Below, in pieces: positions 1 to 64,000 of a stretch of DNA of 64,000 nt; the stretch's first letter is position 1; every line of letters starts with the position of its first letter. Made by a program: the position numbers and the translations under genes. A model generated the notes under the pieces. The model was not told the DNA's origin and did no database searches. It saw only the letters and a list, made by a program, of their open reading frames with translations. The stretch lies in the NCBI GenBank assembly GCA_043228905.1, contig JBHGNT010000012.1, positions 4,836,001 to 4,900,000 of the forward strand. The letters run 5' to 3'. The DNA comes from Azolla caroliniana (taxonomy: Eukaryota; Plantae; Polypodiophyta).

Positions 1-1357
1 AAGGAAATGCAAACAAGCGTGGAGATGGCCAAAATTGTGATTTCATGAGGTGAGGATGCCCAAAAAGAAATCAAAAGAGAATGCACCTTTTTGAAGACAG
101 TGGGAAATATTGAGGTTATGTTGAAGTAGGGAATAACAATAGATAAGGTGGGACTAATCAATGCCTGTAGAAGAATTCAAAAGGAAAACTTGACCAATGC
201 ATGTGAGAATTATAGGATAGGTAGAAAGGGTAGCCATAAAAAGATGTTGAGAACCTAGGAAGCCTTATCATGGTGGTTTACATATGCCTTATCATGGTGG
301 CAGGGAATGTGGGAAAGGTGAGTGACTATAGAGCGGTGGCCTTGATAATTCTTTCATGGACCTGGATAAAAAAGGTTTTCCTTTCTAAAAGTGTGGCGAC
401 TCAAGGCTGAGTATATTTAGACAAAGATTTTATAGAGCTGAAATAGCAGCCAACAGAGAAAACACACCATAAGTGTGTATATCTGCCTTCGAGATTCTTT
501 ACAGAAATGCGTCAATGCAGGAACATCAAAATACCAGATGCGCGCAAGTATTATTCATAATCCCTAGCAAGCAAAGAAAGAAGTCCAGAGGATCAGGAAT
601 AGCGATATATTATTTAGCTTTTGTAACAATGGGCAATTGCAAGAAGTAGAACTTTATTAAGATGTTTCAATCCAGACAACATTTTCTACAACCTGCTTAC
701 ACAAAAGTGTTGTACATGGGTCAAGGTTAAGATGCTTGTACATGCTGGAGTCCAATGTGGGGTGAGCTCAGTTGACTCCTTGATTGGTTCTCCATCCTGA
801 TACCCGAATTGAGTGGGTTCTCTCTCTAATAATAGGCCCATTTCCCTGGCAACAAACTATACATACCTAGACTTCAGACTAGATATATCCATAATGTTCA
901 GTCAAGAAACTAGATTCTTAGAAAGTGGATATTTCAAGAATGTTCAATCAAGAAACATATATTAATGTGTTTCTGCAACCTGCAATTGAATACTCGTGCC
1001 TCTCCTGAACAGATCATGTTGAAGTTTGCAAATGTTTTCCTGCCAGAGCAGCCGTTGTCTTCCAACAAAGATGGGGGAATATCAACTGTTAGAGAGAGCA
1101 CAAAAGAGGATCTACTTGTTCCTTTGATACAATGATGTGAAATAGACCCATGCAAGAGTAAATGGTGTATAGAAATGCTATGGTAAAATCATGCACTGCA
1201 TTTGTCAGTATCAAAGTTCGAATTCCCAATGTAATGTCACCAGTTCTCTTCAAATTTTAGACTACACTGAATCTTTTCAATTGACATGAATAAAAAGAAG
1301 AAATTCATTCATGAAAGAACGGGATTAGGTGAATGCCAAGCCGAAAACAGGAAGGAG

Positions 1358-1630
1358 CCTATGCATTTTTCATGCCTGGAGTTCGAAACAGAATAATGGA
1401 AAGGCAAGCAAGTTTTACCTGACTTAGCTGAAAAGTTATTTTCCTTTTGCAAACTTCAGGAGAGAGTGGATGGGCAGCAGTTCACGTAGAGAACCTATGC
1501 ATTTTTCATGCCTGGAGTTTGAAACAGAATAATGGAAAGGCAAGCAAGTTTTACCTGGCTTAGCTGAAAAGTTATTTTCCTTTTGCAAACTTCAGGAGAG
1601 AGTGGACTGGCAGGAGTTCATGTAGAGAAC
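1358..1630. repeat. Tandem duplication, ~136-bp unit x2
   Basis: cctatgcatttttcatgcctggagtt...gtagagaac starts at 1358 and again at 1494 with only a few substitutions. Confidence 0.9.
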
Positions 1631-2815
1631 TGGTGTGTCATGTATATAAACAATTATCCAGTTGAACCTAGAAATCCTTGTTTCAGTAAACGCAGTGGTA
1701 ATCATTAAGGGTCAAGATCACCCTGTTCTCCGAGCTGCATGCGAAGGTCTTTACTCACAGAACTGTGAATCAGATATAGCTTCTTGAATTCACCTCGTGT
1801 GTGCTAAATCACCAAATCCTGGTCTGAGGTTACTAGACCCCAGTGCATCTGGACATGATGGTGGTGACATGGAAGAGATGGATCCATTATAGGTTTGGCT
1901 GAATGGTTTTACAGTCATGCTAACCTTAATGGTCATATTTACTCATTCTGCATTGTGTTTCCGTTTCTTCCTCATTATTCTAAGATGATAGAAAAAAGTC
2001 AAAAAAAATTAGTGTTGGAAGAAACATACTCTTGCATGAGTTATCTTACTCAAAATGTCTGTTGGTTTATTAATCTAATTACTGAATGTTAATTTGCAAA
2101 AACTCTCCTTCTCAGAGGAAGAGCATTCTTATGTAAAAGTCCAGTTAAAACTCTTATGTATGGATAATATTATTCTATTTCTGGACTCCAGAGAGGTTTT
2201 CCAGAGAAACTTGGACATATTGCGCACTCTATTTTTCTAGAGATGTCTGTCATTATAACAGCAAGGGCATTATAACACCACACAAGCATTAGGTGCTAGA
2301 TTAAATCATTAATTTCTCCTATCAGAGAAACAGGTGGATGCACAGGATCATATGAACAGGGATAATATTCATAGAAGCACAATTGTCTTAATGAGAGGCT
2401 GTCACAGTCCAACTCTCTGCACTCTATGTGAACCTGGACAGAATATGTACATGTGCAAATTCAAGAATCAGGGACCAAATGTGGTTGGTTTACAGCACAT
2501 CACATTAGCTCTTTTTTGTGTTGTGGATACTGGAGGAAGTAGTATACCAAAAAGCAATCTAAGAGATTTGAGAGACCTCTATAATTTCTGGAATGGTACG
2601 GAGTAAAGCCTTATTGCCTCCTAAGATATATATTGCATTCAGCAAACAGGTAAGAGCTTCTGAGACAAGAATAAGCTTTGCCAGTTCCTTCATCCCCCCT
2701 GTTTTTCCCTCTAATAGATGACTGTTTTCTCTGTAAAGCAGCAGCACATCCACGTTGCATTTAGAAGCATGTAAATATGCTGATATTGTATTTTGTGACA
2801 CATTTTACTCTGCAG

Positions 2816-3097
2816 GGATTACGCCCCAAAGTCCCTGAACACACTCCTGAAAAGCTGTCCTCTCTTATGGAGCAGTGTTGGCAAACCGAATCTTCTGTGC
2901 GTCCTGACTTCTGTGACATTTCTATTACTCTTCAGGAAATTGTGGCAGAGGTACACACCTTTAAGAGAAGAATCCTATGCTTAACATGGTTGTATGATGT
3001 ATCTTATCATTAGTATTTGGTTTTGTAGGTGACTTTTGGTGAAGCTGAGCAAAAACAGAGAGAAAAGAGAACAAAATCTGGTTCCCCAAGAATTTGA
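2816..3097 (+). CDS. 3' end (last two exons) of an STY/Raf-like Ser/Thr/Tyr protein kinase (STY8/17/46-like); upstream exons not identified in the window
   Basis: Exon 2816-2950 (tgcag|...gag|gt) encodes GLRPKVPEHTPEKLSSLMEQCWQTESSVRPDFCDISITLQEIVAE, which is kinase subdomain X-XI. Exon 3029-3097 (tgtag|) encodes VTFGEAEQKQREKRTKSGSPRI*. Confidence 0.8.
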
Positions 3098-4512
3098 CTA
3101 ATTGTTTCTAAGAATTTGTAGAGTTATATAAATCAATCTTCATTGCTGTGATATAATCAGTATAGGATACTTTTCTGAGGCCCCATCATAGTGAAAGTGA
3201 AAACATGTGGTCACAATCTGAAGGTCAGCTCCAGATTGCATCAAGCCACATGCATGTTTCTGGTAACTTTTCTCAATCTAAGGTCAATTGATTTGAGAGC
3301 ATAACGTCAAATTCTTACTTTAGCTTTCAAAATGGTAGCATGAAAATCTTGCTCTAGCTTTCAAAATGAATGGTATCACACAACAATTACATTGAAGTAG
3401 CTGGTATGCTGATTTATTACATTGAACTTCTCATTAAAACAACCCTAACAGTGCCGATGTGCTTTACGAGATGTTGATGACACTCCTGGCATCAATCTGT
3501 TAGACTATCCAAATTCATCATTATTCTATATTAGGGCAGGTGATAAAATCGAAAACGTTTGTGTCTGCATTCAAAATTTGACATGGCAAGCAAAAATAGT
3601 CTCATTTCTACAACAAATTGTTAATGATGCAGCATTGATTTTTAGAGCTTTTATCTTTTTCTTTTGTCCAAGTGCATGTCATGAGGTTTAAATATTGCCT
3701 AAATGCTTTCATGGGTATGGTAAGTTGAGATGTGTCCTAATAAATAACAAATTGGACTCACTATTTTATTTGCTATTAATGCAATGGTAGCATGAGGGTT
3801 TCCCAAAATGTTGAGAGAGATCTTGAATTTTCTCATCATCTTGAGAGAGATCATAATAGAACAAGAGAATTTAAAGGGGTTGTAAAAACATTATTTTTAG
3901 CTCTTGTAAGGCAACATTTATGTGGTGAGGTACATGACCAATGACATATTGCAGTACTGCTTATTGAATGGAACAAAATTGAAAACTAGAACGAAAATTG
4001 AAGGGCCCAAGAAAGTAAGAGTTTAGTAAGCCTACTAGCACGAAAATGATTTGATGTGTGGTCTACTAGTACGTGAGGACTTATGAGCCCATTACCAATA
4101 TGACATGAAAGACCATGTTTGGGCTCACCCTCAAGGGATGTTGGTTCCCCTCTTTCTTTAGTAAAATGATTTTGTCTCTAGTATGATTGTTAATTCTCGT
4201 TTGGTTTTCACTCCACCTCAATGGTTACCAATATGTTTGAGAAACCTTTGTGATGATTGGATCTCTATAGCCATATTTATTCTTCTTGATTGCATTTCCT
4301 GCTGTCCGTCCAAATGAACTTAAGGGGCTTTAATAAAAAGAAACCTCAAATAAATATAAAAGGATTTGAATTAGTTTTCAAGATTTCATGAATGTAAAGA
4401 AGACCCTCACAACTTTGCAAGGTGAATAAATGGAACCCTATTGACCAACAATTATGGCTCAAAACAGAGATAATGGAGATAGTATATGACTATTTTGCAG
4501 ACAAAAAGCTTG

Positions 4513-4706
4513 CAAAACCACATTGTAAAATGTTTTAATCACTGATTATATAGTCCTTTTTCGAAGCTTATGTGTTACACAAAACCACATTGTAAAATGT
4601 TTTAATCACTGATTATATAGTCCTCTTTCGAAGCTTATGTGTTACACAAAACCACATTGTAAAATGTTTTAATCACTGATTATATAGTCCTTTTTCGAAG
4701 CTTATA
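4513..4706. repeat. Tandem repeat, 67-bp unit x~3
   Basis: caaaaccacattgtaaaatgttttaatcactgattatatagtcc... starts at 4513, 4580 and 4647. Confidence 0.9.
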
Positions 4707-6311
4707 TGGTCATCACATTTGAGGATTCCTTGATCACACTCCAAACACCAACATCAACCACCACAAATCCAAACAAGACTTAGCCCCCCTCCAAAGAAAG
4801 TACAACATCCAACGGCCTACAAATTAGGTAAGAATATATGGTGCCCATGTGGCAAGACCATCATGAAGGTAATGAATGCCCATATCTTAACCAACCTCAC
4901 AAATCAAGTGTGGATCAAAGTGCGACACTTAGATTCTCAAGCTTGCTAAAGGAAAATGTGCATAGTCAACAAACTATGATCACTTATGTCCTACCATCAT
5001 TATTGTTTTGAGAGAGGGAGAATGGAATGGAATGGATATTTTGTCATCCATCACGAAACCAATAGAAGAGAATAGAATAGTTATTTCATATCCATGATGA
5101 GGGGTACACATGGAAGATAGTACTCATTGCTTCATTAAATATCTAATTGCTTATCAATTTTGGAGTTACATTTCTCAAATTTGCAAGTTTTACCACGGTG
5201 TTATTTGATGCCAAGACAACGGGTGTTCACACAATTCACACAGGTTGACCCAAAATCAGAGATGGAGATTGTTTTCCTATTTTTGAGGTATTTGGGAATG
5301 CATCATAATTGGGATATGTGCAATGCTTTTGTATTTGATGGTATGCATGGAGTTAAAGCATATATATATATAAAAGTTGAAGGGAGTACTAATGTGGAAA
5401 TTCTTTCCTTAATGGAGTGTTCGCCTTGCCTATTGGCAATTCAACATTTTCCACTACCCATGTAGTTAGTGGGTAACACCCATTGTAAATAGTGTTTTCA
5501 CACATTTATTAATATAATTGTGTGTTTTCACCCAAAATAATGAGAGAAAATAGAAGATTATGTTCTAGTTAAATGAAAAAGATCAATAACAAATGTGAAG
5601 AAAAGGAAAAAAAGTGACCTTATAGTCTTTACATTGCCCTTAGGCCTTTTCACACTTTATAACGTTGAACTTTGATCTCTATAGTTTTCTTATCTCTTTC
5701 TCCATTTAACTTATATGTGTGCAAAGCATGGCTTTACGATTGACCAAGGAATCGATGGATGCTACAAGAATTTCCAGTTATCTTGTACTGAAAGAGGAGA
5801 CCACTTAAGTAATGGGTGATCTCTAGTGGATGCTTTATGCAAAACCAATTCCAAAAGCTATGAGTGTGGGAATAACACATAAATAACAAGGTTCAACTAC
5901 CCAAAGGAGAGGTGTATTGGATAGATTAATTGTATATTGCAATGTGTGGGGTTCAATGAACTGAGAGAAATACATAATTATCTCAATTCCTAGACTCATA
6001 ATTTTGCTTTTCTAGAGTAGAGACGAAAAGCTTAAATTGGGATATGTATTAGACATCATACTATGACCACAAAGGTTGCTTATTCGAAATCTACGTTGTA
6101 CATTTAATGAATTTTGTACATTTTTACACATGCATGTTTTGCCCATGCAATGGTGATTCTTGTACCTAATCAAATAGATGCTAAGGTGCTTATCATTTTG
6201 TCTACATGGGCCAAATTTCGGTCCAAAATTTTCTTGATGAAGTTTAACATATTGCATATGGATTCTAGATACATATATATCTACAAAATGGAGATACATC
6301 TAATGCATATG

Positions 6312-6660
6312 TGTCATGGATAGATCATAAGCTCAAGCGACAAGAAAGAAGATAGACAAATGGATGAGTAGTATTAACGAAAAGACTCCATAACTAGTGT
6401 TGTTCACCTTGAATTCCTTCAAGGTAAACTCCTCTATTTATACTACATGGCATGCATACTTGTTGCACGCATGTGAATCTACAATAGAGCATGTAGGTAT
6501 GCATGCATGTGCCAAGTGTAAATACTACAAGGGAGCAACTATGCATTGATGCTAGGAAAACAATAAGGACCAATTACATACATAATGGTGTACTAGATAT
6601 ATTGGTTAACCCATGATACTAGATTATAATATGGTCGTGTCAAGAGTTCGAATCTTGACA
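6312..6660 (-). repeat. 3' LTR of the chromovirus
   Basis: 349 bp, TG...CA, matches 10759-11109, adjacent to the PPT. Confidence 0.95.
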
Positions 6661-9600
6661 TTATCCCCCCTCCTACGTTGCCTTCCCAAATCGGCCTCCA
6701 TAGGACAAAGTATTGCAAGTGTCGACCGTGCCAACGCGAGTCAAGGATTTGGTCGACCTTGTATTCCTCCACTATCGTCAATTGCACAGGAGGTGGTGGT
6801 GGGGCCTGACGTCCTAGGAGTTGTGAAACATAATGGGGTTTGAGGAAGGAGACATGAAAAACATCATGAATCCGGAAGGCGACGGGATTGATGCACTTGA
6901 TGATACGGAATGGTCCCAACTTCTTGTAATCAAGTTTCGCACATGGACGAGTAGTAGAGATGTGTCGACGTAACAACCAGACAACAACCAGACCATGCCT
7001 CCAACGACAAAGTGTGGAGTGGCAGATCGATGGCAATCAGCCTGCTTCTTGTATCATTCACTAGCAAGACTAAGCTCCAAGGATAAATCATTATGTAGTT
7101 CTTCCAAAATGCGGGCGCAATCCTCTGCCGAAGGGTTCACGAAGTGGTAGGAAGGGAAATGTTGAAGCGAGGATGTAAAGCATAGTTGGCAAAGAAGGGA
7201 GTGACGCTAGTCGATGCATAGACAGAATTATTGTAGGCGAATTTCGCGAGTGAAAGTAAGCTGACTCAATCATCTTGTTGGTAACTAACAGAGCACCGAA
7301 TATACTGCTCAAGGATTTGGTTGACACGCTCCGTTTGCCCGTCAATTTGGGGGTGATAAGCAGATGACAACTGGACAGAGATGTCTAAAGTTTGTAGCAA
7401 GCGCTGCCAAAAGTGAGAGACAAACTGGGGTCCGCGATCGGAGATGACATCATCGGGGAGTCCATGCAAGCGTACCACATTGTTGAGTAGTAGATGCACT
7501 ATTCCTTCTCCAGAAATGGCTTTGGAGCATGGAGTGAAGTGAGCCATCTTCGTAAACCGATCGACAACGACCAACATCGAGTCATAGCTATTGACCAAGG
7601 GTAGATCAGTTATCAGGTCCATAGAGATAGAGGCCCAGGGACAACGAGGACATGGAAGCGGTTGTAGTAAGTCGTATGGCCGATGATGAATGTCTTTGGA
7701 GCGAGCACAAACCTCACAACTCTTTATGTATTCTTTGACCAACTTCCATGGTTGTGGCCACCAATACCCCCGAGAGATTAGCTCAAGGGTTTTCGCGACC
7801 CCGAAATGACCCTCAAGTGGGTCATAGTGGCATTCCCCCAACACCCGAGTGCGACATGGGCGCTTTGGGACGTATAAGAGATGATCTCGGAACAACAAAC
7901 CCTCTTGTATGGTGAAGGTGTCAATTGGTCGCCTTGGAGGGGTTTTGCAGACTATCTCGAATCTCGTTGGCGAACACATCGGTCTTAGATGCATCATTGA
8001 TCTGTTGGAGTAATGAATCATCCCGCAACATACAAGTAGCAAAAAGATGCAATTGGTCGGGTTTCAACAAACGTCTAGATTGTTGAGCATAAGCAGCATC
8101 CCCAGGGCGGAGTGCAAGGTCAGCTTGGCGAGAAAGGGCACCAGCCTTCCCATGTTGGCCACTAGGTCGAAATACGATCTCAAAACTGTAGTCAGCGAGA
8201 AATGTCGACCAACGGGCCTGCCTTCAATTCAACGTACGAGTGGTGGAAAAATAAACTAAATATTTATGAATAGTCACTACCTAGACACGATGTTGTGCGT
8301 CAGCCAAGTAGGGTCGCCATTCTTCAAAGGCAGCAATGATAGCAGCAAGCTCCTTGTTGTATATGGGATAATTGATTTCGGATGCCGTGAATTTTCAGGA
8401 GTAGTAAACCACTAGGTGCATTAGGTTGGTGTCGTCTACCTGGGATAAGATGGCACCAATGGCGAAGTCAGAGGCATCGATTTCGACTTGGAAGGGTTTT
8501 GTGGGGTCGTCATGTGGCAACACCGGGGTAGTGATGAATGCGTGTTTGAGTGAGTCGAACACATTTTGCGCCTTCGAGGTCCATAAAAATGGAGTGCCTT
8601 TACGGGTGAGAGCGATAAGAGGTTGTGATAGGGTGGAAAACCCCTTGATGAAGCGACAGTAAAAATTTGCGAAGCCGAGGAAGGATTGCACATCTTTAAG
8701 TCACCTTGGAGTCGCCCACACCTGAATGACAGAGACCTTCTTCATATCCATGGTGATGCCAGTGGGCGAGATGATGTAGCCCAGAAATTTGATCGAGGTA
8801 CAGTCGAACTCGCATTTCTCGCCTTTGGCATAAAGGCCATGCTCGCCAAGTTTAGCAAGAACTAATCGGACTTGGCGAGTGTGCTCCTCCACGTTTGGCG
8901 AGAAAATGAGAATATCATCGAGGTAAATGACAACAAAATGATCAAGATATTCCTGGAATATATCTTTCATCATATGTTGAAAAACTGTTGGAGCGTTAGT
9001 AAGACCAAAAGGCACTACCTTGTATTCGAAATGCCCATACCGTGTTCGAAATGCGGTTTTCCATTCATCCCCCGGCTTGATGTGTACTAGATTGTATGCT
9101 CCACGCAGATCAACTTTGGAGAAGACCAAACTCAGAGCCGATCAAGGAGTTCTGGGATCAGAGGTAACAGATAGCGGTTGCGCACAGTGAGTTTGTTGAG
9201 ACCTCAGTAGTCGACGCATAAGCGTAGAGACTCGTCCTTCTTCTTCATAAATAAAATGGGGGCCCCAGCTGGTGACTTAGAAGGTTGAATAAATCCTTTC
9301 TCGAGGTTCTCATCGAGATACACACGAAGGGCCTTCAACTCTGGTGCAGACAACGCATGTAGAGGACCAAAGGGTGGACACGCACCTTCTTGAAGATCAA
9401 TCGAACAGTCGTAGAGCCAGTGTTCAGGCAAACGATCAGCATTACATTTTTCAAATACGTCGGAGAAGTGTTGGTATTTGTCGGGAATAACATGGAGTGC
9501 GTTAGAAATGGTGCCACAAACAAACCCATCCTAGACCAATGATGCCCCAGAATCAAGTAAAGCAACAGACTGAATGGAACTAGAGTTAAACGAAAGCCAT

Positions 9601-10758
9601 ACCTCCAATGTGAAATTGCCTGATGGTCCGGCAATGGAACCAAGAGAATGTGGGCGATGGGAAATGTCCAGTTGCATGGCTCCTATTGCAACCGAATGAT
9701 GTCGTTTTTCGGATGTTGGGGTCCGTTAGCTCGATGGAATTGTGGGCAATTACTCCTAGGACAATGGCGAATGACATGACCAGAGGCGCCACAATACATG
9801 CACAAGCCATTAGCCCGCCGAAATTGTTGTTCGGCATCAATCAATGGCCGAAATCGGGCTTGATCAATTTCCATGGGGACAAGAGCATCTGCCAAAGTAG
9901 GGGAGTGTGACGCAGTCTATAGGAGGGATGGTTGGGGTTGTATGACCAGGGCTTGTCGTGGAAGTGAATGAGGTGGAACCCAAGTTCGGCGCTCTTCCTG
10001 GTGAAATTCGAAAAGATGATTGTCACAATGGACTGCTTGTGAAATCGCTTGGGATAACGAGGTGGACTCTGGAAAGTTTAAGAGAAGATTCTTGACATTG
10101 CTTCGAAGGCCGCACCAAAAGTGATCAGCTTGATCATCCCAATTGACGTCGCATGCTAGTTGTCAAAATTCTGAAACATAGACCGAAGTTGCACGCGAAC
10201 CTTGTTCGAGTGCATAAATCTTGTTAAGAGTTGTACGTCGTCGGTCCGTCTCTCCAAATGTGGCCTCTAACTCGGCGAGGAAGACGAGAAAGTCCTCCAA
10301 TAGAGGTGACGAGGTTTCTACCAATGGTGCAAACCAAGCTTGGGCCGGACCAGAGAGAAGGGTGCCCACAAGGCCGACTTGTCGAAGACCATCTCCATAA
10401 TGTTGAGGTTGTAGCCGAATGATAAGTCGAACTTGGTTGATGAACCCTCGAAAACGCGACCTCCTTCCATCAAATTTTTCTGGGAGGCTAACCTTAGGCT
10501 CAAGAAAATGCGACGAAGCTAGGCTAGATGTTGGTAGAAGATCGGGCTCTAGGTTAGGTTGTTGTGGGAGACTAGGCTTCGGGGGTTGTGAGGATAGGGA
10601 GGCACCGACTTGAAGTTCTTGTAAGGAATTTCGAAGAGCTTCATTTTCAAGCTGGAGTTGTCGTAAGGCTACCATTATTTGGCCTAACTCACTAGTTGAG
10701 TCGGACATAGCTATGGCTTATGAGAGGGAGAGCTATGAGGATGGTAAGGTGAACAAAC

Positions 10759-11109
10759 TGTCACGAATAGATCATAAGCTCAAGAGACAAGAAAGAAGAT
10801 AGACAAATGGATGAGTAGTATTTAACGAAAAGACTCCATAACTAGTGTTGTTCACCTTGAATTCCTTCAAGGTAAACTCCTCTATTTATACTACATGGCA
10901 TGCATACTTGTTGCACACATGTGAATCTACAATAGAGCATGTAGGTATGCATGCATGTGCCAAGTGTAAATACTACAAGGGAGCAACTATGCACATGATG
11001 CTAGCAAAACAATAAGGACCAATTACATACATAATTGTGTACTAGATATATTGGTTAACCCATGATACTAGATTATAACATGGTCGTGTCAAGAGTTCGA
11101 ATCTTGACA
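10759..11109 (-). repeat. 5' LTR of the chromovirus
   Basis: 351 bp, TG...CA, TATAAATA on the minus strand at 10890-10883, directly upstream of gag (10708). Confidence 0.95.
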
Positions 11110-14100
11110 ATATGGATCTTGTGTGTGCATGTAATGGGAAAGCATAAGTAACAAATATACTACTTAAATATCTACTTCAAAAAGTAAGATAATTCGAGAT
11201 GGAATTTATGACAAGCCACATGTGCACAATGATAAGAGCTTCCAATATACATCTAATGAAATGTGTTAGAATAATTATTATAGTAATTGTCTCGTTTGAA
11301 ACACAAATCGTACATTGGAATATATGACGAACCAAACTTGCTTGATATCCAAACTCGAGCCACAAATTATGATTTTATATCTTGCAGAAAAGTAGATCAA
11401 GTCAAAAAGCTTTTATAATAAGTATATCCTTGCCACGTCCTCAACTACACCAAGGATATTTTATAAAGAACAAATAGTAAAATTTTCATATGAGAATATA
11501 AACATGCTTGATGTCATAGTCCAAGACACATTCCTTTACCATGCAGCTAAATCATTAGAAAGGCAAAGACAATGAGGTGATCTTCCATAAAGCTTTTGAC
11601 ATTATGCTTGGCTCTCCATTTAAGGGCCATGTTCCTCTATTGCATAGTTTGCTTGATACAAAGATAGGAACAAAGTGGTGGACCTTAATACAGCCTGTGG
11701 CATGATGCGTAGCTCTTTAGTTACAGAAAAGGTTGCAACTTTTTGGGATTGGAAATTTTCGTTTACAATAATGTGTTCTGATGGCATATCTGCAGAATTG
11801 ACAAATATGGCTCCCGAATTTGTGCATTAATTAATTAACAAGGCTATTATTACTATTATCATTCAATATTGGATAGCCTACATTGACTTAAATTCAAATT
11901 CATATAAAATGTTTTTCTTTTGATAATGTAATGTGCGTATAATCATTTCCAATGCTTATTTAATCATTTGAGATTATATTAGGGGTTATAAGATATGTGG
12001 GTGAAAAAAACAATCTTGAAATTGGATGTTGAGTTGAAACGATAGAAGCACCGATAACCTTTTGTACATTCATACAATTGAAATGACAATTGAAACTATG
12101 TCACTACAGCATTACAGGAAGCCCATAAAGAGAATTATTTCTAGCAACATGCCCAACCAGTCAGTCTTTCACACCCCCATAACCCTCATTCCCTTGGGTA
12201 TGTAATTGAGAAGAAGTGGATGAATTGACCACATGTAGTTGCAAGACTAGCACGTAATCCAACCAGTCAACTAATCATATTGGCTATGAGAATGGTATAT
12301 CATGTGTATCACATTGTTGAGAGAGGAGTTCTCTTTGTTACACTACTTGAAGATGAGTTGCAGTACATCAAGACTACTCTTCTTGTACAGTTCTCATGCT
12401 CCTCACCTTTTTTACTGGTGATTCACAATTTTTCTGATATTACTGTTTCAGTAACAATACAAGCATGTAGTTCACTGATTTAAAATTGGATTAATATAGC
12501 AAAATATTGATGAGAGCAGCAAGTTTTGAGGCTAATTGGAGTATTATCTCTTTTTTCTTCTTACTCAACTCTTTCATTCATTTCAGGATGAAAAGCTAAT
12601 CTCTTAATTATTGAGTGATTTCACTACCTCAGCTATCAACTTTTATTCAGCTGAGTACCAAATGCAAAGTTAGGCAGTGTGAAGAAATCGAGGCTTGTAT
12701 GCAAAGAGAAAGAGAAGCATGTATTTTCTTGCTCCTTAGGACCTAAGAGGACCTTAGTCCACTTTCCATGCTATAACAGCTACCCCACAGTGCCTTAGTG
12801 ATCACATATCTTGCGAATAATGGAGACAACCTAGAACATAAGGGCAAAGAATATAGCTCCTATCCATATTCATGTAGAAAGTCCACCGTCCACAGTACTT
12901 ATATCTTCTTCACCAGTTGCAGGCAGCATGTAGGATGCATTCAAAATTAGACTGAACATTGGAAACTATACAAGTACGAAATTAACGAAGCAAGTGCGCA
13001 AAGGAGATATTTATCAATCAATGCCATGTATTGTATCTTTCTTCCTTTTTAAATTCCCTTTTTATACATTTTTTAGGGTCGTCACATGCATGTATAATAT
13101 TGGTATGGATATCCACAGATATGGGTCGGGTTGACATAGGCCTTAAATGTGTGCAATATGAAAGGCTTACATAGAGAAAAACCCCAGATCCTGATATTCG
13201 ACACTACGTCTACTCAAGAACTCAATGAAAAATTAATGGGCGAGATAACAAGGAAAGCCGCCATAATTTCCCACATGTCAGTTCTCCTGGTCTTCAGCAC
13301 ATATAGGTAAAGATTATGAGCCCCAATTCTCTAATTGTGATTGGGTGAATGATTGGTCAACACTGAACAAGTAGATCAATTATACCCTTGAGGTCTTCAA
13401 AAAGGGATAGAATTATCAATTTAAAGGACCTATTTATCCTGTTGCCTACATGCTACATTCAGAGAGAAAGACAGATAGATGCTCATAGAATTTATCGCAC
13501 AACTTTGTCTGGATGCACTCTATTATGGAAGGCACATATCATGATGGTCCAGGTTCTGCTCAGAGAAGGATCCCTACAGCCTTCTGCATTAGTCAGAAAT
13601 TTCATCGAAGACCAGAGAAATAGCTTGTTCAATGGACGACACGAAGGGAAGAAGCTGAGGCCTCACATAAAACATTCCGGTCCACATAGGAATGGGGACA
13701 CAACCTCACATTGTAAACACCAAGGTTCCAAATCACATAATCCATCCAATAAACAACATACCATAAACAAATGTTCCATAGAAAATAGCTATCTGCTAAC
13801 TATGCCCTGACTGGATGCCTATGAACTGGATGGAAGCTTGGATGTATTCCATACTACGTCCAGATGCAGCTAGCATATTCTTTATTGTGTGCATTTAATT
13901 GCTCATGCAGTATCTCCAACACAGAGATAGAATATCCACTAGAAATGTGAAATGAAGAGATTGACGTAGTGCTCAAATGAGGGTGGCTAGCTTTTTATAT
14001 ATATCCATGTGATCGAAATATACCATTCTTATTATATAAACCCAATTCTATCCTTTTTTATTCTGTCATTAGGTTTTCATTTCAAGAAGAACTTTACCAC

Positions 14101-15240
14101 TGTTCCACATGCTACTTCGAGGGAATCCAATTTCATCAGAAAGCTATTATATATCTATCTAGATATAGATAGAGATATATTCTAGGTCCAATAATCCTTA
14201 ATTGAATTTTTGGTGTGTTGGATAGTAAAGGAGGAAGGAGTAATAATCTGACTTATTTGTGCACAACTGAAGAAATCCACTCCAGGTAACTAGAAAACCT
14301 GTATTAAAGAAAAAAGAGATTCTCTTGTACGCAAAAGTAATGTACAAAGCATGGTTGTTTTTAAGTACCTAGAAAATATACAGATAAAAATTATGAAAGA
14401 AGAGCAAGGGGGTAAGCATAGAAATCTCTCTTCGAGAGTTAGGCAAGTGGTTGATCACTTGCCAAAATATGAAAAACACTCCATGAGAGCAAATGTATTG
14501 CCACCTAGCACAAAACTTAAAACTACAGAAACGACCAAACTTGAAGATAACACCTAAAGATTAAGCTCCTTCAAATTGGAGCGTGACTCCAACATACAGA
14601 AAGAATATGATAATATCTATAAAACTAATGAGTCACAGGATAACATCTACGATTTTATTCATATGCACATTGACTACGAACTCATAGCACATTAATATCC
14701 TTTGGGCCTGCACATCAAGTTATATGCACGACATGAGTGATTGAGTGGATAAGTGAATGAGAGATGAAATCGGTATAAGAGGTAAATAACTAAAGTTTAC
14801 ACAACCTATCCATCACATTGGAAGTACAACAGGCCTTGCATACTGTGAAGGTCAGCGAGGAAACATTGGAATTAGCTTTCTTCCACAAATGGAAAAGAAA
14901 GAACAAAACATAGCAAAAAGAGACAATACACATGTTCACTGGGACTCACTTTTAATATTGAATTTAGGAAAAATAGGTTTGCAACACACAATCCATACAA
15001 ACAAGAAGAAATAAGATGCTTATCGCTTCCAATGTTTTTTTCACAGCTAGCTTTTTATAATGATATCACAATGGTCTCTCTGAGAGGTTTTATTCTAGTA
15101 CATTTATAAAATTATTTCATATATATTTTTAGTGTGCTTTCCATGAACTTTTGAAATACAATAAGACAAGATTGTATAACCTTTGTGAAACAGCCACAAG
15201 GGACACTCGTCTCCAGTGCTGTTTTTTCTGTCCATCATGC

Positions 15241-15394
15241 AAGTTTTTGGCCATTTGCTTGTTTTCTATTGGCAGAAAGAAAGAATCAAATTCTCAAACT
15301 CTGTTAGACAGAACTTTTTGTAAACTATCAGAAACTATCAGGTGAATTTTGTATTAGACTATCAGAAACTAATATATCATACATCATACATACA

Positions 15395-15425
<31 letters not shown>

Positions 15426-16428
15426 TGTATGTATGTGTACATAATATGATACATATATGGTAAATATAAATTGATACATATATGATATGTCAAACGCGAC
15501 TAATCTAGAACACATAATATTTTTAAATGATAAATATTAAATAAATAACTTTTTCCCTCCCTCTCCCCCTACTTTCATGCAGTTCAATTGTTGCTCTGCT
15601 CTTCTCCTCCATGTACACAACCCTTGCTCTTCTCTTCCCCCACCTCACTGGCAGCTGCTCTACTCTGCTCCAGCGCCATTACTCTACCCTGTCAGGGTAA
15701 ATACCTTTGATCTATTTCTACCCCTCCGCCAAACATGTGTGCATTTATATAATTCATAAATGCAGAATTCTTAGTTATTGCTCATTTCCTTTTTCTGTTT
15801 GCCTTAGCTCTCTTTAGCATTTTCCACTGGTTTCAAGTCTTGATGTTCCCAACACCAAAAAATGGTGTGATTTCTCTCACATGGTAAACAGAAACTTAAA
15901 AAATGCTCCCGGAAAGGCATATAGTTAGTTGACTGTCCCGACAAATAATATGCGTGTCATATAATTTGCTAAACTTTCCTTCACTTATGTCATCATGCAT
16001 AAAAGTCTCCACTTCTTCGAGGATTTCATGCATTGCTTTATCCATAGGTAGAAATTCATAGGGAAGGAGGAAAAAAGTTAGTCTGACGGTGGAGAAAAGA
16101 GAGGAAAAAGGCTAGCATGACAAGGGAGAAGAGGGAGGGTTATTGCTTTTTATTTTATTACAAATATTACACATTCTAGATTGTAGTAGTTTTTAACATA
16201 TTATATATGTATCATATTGTCTGTCTGTCTGTGTGTATCATATACTGATATGTGTATGATGTATGATATATATGTGTGTACATATACAGTGTTACATGTA
16301 TAATAGTTTTTGATAGTTTAATGAGAAATTTGCCTATCCTTTGGCAATCTTAGTATAATTTTCCTATCGACTTTGATGGTTTGATTTCTTTTTTGTTGGT
16401 AAAAAACAAGCAAAATGGCCAAAACCTC
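15241..16428. mobile_element. Non-autonomous foldback / Mutator-like element with long degenerate terminal inverted repeats
   Basis: The left arm (15241-~15580: ttttggccatttgcttgtttt...aatctagaa...ccctccctct...catgc) matches the reverse complement of ~16115-16428 along ~320-340 bp. No convincing TSD was found. Confidence 0.6.
15397..15436. repeat. (TATG)n microsatellite
   Basis: Direct reading; lies within the left arm of the foldback element. Confidence 0.9.
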
Positions 16429-18057
16429 GTTCAATTAGCATTAAGTTCTGATGTATATGGAGGCATCTAATCATAACGTCAAACCATAGAAAATCAGTGT
16501 AAGTTAGGTCCTCCATAGAATCTCTTAAAAGTTATAAGTAAGTGGGCTAAGATATCTCTCAAGGAGGTGGTACTTGGCAACATGGGTCATACTAGATAAG
16601 ATATTTCTCAAAGAGGTGATACTTGGCAATATGAGCCATACTTGCCTTGCTCAACAAAACCTCTTTTGATGTCAACCTCAACATTTAGCTTTAGAGCTAG
16701 TGGAGAGTCGTTTTAGAGTGCTTAAATATGCCGCTCTCAAACTATGCTCAGTGGAAAGTATCTTCTTTAACTCTACATTCAGGTTTTGGTTGCTGAAATA
16801 GGCTTACATTGTTGAGAGCGTTTTTGGGTTGGGCTCTATCTTCTTGTATCCTCTTCAAGTAAATAGCAATAAAGAAATTCCAAAAAGGGTGCAAATCTAT
16901 GGAACCAGGGTGTCAATTTCCTTTATCAAAGAGCACTCTAGCTCCATGACAGTGAAAGAAGTCTTTGTAAGGGCATGTGTCTTTGTTTATACATGATTTC
17001 TCAATGATGAAATTTTAGTTCAATTGGTGGTGTTTTACCCCCCTCTTGAAGTTCCATGGGCAGATCATAGATGGTCTGCGTTGCTTTTGGCCAAAGTACC
17101 TTTCGATACAAGTAAATCGTATAATTTTGAAAGAGATGAAACGTTGTGCTTTCTAGAAAGAAAATTTGGCTATCTATCACGTATACATACGAAGGATTTA
17201 CTTGAGGTTTACTGAGAGGAGAATAATGGGCAAGGTAGATATTGTATCTATTAAGTCTTGGCTTTGTTGATTATTTCCAATTGTTTGTCCCTCCCATCCA
17301 TGGAAGCTTCAAGCATTATATACAACACACTTACTCATGAATATGCATTTCTTTTAGCTAACCAATGATGTTGCTATTGATCAAGCACCTTCTTCATGGT
17401 AAGTGAGAACGGTTTTGTCATGATCTCTCTACTTGCAAAATGCATAAAGGTTTGTAATTCTAGTGAAGATTTTGTTGCTATATAATTTTTCTTCTGATTT
17501 CTCTCATCTTCATCAACGATATAGTTTTACAAAGAACACTTATTTCTTATTTCCTTGCATTTTTTTACAATCTCTTTGTTTACTTCAGAGCATTGAACAC
17601 TGGGTAAAATTATCTTGCTTCATCTCTTTTTGAGGTGGCTGCTCTTGGTGGTATCTGTTTGATGGATTCCTTCCATGAGATTATACGTATCACAGGCTCT
17701 CATTTTGTTTTGAACACTCTATTGTACATACTCGACAGTCTTTTCTTCACTGTCTATTAATCTCTACTGAACTGCAATAATCTATGGAGTACATGTATGA
17801 TAAGGTTGGCTGTGACAAGATGCAAGGGGGCACACAAGGCATCCAGATTATTAAATGCAGATGTCTTTGACATGGGGAATTTCACTCACATAACAGCCAG
17901 CTAGCAAGATTAGAGTCCATCATTCTCAGAGGTTGTATAAAAAAACAAATGGTGTTTCCATTTCCCAATGGATGAGTTGGGATCTCATGTATGAGCAAAA
18001 CGAAGTAGGAAATGATGTGAGGGCATACCTGATCAAGAAATTCACATCCATTATATA

Positions 18058-19002
18058 TTATATATCATGACTTTCGTTTGAAGCAGCCAAGTTGTTGAGG
18101 CGCTGAAGGCTCAAAAATGCAGCTTGGCAACCAAGCCGACCATCTCCATGAGCAACAAGGGAAAGGAAAAGTTGTTGTGTCAAGGCTAAACCAGGAAAAG
18201 ATGATCCCATGGCCTGACCCTCTTTGATAGCTGTGCCAAGGTCCTTGACCATATTCTCTGCAAATCCTCCGGGAGCGAAATCCCTCTCTAATATCTTAGG
18301 ACCATAGACATCCATTATCTTAGAACCAGCAGCACCTCCTGATACAGCTTTAAGAAACAACCCCGGGTTGAGACCCGCTTTCTCGGCATAGAGGATGCCC
18401 TCAGAGAGTCCCGTGCAATTGGCTGCAACTGAGATCTGGTTTGCGAGCTTGCAAGTTTGGCCTGACCCAGCAGGGCCCATGTAAGTGACCTTGCCCATAC
18501 ATCTGAAAAGAGGATTGAGCTTCTGGACAGCCTCTTCATCGCCACCGGCGAAGAATGAGAGGGTGGCATGGCGAGCACCGACATCACCTCCGGAAACAGG
18601 GGCGTCAACGCAAGCCACGCCTTTGGAGAGGCCGAGGTCGTAGAGCTCGCGGGCTAGGGAGGGCTCGCTGCTGGTGCAATCCACGATGAAGGAGCCGGGC
18701 TTGAGAGCGGACAAGACGCCCGAGGGGCCGAGGAGCACCTGGCGGACATCGGCGGCCGAGGTGAGCATGGTGAACACTACATCGCTGCGCTGGGCGAGGG
18801 CGAGCGGGGAATCAACTAGGGTGGCTCCCAGGTCACCCAGGGGCTGAGCTTTGCCGGGGGTACGGTTGTAGACTGTGACTGAGAGTGGGGGTAGTAGGCC
18901 AGGGGCCTGCTGGAGGAGGAGGTGGGAGCACATGGGTAGGCCCATGAGACCAGTGCCAATCCAGCCCACCTTCAAGATACCAGGAGCAGCAGCCATGATC
19001 AT
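18058..19002 (-). CDS. Intronless 3-hydroxyisobutyrate dehydrogenase-like / 6-phosphogluconate dehydrogenase-family NAD-binding protein
   Basis: Intact ORF with the Rossmann motif GWIGTGLMG, YNRT, DAPVSGGDVGA and the catalytic-Lys motif GSGQTCKLANQ. Candidate ATGs at 19002 and 18996 (the ORF-track start at 19005 is TTG). Confidence 0.93.
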   Translation of the reverse strand: MIMAAAPGILKVGWIGTGLMGLPMCSHLLLQQAPGLLPPLSVTVYNRTPGKAQPLGDLGATLVDSPLALAQRSDVVFTMLTSAADVRQVLLGPSGVLSALKPGSFIVDCTSSEPSLARELYDLGLSKGVACVDAPVSGGDVGARHATLSFFAGGDEEAVQKLNPLFRCMGKVTYMGPAGSGQTCKLANQISVAANCTGLSEGILYAEKAGLNPGLFLKAVSGGAAGSKIMDVYGPKILERDFAPGGFAENMVKDLGTAIKEGQAMGSSFPGLALTQQLFLSLVAHGDGRLGCQAAFLSLQRLNNLAASNESHDI

Positions 19003-19107
19003 CAACAGAACCTACCTACTTCCCTCCCTCCCTCCTTCCTTCCTTCCTTCCTTCCTTCCTCTGCCTCTCTGCCTCTCCTCTTCCTCTGTCTCTGCCTCCA
19101 GAATTTG

Positions 19108-19364
19108 TAGGAATAGGTAACGGTTCAGGTTCAGCTTTACCGGTTAAGCTTAAATCGGTTTGGAACCTGTTCCCAAACCAGTTTAGTCAAGCCGATTAAG
19201 CCTTAAACGGCTTGTCCCAATTCGGTTCGGTTCGTCTTGAGCCATCCCTATCCGAGCTCAAACCGGTTAAGGAAGATCAAGCCTAAACGAGCCGAGAAAC
19301 CATTTCAAAACAATGTAGCGGTTCACTTCAGGCTCGAGCCGAGTTGAGCTGTTGCAGTTTCCTA
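19108..19364. mobile_element. hAT-like MITE (TAGG...CCTA ends, AAACCG/CGGTT-rich)
   Basis: Ends taggaataggtaac / gttgcagtttccta. Internal block cttgagccatccc.a.ccgagctcaaaccg.ttaaggaag is shared with 25280-25522. No TSD seen. Confidence 0.6.
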
Positions 19365-19689
19365 TCCATAAGCATATATGTACAACATATGTACATATAA
19401 ATAGGATGAAGCCCAATGGATTGCATCAACCACTGATGGGCACCCCCCGGATGGCCGTAGGATGGGATGGGTGGATGCATTTGGCTGTATTGACCACTAG
19501 GATTATGTTCAATTCGAACACCTCTAACGAACCAAAATGTCCAAGAGAAACTTTTTGACCACAATGAGATGCAATTTTGTGCAGGGGGTGGTAACACACA
19601 AGGGATGCCAATAGTTTAAACATCCATGAATATATATGTGCTTGACTCTGGATTTGTTGTGTGTTGTGTGTTGTGTGTTGTGTGTGCAT

Positions 19690-20115
19690 TTTTCGCAACA
19701 ATAAACTTACTAAATGTAGTAAATCCACTACCATGCCTCTTGTGGTTGTGGGCAGTTCAATAATGAAATCCATAGAGATATTCTACCGACTTTGCATTGA
19801 GCATTAGCAATTATTGCAACAAATTGATTACCTCAAAAGATGTGGACATTGTTCAATCATCCCAATAATTATTGTGCATGACTCACTAGGACGCTCATGG
19901 AGGATGTGCCACCTGAAACAAAGTCCATGGCAAGACACTCTCTTTGTTCTCACTTTGCATTGAGAATTTGCAATGGTCATAAGTTGTAACAAATTGCTTG
20001 CCTCGAGACATGTGGAAATTGTTTCACGCATCCAAATATTTCTTTCACTCTAACTATTGTGATGCTCGTGGAGGATGTGCCACTTGAAACAAAAGTCCAT
20101 AGGGAGACTCTCTTT
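19690..20115 (-). mobile_element. Degenerate Gypsy integrase fragment
   Basis: Reads ...ISMDFIIELPTTTRG..MVVD..., the typical integrase core start. Includes a ~55-bp internal direct repeat (~19893 and ~20064). Confidence 0.55.
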
Positions 20116-21499
20116 GTAGCACAATATAAAGGAAGAATGAAGATTTAGGCATAATTCTTACAATTTATTTTTATTTTTTTGGGGGGGGGGGGGGGACAAT
20201 GGGATCCCGTCATCTTTATACTTACGTACCACAATATCCTATCTATGCATATCGCACTAGTGTCACCCACAATGCCCAACTAAACCACCAAATTAGTTAA
20301 AATTTAGGGATTCCTAGCCCTCGATACTCACACATGTATCTTCCATTCATTCACATGAATTTCTCTAGGATGTAACATTTATTGTCCCTACACTAAAAGA
20401 ATGGTGAATCATCATAGATAAAATACATGAAACTCCATAGCATCATCTAGATATGCATTCCATAGCACCATGTAAATATTTTATTCCATAGCATCATGTC
20501 GGCTTGTCTTCTACCAACTCCATGAATTTTAATACCAAGTTTCCATTTTCCCCCATTAGCTTGAAGATAATATGCAATAGAGGAACAATTTTTTATCTAC
20601 AATTTTTGGAATAAGACGACATAGTCAGCTAGTCATATGCAAATCCAACTCTCTTTTTCTGATACAAATGACATTCTCAATGCCTCACTGCCTACTTACA
20701 TTAGTTTAGGGGGTCCTTTCATAACTTTTCTACATTTTTGAAACACAGCAACCATATGGACCCTAAAACACTCTCCTTATGAAGCAAAGTAGTGTCTGAT
20801 AATTTCAATCAGTTGTCTTAACATACAAACTGAGCACCAACAAAGACATTACAAAATATGCAAGCCAAAGTTGGACTATCTTGGAACACTTATTTTACCT
20901 TGCTTCAAGATCAAGAATAGCAAGAAATTTTAATATTACTAGATTGAATAATTTCATATGCATGACAATTCTGATTCTATGAGAGATAACGTGTATTACA
21001 AAAGACCAGGTTAACCAAGGTAAAGCATAGCAAAGAATGGCATCATGTACCCAAGAATTACTCTTATACAAAACCTAAGAATGGCATCATGAGCCCAACT
21101 GAAGGCTCCTCTCAATGGGAGAAATGGCATTTTCTCTACTTCTTCCTCCATGACATGAGTGAAGACCACACTTTGATCGATTAAATGAAATGATAATCAG
21201 CATTACAACATGTGAAAGTTGGAGCACCATTGTGAAAGCACAGGACTAGAGAACAATGACCACACAAAGGGAAAACATTGCACGAATCAACCGACCCATA
21301 CAGGTGCAATATCAGAAGAAAAAGACACTAACAAGTTACATCATTGCAAGACTGAACCGAATTGTAAATTTTGATCTAACATAGCTGGGTCTGTGTGTGG
21401 AGCAAACACGAAGCATGCATCATAGAAAATAATAGTCTATTGCCGAGTTGGCAAGAATAATCCCAGAAAAACTTTCATTCCACTGTTTCGAGGTTCTTA

Positions 21500-24327
21500 C
21501 TAGCCTCTCCACATATTGAAAGAGCTGACCTTGTTAGGAGTGGCCACCACAAGGGGTGCTTCATCTGGAGATGAATCCACAGTAAATTTTTCATGCATGA
21601 ATTTGCTGTCCACCACTGAAACCTCACGGAGAACCACCTTGTAGCAATAGCAACACTTGAACCCTTTTGCATTCCGATAGCACTCATGAAACTCATCTCC
21701 CTCTTTTACCCTCTGGAAATTCCAGATCACACTGAATTTCCCAGCAGTTGCCACGAGATGCCGCTCATGTTTCCCACTTTCTGTCACCTGTTTCACAATT
21801 CATATGAAACAAAATGCACAAAAACAATAAGTTACATGTTCAGTGACAACATGAAAGAATATTGCCTTTGTATGTCCATCAAATTTTAATAACAAAGAGA
21901 ATGTATAAATATAATGATAGAAGGGTTATTTCAAAACGCTTATGTTTTATATTAGAGGGCCATGGGCGCAAACATAAAACTATGGATCTGATATTATGTT
22001 TCATAGTTAAAGATCATAGTTTAAACAACATTTTCCCCCTTACACAGCATTTGCTAATTCATTTCTTAGTAGTCACCTATCTACCACTTTTCTCCCAAGA
22101 ATTTTGCTTTCAGAATTCACTTTCCACAAGCTTAGATAGAAAATGATAGAATTATCATTTGTAAGGAAATTTTAAAAAAAATGATTTGGAGATATCTTAC
22201 AAAGATAGAGAGAGAAAATAGTTTTTCCATACCAAATGAACATGCATCAACCATTGGTACTGTCAAAAAGTGTGGGAAATAGCATAAAAAGGTGTTCATG
22301 ATTAAGAGAAATGAAAGATTTCTTAAACCCAAATCACAAGATGTTGCAGTAAACACTGTTATTCCTACAAATATTGTAGATGTAGAGAGGTACACAAAAA
22401 TCAAATAGTAACTGGATTAAAGAAAATGTCACCCACCCTTACAAGAAAGAAAAAAAAAGACTCAAATAAAAGAGACAAATGCATGGCAAACATGGCTTTA
22501 TTGCCTACAAAAGAACTGAAAATACAAGCCTATGCATTCATTTGTCATTCCTACAAAAGATTCACATGACTCCACTATCACTTCTATTATCGTTTCTACA
22601 AAGGAACTAACACAGAATAAGATTTAGCACCATGTTAATTCTAAACACACAGGGAAATTTTAAATGAAAAGTGAACCAGAAGATGGACTCACCCAAGAGA
22701 ATTGACCATTCCGTAGCTTACTATCAGGTCCAGCTAGATGAGTATCAAGAGGAGTGAGCTTAAGAAGTCTGGGAGGAGCAAACTTGTTGCCACCTCTCCC
22801 AGAAAACCCTGTCTTCGTCTTCCCATCTTTATCCTTAAACATCGTACTAATAAGGATGAGGTAGCTATCAGTGGTAGCAAGAACCCATTTGCCATCAAAG
22901 GTTACATCAATATGAGTGATCGGTGAGCCTAAACCAGGGAAAGCAGTCTTAGCCATCCTCATGGAGCTATTGCCATACAATCGAACTTTCCCATCTTTGG
23001 AACCAACAGCAACAAATCCATCGCCTGTAGTCGCGAAACACTGGAAATTTGTGCCCCGTGTGAACTGATGCCCATCAGTCCAGTTCAAGACAGGGCTAGA
23101 GATGTCTTGAACAATGCCATGCCGATCTCTCATGTCCCATCGGCACAACCTGTTGTCATCGAGGCCCAGGAAAGTAGAACCAGACACATCAAGCTGTGCA
23201 CCTTTGCTCTCGTTGGTCATGTCAAGCATCGTGATGGGGGTGCCATCCTTCTCGAATTTCCACTCGGCCACAACTTTGCCTGTCGGAAGGTCAAGCTGAT
23301 GGACACCAGAGGAATGCAGCTTATCTGCCGCAGGGCTTAACAGCATCATATTCATCTCTCCCCTCATTAGCATTGCTTTCTTTGGAGTTGAATTTGAATC
23401 AATCCCTGACATTGTCTTCTCATACTTCACAGTCGTTCCTTTGCCACGTACTCCTGATGCCATATTCTTTACTGCTTCAATACCATTATCACTCACCAAG
23501 AAACTATGGTCTAAAGCTCCCATCACTAAACTTTGAATACCTCCCGAGCTTGTCTCATTAAAGGCCTCTTTCAGATCCTTCTTCCCTAAACCAGGGTCTT
23601 TCTCAAATACCCCATCTTCTGCATCTTCCCAAACAGACTCGTCTGCCTTGTGATCAGGGTTTGCCCAATCCATGAAATCCTTCCCAAACACTTTCATCTT
23701 GTTCTCTTCGGTTGCTTCCAGAAGGTAAGTGTTCTCGAAAGTGCAGTTAAGAAATTCGGCGACAAAGTCCTTGTAGTCTTCTAAGGTGAAGAATTTGAGG
23801 GCCCACACACCTTTGTGAACGAAATCCGCACGAAGCTGCTCATCGAAGTACTTCATCTGAAGGTGAGAACCCACACGAGCTTTCACGTTCTGTCCGATCT
23901 GAAGGTTCCAAGATCGGAAACCACCATCGCTGTCAGAGAAATCGTCTTCGTCTTCGTCTTCATCATCATCTGAGTCATCTGCGGATTCGCGATCTCTGAC
24001 AAATTTCCATCTGACGAGCTTTTCGGAGACGATCCACTGTGCTTTAGGAGTGTTACCACCAACATGGCGATAAAGCTTGGCGGTCTGCTTGGCGGCAGCT
24101 GTAGCGACAGCAGGGGTGCGAGAGCCGTTGAGTGAGAGGGAGCTGAGGCTAAGATCTGCCAGGAGCGATGGCGATGGCGAAGCAATCTGTGCAACGGAGG
24201 GGGAATAAAAGGAAGCGGAGGAGGGGGAGGTTTCAGAGAGCTTGGTGGGGGTAGAGGGGTTGGAGGATGAGTCATCTTCGCTGTCTGAGACGGATAAGGT
24301 CCCTTCTCTGCTGTTGGAAGCTCCCAT
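21500..24327 (-). CDS. DEM1: VID27 / CYPRO4 / DEM1-like protein, 2 exons, ~640 aa
   Basis: Exon 1 is 24327-22693 (ends ...GQFSW|gtgag). Exon 2 is 21787-21500 (aaacag|[16 protein letters not shown]...). Motifs [40 protein letters not shown] and [10 protein letters not shown]. The N-terminus MGASNS is a myristoylation-type sequence. Confidence 0.92.
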
Positions 24328-24455
24328 GGAGGGTTATGGTGAGGAGGAAGCTTTGTGGGCAGGTATGCAGGCAGGCAGTAGAGACAGAGAGATATGGAAT
24401 CAGAAGTTATGTCGATCAATGGACGGATGGATGGATGGATGGATAGAATCAAACA

Positions 24456-24456
<1 letters not shown>

Positions 24457-24494
<38 letters not shown>
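24457..24494. repeat. (AC)n microsatellite upstream of the DEM1-like start codon; a (TACA)n run follows at ~24732-24773
   Basis: Direct reading. Confidence 0.9.
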
Positions 24495-24498
<4 letters not shown>

Positions 24499-24698
24499 CG
24501 AAAGAGATACGCAGGCAGAGATGAGAAGATACTCAGAGAAATACACAGAGAAATGCTCAGGCAGGATCCGCAGAGAGAGAGAGAGAGAACTGAAGGGAAG
24601 GGGGGGGGGCAGTTGAAGCGGGAAAACAAGCTTTCAAATTTTGAAAATTGTGTGTGTGTGAGGAAAGGGGAAAAAAAAACAGACAACAGTAAGCAGAA

Positions 24699-24707
24699 TT
24701 AGGGTTT
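24699..24707 (-). promoter_or_regulatory. Telo-box AAACCCTAA upstream of the DEM1-like gene
   Basis: Exact motif ~370 bp upstream of the ATG; function inferred only. Confidence 0.4.
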
Positions 24708-25279
24708 CCAGTTCCACATGACACAAAGAAAATACATACATACATACATACATACATACATACATACATACATGCATATAGAAGTTAGTTAGGTAGTTAT
24801 AACTTATTTCCATCCATGATGTCCTTATCTCTCTCTATGTCCATTGTCCATCCATGTCCATGTCCATGCAACAGCAGGATATGGGTTGGAGTGCTGCACC
24901 CCAGATGGTGAAAGTCCAGTAGCCGGACGTACGGCTGGCTCACGCTCCAACCCGAGTACCATGGGGCACGCGAAATCCCGTGTGAATCAGCAAGGGACGA
25001 CAAAAGGGCCCACCCCTTATTCTTCCAAAGAAAAACAACGAATAGATTTTTCTTATGAATGGGATTTTCTATTCCACCCCCTAAGCTCCATGATTTGCGC
25101 ATTGATAAGAAAATAGGGGTCTCTAACCATTAATGTACATACATATATGTTTCTTGATCCATTCACCCATCATCCATGCTTCTCAATGTATCCATCCGAT
25201 ACACCCTGAAACTACTTCGCCCGCTCTCTCTCCTGCTCTCTAGAGACTTACTCCCCCAACCATTGGGTGGGAGTTTCCA

Positions 25280-25522
25280 AACTTGAACCCAACCAGTTCC
25301 TAAACCGTTTAAGGCGAACCAGTTTGGCCTAACCCGTTAAGCATAAACCTGTTTAGCCAAGCCGGTCAAATCGGTACAGTTCAACTTGAGCCATCCCAAA
25401 CCGAGCTCAAACCGATTAAGGAAGCTTAAGCCTAAACCCAACCGAACTGAATCGTCAAACCATTTAAAAACGGTTGAACGGTTCGTTCAAGCTTCAGCCA
25501 AGCAAGCTGTTGTCGATTCCTA
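25280..25522. mobile_element. Second copy of the hAT-like MITE family seen at 19108
   Basis: Shares the internal block and the 3' end gctgttg...ttccta; the left boundary is uncertain. Confidence 0.55.
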
Positions 25523-27655
25523 ACCGGGTTGTGGAGCAAATGCCAACAAACGATGACTACTCTCATGCTCGTCATCAGCTTTCAATCGTGACTTGTACCT
25601 TACATAATCCTCCTCCCCCCCCTCCCAACCACTTCTTTGAGAAAACAATAGGTGCTTATTATAGAGAGTTCCCTGAAAGAAACTACATGTTATATGATAG
25701 CCACTCTGCCTAATTGTGGATACATGAACTATAATGATATATGATGAGTGAATCAACATTTCATCGTTATTGGACATTGACAACAACCTACCGACATGAC
25801 AACCTTATATTTATATCTGCATTTGAGGTTGACATCAAATGCTACGAGGACATTGCCATCTTGTCAACTCGTTTCATTTGGACCACCCCATAACATGGTC
25901 ATTGTAATGAGTGGTTCCTCGTTCTCGATCTCGAGTTCGTACATCGAGGCCCTCCACTCTCCCCTTGCCTACTGAAATGATATTTCTTTCATCAGGGTTG
26001 GATCAAACAAACTGGATGCTCCATGACAAGCAAGCCTCGCAACATGAACATGGTTGGAAGAATTGGTGCATGTATATGTCAATCAATGACAAGTAATGGT
26101 GTCGTGAGCAATGCATGACAATAGCTTAAATTCACCCTTCAAGAACGCGATCCACCATGTGTCCTCTTTACAACGTATCACCCCAATCATGGTGGATCGT
26201 CACTAAGATGACACAATTCGTTCCAGGCATAAAAACTTGCAATAAATAGTCAAGAGACATGGGATATGGTTATGTGTGTGAAATATTTAGCCTATGAAGA
26301 CTAAACAAATCTTCGAGCAAATGCACTCCTTCGTATACATCAGGTGGTACGTGCATAATTGTAAAACATAACTCTTTAACCTTAGGGCTACGTGCAAGCT
26401 AATTCATAAGGGGGGAAGGGTGTTAGACCACCCCATTGTGAAGGTGAGAGGCAATTTTGAATCCTCCATCAACGTCCCATGTTGTTGAGTTCAAATGTGG
26501 ATTGTGCCCTGGGTTTGAAGAAGAAGGATGAACACATGTACGAAGCTAGAGCTTTGCCATACGATAAAAGTCTCTCTCCCAAATAATAAAAATGATCCCC
26601 TTCACGAAGGTAGCTAGCCTTCTTATAGAGGCTCAAACCCTAGGCCCTTGTATAACGGGGGTTACAACTATGTATTTAGTAAAAATTCATTGTGTGGAAA
26701 ATAATGCATGCACATATGTGTTGTCTCATATTGGTGGAGATTTGAGTATGACATTCAGATTATAGTGACCATCGAACAAGCCATCCTACTTCTAGATCCA
26801 ATCAACATTATAAATTATAATACTTAATCTCTAGATCAATCACACAAGTAGAGAATACAACCCTATGAGACAACATAGCGGTAGTGATCAAAATCGACGG
26901 ATACCATTTGCAATGCAACCTTCCAATTTTGTCATTTTCACACATTGCCACTTCATCCTTGATGATCCCAGGTTTTATAGCATCACCCGAGAACTCCCAT
27001 AAATTGGCCACTTTCCATTTTGTAAATCATTTTAGAATTTCAAGCACCCAACAAGGTAAGAAGATTTTGCAGTCATTAGTTTTTTATACCTTGCATCTAA
27101 TGTTCCAAGTACGTTTTGGCAATTTGTGGTTGGGCATATCCTTGTCTTTTGTGATATCCTATGTACACTCAACTTTGCATGGCCAACATCTCTATAAGCT
27201 CAACACATTGTTTCTAATAGCAAACGAATCTAGGGAATTGAGGATTTAACTCTTAGCTATTAAACACGAGAAACAAATATTGAATTCTCACCGTGTCATT
27301 GCATGCACTACTAAGTGAGAGACCGCCACTCCACACTTCCACTCGGTAAAACAAAATGCTTGGGACTATCACGACACAGAAAATGACATGCTACAAGGGG
27401 AGACAAAAATAGATATAAATTTTGACCATACACATGAAAGACCAATTAACAATTGATGATGAGAGATACCAATGATGATTATACGAGATTTGTTTAGCAC
27501 GTCCACGTCCACCTGTCCTTGTTCACATGTTCATGTCCCTAATCTTGTTCTTGTCCACATCCATGTCCCTAACCTTGTTCTTGTCCAAATCCACCTTGCT
27601 TGTCGATATCCTCGTCCCAGACCCTGTCCCCGTTCGTATTCATGTCCCTAATTTG

Positions 27656-27918
27656 TGTCCTCGCCCATATATGTATGTGTGTTCATGTTTGTGTTTGAGT
27701 CCATGTCCATGTCAGTGTCAGTGTCAGTGTCGCTTGTCCACGTCCCCATGCCCCTCCGCGTTTGTGTTTGTGTCCAATGTCCACCCCGTTTGAACGCAAG
27801 GGGTACGCAATGTCCTCACCCATATATGTATGTGTGTTCATGTCAGTGACAATGTCTTGTGTCGCTTGTCCACGTCCCCATGCCCCTCCGTGTTTGTGTT
27901 TGTGTCCAATGTCCACCC
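27656..27918. repeat. Imperfect tandem duplication (~155-bp period) upstream of SGF29
   Basis: tgtcctc.cccatatatgtatgtgtgttcatg...gtccaatgtccacccc starts at 27656 and 27811. Confidence 0.8.
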
Positions 27919-27976
27919 CACATTCATGCCACATGAGATTTTGTTTGAACGCAAGGGGTACGTATGGGAAATTTGG

Positions 27977-27984
27977 AAACCCTA
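27977..27984 (+). promoter_or_regulatory. Telo-box AAACCCTA upstream of SGF29
   Basis: Motif ~110 bp upstream of the ATG at 28095. Confidence 0.4.
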
Positions 27985-28094
27985 GGGGCAGCCCTCGAAT
28001 TTTGACCTAAATTATTATTGGTACATATTTGCTTTTCAACAGACACAGTCACAGTCAGAGACAGAGAGACAGAGACAGAGACAGAGACGGCGCC

Positions 28095-31000
28095 ATGGCT
28101 AATTTCGAGTCGGCGAATGAACGCCTGAGAGAGCTGGAGAGTCTCAGGAGGAGCCAAGAAAGCGTCATAACGAAGATCAACAAGATCCACATCCGGCTGC
28201 ACAATACCAGTCAGTATCTCTCTCCCTTGCTTCTCCTTCTTGCATCAATGTCTTGAAAGGTTTAATCGCACACACAGAGATCAGAGAAACGTTCTTAATA
28301 CACGGGCTAACGTGGAATCTCTCCACTTGAGGCGGAACCTCGTCAAATGTTGTTTTTTTCTTCTTGAGCATGGATTTTTTCTGGTAGAATTCGACGTTTT
28401 CTATTGAATTAAGTCGAGTTTTGTGGATTGTGTGAAAATGTTGTTACATTCCATCGTATTACTGACACAGTTTCCATTTTTAAGCTCTATGGAACTTCAC
28501 ACGGCCAACTTCTCCTGTATGCTTGCATTCACCCCCTATCTATAACTGTGATTGGCTGGTCAATCCTTTATGCTTGCGTTCACCCCTCTCTATACAAGTG
28601 ATTGGGGGGTTGATCAAGTTATCAACGGGATCATCAACTGTATCATCACATCAACTCACTAAGCTCTGATACCATTCTAGCAATTGTGCAGGTGGGGCAA
28701 TGAATTTGACATTGGCGAGTTTAGAAATTGCTTTTGTCACCCACTATAAATTCAATCCACCTCGTGTCTTCCTTAGGTTGTGTTCTTAATAAATTTCATG
28801 GATTCCGCTACCCATGCTCTGGTGGCATGACAATGAGCAGGTAAGACACTTGCATGTGGTGATGATGTTTTATAGCCCTTGTGGTCATGATCTACCACCA
28901 AATCCTATCTGTGCACACAATGCACTCCTCAGTTTTATCTGACTTCCATTTGACTCCATTTGCATTGCGTGCTTCCATTGGTCTGCTCTTCCTTAAGCTT
29001 TGATTACCTTGAAGTATTCTTCATAGCTGTTTATGAAGTATGTGAAGCTTGTTCTCATGCTTATTGGATACCCATATTTTGATGGATATGTTGTGTATTT
29101 CACATGACCCCTAAATAGACAGAGGAGAGGCTGAATGCACAATGCATTGACACTGGGTTACCTTGAAGTACTTGCCATGATCATTAGGTAAATAGGTGAT
29201 GCTTGTTGTCATGCTAGTAAGTGCCCCATATTAATGGATATGCTATTTATATAGCCACAACGTAGGCAAAGAAGAGGTTTGGGGGTATATATAAAAACTC
29301 TACTAAATGTATATAAATAAGATGCACACAATTGCTTTTTTATGGGTCAAGGTACAAGGCAGCTCCATGACCTTCTTTCTGGTTGAATCCTGTAAACCGC
29401 ATCATGAAATCTTCTCATTGTTATGTATTTGGAGTTGGTAAGATAGAGAAGGTATAATAATGGTAGTTGGTGATGTAAAGGCAGTCATAATTGCTGCTCG
29501 ATGTAAATGTAAATGTTAGAAACGGAAATGAATTGATATGTGGGCCCATTTTTATGGATATATATAAGAAGAAGATATCCGGTTCAAACTGTCAAGGGCT
29601 GAAGCAAAAGCCAGTATTGAATCAGAAATGGAAAATGAAGCGTGTGTGTATATATATATGCACACACACATATTGAAGATTACAGGCATGATGCATATAA
29701 ACCTTATAGCAACTTCAAATAGGTAAGATACAGACTATAAACTTCATTGCAAATCACAAAAGAGATCACAAAATTGTTGTATAAGATCCATATTCTATCC
29801 TTTGCATGGCTCGAGTTTGGGCAAGAGTAAGAAGAGGCAGGGAATGGAAATTGGGGTGAGAAAAAGAACAGCAAGTAGGTGGAGACTCGCAAGCAAACAC
29901 AAACTATCTGATTGATTAGTGGACAGAGAGTACCGGGCTATCAGGCATTGAGAGTATACCCATGACATTATAGAAATCCAGATCCACTATGAGCAAGAAT
30001 GTTTTGGTTCATAATGGTTCTGGATTTCTATAATTTCATGGCTACACTCTCAATTTTTCTAAGATCTTTTGTTTGAATATTTATAGTTACAAAATCGATT
30101 AAATGTCAGGCCCAGATGTAGCTGAGAAATATTCAGAAAAACTGTGGATCAGACTTCGTGCATTATACAATGAAGCAAAAGCTCGTGCAGATGATGAAGA
30201 GAGGTATCATATGAAGTCTTTCTTTCTTTGATTTGTACAGTTAGATCCTCACTTTATTTTTCTGGGTTCCTGAAGGATCTCTACAACATTAATTGAAGTG
30301 CTTGATGGTCTCATAACTCCGGGGCAAGCTGTACCACATCGGAAAAAATCAGGTTTTTTTTTGTTCAGAAAACTCATAAATGTTCTTTTCTTTAAATTTG
30401 AAGCACTGGCTAGGATTTTGCGGTTTGATTCAAATCACAAGAAAATGCTTCCTTTTCTTCAAGTTTATAACATATTTTTACATCATTGTCCACAATTCTG
30501 TATAGGATATTGATGAATAATGATTTAATATAACTGGCCAGTTATACTACTGGCAAAACTTCTCTTTTTGTTTAACTTTGTGGTGATGTAATTCAACCTT
30601 TTCTAAAACTGATTATTGATATTGTAAGCTGTAAAGTGGTGTGTATTTTCAGAAAGATTTCATTATAAAATTTAAATATTTGTTTCAACAGAAGGTGGTG
30701 AACAGAAGCGCAAGCGAATAAAAGCAGAGACAGATCCATCTCGTTTGTCGTCACCATCTCTTACCCTTAGATCACCTGCAGAGTCTAGTCAAGTGCTTGT
30801 AGGAGATCAGGTATTAATGCCAGCCAGCTATTTGCTTAATTTAAGGGACATGATTTGTGTTCAGGGTTTCTATTTTTATAATGATTTTTTGTGTTCAGGT
30901 TGCTGCTAGAATATCGCCTGATAATGCAGACAAGGATGAATGGATAGTGGTGAAAGTGATCAGATTTGATCGTGAATCAAACAAGTGTGATATTCTTAAC

Positions 31001-33020
31001 GCTATTGCACTGGAATTTGTATATACATATTTTCGTATAGATTAAAGTTGCAAATTTGTCTTTTGGATTTCCTTCCATTTTTGCATTTAATATTATTGAA
31101 ATTATGCAGGTTTGAGGTCATTGATGAAGAACCTGGCGATGAAGATGAAAGTATTCAAAGGTTTCACTTGACTTCTTTATTTCTTTATTTACCTGCATGT
31201 GTGTCTTTATTTATAAAGATGTTTGTTTGTGTGTATTTAAACTTTATGTAAATAGATGTAAAAATGCTGTTCTTTGGCAGTATAAAAAACTGTTTCTTCT
31301 TTCTTTATTTACTTGTATGTATGTCTCTACAAAGACGAATATTTAAACTTGCATGTTTGTTTGTGTGTATTTAAACTTTATGTAAATAGATGTAAAAATG
31401 CTGTTCTTTGGCAGTATAAAAAACTGTTTCTTCTTTCTATATTTACTTGCATGTATGTCTCTACAAAGACGAATATTTACGTGTTTTAAACTTTGCATAA
31501 ATAGATGTAAAAAGGCTCTTCTTCTTTGGCAGTAAAAACCTGTTTCGCCTTTCTATTTTTTTCTTCTCCATGTGCATCAATGCAAGTCAAGTCAAAGCAG
31601 ACCCCTACTCTTTCATCGTCTCTTTGATAATTTGCACAGTATGCGTTTGCTAAATATAAAAAAAAAATATTAGAATTTTTACAGAAATTGAACATCTAGT
31701 GAGTGTGAACTTAATGATGGTTGATAGGTTATAGAGGCTTGGCAAGATTTTTTGTATCAATAATACCCCAGAGGATTTGGGAACATTTAGTTCATCTCCT
31801 AATAGTTGAGCACCAGTGTGTCAGGATCACACCATTGATGCCTCTCCTAAATTTTTTTACGTCACTAGGATCCACTATTCTCATTGCAATCTATGCTTTG
31901 TGGAGAGTTGGAGTCACCTAATAATGTGTATTCAGATCAACGTGCATTGTCAATTTAGGGTTAAAAAAATATTATTCATGGATATGGAAATGGATATCTG
32001 TCAAGTCTTTCAAACAGATGGCCTCCTTGTATGTAAAGGCCACAATAAATAATTCAGGGAAGCCTAACAGTGAAGAAAGGCAAGTATCCAAGTGATGCCA
32101 CACATTCTCATCTGTTCTCAAGGTAATATTCACAACATAAGACAATGATACAAAGAACCAATCTGGGCAAGCCGATTAGAACTTCATGAAGCCTACTCTT
32201 CAAATTACCTTCATCCTTCCACCCAAAAACTGATGTTTGTCCACAAATTTCCTTCTCTTGGTCTTTTCTCCTCGTATAACTCATTTTTATTTCTCTTCAT
32301 TGAATCTGATGAAGAACCTTGCTCACAAAGTGCAAACTTGGAAACGAAATATGGACAGAAAGAGTGCAACTTATAAAAATGGCATTTGTAACTTTTATTT
32401 GTGAGTGCTATGATCCGTGACTATGTGTGTATGTATTTGTTTCTTTCTCTGGGGGTTGAGTTGGAGGTGCAAACTCTGTTTGAAAATATTTTGTTACTAT
32501 TTCTGTGGATTTAGCAGGAAGTACAAACTCCCATATTCATGCATCATCCCATTTCCTAAAGCAACAGACCCTTCAACTGCACAAGAGTTTACTACAGGCT
32601 GTCAAGTTCTGGCTGTTTATCCTGGAACCACAGCTTTGTATAGGGCTGCAGTTGCAGCTCATAGGAAGGTATTGAATGGATAATACTAATCAATTATCAT
32701 TTATATGAATCAATGATATAATTTTGAATCCAAAATATACAACTTCATTGGGTATATTTTAACTGAGCATTATTGTTGAATGCATCATTTGTGGAGCTGC
32801 AGAGGAAAACAGACGAGTGAGTGACCATATATCTTTCTTTATTTTTTGTTATCCTGATATTTTTGAATTAATTTCCCAGCTATCATTCTGATTTTTAACG
32901 CGGAATTTCAGGTATATACTGGAATTCGATGATGATGAAGAAGAAGGTATGGATGGATTACCACAGAGGCAAGTACCATTTTATCATGTAGTTCAACTGC
33001 CAGAAGGTCATCGACAATAG
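28095..33020 (+). CDS. SGF29: SAGA-associated factor 29 (tandem Tudor H3K4me reader), 9 exons
   Basis: Phase-consistent GT-AG exons: 28095-28209, 30110-30203, 30276-30352, 30692-30810, 30899-30984, 31110-31160, 32518-32668, 32803-32816, 32912-33020. Translation includes GDQVAARISPDNADKDEWIVVKV, FEVIDEEPGD, VLAVYPGTTALYRA and EYILEFDDDEEE..LPQRQVPFYHVVQLPEGHRQ*. Confidence 0.93.
29947..30054. repeat. Near-perfect ~108-nt inverted repeat in SGF29 intron 1
   Basis: attgagagtatacccatgacattatagaaatccagatccactatgagc versus the revcomp of the right arm, attgagagtgtagccatgaaattatagaaatccagaaccattatgaac. Confidence 0.85.
31220..31560. repeat. Tandem duplication, ~134-bp unit x2 plus a partial third, in SGF29 intron 6
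   Basis: tgtttgtttgtgtgtatttaaactttatgtaaatagatgtaaaaatgctg... at 31220 and 31354, with a diverged partial copy from ~31485. Confidence 0.85.
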
Positions 33021-33388
33021 AGAAGAACCTCTTGATGCAAGAGAACATTTCAGATGTAATGTAACATACATGTTTGTTGGGATATCTTTTCCAAAACTGT
33101 TAATGATATTGTCCTGGTTGCATATCCATATTTGTACATAAATTTATGTAGCTATGGAGCAAATGGCAATACCAATCAATATGTATAATATAAAAGAGAG
33201 AACTAAATTATATGGCCAATTTAAGATATGTAATCTCTAAGCTATACTCGCATCATTCTACTTGTTGCATCTATCGGGTTTACATTCGAATGTTATTATA
33301 CATGACGGTTTGATGGTGTTATGTTTTCACACTAGACGCAACCTACATGATATGTTAGGAGTTTAAATCTCAAGTCTGTGCTGGCTCC

Positions 33389-33781
33389 TAGCAATTGGCA
33401 ATGGTTCGGTTCGGTTTCAACAGTTAGAAACTGTGGTTTAAACGGTTTTTATTTTTTATTTTTAAAATTTAAAAATTGCTTAATTTTTTTTAAAAAACTA
33501 TTTTTAAACAATCTTTTCAGTTTCATGGCTTATTCTCACATTTTGAAAACAATTTAAATTTAAGTAATGAAATAATTTAAAATTTAAAATTAAAAAAATT
33601 GATTTTTGAACTAAGCTGAAAACCGAAACCGAGCCATGAAATTGCGGTTTTATCGGTTTAATGGCTTAATGGTTTGAATTTTTTTAATGGTTTGGTTTAA
33701 AAATTTTTAATGGTTCAGTTTCAATTTTAAACGGTTTGGTTTTGACCCTCTCGAATCGAACTAAACCGTTGCTGATTGTTA
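33389..33781. mobile_element. hAT-like MITE downstream of SGF29
   Basis: Ends tagcaattggcaatggtt / aaccgttgctgattgtta with many AAACCG/CGGTT motifs. The flanks ctggctcc / ccagctct differ by three transitions, consistent with a decayed 8-bp TSD. Confidence 0.6.
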
Positions 33782-34140
33782 CCAGCTCTAAGAACTTTTG
33801 TCAAATATTATGCAGGTTGCTTCTAGATCCTAATGTCTAGCATAAAAAATCAAGCATTTTCGTATATGAACTTTAAGACAAGAACAAGCATGTGATTTTC
33901 TATATGCCCCTATATTTTTGTAAACTATGTAGTGTTGATGGATTAGTTTTATTGTGGCATTGCAAAAAACTAAAGTTTTTTGTCCTTTTAGCCAATCATT
34001 GCACATTAAATATCGTTTTAAACTTCATCTTACCAAGTTATCATACCATAAATGCAAAGGTATCACTAAAAGTTCAGAAATGTGAATACTTGTGGTACAT
34101 GTCTGTTGTTTAGTTTAAAGCAATGTACATAATAATGACA

Positions 34141-34740
34141 ACATTCCCCTTTTGATGAACTACAATGCATGAGTTGAAGTTGGCTTATTGTGATATTGAT
34201 GATTAAACATCATTACAAGAATTGGGGTGCTTGCTAGATTCCTTAGGTTCACAAGTTTGATACTATACACCCAGAAAATGTGACCCATAAAAAAGTGAAA
34301 CATTTTCATGTAGTGTGTAGTGGATGAGTGACTCTTGATGCTCAAGAATTCTACAAAGAATGTTGTAGTTAATCATATACACCCAGAAAATGTGACCCAT
34401 AAAAAAGTGAAACATTTTCATGTAGTGTGTAGTGGATGAGTGACTCTTGATGCTCAAGAATTCTACAAAGAATGTTGTAGTTAGTCATATAAATGCTCAA
34501 TCTATTGTGTTTCAACATTTAGTGCTCTTTTGACAAAAAGGTTCCACATTAGTTACATGGCAATCGTAAGAGTGCAAAAAGTTTAGTAATTCTCTCCAAT
34601 AATGGTACTTGCATCCTCATGACTACATTCGGATAGGAAACAAGTCACAAGTTGGAATTCAATCACATGACAACTTGTCTTAGTAGTTGTGCAAGATGCT
34701 ATTCTAGAGTCGGATAAGTAGATCAGAACCTTTTAAGGAT
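34141..34740 (-). mobile_element. Possible highly decayed Copia 3' end (RNase H remnant plus PPT)
   Basis: The minus strand ends catcaaaaggggaatgt (PPT-like followed by TG); only faint RNase H resemblance upstream. Confidence 0.3.
34264..34490. repeat. Tandem duplication, 112-bp unit x2
   Basis: acccagaaaatgtgacccataaaaaagtg... at 34269 and 34381, near identical (gives duplicate ORFs in the track). Confidence 0.92.
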
Positions 34741-34767
34741 AGTGTGAGCTAAGTTTCATATATGTCC

Positions 34768-37700
34768 TGTTGGGATAAAAGTCCTACTCCACCCATTGTT
34801 CCTTAGTGAGAACACCCTTTCATAGTTAGGGCTTAGTTCCCCTATGTATAAATTAGAGGAACTCCTTTTTATAAGAGGATCGACTGGATTTGAATAAGAT
34901 AGTCTCTCTCTTTGCCATAACTATGGAACTGTTTTTCTCTGTATGCTTTCTGTATATGTTGTATTCTTGATACTACACAGATCCTCACGTTTACTCTACG
35001 TCTTGCTTGTTCCAACTAGCAAGATCCATACTTCCTTCCGCATAAGTATATACATATTCCGCACAGTCGTCCAAGGCACAACATATTGCCATCAACTGGT
35101 ATCAAAGTGATATTGGAATTGAGTAGCATCTGTGTAAGAGGAGGAAGAAGCTTGAAGGAAAAGACCAGGTTGCACAAACACGTCCATACGAACAATGGCT
35201 TCGACATCCGATACAGGCTACAAAATCAGAAAATTCGACAACAAGAAATTTGCCCTTTGAAAGGAGATGATGTAGGATGTGATGATCATCATATGCCAAG
35301 TAGAGGCAATTCGGTACAACAAGAAGCAGGCAACGATGATAGTAGAAGAATGGCAACCACTCTACGAACGAAATTGCGAGTCAAACCATTAGAATGCATT
35401 TGGCTAAAAACATTTTCTTCAGCATGGCTAAAGAGAGTCGACCACATTCGCCCTATGAGAAAGAAGTCGTGCTCGTAAAAACTCATCCCGATTCAACAAT
35501 TATTCAACATGAAGATGAGAGAAACTTAGTCGACTACCTCCCATATCAACACCTTTTATCGGGTCTAGACCAAACTCTCCTCGCAAGGCTTGAATTTTGA
35601 AGAGGAAATTGAGGCACTTGCACTTCACTCGAGCCTCCTGACGAGGTGGGAAGTCTTTTGTACGACAATCACCAACAACCTCACTAAGTTGACACTAGAC
35701 GAAGCAATCGAAGCGGTGTTGTCGGAAGATCTTCGAAGGAAATCGATGGGCCTCACTATTGATGATAGTACCAAAGCTCACTTCTCCACGAGAATGGCTC
35801 AGAGAACTGGAGATATCACAACAGGCATAGGAGAAGTCGAGAAGCGGGACACCAAATGCCTATAAACTACCCCACAACTGATAACAATATACATGTTGCT
35901 GAATCCTGGTCGGGAGAAATCCTCCCATTAGAAGGCTCGTCGACAAGAGAAATCCTATTTAGTGCACAAGATGCAAAGACGTGGCTACTTGACTCGGGCG
36001 CCACCTTTCATGTGACCCCTCACAAAGAATGGTTTTTGTACTATTGGACTTGTGCCGGCTTAGTCCGACTTGGCAATGGACAGGAATGTTGAAACGCCGA
36101 AACAGGTGAAATTCACATTCAGTTGCCGAATGGAAGTCTAATAACCTTGCACCAAGTCTGGTATGTACCCAATCTAAAAAGGAGCCTTATCTCCATCAAC
36201 ATGTTAGCCAAAGATGGTTACAAGATGACACTAAGTGAGTCGTCATGGCAAATTGCAAAAGGGAATCTACATCTTGGCCATAGTGTAAAGTCCAACAATT
36301 TGTACCCACTCACAATGATTAGTCGAGAGGGATCACTTAATGTAATCGAAATGTTGACTCCATCACTCTCGCATGGACGACTGGTCCACATGTCACAGAC
36401 TGGGCTTGAAAGACTTTCGCCACTTGGCTACATCCCAAAACTCAATTATGTTGAGTTTGACTTCTACGATCATTGTCAATACGGGAAATAGACCCGAAGT
36501 CCTCACTTAGTTCATTACGAAACAATACGACAAACCCTAGAGCTAATCCATAGTGACATCTGCGGGTCGATGGTTGAAAGATCTCTAGTAGGCATGCGGT
36601 ACTTCATCACATTTGTCGATGATTGTACGTGCAAAGTATGGGCTTATTCAATTAAGTCTAAGGACGAAGCACTCGAAATCTTCGTTCAATGGTTGATCCA
36701 AGTTGAAAACTGATCTGATTACAAGGTGAAGACTCTACGGTCGGACAATGGAGGAGAATACACCTCCAAAACCTTTGTCAAGTACATGCCCGAAAGAGGG
36801 ATCTGACATCAACGAACCGTTCCCAATGTTGTTTATGTACGCGTATTTAACGTTTAAATACGTATAATACCTCATAAGTTGTGTAGTGCGTACTATACCT
36901 CAATGTTGTTTAGTCAAATATCATGTACATTTGTTCAATACGGTATTTAACGTACATTTGAAAAAGTCGGTATAATATGTATTTATAAAAAAATGTAAGT
37001 AACACCCTAACAAAAAGCAAAAGAAAAACAAATTAGTGAAAAAGAAGAACAGAAGAGACGCTGACGACGAAGAAGAAGAGAAAGAAGAAAAAGAAGAAGA
37101 TAGAAAAGAAGATAGAAACTTGTCCTGACTTCTGAGTGTGATAATCGCAAAAGACAAAAGAAGAAGAAGAAGAAGAAGAGGGAAAAGAAGATAGAAACCT
37201 TTCATGAGTGTGATAATCGCAGAAGAGAGAAAAGAAGATAGAAACCTATCCTGAGTGTGATAATCGTAGATGATTCCTCAATCTATAAAGGCATAATCAC
37301 AAATAATTACAATTTGAAGTAGAACATCGTGATACACACTTACACTGAATTATAGAATAAATGAATGTCGATATCCATATTACTACAAGTATTTTAGGAC
37401 GTGAAATGTTCAAATGTTTTATATGCATTTTAGGATGTAGAACTATAATTTACATAACAAAAACTGTGTAAACATAGATGCTTTTTAAAATATTACAAAT
37501 ATTTTTTAGAAAGGTAAATAATTTTTTCAAATACTAGAAGTATTTAACGTACTATACGTAAATTTCGTATTTTATAAGTATTTAACATATTAAAAAACGT
37601 ATTTAACATATTTTTAAATTGGGAGGTACTATACATGTATTAATACGTTATATATATATATGATATCGGTACCGTATCTAACATACCTAACAACCTTGAT

Positions 37701-38110
37701 TGTTCCCTACACCCTGATGCAAAATGGTGTAGCCAAATGAAAGAACCAAACCATTCAAGAACGAGTGACAACAATGCTCTAGCACGTAGGACTCAAGCTA
37801 GAATTCTGGGCAGCGGCAGTGTAGACGGTTGTTTACTTAATCAATCTGTCATCATCCAAGGCCATCAAACTCCAAGTGCCACAAGCACTATAGTCGGGTA
37901 AGCAACCAAACTATGATCGGCTTCACATATTCAGGTGTGAAGCATATGCCCACATACCAAGGGAGAACCGAACGAAGCTAGCGCCCCATTCGAGAAAATG
38001 TTGTTTTCCCAACTATGGATCATACGACAACTTCGGCTTTTGGTTTTGGGACCTAGAGCACAGGAAACCGATTCGAAGCACAACATAGTCTTCAATGATG
38101 AAGGGTCAAT
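34768..38110 (+). mobile_element. Degenerate, 3'-truncated Ty1/Copia element
   Basis: Putative 5' LTR 34768-35094 (TG...CA) and tRNA-iMet-type PBS tggtatcaaag at 35097. Gag remnants, protease WLLDSGATFHVTPH, GAG-pre-integrase (H..H..C QYGK) and integrase core to ~38110. Many stops. Same broad lineage as the Copia at 54389. Confidence 0.85.
36824..37698. mobile_element. Non-autonomous hAT-type element nested in the Copia integrase
   Basis: TIRs caatgttgtt / aacaaccttg. 8-bp TSD accgttcc (36816-36823) / attgttcc (37699-37706). Removing it restores the integrase reading QRTVPYT. Confidence 0.8.
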
Positions 38111-39302
38111 CAACTCGGTCCGATCAAACCTTGCCCTACACTAGCAAGAGAGTTAGTTTTGACTATTTTCAAACCAAGTTTGAGGATAAAATGTTGAACA
38201 CCAAACCCGACGTGGCTAGTTGACCAGCAAATCCGAAAGAGCACTAGTAGAAAAAATTTTGAGTAGAGCGCTCGATCTAAACTGGCCACGACACGAATGA
38301 ACTGGTCGAAATTTTTAATGCCTTTTGTCTTTACAAATTTGGCATAATTTGCTCTAATTCATCAATGCATAACCTAAATATAGTTGGTTAGAGTCATCTT
38401 TGCTTAAACCAATAGTTCTATTGAAAGAATATGATATTTCATCGCCCATATACACACAACACATAAGCTTCTTATAGATTCAAAAGACTTGGAAGTATAC
38501 ATTCACTTGGCACTTTGAGTTCTTGAAAGTGAAAAGAGTAAACTTTACCCTCAATTTTTCAACCAAAGGCAATAAAACCAAAATGTGACCTCATGTTGCC
38601 TTCTTCACAAAACCTTTCTAACTGCCACCATCATATATTATAATAGTACTTCAACTCTCATTTTCCATTCAAAACACCACAAATGAATTACAACTCTCAT
38701 CCTAAGACAAAATATTTGGTCTTTTGTACAATTGACATGTAAATCTAGAGAGGATATGCACCTTAAAGCTTGACGGAAAGAAATGTCCTTGGAGGAACAA
38801 TCACAAAACAAAACACATCAAAAGAAAAAACTCTTTCCAAGACATTCAATAGCTGAATTTGCATACACTGATTCAACTAGCATAGTGTGTACACACTATG
38901 AACTGGCCGACTGAAGATACACGAGCCACCATGGAAAATAGCTCCAGTAACATGAATGGCCAAAGTGAAGAACTTATTCTATTGGTAGAATTAGATAATG
39001 ATTACCCGTGGTTTCAAATGCAAGTAGCCATATGTTTTCTAACTCTCTTTCCAAAACTTGAACAAAATGGTAAAACATCACCAAGAATGTTTCCCAAATA
39101 GCAATTTTACTACACTAATCCAACGGAGGTAATCATATGTACACACATTTAAATATAGGTCAATGAGACTCTTGTGCATGATATATGCACATCTGCATAC
39201 ATTATCAGATTTTGTTACCATATAGTTTGTGCTTTAAGAGATAGATGTATATGCACAAGCAAACCTAAGCCCACAATTCTTTGCTTGTTACTTGATGAGC
39301 AT

Positions 39303-42300
39303 TCAAGCAGCAGTGCAAGTCACCTCCTTCATAGAAGAAACTCTCTCAAACTCGGCTTCCAGGAGCTCGCCATCATGATCCGTATCCTATCCAGAATATC
39401 GTGAGATTTTTACATATCACAATATGTACGTATTGTCTCTTTAAGTTGTGCACATAGACAGGGGCAAAGCCGTGAATTACACACATAAAACTTCTCTACT
39501 AGTTTAATTTAGAGATTTAAACTTCATAGAGAATAATACATGGAAGCTTTAGAGCCTTTGCTTCATCAGGTGGGTCAACCTTTTTAAGCACTCTAAAGGC
39601 TTTCAGGATGAAGTTCTAAACTTCCCTGAGCTCTTAAAATAACAATAATAATAAATCTTACCAGTTCAAAAAACCACGCCATTGCCTTATCCTTTGGCAC
39701 TTTAACTCCGTAGTTTTTGCTTAGTCGTTCAACAAACTCATATGGACCGAGATGTCCAGGTTTTGAAGGCTTCAGATGCCGATAAGGGCACAAGCACTTC
39801 AGTCTTTGAGAGAAGATTTCAACAAATTTGCAGGAGTGATCAAGTAAGGATGCTGCATTGTCTTCTTTGGCCCTGCCAATAATCTACAGAAGAAAAAACA
39901 AACAATCCAGATTGTAAAAAAATGACATTTCTGCAATACATGTTTTCAAGGACATGTACATACATATGTATACCTTTGCAGGACAGCCTACTGCAGTTGC
40001 AAATGGAGGAATATCATTCAAAACAACAGCCGATGCACCTATTTTTGCACCATCGCCGATGTTAACATTACCCAGAATGCTTGCACCTGCCCCAACAAGG
40101 ACCTGTTGTGCATGTAAAAATAAACAAACAAGAACAATTAGCCCAAAAAATGTGAGTGCATTTGTTTCTACATGCATCAGCCAAGAGTCTTTTGATGCTT
40201 CCCACTGGTTTCTATTTTGACAAGATATTTGTTGGTAGATTCACAGGCTTAAGTTTTCGGAGTTTGCTTTAAGCCATACAAGGCTCTGGGAAATCTACAG
40301 ACCCTGTTTTACTACCTTGAAATTTCAGAACCTGCAGGTTGTTCTACATAAACTTCCTCTCAAGTCACCCTTAAGGGAGACTTACTTGACATCAATTTGA
40401 AATAAGTGGATGATCAGGGTCTGTCCACTCCTCCCTCGATGCTAGGTGAGGATCGAATGAAAGGGAAAACATAAAAAAGAAGTGGACAAGGCAGTTGGCT
40501 GCTAAGAGGACCTCTTTAGGGTGGGAAAAAGGACTATAGGTGTGTCCTCATTGTAAGAAATCGCGCTGATGTTGTAGAGATCTCACAACTTTGATGCCAT
40601 GTGAGGAAAGTTATTTGACAGCAGCAGCAGAACAAAGTTAGAAGAAGCAATAGATACACACGGCCAAGCAGCCTATGTTTGTAATTGTACGAACAAAATT
40701 GGGTTGTTTACACAAGTGGCAAGAATAGCTGAGCTATACAAAGTAAAGATGTGGTAGGTGAAGTGGTTGTCTGGTAGCTGAGTGATTGTTGGAGTACCAA
40801 ACACTTACAATGAAGTTATAAATAACTAAGCAGTAAAATCTTAGTTGATAATATATTCTAGAGAGAATTAGGACAGAGTGTGTAGTTCAAGAGCTTCACC
40901 CTCCAATTTTTCCTATATAAGAATGTAATTGTAAAGCTTGTGTTTTGCAGTCTTATGAGGGTGTAGATTGAAGTCTTCAGCAACAGATGATGAGGCTGCA
41001 TTCATTATAAAGCTTATTACGTTTTAGCCTTGAGATCACCCATTTCCTCCTACAAAGAAAATGCATTCAAATGAACTTAACAAACCCAAGGTTTGAAAAG
41101 GATATCAATAAAAAGTGTTTAATATTTTTTGATTGAAATCATGCATACAGTCCCTTTGCGACTATAAAGAGAATGGCTCCTACCATCCCTTCGCTCTTCT
41201 AGAAAAAATCATTAATGCATTTAGTTCAAAACCATGCACACAACCCCTTTGTTTCTATAAAGGAAATGGCTTTAAGAATTCACTTTCCACAACCCAATGG
41301 CATTAAAATTTCTTCACATTTTTGGTTTGACGTCGTGCACACTATATGTTTGCTCCTAAACAATTACTTCGCAAAAAAACACTTTCCATAACCAACAGGG
41401 TGAAACAAATCATGGTTTGGAATTCAGGTTATTACATCAGAGAACACATTTATGCAAAGAATTCCAAAATTGCAACAAATTAGAGGAGGGATTAAACCCA
41501 GTTTATAAGAGAGAAATTGGAGAGAGGGAAAAATAGCACTCACATTTATGCCAAGCTTTGGATGCCGATCACCTTGTTGCTTGCCATTACCGCCTAATGT
41601 GACAGCATGCAGTAAGGTGCATCCATTGCTGACTCTTGCAGTCTCTCCGATGACCACACCCGTGGCATGATCGATCATAATGCTGCTTCCGAGCTGGGCG
41701 GCTGGATGGATATCCATCCCAAACACTTCAGAAATTCGACTTTGAAGAAGGCTGGCCATTGATTTGTAGCCATTTCTCCATAGCCAATTTGAAGCTCTGT
41801 ACGCTTGGATGCCATGGAACCCTTTGAAATACAGGAAAGCATGGCCTAGAGAAGGGCATGCTGGATCCCTTTCCTGAAAAAATATAGAAAGAAGTACACA
41901 AAAAAGGAATAAGATGGCTCCCATCCCTGGAAAAATAGACATAAAACAAAAAATGGACATAAGATATCTCTAAACATATTCAATATGGGATTCTTTTTTA
42001 AAGCATGGCCCAAGGAAGAGACGAAATGTGAGTCACTTTCTTGAAGAATATACGCAAAAATGCTCTCAAGTAATATATGCAAATATGCAAAGTAGAGAAA
42101 AACATTTGTCCCTTTCATGAAAACGAGATACACAAAAAAACAAACACTCTTGAAACACATTCCAATGCATGAAATCTTTTAAAAAGCAGAGAAAAGCATG
42201 TGGCCCAAGGAAAGGTTGACCTTTCGTCCCTTTTCTGAAAAGGGAAAAACAAAGACACAAGGATACAAAATGCTCTGAACCATTGTCTTTATGAAATGCT

Positions 42301-43634
42301 TAGCAAAAGACTCGAGCTTTACTGAGCTTATTGAAGTCTTCTCAAATCATCATACATCCTTTGGTATTTGAAAGAAATCAAAGGTAACTATGACTTCAAA
42401 AATCCTAAAATGCTAAAAGATTGCTGTAGCTACTATTCTTAGGCTTGAACAATGAAAACCTGAAACCCTGCAATGGGTTTATGACCTTAATTTGCCAAGA
42501 AAAAGGCGTGACTTGTTTATTCAAATCACAAATTAATCAATATATCAAACATATCTACTATATTCTTTATACATCTAAAGTCTGAAATCCCTCCCCCTGA
42601 CACTAATAAAATATCAGTGTGATACGGAACAGATTTCATTTCAGAGAAACAAATATCAAGTAGAAAATTCCAAAACCTACTAAATGGTGGTTATAAAACA
42701 AAACAACTTTTGATTTAGCAGAAAACAGGAGTATGCTGAAATATTTTGCCATTAAACCTCTCAATGTCTAAAACCTCGAGCTCTAATAAACTACAATTAT
42801 AGCAAAACAAAACCTCCACTAATGAAAATTAAAAAGATTCCAAAACCTACTAAATGGTTGTTATAAAACTTTTGATTTAGCAGAAAACAGGAGTATGCTG
42901 AAATATTTTACTATTCAACCCCTCAATGTCTAAAACCTCGACCTCTAATGAACTGCAATTATAGCAAAACAAAATCTGCACTAATGAAAATTAAAAATAT
43001 TTAAGAGGAAGATACTAATAAATGAACAATTATACTCTACTCTTTGCGCTGAGAGAGCCCTAGTCCAAACCCATATAAAAATTTATACAATACAACCCAG
43101 CTTCCATTTTGCCAAATTAACAAGACCTGAACAATAACATGTTGCTCAAGTAACCCTACCAAAAGTCCAATACAATACAACACAGGTTTCATTTTAGCAA
43201 TTTACTAAGAATTATGCAGTTTTTCATAACCTAACACTCACCGTAATCAAATATCATTACTGTACGATTTCGCAAGATTGAAACAGACACATATGACTAA
43301 CCTTGATTGCCATCAGGTCCTTTCTCACGATATCATGGACGGATTCTCCAGACCAAGAGGATCCTTTGGTGAAGCAAGAAAGAAGCAGGGATCTCCATCT
43401 CTCAAAAGGAACGGAATCAGAGCTGAGCTTCGAAGCAAGATGAGCGGAAAGAGATTCATCCAAGCTTCTCCACCGAAGGATAGAGTTCTGCAGAGAACCA
43501 TTCAGAATGGCCCTAATTTCTTCAGTATCAACAGCATCCAGAACCATGTCTAAATCTTTATCCACGGGTCCTCCTTCGCTGTTCATGGCCTCCGCGTCAT
43601 TTCTGATCTCTTGCCAGATACAGTCACTAGCCAT
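39303..43634 (-). CDS. SERAT: Serine O-acetyltransferase (SERAT/CysE family) with a C-terminal EF-hand-like extension, 5 exons, ~365 aa
   Basis: Phase-0 GT-AG exons: 43634-43302, 41873-41544, 40102-39974, 39883-39662, 39386-39303. Motifs ERDPAC, YFKGFHGIQAYR, DIHPAA, IDHATGVVIGETA, VTLGG, GDRHPK, GAGASILG and TAVGCPAKIIG. Exons 4-5 add ...AMAWFFEL|DTDHDGELLEAEFERV...TCTAA*. The last exon is less certain than the first four. Confidence 0.88.
42667..42997. repeat. Tandem duplication, ~170-bp unit x2, in SERAT intron 1
   Basis: attccaaaacctactaaatggt.gttataaaac... at 42667 and 42837. Confidence 0.88.
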
Positions 43635-43654
43635 TGAGGGAAGGGGGGGGATAC

Positions 43655-43685
<31 letters not shown>

Positions 43686-44023
43686 ATGTCTGTGTGTGAG
43701 CGTTGTAAGCTGTGCAATGGTGCGTGGCTATGGCGAACTTGCAGGTTTTTATATATTGCAGAAGAAGAATCCGCCTGTTTTTGGAAAAGAAGAGAAAAGA
43801 AGCAGAAGCCGTCTCTGTCGTAGAGAGAGAGAGAGAGAGAGAATGGTTTTACAAAATTCGTCCAATACCCTCGGCTTGGGAACAAGAAACGTGGAGTGCA
43901 CTCCACCTCACACATGCCCTCTCACAAGCATTCAGATGAGATAAACACACATCTGGGTGTGTTGCCACGTATCGCTCACTGATCCGTCACTTTCTCATTG
44001 CCACACTTTATAGTTCGCTTCGA

Positions 44024-44200
44024 GAGTCTCGAGTCCTTGTGAGCCTTTGAGTTCAAATTTGAGTCGAAGTCTGAGTTTTTTATCTCGTTGACATGACATT
44101 CAGCTTTGAGTTTGAGTTTGGGTCCGAGTCTGACTCTGAGTCTAAGTTTGAGTTTGAGTTTGAGTTTGAGTCTAGGTATGGGGTTAAACTGAGTCTGGAA
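44024..44200. repeat. Degenerate (TTTGAG)n hexamer array upstream of SERAT
   Basis: Repeated tttgag/tctgag units, best preserved at 44105-44172. Confidence 0.7.
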
Positions 44201-47200
44201 CTGTCAACAATAGAGAGAAATGGTGGCCAATTAGCCAGTTAGCCAAGTTCTTGGAAGTGGTTTGCCATGTTTGCCCTTTAGGCCCTCAAACAAGGAGAAT
44301 AATGTATATGTCATTTTATGGATTTTATGAAGGCTTGTAATAGTATTGTGTGCTTCACTGCTTAGCTCATGTTGTGACTATAGGTTCTTGGTGTCTTAGT
44401 AGATATAAATAGGGAATTTATGCACTAGATGTGTTAGAATCAAAACAAGTATATGCTCTTGATGAGTTGGTAGAGGTTGTGGTTGTGATTACCACAATTG
44501 GAGCCTGGAGGAGGGAAACAAGGACATCCCCTCTCTTTCATTTTTATGCAAACGAGTTATCTACTTGCATAATACAAAGATTTAATCATATCACAGTACT
44601 TTGAATGTCGTTGTGGTGGTTACCTTGAAAACCTTGAAAATCTCCAAAGTTGTCTACATGCGGTAAACCTTGAAAACTAGAGGGGCAATGTTTGACACAC
44701 TAAAGCTTGGATAGCAAGACCACAAAGCATATTGGTAGAGGAAAAGTGTGTCATAATCATGATCATATGCATACCAAAGATTAACATTCATGGCCTAGTT
44801 TCCCCCTACATGAAGATATAGGTGCTTGATTTATGGATATGCAACATTTAGTGGCATTGAAAGACATATGTATTGTACAAACGCAAATTTGAGGTTGTTT
44901 GATGCAATTGTAACAATAGGCTTCTAGTGATAATGGCTAGGCTTCATGAATTATGTTTTCCAATGCGTTGTTGAGGGTAGGGACAATAAAAACAAAGGAA
45001 GAATCAAGTGCAATGATAAAATGGCAAAAGAATATCTCGCATTCCAAGATTGACATAGATATACTCCAAGACTTTACAACCTCACAAACGACACCTTATC
45101 ACACAACCTCACAATCTTCACACTCCCCATAACCTTATGGTCCTTAATTGCTTGGTTATCAAGGATGGGGCTCTCAAAGACATCGACAACATCCTTGTAC
45201 TTTGCAAGGAGCTTGTCACAATGCATTGAATGTTAAGGAATTGGTGGGGGTGACCAATCGTTATGCATTGGCCACCCAAATTCTAGTAAATTGATTCTTA
45301 GGATCCACTTCCATGCATTTGTCAATGCTAAGTTGCTTAATAGCTTTGTAAGCATATAACACACTTGCTCTATTTTCAAACAATTTATTAATGAAGAATT
45401 GGATGCATTAAGAAATTTGTGTGCCTTTTGATTTTGCATTTTGCATTTTTCTTTGGGTTGTCATGGCGTGCACTATGTTGACTTTATGATGAGCTCACTC
45501 TTCACGTATTGCTCTTAATCTTTCCTTTTAGTAAACCAATGCTTGAGATCCACGTGTCATGCATTTGGCCAATGATAAATTGCGTAATAATTGGTCATTC
45601 ATATAATTGACTTTATCTATTTTTTCAACGTTCATTATTGATTAAAAAATGAAAGTGTTAAGAAAAGATTGTGTATTGCAACTTTAACCTAGCCATTTCT
45701 TTAATTTTTCTTTGTCACACTACCTGTTGACTTTATGAGATTCTTACACTTCAATTATTGTTCTTCATCTCTTATTGTAGTGACTCAAAATGGTTGTACT
45801 CAACTTACTCCACATAATCTTTTTGAGTATAACTAGATTAACATTGGTTGATTACTAAATTTAACTAAATCTTATGTGATCGTTAAATTTTAGTCCAAGT
45901 TCCAACTCAAGGTCAGGTGAGAAAAATAAGGTTCATTGTAGGTTGTAATATCATTATAACTTAGGACAATGAAGAATTGTACTATATAATGTCCCCATTT
46001 CACTACTACATGGGTTGCAATCTTCAATTTCTATAGATCTTGTGATTTGAATGAAATTTGTTTGATCTATTGAGCCTATAGATGAAGTAAGGTTATATGA
46101 TATTCAAACATGATTATGGATTTTGGCGTTTTTAATCTAAAGGATATTACATAAAGGTTATCAACTATTCACACAGTCATATTAAAAGAATTAGGATTTG
46201 TGTCGTTGAAATATCAAGCTCAATGATCCAACACGTGTGTGATCCTATAAGTAGTGAATGCATGTATGTGGGTCAATTGTGAAACACGTGTATAATCAAA
46301 CACTTGGTGGATGTCCGAGTGTGCATTATAATCCACTCACATACTCTCTTCTCATAACTAGTGTTTTTTTTTTTCCCCAAAAAAACTCCCTCCATTAGTT
46401 ATAAAATTTTACAAATGAAACGATTATGTACAAATCCCTGTAGGGACGCGATAGTTCCATCTTATGTGGATGCCCACTAACTCAAGAAAGGGAGAGGACG
46501 ACCATTGTTGGATGAAGGCTATTCGTTGTCTTTCAACTCCATCGGAGCCGCCTTTGAGGCCATCATATTGGCTCTTTAGAGTGGCTACAATTTCACTCCA
46601 TATCTCTTGCAGTAACCTTGTTGGATGTGCGGTTTGGTTGGAGAAGACTCGCCTACATCGTTGTTTCCATAAAATCCAAAAAGTTATTGGGTTAACCAAT
46701 TCCAACACCTCTTCAGATTTGTCATTAAGAGGAGTGGAGTGGACATTGCCGCTGGAGGAGAAAAAGACCTCTTGTGCTTTTATCACCAAAGTCATCCCCT
46801 CCTCCTGATGCTCGTATCTGCCAACTGGGGTCTGCCATGATAACCAACATATATTTCCCCACTTGATTGAGCCTTGCACCTGGCATAATTGCAACAAGCG
46901 GCCAACCCCCTGCCATATTCGATGGGACGTTGGGCAGTCCCATAGAGCGTGTCGTATTGATTCTATTGTATGTGGGCACTCTACACAATTAGGAGAGCTA
47001 AGGTTCCCACGTTGCCATGCTCCCACCAGTAAGGACTTATGTATTAATAGCCATTGGAACGTGGTAATTCGCCTCACGTGTTGTTGTTTCCAGATTTTTT
47101 GCCAAAACTTGGTGATTATTGTGGGAGGAACTTGAAATGTGTGCCAGACCTTCGCAGCAGTCGACTCTCGGGCAGTTTGAGCAGCTAGAATGTGGCGACC

Positions 47201-47510
47201 CAATCTAGTTGTGAATTGGAAGAAAGGGATGGGTTTGCTTCCTTGTCCCGCGTAAGGATCACGCAATGTCCATTGCAAAGGGTCCCAACTTACCTTATGT
47301 AGCCATGTGTTTTCATGAGTACATATGTGCCAATCAGGTTGTACTTTGATCAGATCAGGATCTACAATCCATTTGTGACCAATATACACGAGTACTCGAA
47401 TTGCGTTATTCTGTGTTGGTGTCTCAGTGTCTCGCAATTCAAAGCCTTCGAGCCTTTCTGGTGGTCCCCTACCTTTTGGGATAAGAGATCCCTCCTCCTC
47501 GTGGCCTATC

Positions 47511-47954
47511 TGTCAGAACCAAGGATAAAAGATAGAGTGATGGAAGAAGGATATTAGAGAACACGAGAAGAAAGGAACCAAATAGTAAGAGAAGAATGGA
47601 TGTATAAGATAGAGAAAGAAAGAGAATGGATACAAGATATGTAATGAGAGCTAAAGACTGGTGTTGATTCGAATTGATTTGAGAATACATGTATGCCCTT
47701 ATTTATAGGTTCCTATAGAATAGCTTAGAGATTTCTAGAATGTTCTAGAATGTTCTAGACCTAGAATGCTCTAGGACATTCTAGAACATTCTAGAATAAT
47801 CTAGAGTTTTTACAATAATCAATGTAGTACAAGAAGTAGCATTTATTGTTTCATATAACAATAAGCTATCTTAATGGTTGAGGTTTTCAAGTATGGATTA
47901 CAAGGTTCAAGGTTCAAGTCTCGGTGACGCCATAATGGTCATGTGTTCATGACA
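47511..47954 (-). mobile_element. Solo LTR inserted in the LINE
   Basis: tgtca...tgaca ends, 5-bp TSD CTATC (47506-47510 and 47955-47959), 444 bp, TATAAATA on the minus strand at 47707-47700. Confidence 0.9.
47733..47796. promoter_or_regulatory. Heat-shock element (nGAAn) arrays in the solo LTR
   Basis: TTCtaGAAtgTTCtaGAAtgTTC (47733-47755) and TTCtaGAAcaTTCtaGAA (47779-47796), immediately upstream of the TATA box. Confidence 0.7.
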
Positions 47955-50900
47955 CTATCCATTTCTCCATTGTCTTCCTTTGAGTAGCATATTCCTTAAT
48001 CAGTAGAGCATTAATGATTTCCGATCTCATAGTCCATCCGCCCCTGATTCCATGGAGTATGTTGGCCTGATCTTGTAGTGGCAATGACATAAACGGTCAC
48101 CAACATTCTATACTTTTTCCTAGACCTTCTGCAATGTATCCCCATGACAACCCCTTACACGATCCCAATAGTTGATTAGATTCATCCTTGATACATGGGT
48201 TCCATAGGATAAGTTGACTGAGCCAGGCAGGTTCAGATCTCAGTTGATCACACTTGAGCCCTTAACGAATGTCACACCATGCCTTCCACATGGATGCACT
48301 GAATCTATCCCCCAATTGAAAGGAGAAACTAGGTTTGAGATCCATGTTTAGAATCCATCTTGTTTGGGGGGCCCAATTGACCCCTTTTCGTGGCCTAAAG
48401 TAAGCAAAACATAACTGCAGTAGCATTTTCCAACAGTCATTTCCTGGTTGGAGTCCTCGCACCACAAATTTGGCAAGTAAGGCTTTCGATTGTGAAAGGG
48501 GATCAATAAGACCCAATCCCCCTCTCGACTTAGGCGTTGTGAGTATAGGCCACACCACCTTGCCGCGAGCTACATGGTCTTCCTTACTAGACCAAATGTA
48601 GTTGTGGACTAATCGTTGAATCTGATGTATACTTTGCCAGCATGATAGATTGTACCATGTTGTTGCAAGTAGTACATGATTTGCCATTATGATGCGACCC
48701 GTTAGCGACAATTTTTTCGAGCTCCAATGTATCAACTTTTGTCGAATGGAATGGATAACGGGTGCAATCATAATCTCCGGCAGTATGTTGAAACCAATTT
48801 GGAAACCCAAATATTTGGTGCTCGCTCCTTGATTGATCCATTTGAAAGCGGGATGTGGGTGCCACGCTGGATGTGTTTCCTAAGAGAGCCATATTGCGCA
48901 GGATTTGTGCCAATTGATCATGGCATTGGATATATTGCAAAATACGGCTAGCCCACTTTCTAGCTTTTGGAGGTTTTCCAAGTCCCTTTGCAGGTAGACC
49001 GCCGTGTCATCTACAAATTCTATATCCAGGATGCTTTGGTGAGAATGAGGTACGGGAAGACCACGTAGGTTGAGATGTCGTGAGTTGAGAAAGCAAGAGA
49101 GTGCTTCGGCGTATAATAGAAATAAGGATGGAGCTAGTGGGCATGCTTATCGTACAGATCGAGATATTCGGAAAAAGGGGCCCCTTTCACTTGCCAGTGA
49201 AACGGAGCTGTTGCCATTCCTATAAAGTCCTGCAATGCCTTTGATCCATGTCTCTTGAAAGCCGAGTTTCCTCATCACACTTTCTAGAAAGTTCTAGCAT
49301 ACCCTGTCGTATGTTCTCTCAAAATCTAGTAGCACCACCGCTACCTTGTTGTTAGTATGCTTGGCAAGGGCTACTGCTTCCCAGAATGAGAAGAGGTTGT
49401 CTAGGATGCTCCGATTTCTAACGAACCCTATCTGGGACGGATGAATGAGTTGAGGGAGAAGTGGTGTTAAATGGAGTGCCACGATTTTTGCGAGCAACTT
49501 ATAGACAATATTGAGAAGAGTTATGGGTTGCCACTTGTGAATGTCGTTGGCATTCCCATCACTTTTAGGAATGAGATGTATCATCCCCTATCCAAATTCC
49601 TCCGACATGCTTCCCGAGGTGATGATCTCCTCATATGCCTGGAGGAGGACTTCTTTAATAGTGTCCCAAAGGCATGTGAAAAAATGCGGGGTGAGGCCAT
49701 TGATTCCGGGGCAACTATCAGCATCTAAATCAATGAGGGCCACCCATATCTCGATGATTGATAGGGGACGCACAAGCCATGTATTCATTTCCGACATGAC
49801 TTTCTTGGGTATGCTTTGGAGGATAATATCTTCTCTTATGTCTTCCCCTGTAGCTATAACGTATTTGGTAAGTAGGCGGTTATAGTAACTGGTGGCAATA
49901 TTCCTCATTTCGTCGCCATCCTTAGTGGTCATTCCATCCTCTTAGTTGAGGCTACACATCACAATTCTAGCGTGCCTCGGGCCTTTGGAGTGGAAGAATT
50001 CCTTCGTGGTTTTGTCCCCTACTCAAATCCATCGCGCCATGCTTCCATGAAACTCCATGTCATATATTTCCTTTTCCGCCATGCTAAGTTCATGTTTGAC
50101 CGTGGCGACTTGTCCTACGATCCAAATACATGACGAGTATCTCTGTTGGAGTCGTTGTAAGGCTATTAGTCCCCGTTTTGTCCTCTATCGCTTCTCCTGA
50201 GCATCCTTGCTTCTAGTCTTGACAATCTCATGTAGGAGAGTTGAAGCTCTTGTTAATTTAGCTAGAAGTTTGTCAGATGTTGTCTCATAACCAGTGTTGG
50301 GCAATGTTTTTAATTCCTACCGGAAATTTTTCCTACTCATTAACCGAACTAGATTTTAAAATTTTTACCATACCATTTTCTTATGAGTGTTTAGGTTTGG
50401 ACTTCTTGAAACTAAATACTAAATCATATAACATGAACATTATGTAGCAAAATTAACTAAAATCTTTCCAGATTTCACACAATGGCAACTATGGTAGTGC
50501 ACTATTGAGATACTTGTAAACTTCAATTCTCTAAGCATCCTTCATAAATAAGGAATGAAATAAAAAATCCTTGCAATGGCAAAAGACAACAAAAAATGTA
50601 AAGGGAATGTCTTAGAGTGTGATGTCAAAGGCATTAGAAAATTACTGAATTTCCATGCAAGGTCTCAACATTTCCAGAAAATTGCATAATTTCCAATACT
50701 GAAACATTTGCAGATTATGAAATTTGTTGAATTTCCATTTAAGATCTTTGCACATCTCTCCCTAAGGTTTAATTCCTCTTTCATGATATGAAAAGGCAAC
50801 ACAAGTAGCATGCCAATGTTGGGTTGAGTAAAACAAATTACTTTTTGGATAGGTTGGGGGAAACTTGATCTATAGAGGTGTTTAGAGATATTCCGAGAGG

Positions 50901-52195
50901 CTTTAAGTTAGAACTCAACGTACATTGTAATGGAGACAACATATCTAACAATAATATAAATAGGGATTACCGGCATTGACAACACTTAATGAGGTAGGGT
51001 TTCTCAATAGAATTTTCTAGGTGCATTTTAGGTTCTCTCTTGAGGATGCTCTCTCATACAATAAGAGGATCACATGTAGGGTTCTTATTATTAGATTGTG
51101 AAGGACGAGAAAATATTTTTCAAAAGGATTTTTCCCCTACCCTAACTCTTATATTTGGATCTATTTTTTTTCCAAAGTAGTATATATGGATCTTTACTCC
51201 ATGTAGTGACACGATCTCCTCGATATTTGTTACAAACAACCTCTTAGAGATCTTTTCGCTAAGTTACGCATGCACATATGAAACATGAGTGTGTCCACTA
51301 GGGACTAAACCACAAAGGGTGGGTTGCAAATTAGAATTGTTGTGTTGGGGACTTCATGCTACCTGTCGGTGTTTGGTTTAGGGTGGAAATCAACACTTAA
51401 TGATAGTAACCTTATTGGGAAATACATTTTTTCTAACTCTATAAGTGCAAGGTTGGAGAATAAAAAATGGTCACAAGAATATTATAAAACTATTCGTTTT
51501 CTTTTATTTATTAAAAAAAACAAATATTTCTACATGTATTATATTTATCCCTTTATTTATTTATTCTAAAAATGTTTTATAGAAATACTAATATGATTAC
51601 TATCAAGTTCCGTTTTAAATGTGAGATAAAAATATTCACAAGATTTAGGAGAGTAAAAAGGGGGGAATTATTGAACCTTTATTTATTATTAAAAAAACAA
51701 ATTATTTTACATCTATTATTAAAGTATGTTTAGTGTCAAGTCCCCTTTTTATTGTCTAAGTCCCTTTTTTATATCTGGGAAACTATTTGTATTTGTATGC
51801 ATTCGTGAAGGAGGCCCCACGAATGCATATATGTCAATCTATGAATACATCTATGTGCCACATTAAGCCTACACATTGTTATTTTATTACTTATCTGAAT
51901 GCTTGTTGTGGAGAAGATTTGTGGGAGGAGAAGGTTCCAACTTCTCCCTTGATAATTGGAATCATGATTTGAAAATTCCGTTGTGACTCTTCAAGCAAAA
52001 TCTTCATGTTGGTGTAACGAAGTTTCTGAGACAACAATCCATGTTTTTTTTACCCTTGTATCCTTGGATCCTCATATTCTATTTATTCATAACCTAACCA
52101 TCTATGCTAGAGGCCTACCTATAACCTAAGTTGATAGTTGATTATCTTTCATCTTCCAACACTACCAACATCGATCCTTCCACCATAGCCATGAA

Positions 52196-52651
52196 TGTTA
52201 CCCGTTCCTTTGGGTGAACACCTTCGATAGATCTGTGGCTATCGGTATTCAAGGGCGTGGTACGTGAAGGCTCGTAACAGAGGCGTCAAGAGAGAGACAG
52301 GGCTCAGAGAGAAAACACTAGCGAGGTCTTGATAGACGTGGGCAGCGTTGAACTCATAAGTATGGATCAAAGCACAGACTCATGGAGCAAAATGGGCACA
52401 AATAAGATCTATTAATATGACAAAAAAGATTACAGAACACGGCCTATGGTCGGTGACCTTACAAGTTTACCTAGTTACGAGGGACTAAGCTAGTGCTTCC
52501 GCCTATATTTTTATTCTCTCTCTCTCTGAGGTACTGGTCCTCGTTTAAATAACTTTTCCCCTAATACACAGCCGAGCCGTCGGTGGCTCGTGATACTCGG
52601 ACTCGGCGTTTGCTAATTTCCTAATTTTACATTTCTGTCCCCTGGACAACA
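52196..52651 (-). repeat. Putative LTR of the large Gypsy
   Basis: TGTT...AACA ends, 456 bp, lying ~100 bp past the stop codon of the extra ORF. The left boundary is inferred from a single copy. Confidence 0.6.
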
Positions 52652-52749
52652 CTTTGCACGCCCGTGGGACAGGACCTTGTCCGTCGGACCCACGACTTAC
52701 AAAATACTGACAATATTACAAAAATTGCCTTTTAGGCGTGATCCTCGTT

Positions 52750-54383
52750 TCATTCCTCTTTTAAGATGTCGAGGATGCTTTCAGGGTCCGGGGTGGTGGC
52801 AGGGTGGTCTGGTTGGACTATCGGTGCGGGGGGTTGAGTTTGGTCTGGGGGTGTCATATCTTCTCGGGCGTCTGCCTCAGGTGCGGCCGATTCTTCTGGT
52901 GGGGGTGTGGGTTCGAGGGCACTGACCTCTACTTCGATTGGATCTGGTATCGTGTGGGCGTCCATGGGATGTCTGTTGGCCGGGGCAAGTTCGTCCTGTG
53001 CCGTGTCCGTGATCTCCTTGCTGGAAGGTTCTTCCTTCTGCTCTGTGGCCGTTGGAGGGCTGGTGGGGATGGCTGCGAGTCGTTCTCGTTCGAAGGCTTC
53101 TGCTTCCAAGCGAAACAACATCTGATCGTCATTGAAGTCCTCCATTATTTGCTCGATTGCCGCGGTGTGAGATTTTGCCAAGGATTGGTAATCCTCAGTT
53201 AAATTTGCACGCAGGTTTTGTATGCTGGCTTCGTCTTTGTAGAAGCCGCGGCCCTCCTTCCGTCGGTTCTCGGCGTCGGCGCGTAAAATATGCAATTCGG
53301 CAGCTTGGGCTGCCCATTCGTCTCCTGCGCGACTTAATGTTTCCTCAACCTTTTTGGTAAGGTGTTGGCGTTGTTTCTCAATCAGTATTCTGATGCGTGT
53401 CTCATCCATGCCGGGTTGTGCTCGGATGGCTGCTAATTCCTGTTTTAAGCCATCAACCTCGGCCTGAATCTTTTGTGCTCTTAGCTCATAGATGGCTTGA
53501 GTGTTCTTTGCATCCGCGATTACAAGCTGGAGAGCCTGCTCGTAACGCTTGGTGAGTTCTTCGGTGGCTTGCTCCCGTTCTTTTTGACACGTGGCCCGGA
53601 TTTGTTCCCATTCGACGATTCTCTCTTCTTGTAGGGCGAAGTAGGAATCCAATAATGCGTCCTTTTGCTCCAAAAGTAGCTTGCATTTGATGAAAAACTT
53701 GTCAGCCATTTCTTTAAGGGTCGTACGCTGACTCTGCAGCTCGGCATTCTCCGCGATCATCCTCTCCTCCCATTGGCGATTTCTTTCCTCCTGTCGATGG
53801 TTCCAGTCTTTCGCATTGTCGAGCGCGGCCTGTAGGTCTAGAACCTCCTTCTCTTTCTTCACCACTGTGGCTGCGTATTCCTCCAGCTTGCTTTTGAGTT
53901 CGGCTTCTTTGCCCGCGGCTTGCGCTTGTACCCGGCCCAGTGCTTCGTTCTGCTCGTGTATCCTTTGGTCGGCTTGGGCTCTAATCTCGGCCATCTGCTT
54001 GGAAGCTTCTTCTTTTAGGCGAGCCATCGCCTCTTGATGCCGTTGTTCGTGTCTCTCGGTTCGCCGTTCTTCTTCTTTAAGTTCCGCGCGGTAATCCCAG
54101 AGCAGGGGTTCTGTCTGGGTTGCCACTTCCTTGGGTGCACGAGGTGGTGGTATCTCGGTCTTCTCCATGGGCGTGGGCGCCTCGGTTGTTGTGCAGGCAT
54201 CGACCATTTGTAACGAGTCCGTTTGTGTACTGGCCTGCACCGTCAGGATTGAGTTGGTGATGGTGCTTTCATCCATCATTGTTATGCGTGGAGGCGCTGG
54301 GAGGGCCTCAGTGGTCGTGATCGGAAGGCTCAAGAGTTGTTGGTCCAGCCGGTTTTGCTCCCAGGCTGCCAGCTTCTGGTTCG
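52750..54383 (-). pseudogene. C-terminal half of the Gypsy extra ORF (long coiled coil)
   Basis: Open for >540 codons, E/K/Q/A-rich and heptad-like. Joins in frame to the 59757-61148 half across the Copia TSD (...ELWHA|TNQKLAAWEQ...). Confidence 0.8.
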
Positions 54384-54388
54384 TAGCG

Positions 54389-57300
54389 TGTCGAATACAA
54401 GTGTATAATGGACGTATTCACACTATCCCTTTCTATAGCTCAAGTTTGGGCCATTTGTGTAATTAGCATAAAGGGTAGTTGCCCTAAGTTTGTCACTATA
54501 TAAAGTGACCTAGTAACCTTTTTGTAAGGTTGGTTGTATTATTGTTTCTATGGAATAGAAAGAGTCTTTTGTGCCTCCTCTCTCTCTCTCTCTATCTCTG
54601 TGCACGATCTTGATAACTGTCATACGCAGGTACTCAACAGCTATCGAATGCTACTTGATCTTCCGCATTGACGGCCTTGTCTACAACATTTGGTATCAGA
54701 GCCTGTCTTCCTCAACCCGCTGTCGGCCGTCGTCACAGCCTGCACAGTATTCGGCCTTTCGCTTCATCCCAGTCTGCAAAGCATTCGGTTTCCTGCGTCA
54801 TTCGAAGAAACAGAGAAGAAAGTAGGCAAACACAAGCTTGAATCTCGCTGCGTTAGATCATCACTCGGAGTAAGCCAGTCGGCTGTACTCTACGTCCTTG
54901 ATCGTAACTGCTTGAGGTGGGCTTCCTGCACAACGACGACTTCAAGGACAACCGAAGTTCGCGTTTCATTCGATTGGACAATAATCGGAAGGACCAGTCG
55001 GTTCCATTGCTCTCACCGTTGCAGTCAACCGAAACCGAATCGGCTTGAAGTACTGTCGGATCGTTAAATCTAGGTTCAACTCGACTAAGACAGTTGTCGG
55101 TAGTCAATCCGAACCTAATCCCCGATTCTCCGTAATCAACATCACTTGTGTCCAACTTCGGCTAGAACGACACTGAGTGGGCCAAACCGCTGCACTTCAC
55201 CAAAGTTCGTAGCCGACTTAGGGCAGAGTCATGACATCAACATCCGGCTCGTCAGAAATGAGTCTACGAAAGTTCGATGGATCGAACTTCAACTTCTGGA
55301 AGGAGCAAATGCAGGACTATCTCATAGTCAAGGGGCAAATCGATCCCATCGAAAATGAAGAACCTCCAGAAGGATACAAACCAATTGAGTGGCAGAAGCT
55401 GGACAGAATCGTCCGCGCCACGATTCGGATGCACCTATCGGAATCGGTATACTTTACGGTGCAATCGTGTACGACAGCATTCGAATTGTGGAAAACACTG
55501 TCGGACACCTACGAAAAGAAGGTCGCTGCAACGAAGATGTTTCTGATCCGGCGCCTCTACAACTTGCGGATGAAAGAATCAGATTCGGTTCAAGCACATC
55601 TCAATGAGTACGAAAGCATAAGCTCCCAAATCTCATCTCAGGGGACGGCAATCGAGGATGAACTCAGAGCAATGATACTCATGAGCAGCCTTCCCTCATC
55701 ATGGGAAACTTTCGTCACAACCGTGTGCAACGCGTCAACCACGGCTGTTAAATACTCCGAAGTCACGAGCGCAATTCTGACCGAAGCAGCTCGGAGAAAG
55801 TCTTTCGCCAAAGACTCAACAGACGACGCTTATGTAGTACAAGGTTCGACAGACCGATCGAACATACGAGGAAGAGATTCCTCACGGCAGCCGAACAATC
55901 AGCGAAGACGGAGCCAGTCACGGGATAATCGAATCTGCAACTATTGCAAGAAACCCGGACACATCAAAGCCGACTGCCGCGCACTCAAGAACAAGAATGA
56001 CAAGTCTCAGAAATCAGACAAGAAGAGTGGCCGGCATGAGGAGATCAATTACGTCAGCTTCTCAGCTGATGTGCTACCAAACGACCCGAATATACTATCA
56101 ATCGAAAATCCAGTCGGAACAGAAGTTCTGCTCACGACTGAAGAATCGAGCACATGGCTCTTAGATTCGGGTGCGTCATTTCACGTGACTCCTCATCGAT
56201 CCCAATTTCGACAATATACGATCCGTCACTCCGACTCAGTTCGAGTCGGCAACTCACAACACTGTGACATCATTGGAATCGGCACAGTAGAGCTCAACCT
56301 TGCAGGTGGCTCTACACGTGTACTTCACAATGTCCGACATGTACCCGAGCTCTCAAGGCCATTGATCTCAGTCGGACAACTAGATGAAGACGACATTCGT
56401 GCCGGTTTTTCTTCGGGAGGGTGGACACTCCACAGGGGGAACCTCCTGCTTGCTAGAGGACCCAAGATACACTCACTGTATCCGTTACATGTTACGCTCA
56501 GAGAGGGTAACCTGTTTTTGGTGGATATTCCTGTGTCATCACTATGGCACAGAAGATTAGGACACCTCAGCAAGGCCGGCATCACGCACCTATCTAGAGC
56601 CGGATACATCCCTAAACTCTCCTTCTCGGACCATCAATTCTGCGAACACTGCCAGTATGGCAAACAAGCAGCCGCATCACACCCGACATCAGCACCAAGA
56701 GAAACGAGACCTCTCGATTTAGTCCACTCGGACGTCTGTGGCCCAATGCCGCATCAGTCTCTCGGCGGTGCCTCTTACTTCGTCAGTTTTATTGACGATT
56801 CGACTCGAAAGGTGTGGGCTTATCCAATTCGCACCAAAGATCGTGTCTTCTCGATCTTCTCCGATTGGCTCGCTATGGTAGAAAATCAAACTGACCGAAA
56901 ACTGAAATGCTTTCGGACCGACAATGGGGGAGAGTTCAAATCAGAAGAATTCGTCAAAATCTGCCGACAACGCGGCATCCGACGTGAATTTACGGCACCA
57001 CAGAGTCCGGAGCGAAACGGGATTGCAGAACGCATGAATCGGACAATCCAAGAACGGATAGTTTCCATGCTCCAACACTCTGGACTGTCGGATGGCTTCT
57101 GGGCAGAGGCTCTACTCACGGCAGTACACATAATCAATATGTCGCCAAGCAGACCTCTAGGACTTCAAATTCCTCAGGAACTATGGATCGGTAGTAAGCC
57201 GAATTACGACAAGCTGAGGATCTTCGGATGCGAGGCGTACGCTCTTATTCCGAAAGATGATCGCCGAAAACTTGCACCTCGGTCCAGGAAATGCATTTTC

Positions 57301-59756
57301 CTTGGATATGGATCAGACGGCGAAATGGGATACCGACTCTGGGACCCCGAACGCAGACAAATCGTTCGAAGTTCGGACGTTGTGTTCAACGAGTCGGCTA
57401 TGAATCCATCAGTCAAAACACCGATCGAAGTCCGAAGGGTAACATTTTCCGATGTGCCGACCCTTCAAGAAGGCCCCGCTCTTAACACACGGTCAGCTTC
57501 ACGGGTAGCTGAACCTTACACTACCGACTCGGACAACTCTGACTCGGCACAGCAGAATAATTCGCTTTCGGACCATCCGACCTCGATACCCGATACGACC
57601 AGTCCAATCATACCTCGACGATCCGAGAGACTGTCGCACCCTCCGGAGAGGTATTCTCCTGGAATTTTCTTCACCGATGGCGGCGAGCCGACGTCTTACG
57701 AAGAAGCATCGACATCTGTCGATTCAGCCACCTGGCATCTGGCGATGGAGTCGGAAATGCACTCCATTCGGGCAAACAAGACTTGGGATCTGGTCGAATT
57801 ACCTAAGAATCGACGTGCTCTTCCTTGCAAGTGGGTTTATCGACTAAAAGAGACGTCTGATTCGACCACCCCAAAGTACAAGGCCAGATTAGTTGCGAAG
57901 GGCTTCCGACAAGAATATGGCGTCGACTTCGACGAGATTTTTTCACCAGTGGTGAAAATGACAACCCTTCATTTTCTACTTGGCGTAGTGGCAGCCGACA
58001 ACCTGGAGCTGATTCAGCTAGACGTCAAAACAGCCTTCCTCCATGGTGATCTTGAAGAGGAAATTTATATGGAGCAGCCAAAAGGCTTCGTGGCAACTGG
58101 CCAAGAACATCTAGTCTGCCGACTCAGGAAGAGTCTATACGGCCTCAAACAGGCACCGCGACAATGGTACAAGAAGTTCGACGACTTCATCCAATCGATC
58201 GGCTTCTCAAAAAGCGATGAGGACCATTGTCTTTTTACCCACACAGCTCAAGATGGATCACCCATCTTCCTCATCATTTACGTGGACGACATGCTAATTT
58301 CTGGACGCCACGCGGGCGAACTTGCCGATCTCATTCGGCAATTGCGGTTGAAGTTTGCCATGAACGACCTCGGTCCGGCACGACACATACTCGGCATGAA
58401 GATTAGTCGGCATCGCGATAAACGACATCTTTTTTTGTCTCAGACCGACTATATCGGACGTGTCTTGGAACGCTTCAACATGCAATCAGCCAAATCTGCT
58501 TCAACCTCGCTCCCCATGAATCTTCGGCTCTCTCAGCGAGACTGCCCGACATCCGGTCCGGAGGGGGAAGATATGAAGTCGGTACCGTATGCACCGGCAG
58601 TCGGCTCCCTTATGTACCTGATGGTCGCGACACAGCCTGATATTTCTCATGCCGTAGGAGTCGTTAGCAGATTTATGCACAATCCTGGCCGATCGCATTG
58701 GAACGCAATCAAGCATGTGTTCAAATATCTGGCTGGCACAAAAGACCACGGCATTCTTTTCGGTCCGAACTCAACCTCAGGCGTAGTCGGTTACACCGAC
58801 TCGGACTTCGCCGGCTGTATAGACAGTCGGAAATCAACAACTGGATACTGCTTCAAATTCGGCAATGGAGCAATTTCGTGGAAGTCGAAACTTCAGGAGT
58901 GCACAACGACCTCAACGACCGAAGCAGAATATGTAGCTGCGTCCGACGCTGCAAAAGAAGCTTTGTGGCTCGGCCGGTTGGCGCACACGTTTCGACAAGT
59001 CGATCATGACTCAACCCCAGTTGTCTATAGCGACAGTCAAGGTGCTGTTGCCTTGTCGAAAAATCCGGTCCACCACAACGCCTCCAAACATATCGACGTT
59101 TGATATCACTTCGTTCGGGACTGCGTCATTTCAGGGAAAATCGGTCTAGAGAAAATATCCACAACCGACAATGTCGCAGATGGAATGACCAAGTGTCTTT
59201 CGGCAGACCGCTTTCGGTCCCTTCGGCATCAGATGGGCGTAACGACAAACCAGTCCGGTTAGAACCGGACACAGCGCAGGATGGTTTCAGACAACCGACA
59301 TCAGTTCCTTAATGATCGGCTTCAACTCTTCCGACCCGACCAGTCCGGTCTTCTGCCTTCGGACCCTGCCGACTCGAACAAAAACTGATATGTCCGAGAA
59401 CTTAGGTTTATACCTGTAATCTTAGATAACCCATGTATACGCCCATTACGGGGGAGTGTCGAATACAAGTGTATAATGGACGTATTCACACTATCCCTTT
59501 CTATAGCTCAAGTTTGGGCCATTTGTGTAATTAGCATAAAGGGTAGTTGCCCTAAGTTTGTCACTATATAAAGTGACCTAGTAACCTTTTTGTAAGGTTG
59601 GTTGTATTATTGTTTCTATGGAATAGAAAGAGTCTTTTGTGCCTCCTCTCTCTCTCTCTCTATCTCTGTGCACGATCTTGATAACTGTCATACGCAGGTA
59701 CTCAACAGCTATCGAATGCTACTTGATCTTCCGCATTGACGGCCTTGTCTACAACA
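54389..59756 (+). mobile_element. Very young full-length Ty1/Copia LTR retrotransposon (Tnt1/Tork-like)
   Basis: 300-bp LTRs at 54389-54688 and 59457-59756, identical by eye. TSD TAGCG at 54384-54388 and 59757-59761. PBS tggtatcagagcc at 54691. PPT gggggag before 59457. Confidence 0.97.
55231..59262 (+). CDS. Copia gag-pol polyprotein with one premature TGA at 59101-59103 in RNase H
   Basis: 1290-aa ORF with CNYCKKPGHIKADC, WLLDSGAS, HSDVCGP, RTDNGGEF, YKARLVAKG, YVDD and YTDSD. The same frame continues KHIDV*YHFVRD...NVADGMTK to TAG at 59260-59262. Confidence 0.93.
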
Positions 59757-61148
59757 TAGCGTGCCATAATTCTGTAGCCATCTTAGCCTGTTTTTGGGCT
59801 ATTTTTATCTTTCGGGCCATGTCTTTGGCTACCCGCGTAGTGTGATCCAGGTCCCGATATGCCTCGATAAGGGTCGTGTTCAACTCGGGGACTTCCATGA
59901 GGAGAGCGGCCTGTTTTGCCTGCTTCTTCCTCCCGATTTTTTGTAAAGCCCTGTCCTCCTGGGGCTCAATTTCACCTATTAGCGCGCGTTGAATCATTTT
60001 TGTTTCGGCGTGCTCCTCCGCCATTCGAGCGAATGTCGTATCGAGGCGTAGGAGCGCACTAAATTCGTAAGCCTCCGCGGGGAGGTCCTTATACCCGAGG
60101 ACTTTATCCTCCGAGATCTGTGTTGTCTGCCCATGCTCGATCTTTCCCTGGTTCAGCGATGCCTCCTCAGGGATGATGGCCAGGTTGCTCTGTTTGACAA
60201 CTAAGGCTTGCTCCTGTTGTGGCTCTTTCTGTTCTTCTGAGGACTCACGATTGAGTCGTCTTCTCTTGCTCGGCTGTGTTTGGGGTTCCGGGGCCGGTAG
60301 TGTCGTTTCCTCCGCCTGCTTCCTTTTCTAGGGTCGTGGTGGTGCAACCTGCTGTGAGTTGGAGCGTGGGCTAGGCCCTGGGGACATTACCGAGGGGCGC
60401 GACGTTGGCTGTCGAATGGTGACGTCATCGGCCGTGTTGTCTTCCGCAGCTACCTCCTCCTCCCATTCTTGGCAGGTCTCAGAAACTGCCCTTTTTTGTT
60501 GGGGTTGGGTGGGTGGTGGTGCAGATGCGGGGTTTTGGTCGGCCGCAGGAGGTGAAGGCGATGTGGGCTCCTCCCATGCTTCGTGGCTGATGGCAACGAA
60601 TTTCTCTCTCTGCCTTCGTGGTGGTGGTGGGGACGTGAGTGTGCGAGGGGAAGGAAGAGAAGAGGGTGGGTATAGAACCATCAAAAAGTGGGTAAGAACA
60701 GACAACATCTTCTTACCGGACTGAAATGAAGCTAAGGCGGCGCGGAGTCCCTCGCCTGTGATGATTCCCCAATCGATTATGTTTCCTTCATACGCGCTGA
60801 TGATGATGGTTGCCTTGTTCTGCGGCATGCTCGTTGGGTTCGTATGCACGAACACATACTCCATTAATATACGAGCAATCTCCCCGAAAGCTCTGTTGGG
60901 ACCGCCATACGTGCGATATGCCTTCCCTGAGGGTGAGTACTCACCGAAGTACGCTTTCATCTTTGATGCCGGGGGTATGTCGACCTCATGGTCCCCTCCC
61001 CGCTGCAGGTCCAGAATAGCCCGAAGCACGTTGTTGGTGATGGCATCGGGACTTCTGGGTGCGCGGGGGCATCGATGATCTTCAGGTAACCGCCCATTCC
61101 TCGTTCCTGGAGCCAGGCGCGGGTTTCTGTTGAAGCGGTAAGAGGCAT
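59757..61148 (-). pseudogene. N-terminal half of the Gypsy extra ORF
   Basis: ATG at 61148 (MPLTASTETRAWLQERGMGGYL), a frameshift near 61050, frame 60328-61029, a single TAG at 60330-60328, then the same frame open to the Copia TSD. Confidence 0.72.
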
Positions 61149-61670
61149 GGTGGAGATGGAGACGAGGTTCGACTGTGTGGAAGCGTGAAGAAGAGTGATG
61201 AGGCGAGGGCGAGACACAGGAGGAACAGTAGGAAGGGGAAGTCCAGCAAAGGGGTTATGAGAGTGAAAGAGGGCTTGAGAGCAAGAGCGTTTAGCGCGAT
61301 GAGAGCGAGACAGGGTTTCTGAGCTTGAGAGCGATGGAGATGGGGAGCGATAATGAACTTTTGTGTCTGTGCTGCGTTTTGGAAACGGTTTTAGTAACTT
61401 ACTCCTTGGCTTTTGTGCCTGAAGCGAATCCTGAAGATTCTGAGTCGTGGGTGCCATAATAAGTGACTAGCACCACGTGTCCTGAAGGTGAGTGGGGTGC
61501 TTCTAGTGCTTTGCATGTGCTTAAATAGGTACTAAATGAGTGGTGGCGAGGGGTGCTCCTAAAATTGTGGGTGCATAGGTGGGTGGTGTAGGTGTAGCTA
61601 ATCAGTGGCTAAACTATGGTTAATCCTACCTACTACTACTTTTATTAATTTCAAGAAGGTGGGTGAGTCC

Positions 61671-63972
61671 TTATTCAGGGGGACATGTGGCGTCCTCCGC
61701 GGTGGTCTCCCGAAACTCGTTTGTGCCGTGTGGCTCGGTAAACAGGTTGGGTGGTGTAGTCCCTCGATATGGTCGAAGTCGGAAACCATTGGCCCAGCTT
61801 TTGACAGTGTCGCCGGCGAGTGTGCCGAGCTGGAACGTCCCGTTGAACTCGTCGATAATCCAGAATGGACCGGTCCACCGAAATTTTAATTTTCCCGGCA
61901 TTGACCCGAGTCGTGTTTGAAAAAGAAGAACTGGTTTGCCGATGGTGAGCTCCTTCTCCAGCCCGTGTCGATGTCGATCCACGAAAGCCTTGCGTTGCCA
62001 TTTGGCGTTGTTCGAGCTGGGCCATACTCTCTATCCTATCTTCGTCGAGTTCGAGGAGTTGTTCCAGCCGGTATTGCTCGGATTGGGCCTCGGGGAGCTG
62101 TGCTTTGACTTGAACGCAGAGGCTCGGGACTCGGAACTCGACGGGCATTACGGCTTCTAACCCGAACGCCATTCGAAAGGGGGTTGATTGGATGCTTGTT
62201 TTGAAAGTCGTATGATACGCCCACAACGCGCTCTGGAGTTTGTCATCCCAATCGGTCCTGTTTTCATTGACGATCTTCTTCAGTATGGTTTGGAGGATTT
62301 TATTGGTCGATTCCGCCAAGCCGTTCGCCTGCGGGTAGTATGGTGTGCTTTTCTTGTGCACCACCGCGTAGTGGTGTGTAAGCTCACGTATTATATGATT
62401 GATGAAGTGCCCACCTTGATCACTAACGAGCTCGATTGGGCATCCGTAACGGCACCAGAGATGCTCGTACACGAATTTAGCCGTGGATGCCGCCGTGTTA
62501 TCTCGGAGTGCCTTAGCCTCGACCCATTTGGTGCAGTAATCCGTGGCAACGATAATATACCTATTCCCTGTTCGAGCCGCGGGTGGTTTGAAAGGGCCTA
62601 CAAAATCCAAACCCCATTTTTGAAATGGGTCCAACGGAAGAATCGGCTGGTGTGGCATCCGTGACTGTTCCATTGGTTGCCCCAGTCGTTGGCACAAATC
62701 GCACTGCCGGCAAAACTCGTGAGCGTCTTTCTTCGTTGTCGGCCACCACAATCCACTTTGCCAAACTTTCCTTGCCGTGGAATCCCCGGTGTAGTGCCCC
62801 CCAGCTACTCCCTAGTGGGCTTCCTAAAGAACGACGTTCTTCTCGAATTGCCGAATCGCTCGACGCCATATGCCATCCGAGCCTTTGTGGTAGAGAATGT
62901 CCGAGACGAGGCAAAAATTCCAGCTACGGACTGCTAGGCGTTTTCTCGCGTCAAGGGTCATGTGCTCGGGAGGTACACCGGTAGTGAGAAAATGGGTCAT
63001 TTCCGTGATCCATTCATCTCCATTATCGTCTGGTATCGTGGTCAAGTTAAATAGGCTGGCGTCTAGTAGCTCGTCATACGTTGTTTTCGCCGGTTCTCCT
63101 GACTCAAGACGGCTCAAGTAGTCGGCGACGGCATGTTGTACCCCGGGTCGATGCTGAATCTGAAAATCAAACTCTTGTAGTAGGAGCATCCACCGAGCCA
63201 ACCGTCCAGTGAGGGCTTGTTTATTGACCAAATAAAGAAGGGTCGAGTGATCCACGTGAAAGGTAAATTTTCGGCCCAAGAGGTAATACCGAAATTTATT
63301 GATGCTATAAATCATACCGAGGGCCTCCCGCTCGGTGGTGGAGTAATTCTTTTCCGCGGTCGAGAGCCGTCGGCTGGCGTAGTACACGGGCCTATACCAA
63401 ATCGGGGGTGTGCATTGCATCAGCGCACTTCTGATGGCGATGTCCGAAGCATCTACGAAGACATGAAACGGTTCGGACCAAACCGGGGACTGGACCACCA
63501 GGGCATGTGACAACATTCGTTTCAGGGTCTGATAGACTGTGTCCTCGATTGACGTCCATTGGAAAGGAAGGCGATGGACTGCCGCGTGTAAAGGTGTCGC
63601 GAAATCGGCCAGGTGTCGTATCATTCGGCTGTGCCACCGGATCTGTCCCAAAAAACGGCTTAGTGCCTTAGCGTTCGAGGGTGCGGTGGCATTCAGGATT
63701 GCCTTTACTTTATCCGGATCCATAGCGATGCCTTGTTGACTGACAATGTGGCCGAGAAGGTTGCTGCTGGTGACTAAGAATGCGCATTTCGCCGGGTTCA
63801 AACTCAATCGAGCTTGGCGACATTGCTCCAGGTAGAGTCGTAATTGGGTCATGTGTTCCCGTCGATGGCCATACATGGCGAAATCGTCAAGAAAGACTTG
63901 CATGAACGTCGAGATGTAGTCATGAAAGATTTCGGTGATGATGTGCTGGAACGTAGCCGGCGCCGTTTTTAG
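61671..63972 (-). pseudogene. Gypsy pol (RT C-terminal part, RNase H, integrase) with frameshifts
   Basis: ORFs 62824-63903, 61675-62751 and 61671-61982 carry consecutive pol motifs. Confidence 0.9.
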
Positions 63973-64000
63973 ATTCTTATCTAGTTATAGCCGTTGAACC

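What the first reader, a model, noticed from the sequence alone, without database searches (positions are those of the whole stretch)
39303..39883. Serine acetyltransferase fused to an EF-hand pair and lacking the C-terminal Ile tail: candidate Ca2+-responsive entry point to cysteine synthesis
Seen: after the normal end of the catalytic domain (...GCPAK|IIGRAKEDNAASLLDHS) the frame continues. Via a phase-0 gtaag...atag intron (39661-39387) it gives AMAWFFEL|DTDHDGELLEAEFERV. The loop has D1, D3, D5, G6, L8, E12 and F13 of a canonical EF-hand; only position 9 (L) deviates. Exactly 37 residues earlier, YRHL-KPSKPGHLGPYEF-VERL keeps G6, L8, E12 and F13 but lacks the acidic ligands, i.e. a non-binding partner hand at calmodulin-like spacing. 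The protein ends TCTAA*. Established: plant SERAT and bacterial CysE end shortly after the beta-helix with a terminal Ile that docks into OAS-thiol-lyase to form the cysteine synthase complex, and the C-terminus mediates cysteine feedback. Catalytic motifs (DIHP, DHATG, DRHP) are intact. Inference: an enzyme uncoupled from the cysteine synthase complex and possibly regulated directly by Ca2+. I do not know of a described SERAT with this architecture, but I could not search.
Basis: partly seen in the sequence, partly recalled or inferred. Interest (0 to 1): 0.85.

Follow-up and report, generated by a model that had tools for sequence, protein, structure and literature searches.

The report
Calcium-hand serine acetyltransferase of seedless plants
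This fern gene encodes the enzyme that starts cysteine synthesis, fused to a predicted calcium-binding domain in place of its usual partner-docking tail; the fusion is kept from freshwater algae to ferns and would likely let calcium signals tune sulfur metabolism directly.

Summary
The fusion is not unique to this fern. It marks an old clade of serine acetyltransferases (SERAT) in Coleochaete, two Zygnematophyceae, liverworts, a lycophyte and ferns; a tree on the catalytic core alone supports it (98/99). 19 of its 25 members carry the EF loop, with D1 and G6 in 19 of 19 and E/D12 in 19 of 19. A relative's DNA shows 15 base changes but 1 residue change in exons 4-5. The segment tied to cysteine feedback is kept; the Ile-ended tail that docks into OAS-TL is replaced by an EF-hand pair with one intact site. 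Calcium binding and regulation are untested. Against: loop position 9 is Leu here, a fern paralog lost the loop, and SERATs without the Ile are already known. No seed-plant or moss member was listed, by incomplete searches. Nine paper searches on it found no description. Verdict: new variant of a known enzyme, interest 0.66.

The parts
43302..43634 (-). Exon 1: start codon and N-terminal helical domain (SATase_N); no transit-peptide-like leader before it
   Evidence: Pfam SATase_N E 7e-8; covered by contigs and spliced to exon 2 in 4 of 4 runs; first in-frame ATG of the open stretch
41544..41873 (-). Exon 2: catalytic core with ERDPAC, DIHP (41714), DHATG (41672), DRHPK (41570)
   Evidence: both junctions
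39974..40102 (-). Exon 3: end of the left-handed beta-helix, to GCPAK
   Evidence: Pfam Hexapep E 9e-7
39662..39883 (-). Exon 4: feedback-type segment, linker, degenerate first EF hand and entering helix of the second hand
   Evidence: 12 base changes and 0 residue changes in a relative
39833..39883 (-). Residues 265-281, the segment that aligns with soybean SAT up to its MDH motif; G267, E271, A275, D279 invariant in 19 of 19
39737..39790 (-). CP[F/Y/W]RxL motif (C296, P297, R299, L301 in 19 of 19) and first EF loop without acidic ligands at positions 3 and 5
39387..39661 (-). Intron 4, phase 0, directly before D1 of the EF loop; Marchantia has a reading-frame break at the same place
39303..39386 (-). 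Exon 5: second EF loop (39386-39351), exit helix and stop

Best explanation
The gene encodes a serine acetyltransferase core joined to an EF-hand pair that replaces the tail docking into OAS-thiol-lyase, and calcium binding at its one intact loop likely repositions the adjoining feedback segment, which would tune O-acetylserine output without the cysteine synthase complex. Shown: gene structure, splicing, conservation of loop ligands and of the feedback-type segment across streptophyte algae, liverworts, a lycophyte and ferns. Predicted: the two-hand fold, and activity on serine. Inferred: (1) no binding to OAS-TL because about 85 residues follow the MDH-type motif instead of 12 ending in Ile; (2) calcium binds the second hand while the first is its structural partner; (3) the change is passed through the 14-residue variable linker to residues 265-281, which in known SATs close over the acetyl-CoA site when cysteine is bound; (4) the likeliest sign is activation by release from cysteine feedback, by analogy with OAS-TL binding and with calcium-dependent phosphorylation in seed plants; (5) the enzyme is cytosolic.
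For: Splicing. Loop ligands over 19 proteins: D1 19/19, D/N3 19/19, D/N5 18/19, G6 19/19, E/D12 19/19, while positions 2, 7 and 11 vary freely; 12 of 19 pass a strict EF-loop pattern recalled from PROSITE. Mean column conservation 0.69 in the second hand and 0.76 in residues 265-281 against 0.37-0.48 in linkers and tail. All 12 full extensions match Pfam EF-hand_7 at E<=0.1, best 1.3e-8; precomputed Pfam EF-hand hits on Marchantia, Riccia, Calypogeia and Diphasiastrum proteins. AlphaFold2 gives a two-hand domain at pLDDT 76-90 whose structural neighbours are mostly EF-hand proteins. Core: TIGR01172 cysE cut-off passed by P0012, P0018 and P0003, missed narrowly by P0022; closest solved structure is soybean SAT. 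The core-only tree follows plant phylogeny. Tail function in feedback and complex formation: PMC4330696. Soybean CDPKs phosphorylate a SAT after oxidative stress: one sentence in PMC4702179; that this releases feedback is recalled.
Against: No binding or enzyme data. Position 9 is Leu in this protein and five other fern proteins, so 6 of 19 fail the strict pattern there, and P0020 fails at position 5. Only one hand has ligands, so no cooperativity within a chain. Five fern paralogs (group B; one, P0006, is merely cut short) lack the loop with the core intact, and five Ceratopteris loci encode copies cut before the loop. The Pfam score of P0012's extension (21.5 bits) is under the curated cut-off of 30. 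Fold matches are middling: none at E<=0.001, best Z 7.9 (rmsd 1.9, 59 aligned) is a DENND3 domain. The linker 303-346 of P0012 is unresolved in the model, so coupling to the active site is not modelled.
Confidence: 0.5

Rival explanations
1. The EF-hand pair is a structural or partner-binding module, constitutively loaded with Mg2+ or Ca2+ or empty, that sets oligomer state or location and merely keeps the enzyme out of the cysteine synthase complex; it is not a signal switch.
For: One degenerate hand and Leu9 in ferns; invariant non-ligand residues C296, P297, R299, L301, F314, F335 suggest a conserved surface or core; S100 proteins, which dimerise, are among the fold neighbours; the fern B paralog keeps the helix before the loop but not the loop.
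Against: Ligand positions stay conserved from algae to ferns while neighbouring loop positions vary; E12 rather than D12 in 17 of 19 is the calcium-preferring form (recalled).
Confidence: 0.27
2. The extension is mainly a thiol or heavy-metal sensor: the conserved cysteines C282 and C296, perhaps with Cd2+ or another metal in the EF loop, adjust O-acetylserine supply for glutathione and phytochelatins.
For: C296 in 19 of 19 and C282 in 17 of 19; four B paralogs end in CVCST; Arabidopsis SERATs carry cysteine modifications (PMC9426629, passages).
Against: The two cysteines lie in the poorly modelled part, so no geometry supports a pair; the acidic loop is as conserved as the cysteines.
Confidence: 0.1
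3. The clade acetylates something other than serine, or serine poorly, as proposed for Arabidopsis group 3 SERATs, so the calcium link would not be to cysteine synthesis.
For: PMC4330696 section 5 says group 3 SERATs have minor activity and may act on unknown substrates; P0022 is just under the cysE cut-off; the clade has its own long stem branch.
Against: Core column conservation 0.86 with all substrate motifs kept; 3 of 4 members tested pass the cysE cut-off; tomato SERAT3;1 with a long tail is active (PMC9533716).
Confidence: 0.1
4. The EF loop is a gene-model artefact or chance motif, and the real product is the intron-4-retained form.
For: Contigs covering intron 4 occur in all five runs laid, in X8 at higher depth (99) than the exon 5 contig (60); isoforms without the loop are annotated in Ceratopteris and Marchantia.
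Against: Spliced junction in 4 of 4 runs; loop in 19 proteins across the clade; 1 residue change among 15 base changes; 10 of 100,000 shuffles.
Confidence: 0.03

Closest known systems
Plant SERAT groups 1 and 2 and bacterial CysE (soybean SAT, PDB 4N69; TIGR01172)
   Same: SATase_N plus left-handed beta-helix, catalytic motifs, and alignment through the MDH motif after the beta-helix.
   Different: They end about 12 residues later in EWSDY(V/I)I, which docks into OAS-TL; here an EF-hand pair follows. Tomato groups 1 and 2 have 1 and 0 introns; this gene has 4.
Plant SERAT group 3 (AtSERAT3;1, 3;2) and grape VvSERAT2;1
   Same: No terminal Ile and no OAS-TL binding; group 3 has a C-terminal extension.
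   Different: No EF hand is mentioned for them in the passages read; tomato SERAT3;1 has 9 introns. No group 3 sequence was available for the tree, so kinship is untested.
Soybean SERAT controlled by calcium-dependent protein kinase (Liu et al. 2006, seen only as a citation and one sentence in PMC4702179)
   Same: A calcium input to serine acetyltransferase.
   Different: There the sensor is a separate kinase; here a sensor-type domain is built into the enzyme.
EF-hand pair domains (Pfam EF-hand_7; calmodulin and centrin lobes, S100)
   Same: Two helix-loop-helix units 37 residues apart, one with a canonical loop.
   Different: The first hand has a very short entering helix starting at an invariant Cys-Pro and lacks ligands; no solved structure joins such a pair to a SAT among the 22 SAT sequences matched.

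Membership tests
Serine O-acetyltransferase (CysE/SERAT) | SATase_N domain followed by hexapeptide beta-helix | tested here: met
Serine O-acetyltransferase (CysE/SERAT) | Catalytic and substrate motifs (RDPA, DIHP, DH, DRHPK; roles recalled) | tested here: met
Serine O-acetyltransferase (CysE/SERAT) | TIGR01172 curated cut-off | tested here: met
   3 of 4 relatives pass (223.8, 216.2, 216.4; P0022 208.8 against 210.65); the window's joined protein was not scanned
Serine O-acetyltransferase (CysE/SERAT) | Acetylates L-serine | not testable with these tools
   needs assay or cysE complementation
SERAT groups 1/2 (cysteine synthase complex forming) | C-terminal EWSDY(V/I)I tail | tested here: not met
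   ends CTAA; 1 of 19 EF-bearing members ends in Ile and none has the motif; motif from PMC4330696
SERAT group 3 | Intron-rich gene (9 introns in tomato) | tested here: not met
   4 introns against 9
SERAT group 3 | Groups with AtSERAT3 in a tree | not tested
   no seed-plant SERAT sequence was returned by the searches, so none is in the tree
Canonical calcium-binding EF hand (second hand) | Ligands at loop positions 1, 3, 5, 12, Gly6, hydrophobic 8 | tested here: met
Canonical calcium-binding EF hand (second hand) | Small or polar residue at position 9 (pattern recalled) | tested here: not met
   Leu in the window and five other fern proteins; T, S, N or E in the other 13
Canonical calcium-binding EF hand (second hand) | Paired helix-loop-helix fold | tested here: inconclusive
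   predicted on the Adiantum ortholog at pLDDT 76-90; fold matches are mostly EF-hand proteins but Z under 8 and E above 0.001
Canonical calcium-binding EF hand (second hand) | Binds Ca2+ | not testable with these tools
   needs calorimetry or a similar assay

The most novel reading that the evidence does not exclude
A fourth, undescribed class of plant serine acetyltransferase that arose before land plants and is switched directly by calcium: the EF-hand pair does to the feedback segment what OAS-TL and kinases do in seed plants, and the class was lost in seed plants.
Probability: 0.38. Interest if true: 0.82.

Novelty: new variant of a known kind. Interest (0 to 1): 0.66.

Why it matters
Serine acetyltransferase limits cysteine synthesis, and the accepted control is the cysteine synthase complex plus cysteine feedback. 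A clade kept from streptophyte algae to ferns with a calcium-sensor-type domain where the docking tail should be points to a different, older control, possibly tying calcium signals straight to thiol supply around the move to land. It is testable at once: Marchantia polymorpha has the gene (MARPO_0010s0095), and ferns offer a natural pair with and without the loop.

Tried and rejected
No whole genome is held, so the window organism's other SERAT genes and any B paralog could not be counted. Word search with exon 4 alone: no hit. Extension-profile search was crowded by EF-hand proteins and missed known members (Marchantia, Riccia, Diphasiastrum), so it says nothing on absence. Exhaustive search with exon 4 gave 4 hits among 1.84 billion representatives. 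Complex prediction of the EF domain against three catalytic cores with calcium: no answer, score 0.00, alignment not used. No run is on record as RNA. Atlas: exon 4 gave EF-hand clusters at 0.85-0.88, a lead only; the Marchantia protein gave only ordinary SAT clusters. The first metagenome scan could not be run with A1; with A3 it gave 4 loci, of which L003 and L004 show no SAT and were dropped. P0001 and P0002, the top hits, are bacterial-type proteins with an internal repeat and were dropped. Paper searches without any description of the fusion: (looked for the kinase precedent). Watanabe et al. 2008 is not held. PMC5154754 concerns another EF-hand gene; PMC5985473 had no matching passage. 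Earlier findings of this scan: none.

Full report
Observation. The minus strand holds a five-exon gene, 43634-43302, 41873-41544, 40102-39974, 39883-39662 and 39386-39303, with GT..AG phase-0 introns, giving 365 residues. Pfam finds SATase_N in exons 1-2 and hexapeptide repeats in exon 3; exon 5 alone gives a weak EF-hand hit (E 0.17) and exon 4 none.

Splicing. Ten runs were listed, all RNA by guess only; five were laid. Introns 1, 3 and 4 are skipped in 4 of 4 runs, intron 2 exactly in 3 and with a one-letter difference in the fourth. For intron 4, only X1 has more than 31 letters on both sides; X2-X4 have 28-30. Contigs inside intron 4 occur in all five runs, so some retention or pre-mRNA is present; contig depth cannot measure it. 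DNA contigs L001 and L002 of a relative (92-93% identical, one allele set) hold the intron with the same ends. In them exons 4 and 5 differ by 15 bases but one residue, at non-ligand loop position 2. The 7 differences in these exons listed from the run contigs are all silent, though one search shows only 40 of 227 differences.

Relatives. A search with exon 2 scored 8000 candidates and listed 120. After two bacterial-type repeats, 23 of the next 24 belong to one group: ferns (Adiantum, Ceratopteris, Pteridium), the lycophyte Diphasiastrum, liverworts (Marchantia, Riccia, Calypogeia), the algae Coleochaete, Netrium and Spirogloea, and unnamed Logan proteins. No seed plant or moss is named in the list; with capped candidates this is moderate evidence only. 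I carried 25 clade rows forward, the window included, leaving out near-duplicates and shorter forms (P0025, P0026, P0132, P0148), alternative isoforms (P0124, P0126, P0143, P0144) and the cut Ceratopteris copies (P0007, P0141, P0142, P0145, P0146).

Tree. On the catalytic core only (49 rows, 248 columns), the 25 rows form one side of a starred branch (98/99), with algae outside, then liverworts (99/96), Diphasiastrum, and a 12-row fern group (100/98) that holds the window. So the window is from a fern. The root is not established, Spirogloea has a long branch, and no seed-plant SERAT is in the tree. Reading-frame breaks in Marchantia proteins fall at the window's introns 1, 3 and 4, which fits one origin of the fusion before liverworts and ferns split, and, with the algal members, before land plants.

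The EF domain. 19 of 25 clade rows and 0 of 8 outgroup rows carry the loop: D1 19, D/N3 19, D/N5 18, G6 19, hydrophobic 8 19, E/D12 19. Twelve pass a strict pattern recalled from PROSITE; six fern proteins including this one fail by Leu9, P0020 by Lys5. A relaxed pattern is found in 10 of 100,000 shuffles and 0 of 94 other SATs. All 12 full extensions aligned match EF-hand_7 at E<=0.1, and the profile matches 403 solved sequences led by EF-hand proteins. AlphaFold2 on the Adiantum ortholog P0012 gives the core and a two-hand domain at pLDDT 76-90, with the linker unresolved; fold matches are mostly EF-hand proteins but middling. The first hand lacks ligands and starts at an invariant Cys-Pro-aromatic-Arg motif. 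The six rows without the loop are five fern B paralogs (four end in CVCST, one is cut after the core) and P0014, which looks frameshifted (my reading).

How it likely works. Soybean SAT aligns with P0012 to its residue 274 of 286, the MDH motif; the matching residues 265-281 here have four invariant positions. In known SATs this C-terminal region blocks the acetyl-CoA site when cysteine is bound, and OAS-TL binding to the Ile-ended tail releases the inhibition (PMC4330696). Here the tail is replaced by a linker and the EF pair. I infer that the enzyme stays out of the cysteine synthase complex and that calcium at the second hand moves the feedback segment, most likely releasing inhibition (0.5). 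A calcium input to SERAT has precedent through kinases in soybean. Rivals: a structural or partner-binding module (0.27), a thiol or metal sensor using C282 and C296 (0.1), another substrate (0.1), artefact (0.03). The evidence against calcium switching is the Leu9 in ferns, a single intact site, loss of the loop in the B paralogs, and the cut copies in Ceratopteris. Cytosolic location is inferred from the missing leader; no predictor was run.

Known or new. Lack of the terminal Ile is known for group 3 and grape SERAT2;1. The EF hand is auto-annotated on several public proteins, but searches listed no paper describing it. What I saw: passages of PMC4330696 (plus section 5), PMC8003530 (plus section 3.4; its tree has three Marchantia SATs, with no use of the word EF-hand), PMC9426629, PMC9533716, PMC8137854, PMC11350084, PMC2275785, PMC4702179, PMC6862689, PMC3606967 and PMC5154754; nothing matched in PMC5985473; the rest were search listings only. 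No supplements were opened. Watanabe et al. 2008, the comparative study most likely to show such sequences, is not held, nor are most subscription papers, so 'undescribed' is provisional.

Verdict. A real, expressed, conserved fusion; a member of the serine acetyltransferase family but not of the complex-forming groups; a new variant of a known kind. Interest 0.66: the architecture and its depth in time are solid and surprising for the field, the calcium mechanism is plausible and easy to test but unshown.

Noticed in passing
P0003, P0005, P0011, P0013 (fern proteins): A fern-specific paralog keeps the core and the helix before the loop, has lost the EF loop and ends in a conserved CVCST; a natural control, and possibly a lipid-modification or metal site.
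   Followed up: partly
P0007, P0141, P0142, P0145, P0146 (Ceratopteris): Five loci on five different chromosomes encode near-identical copies cut before the EF loop, beside one full locus (KP509_05G029700); looks like recent dispersed duplication.
   Followed up: no
window 39317-39306, minus strand: The protein ends Cys-Thr-Ala-Ala, a possible prenylation box (rule recalled). Kept in L001 and L002 but not in other ferns, which end LAKD or LAKE.
   Followed up: partly
window 39661-39593, minus strand: Retention of intron 4 would end the protein 22 residues later and remove the only intact loop; loop-less isoforms are also annotated in Ceratopteris (P0144) and Marchantia (P0124). A regulated calcium-blind form is possible.
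   Followed up: partly
window about 42990-42670 (intron 1): Tandem duplication of about 160 bases seen by eye; run X4 has a contig skipping 42705-42922.
   Followed up: no
window 46427-49500 (-), 55222-59100 (+), 61678-63984 (-): Retroelement-like reading frames: LINE-like remains upstream of the gene, an unbroken 1293-codon copia-like frame and gypsy-like frames (labels from recalled motifs, not searched).
   Followed up: no
window 22663-24333 (-) and 18061-19011 (-): Neighbouring genes: a VID27/DUF7135 protein and a 3-hydroxyisobutyrate/6-phosphogluconate dehydrogenase family protein; no evident link to the finding.
   Followed up: no
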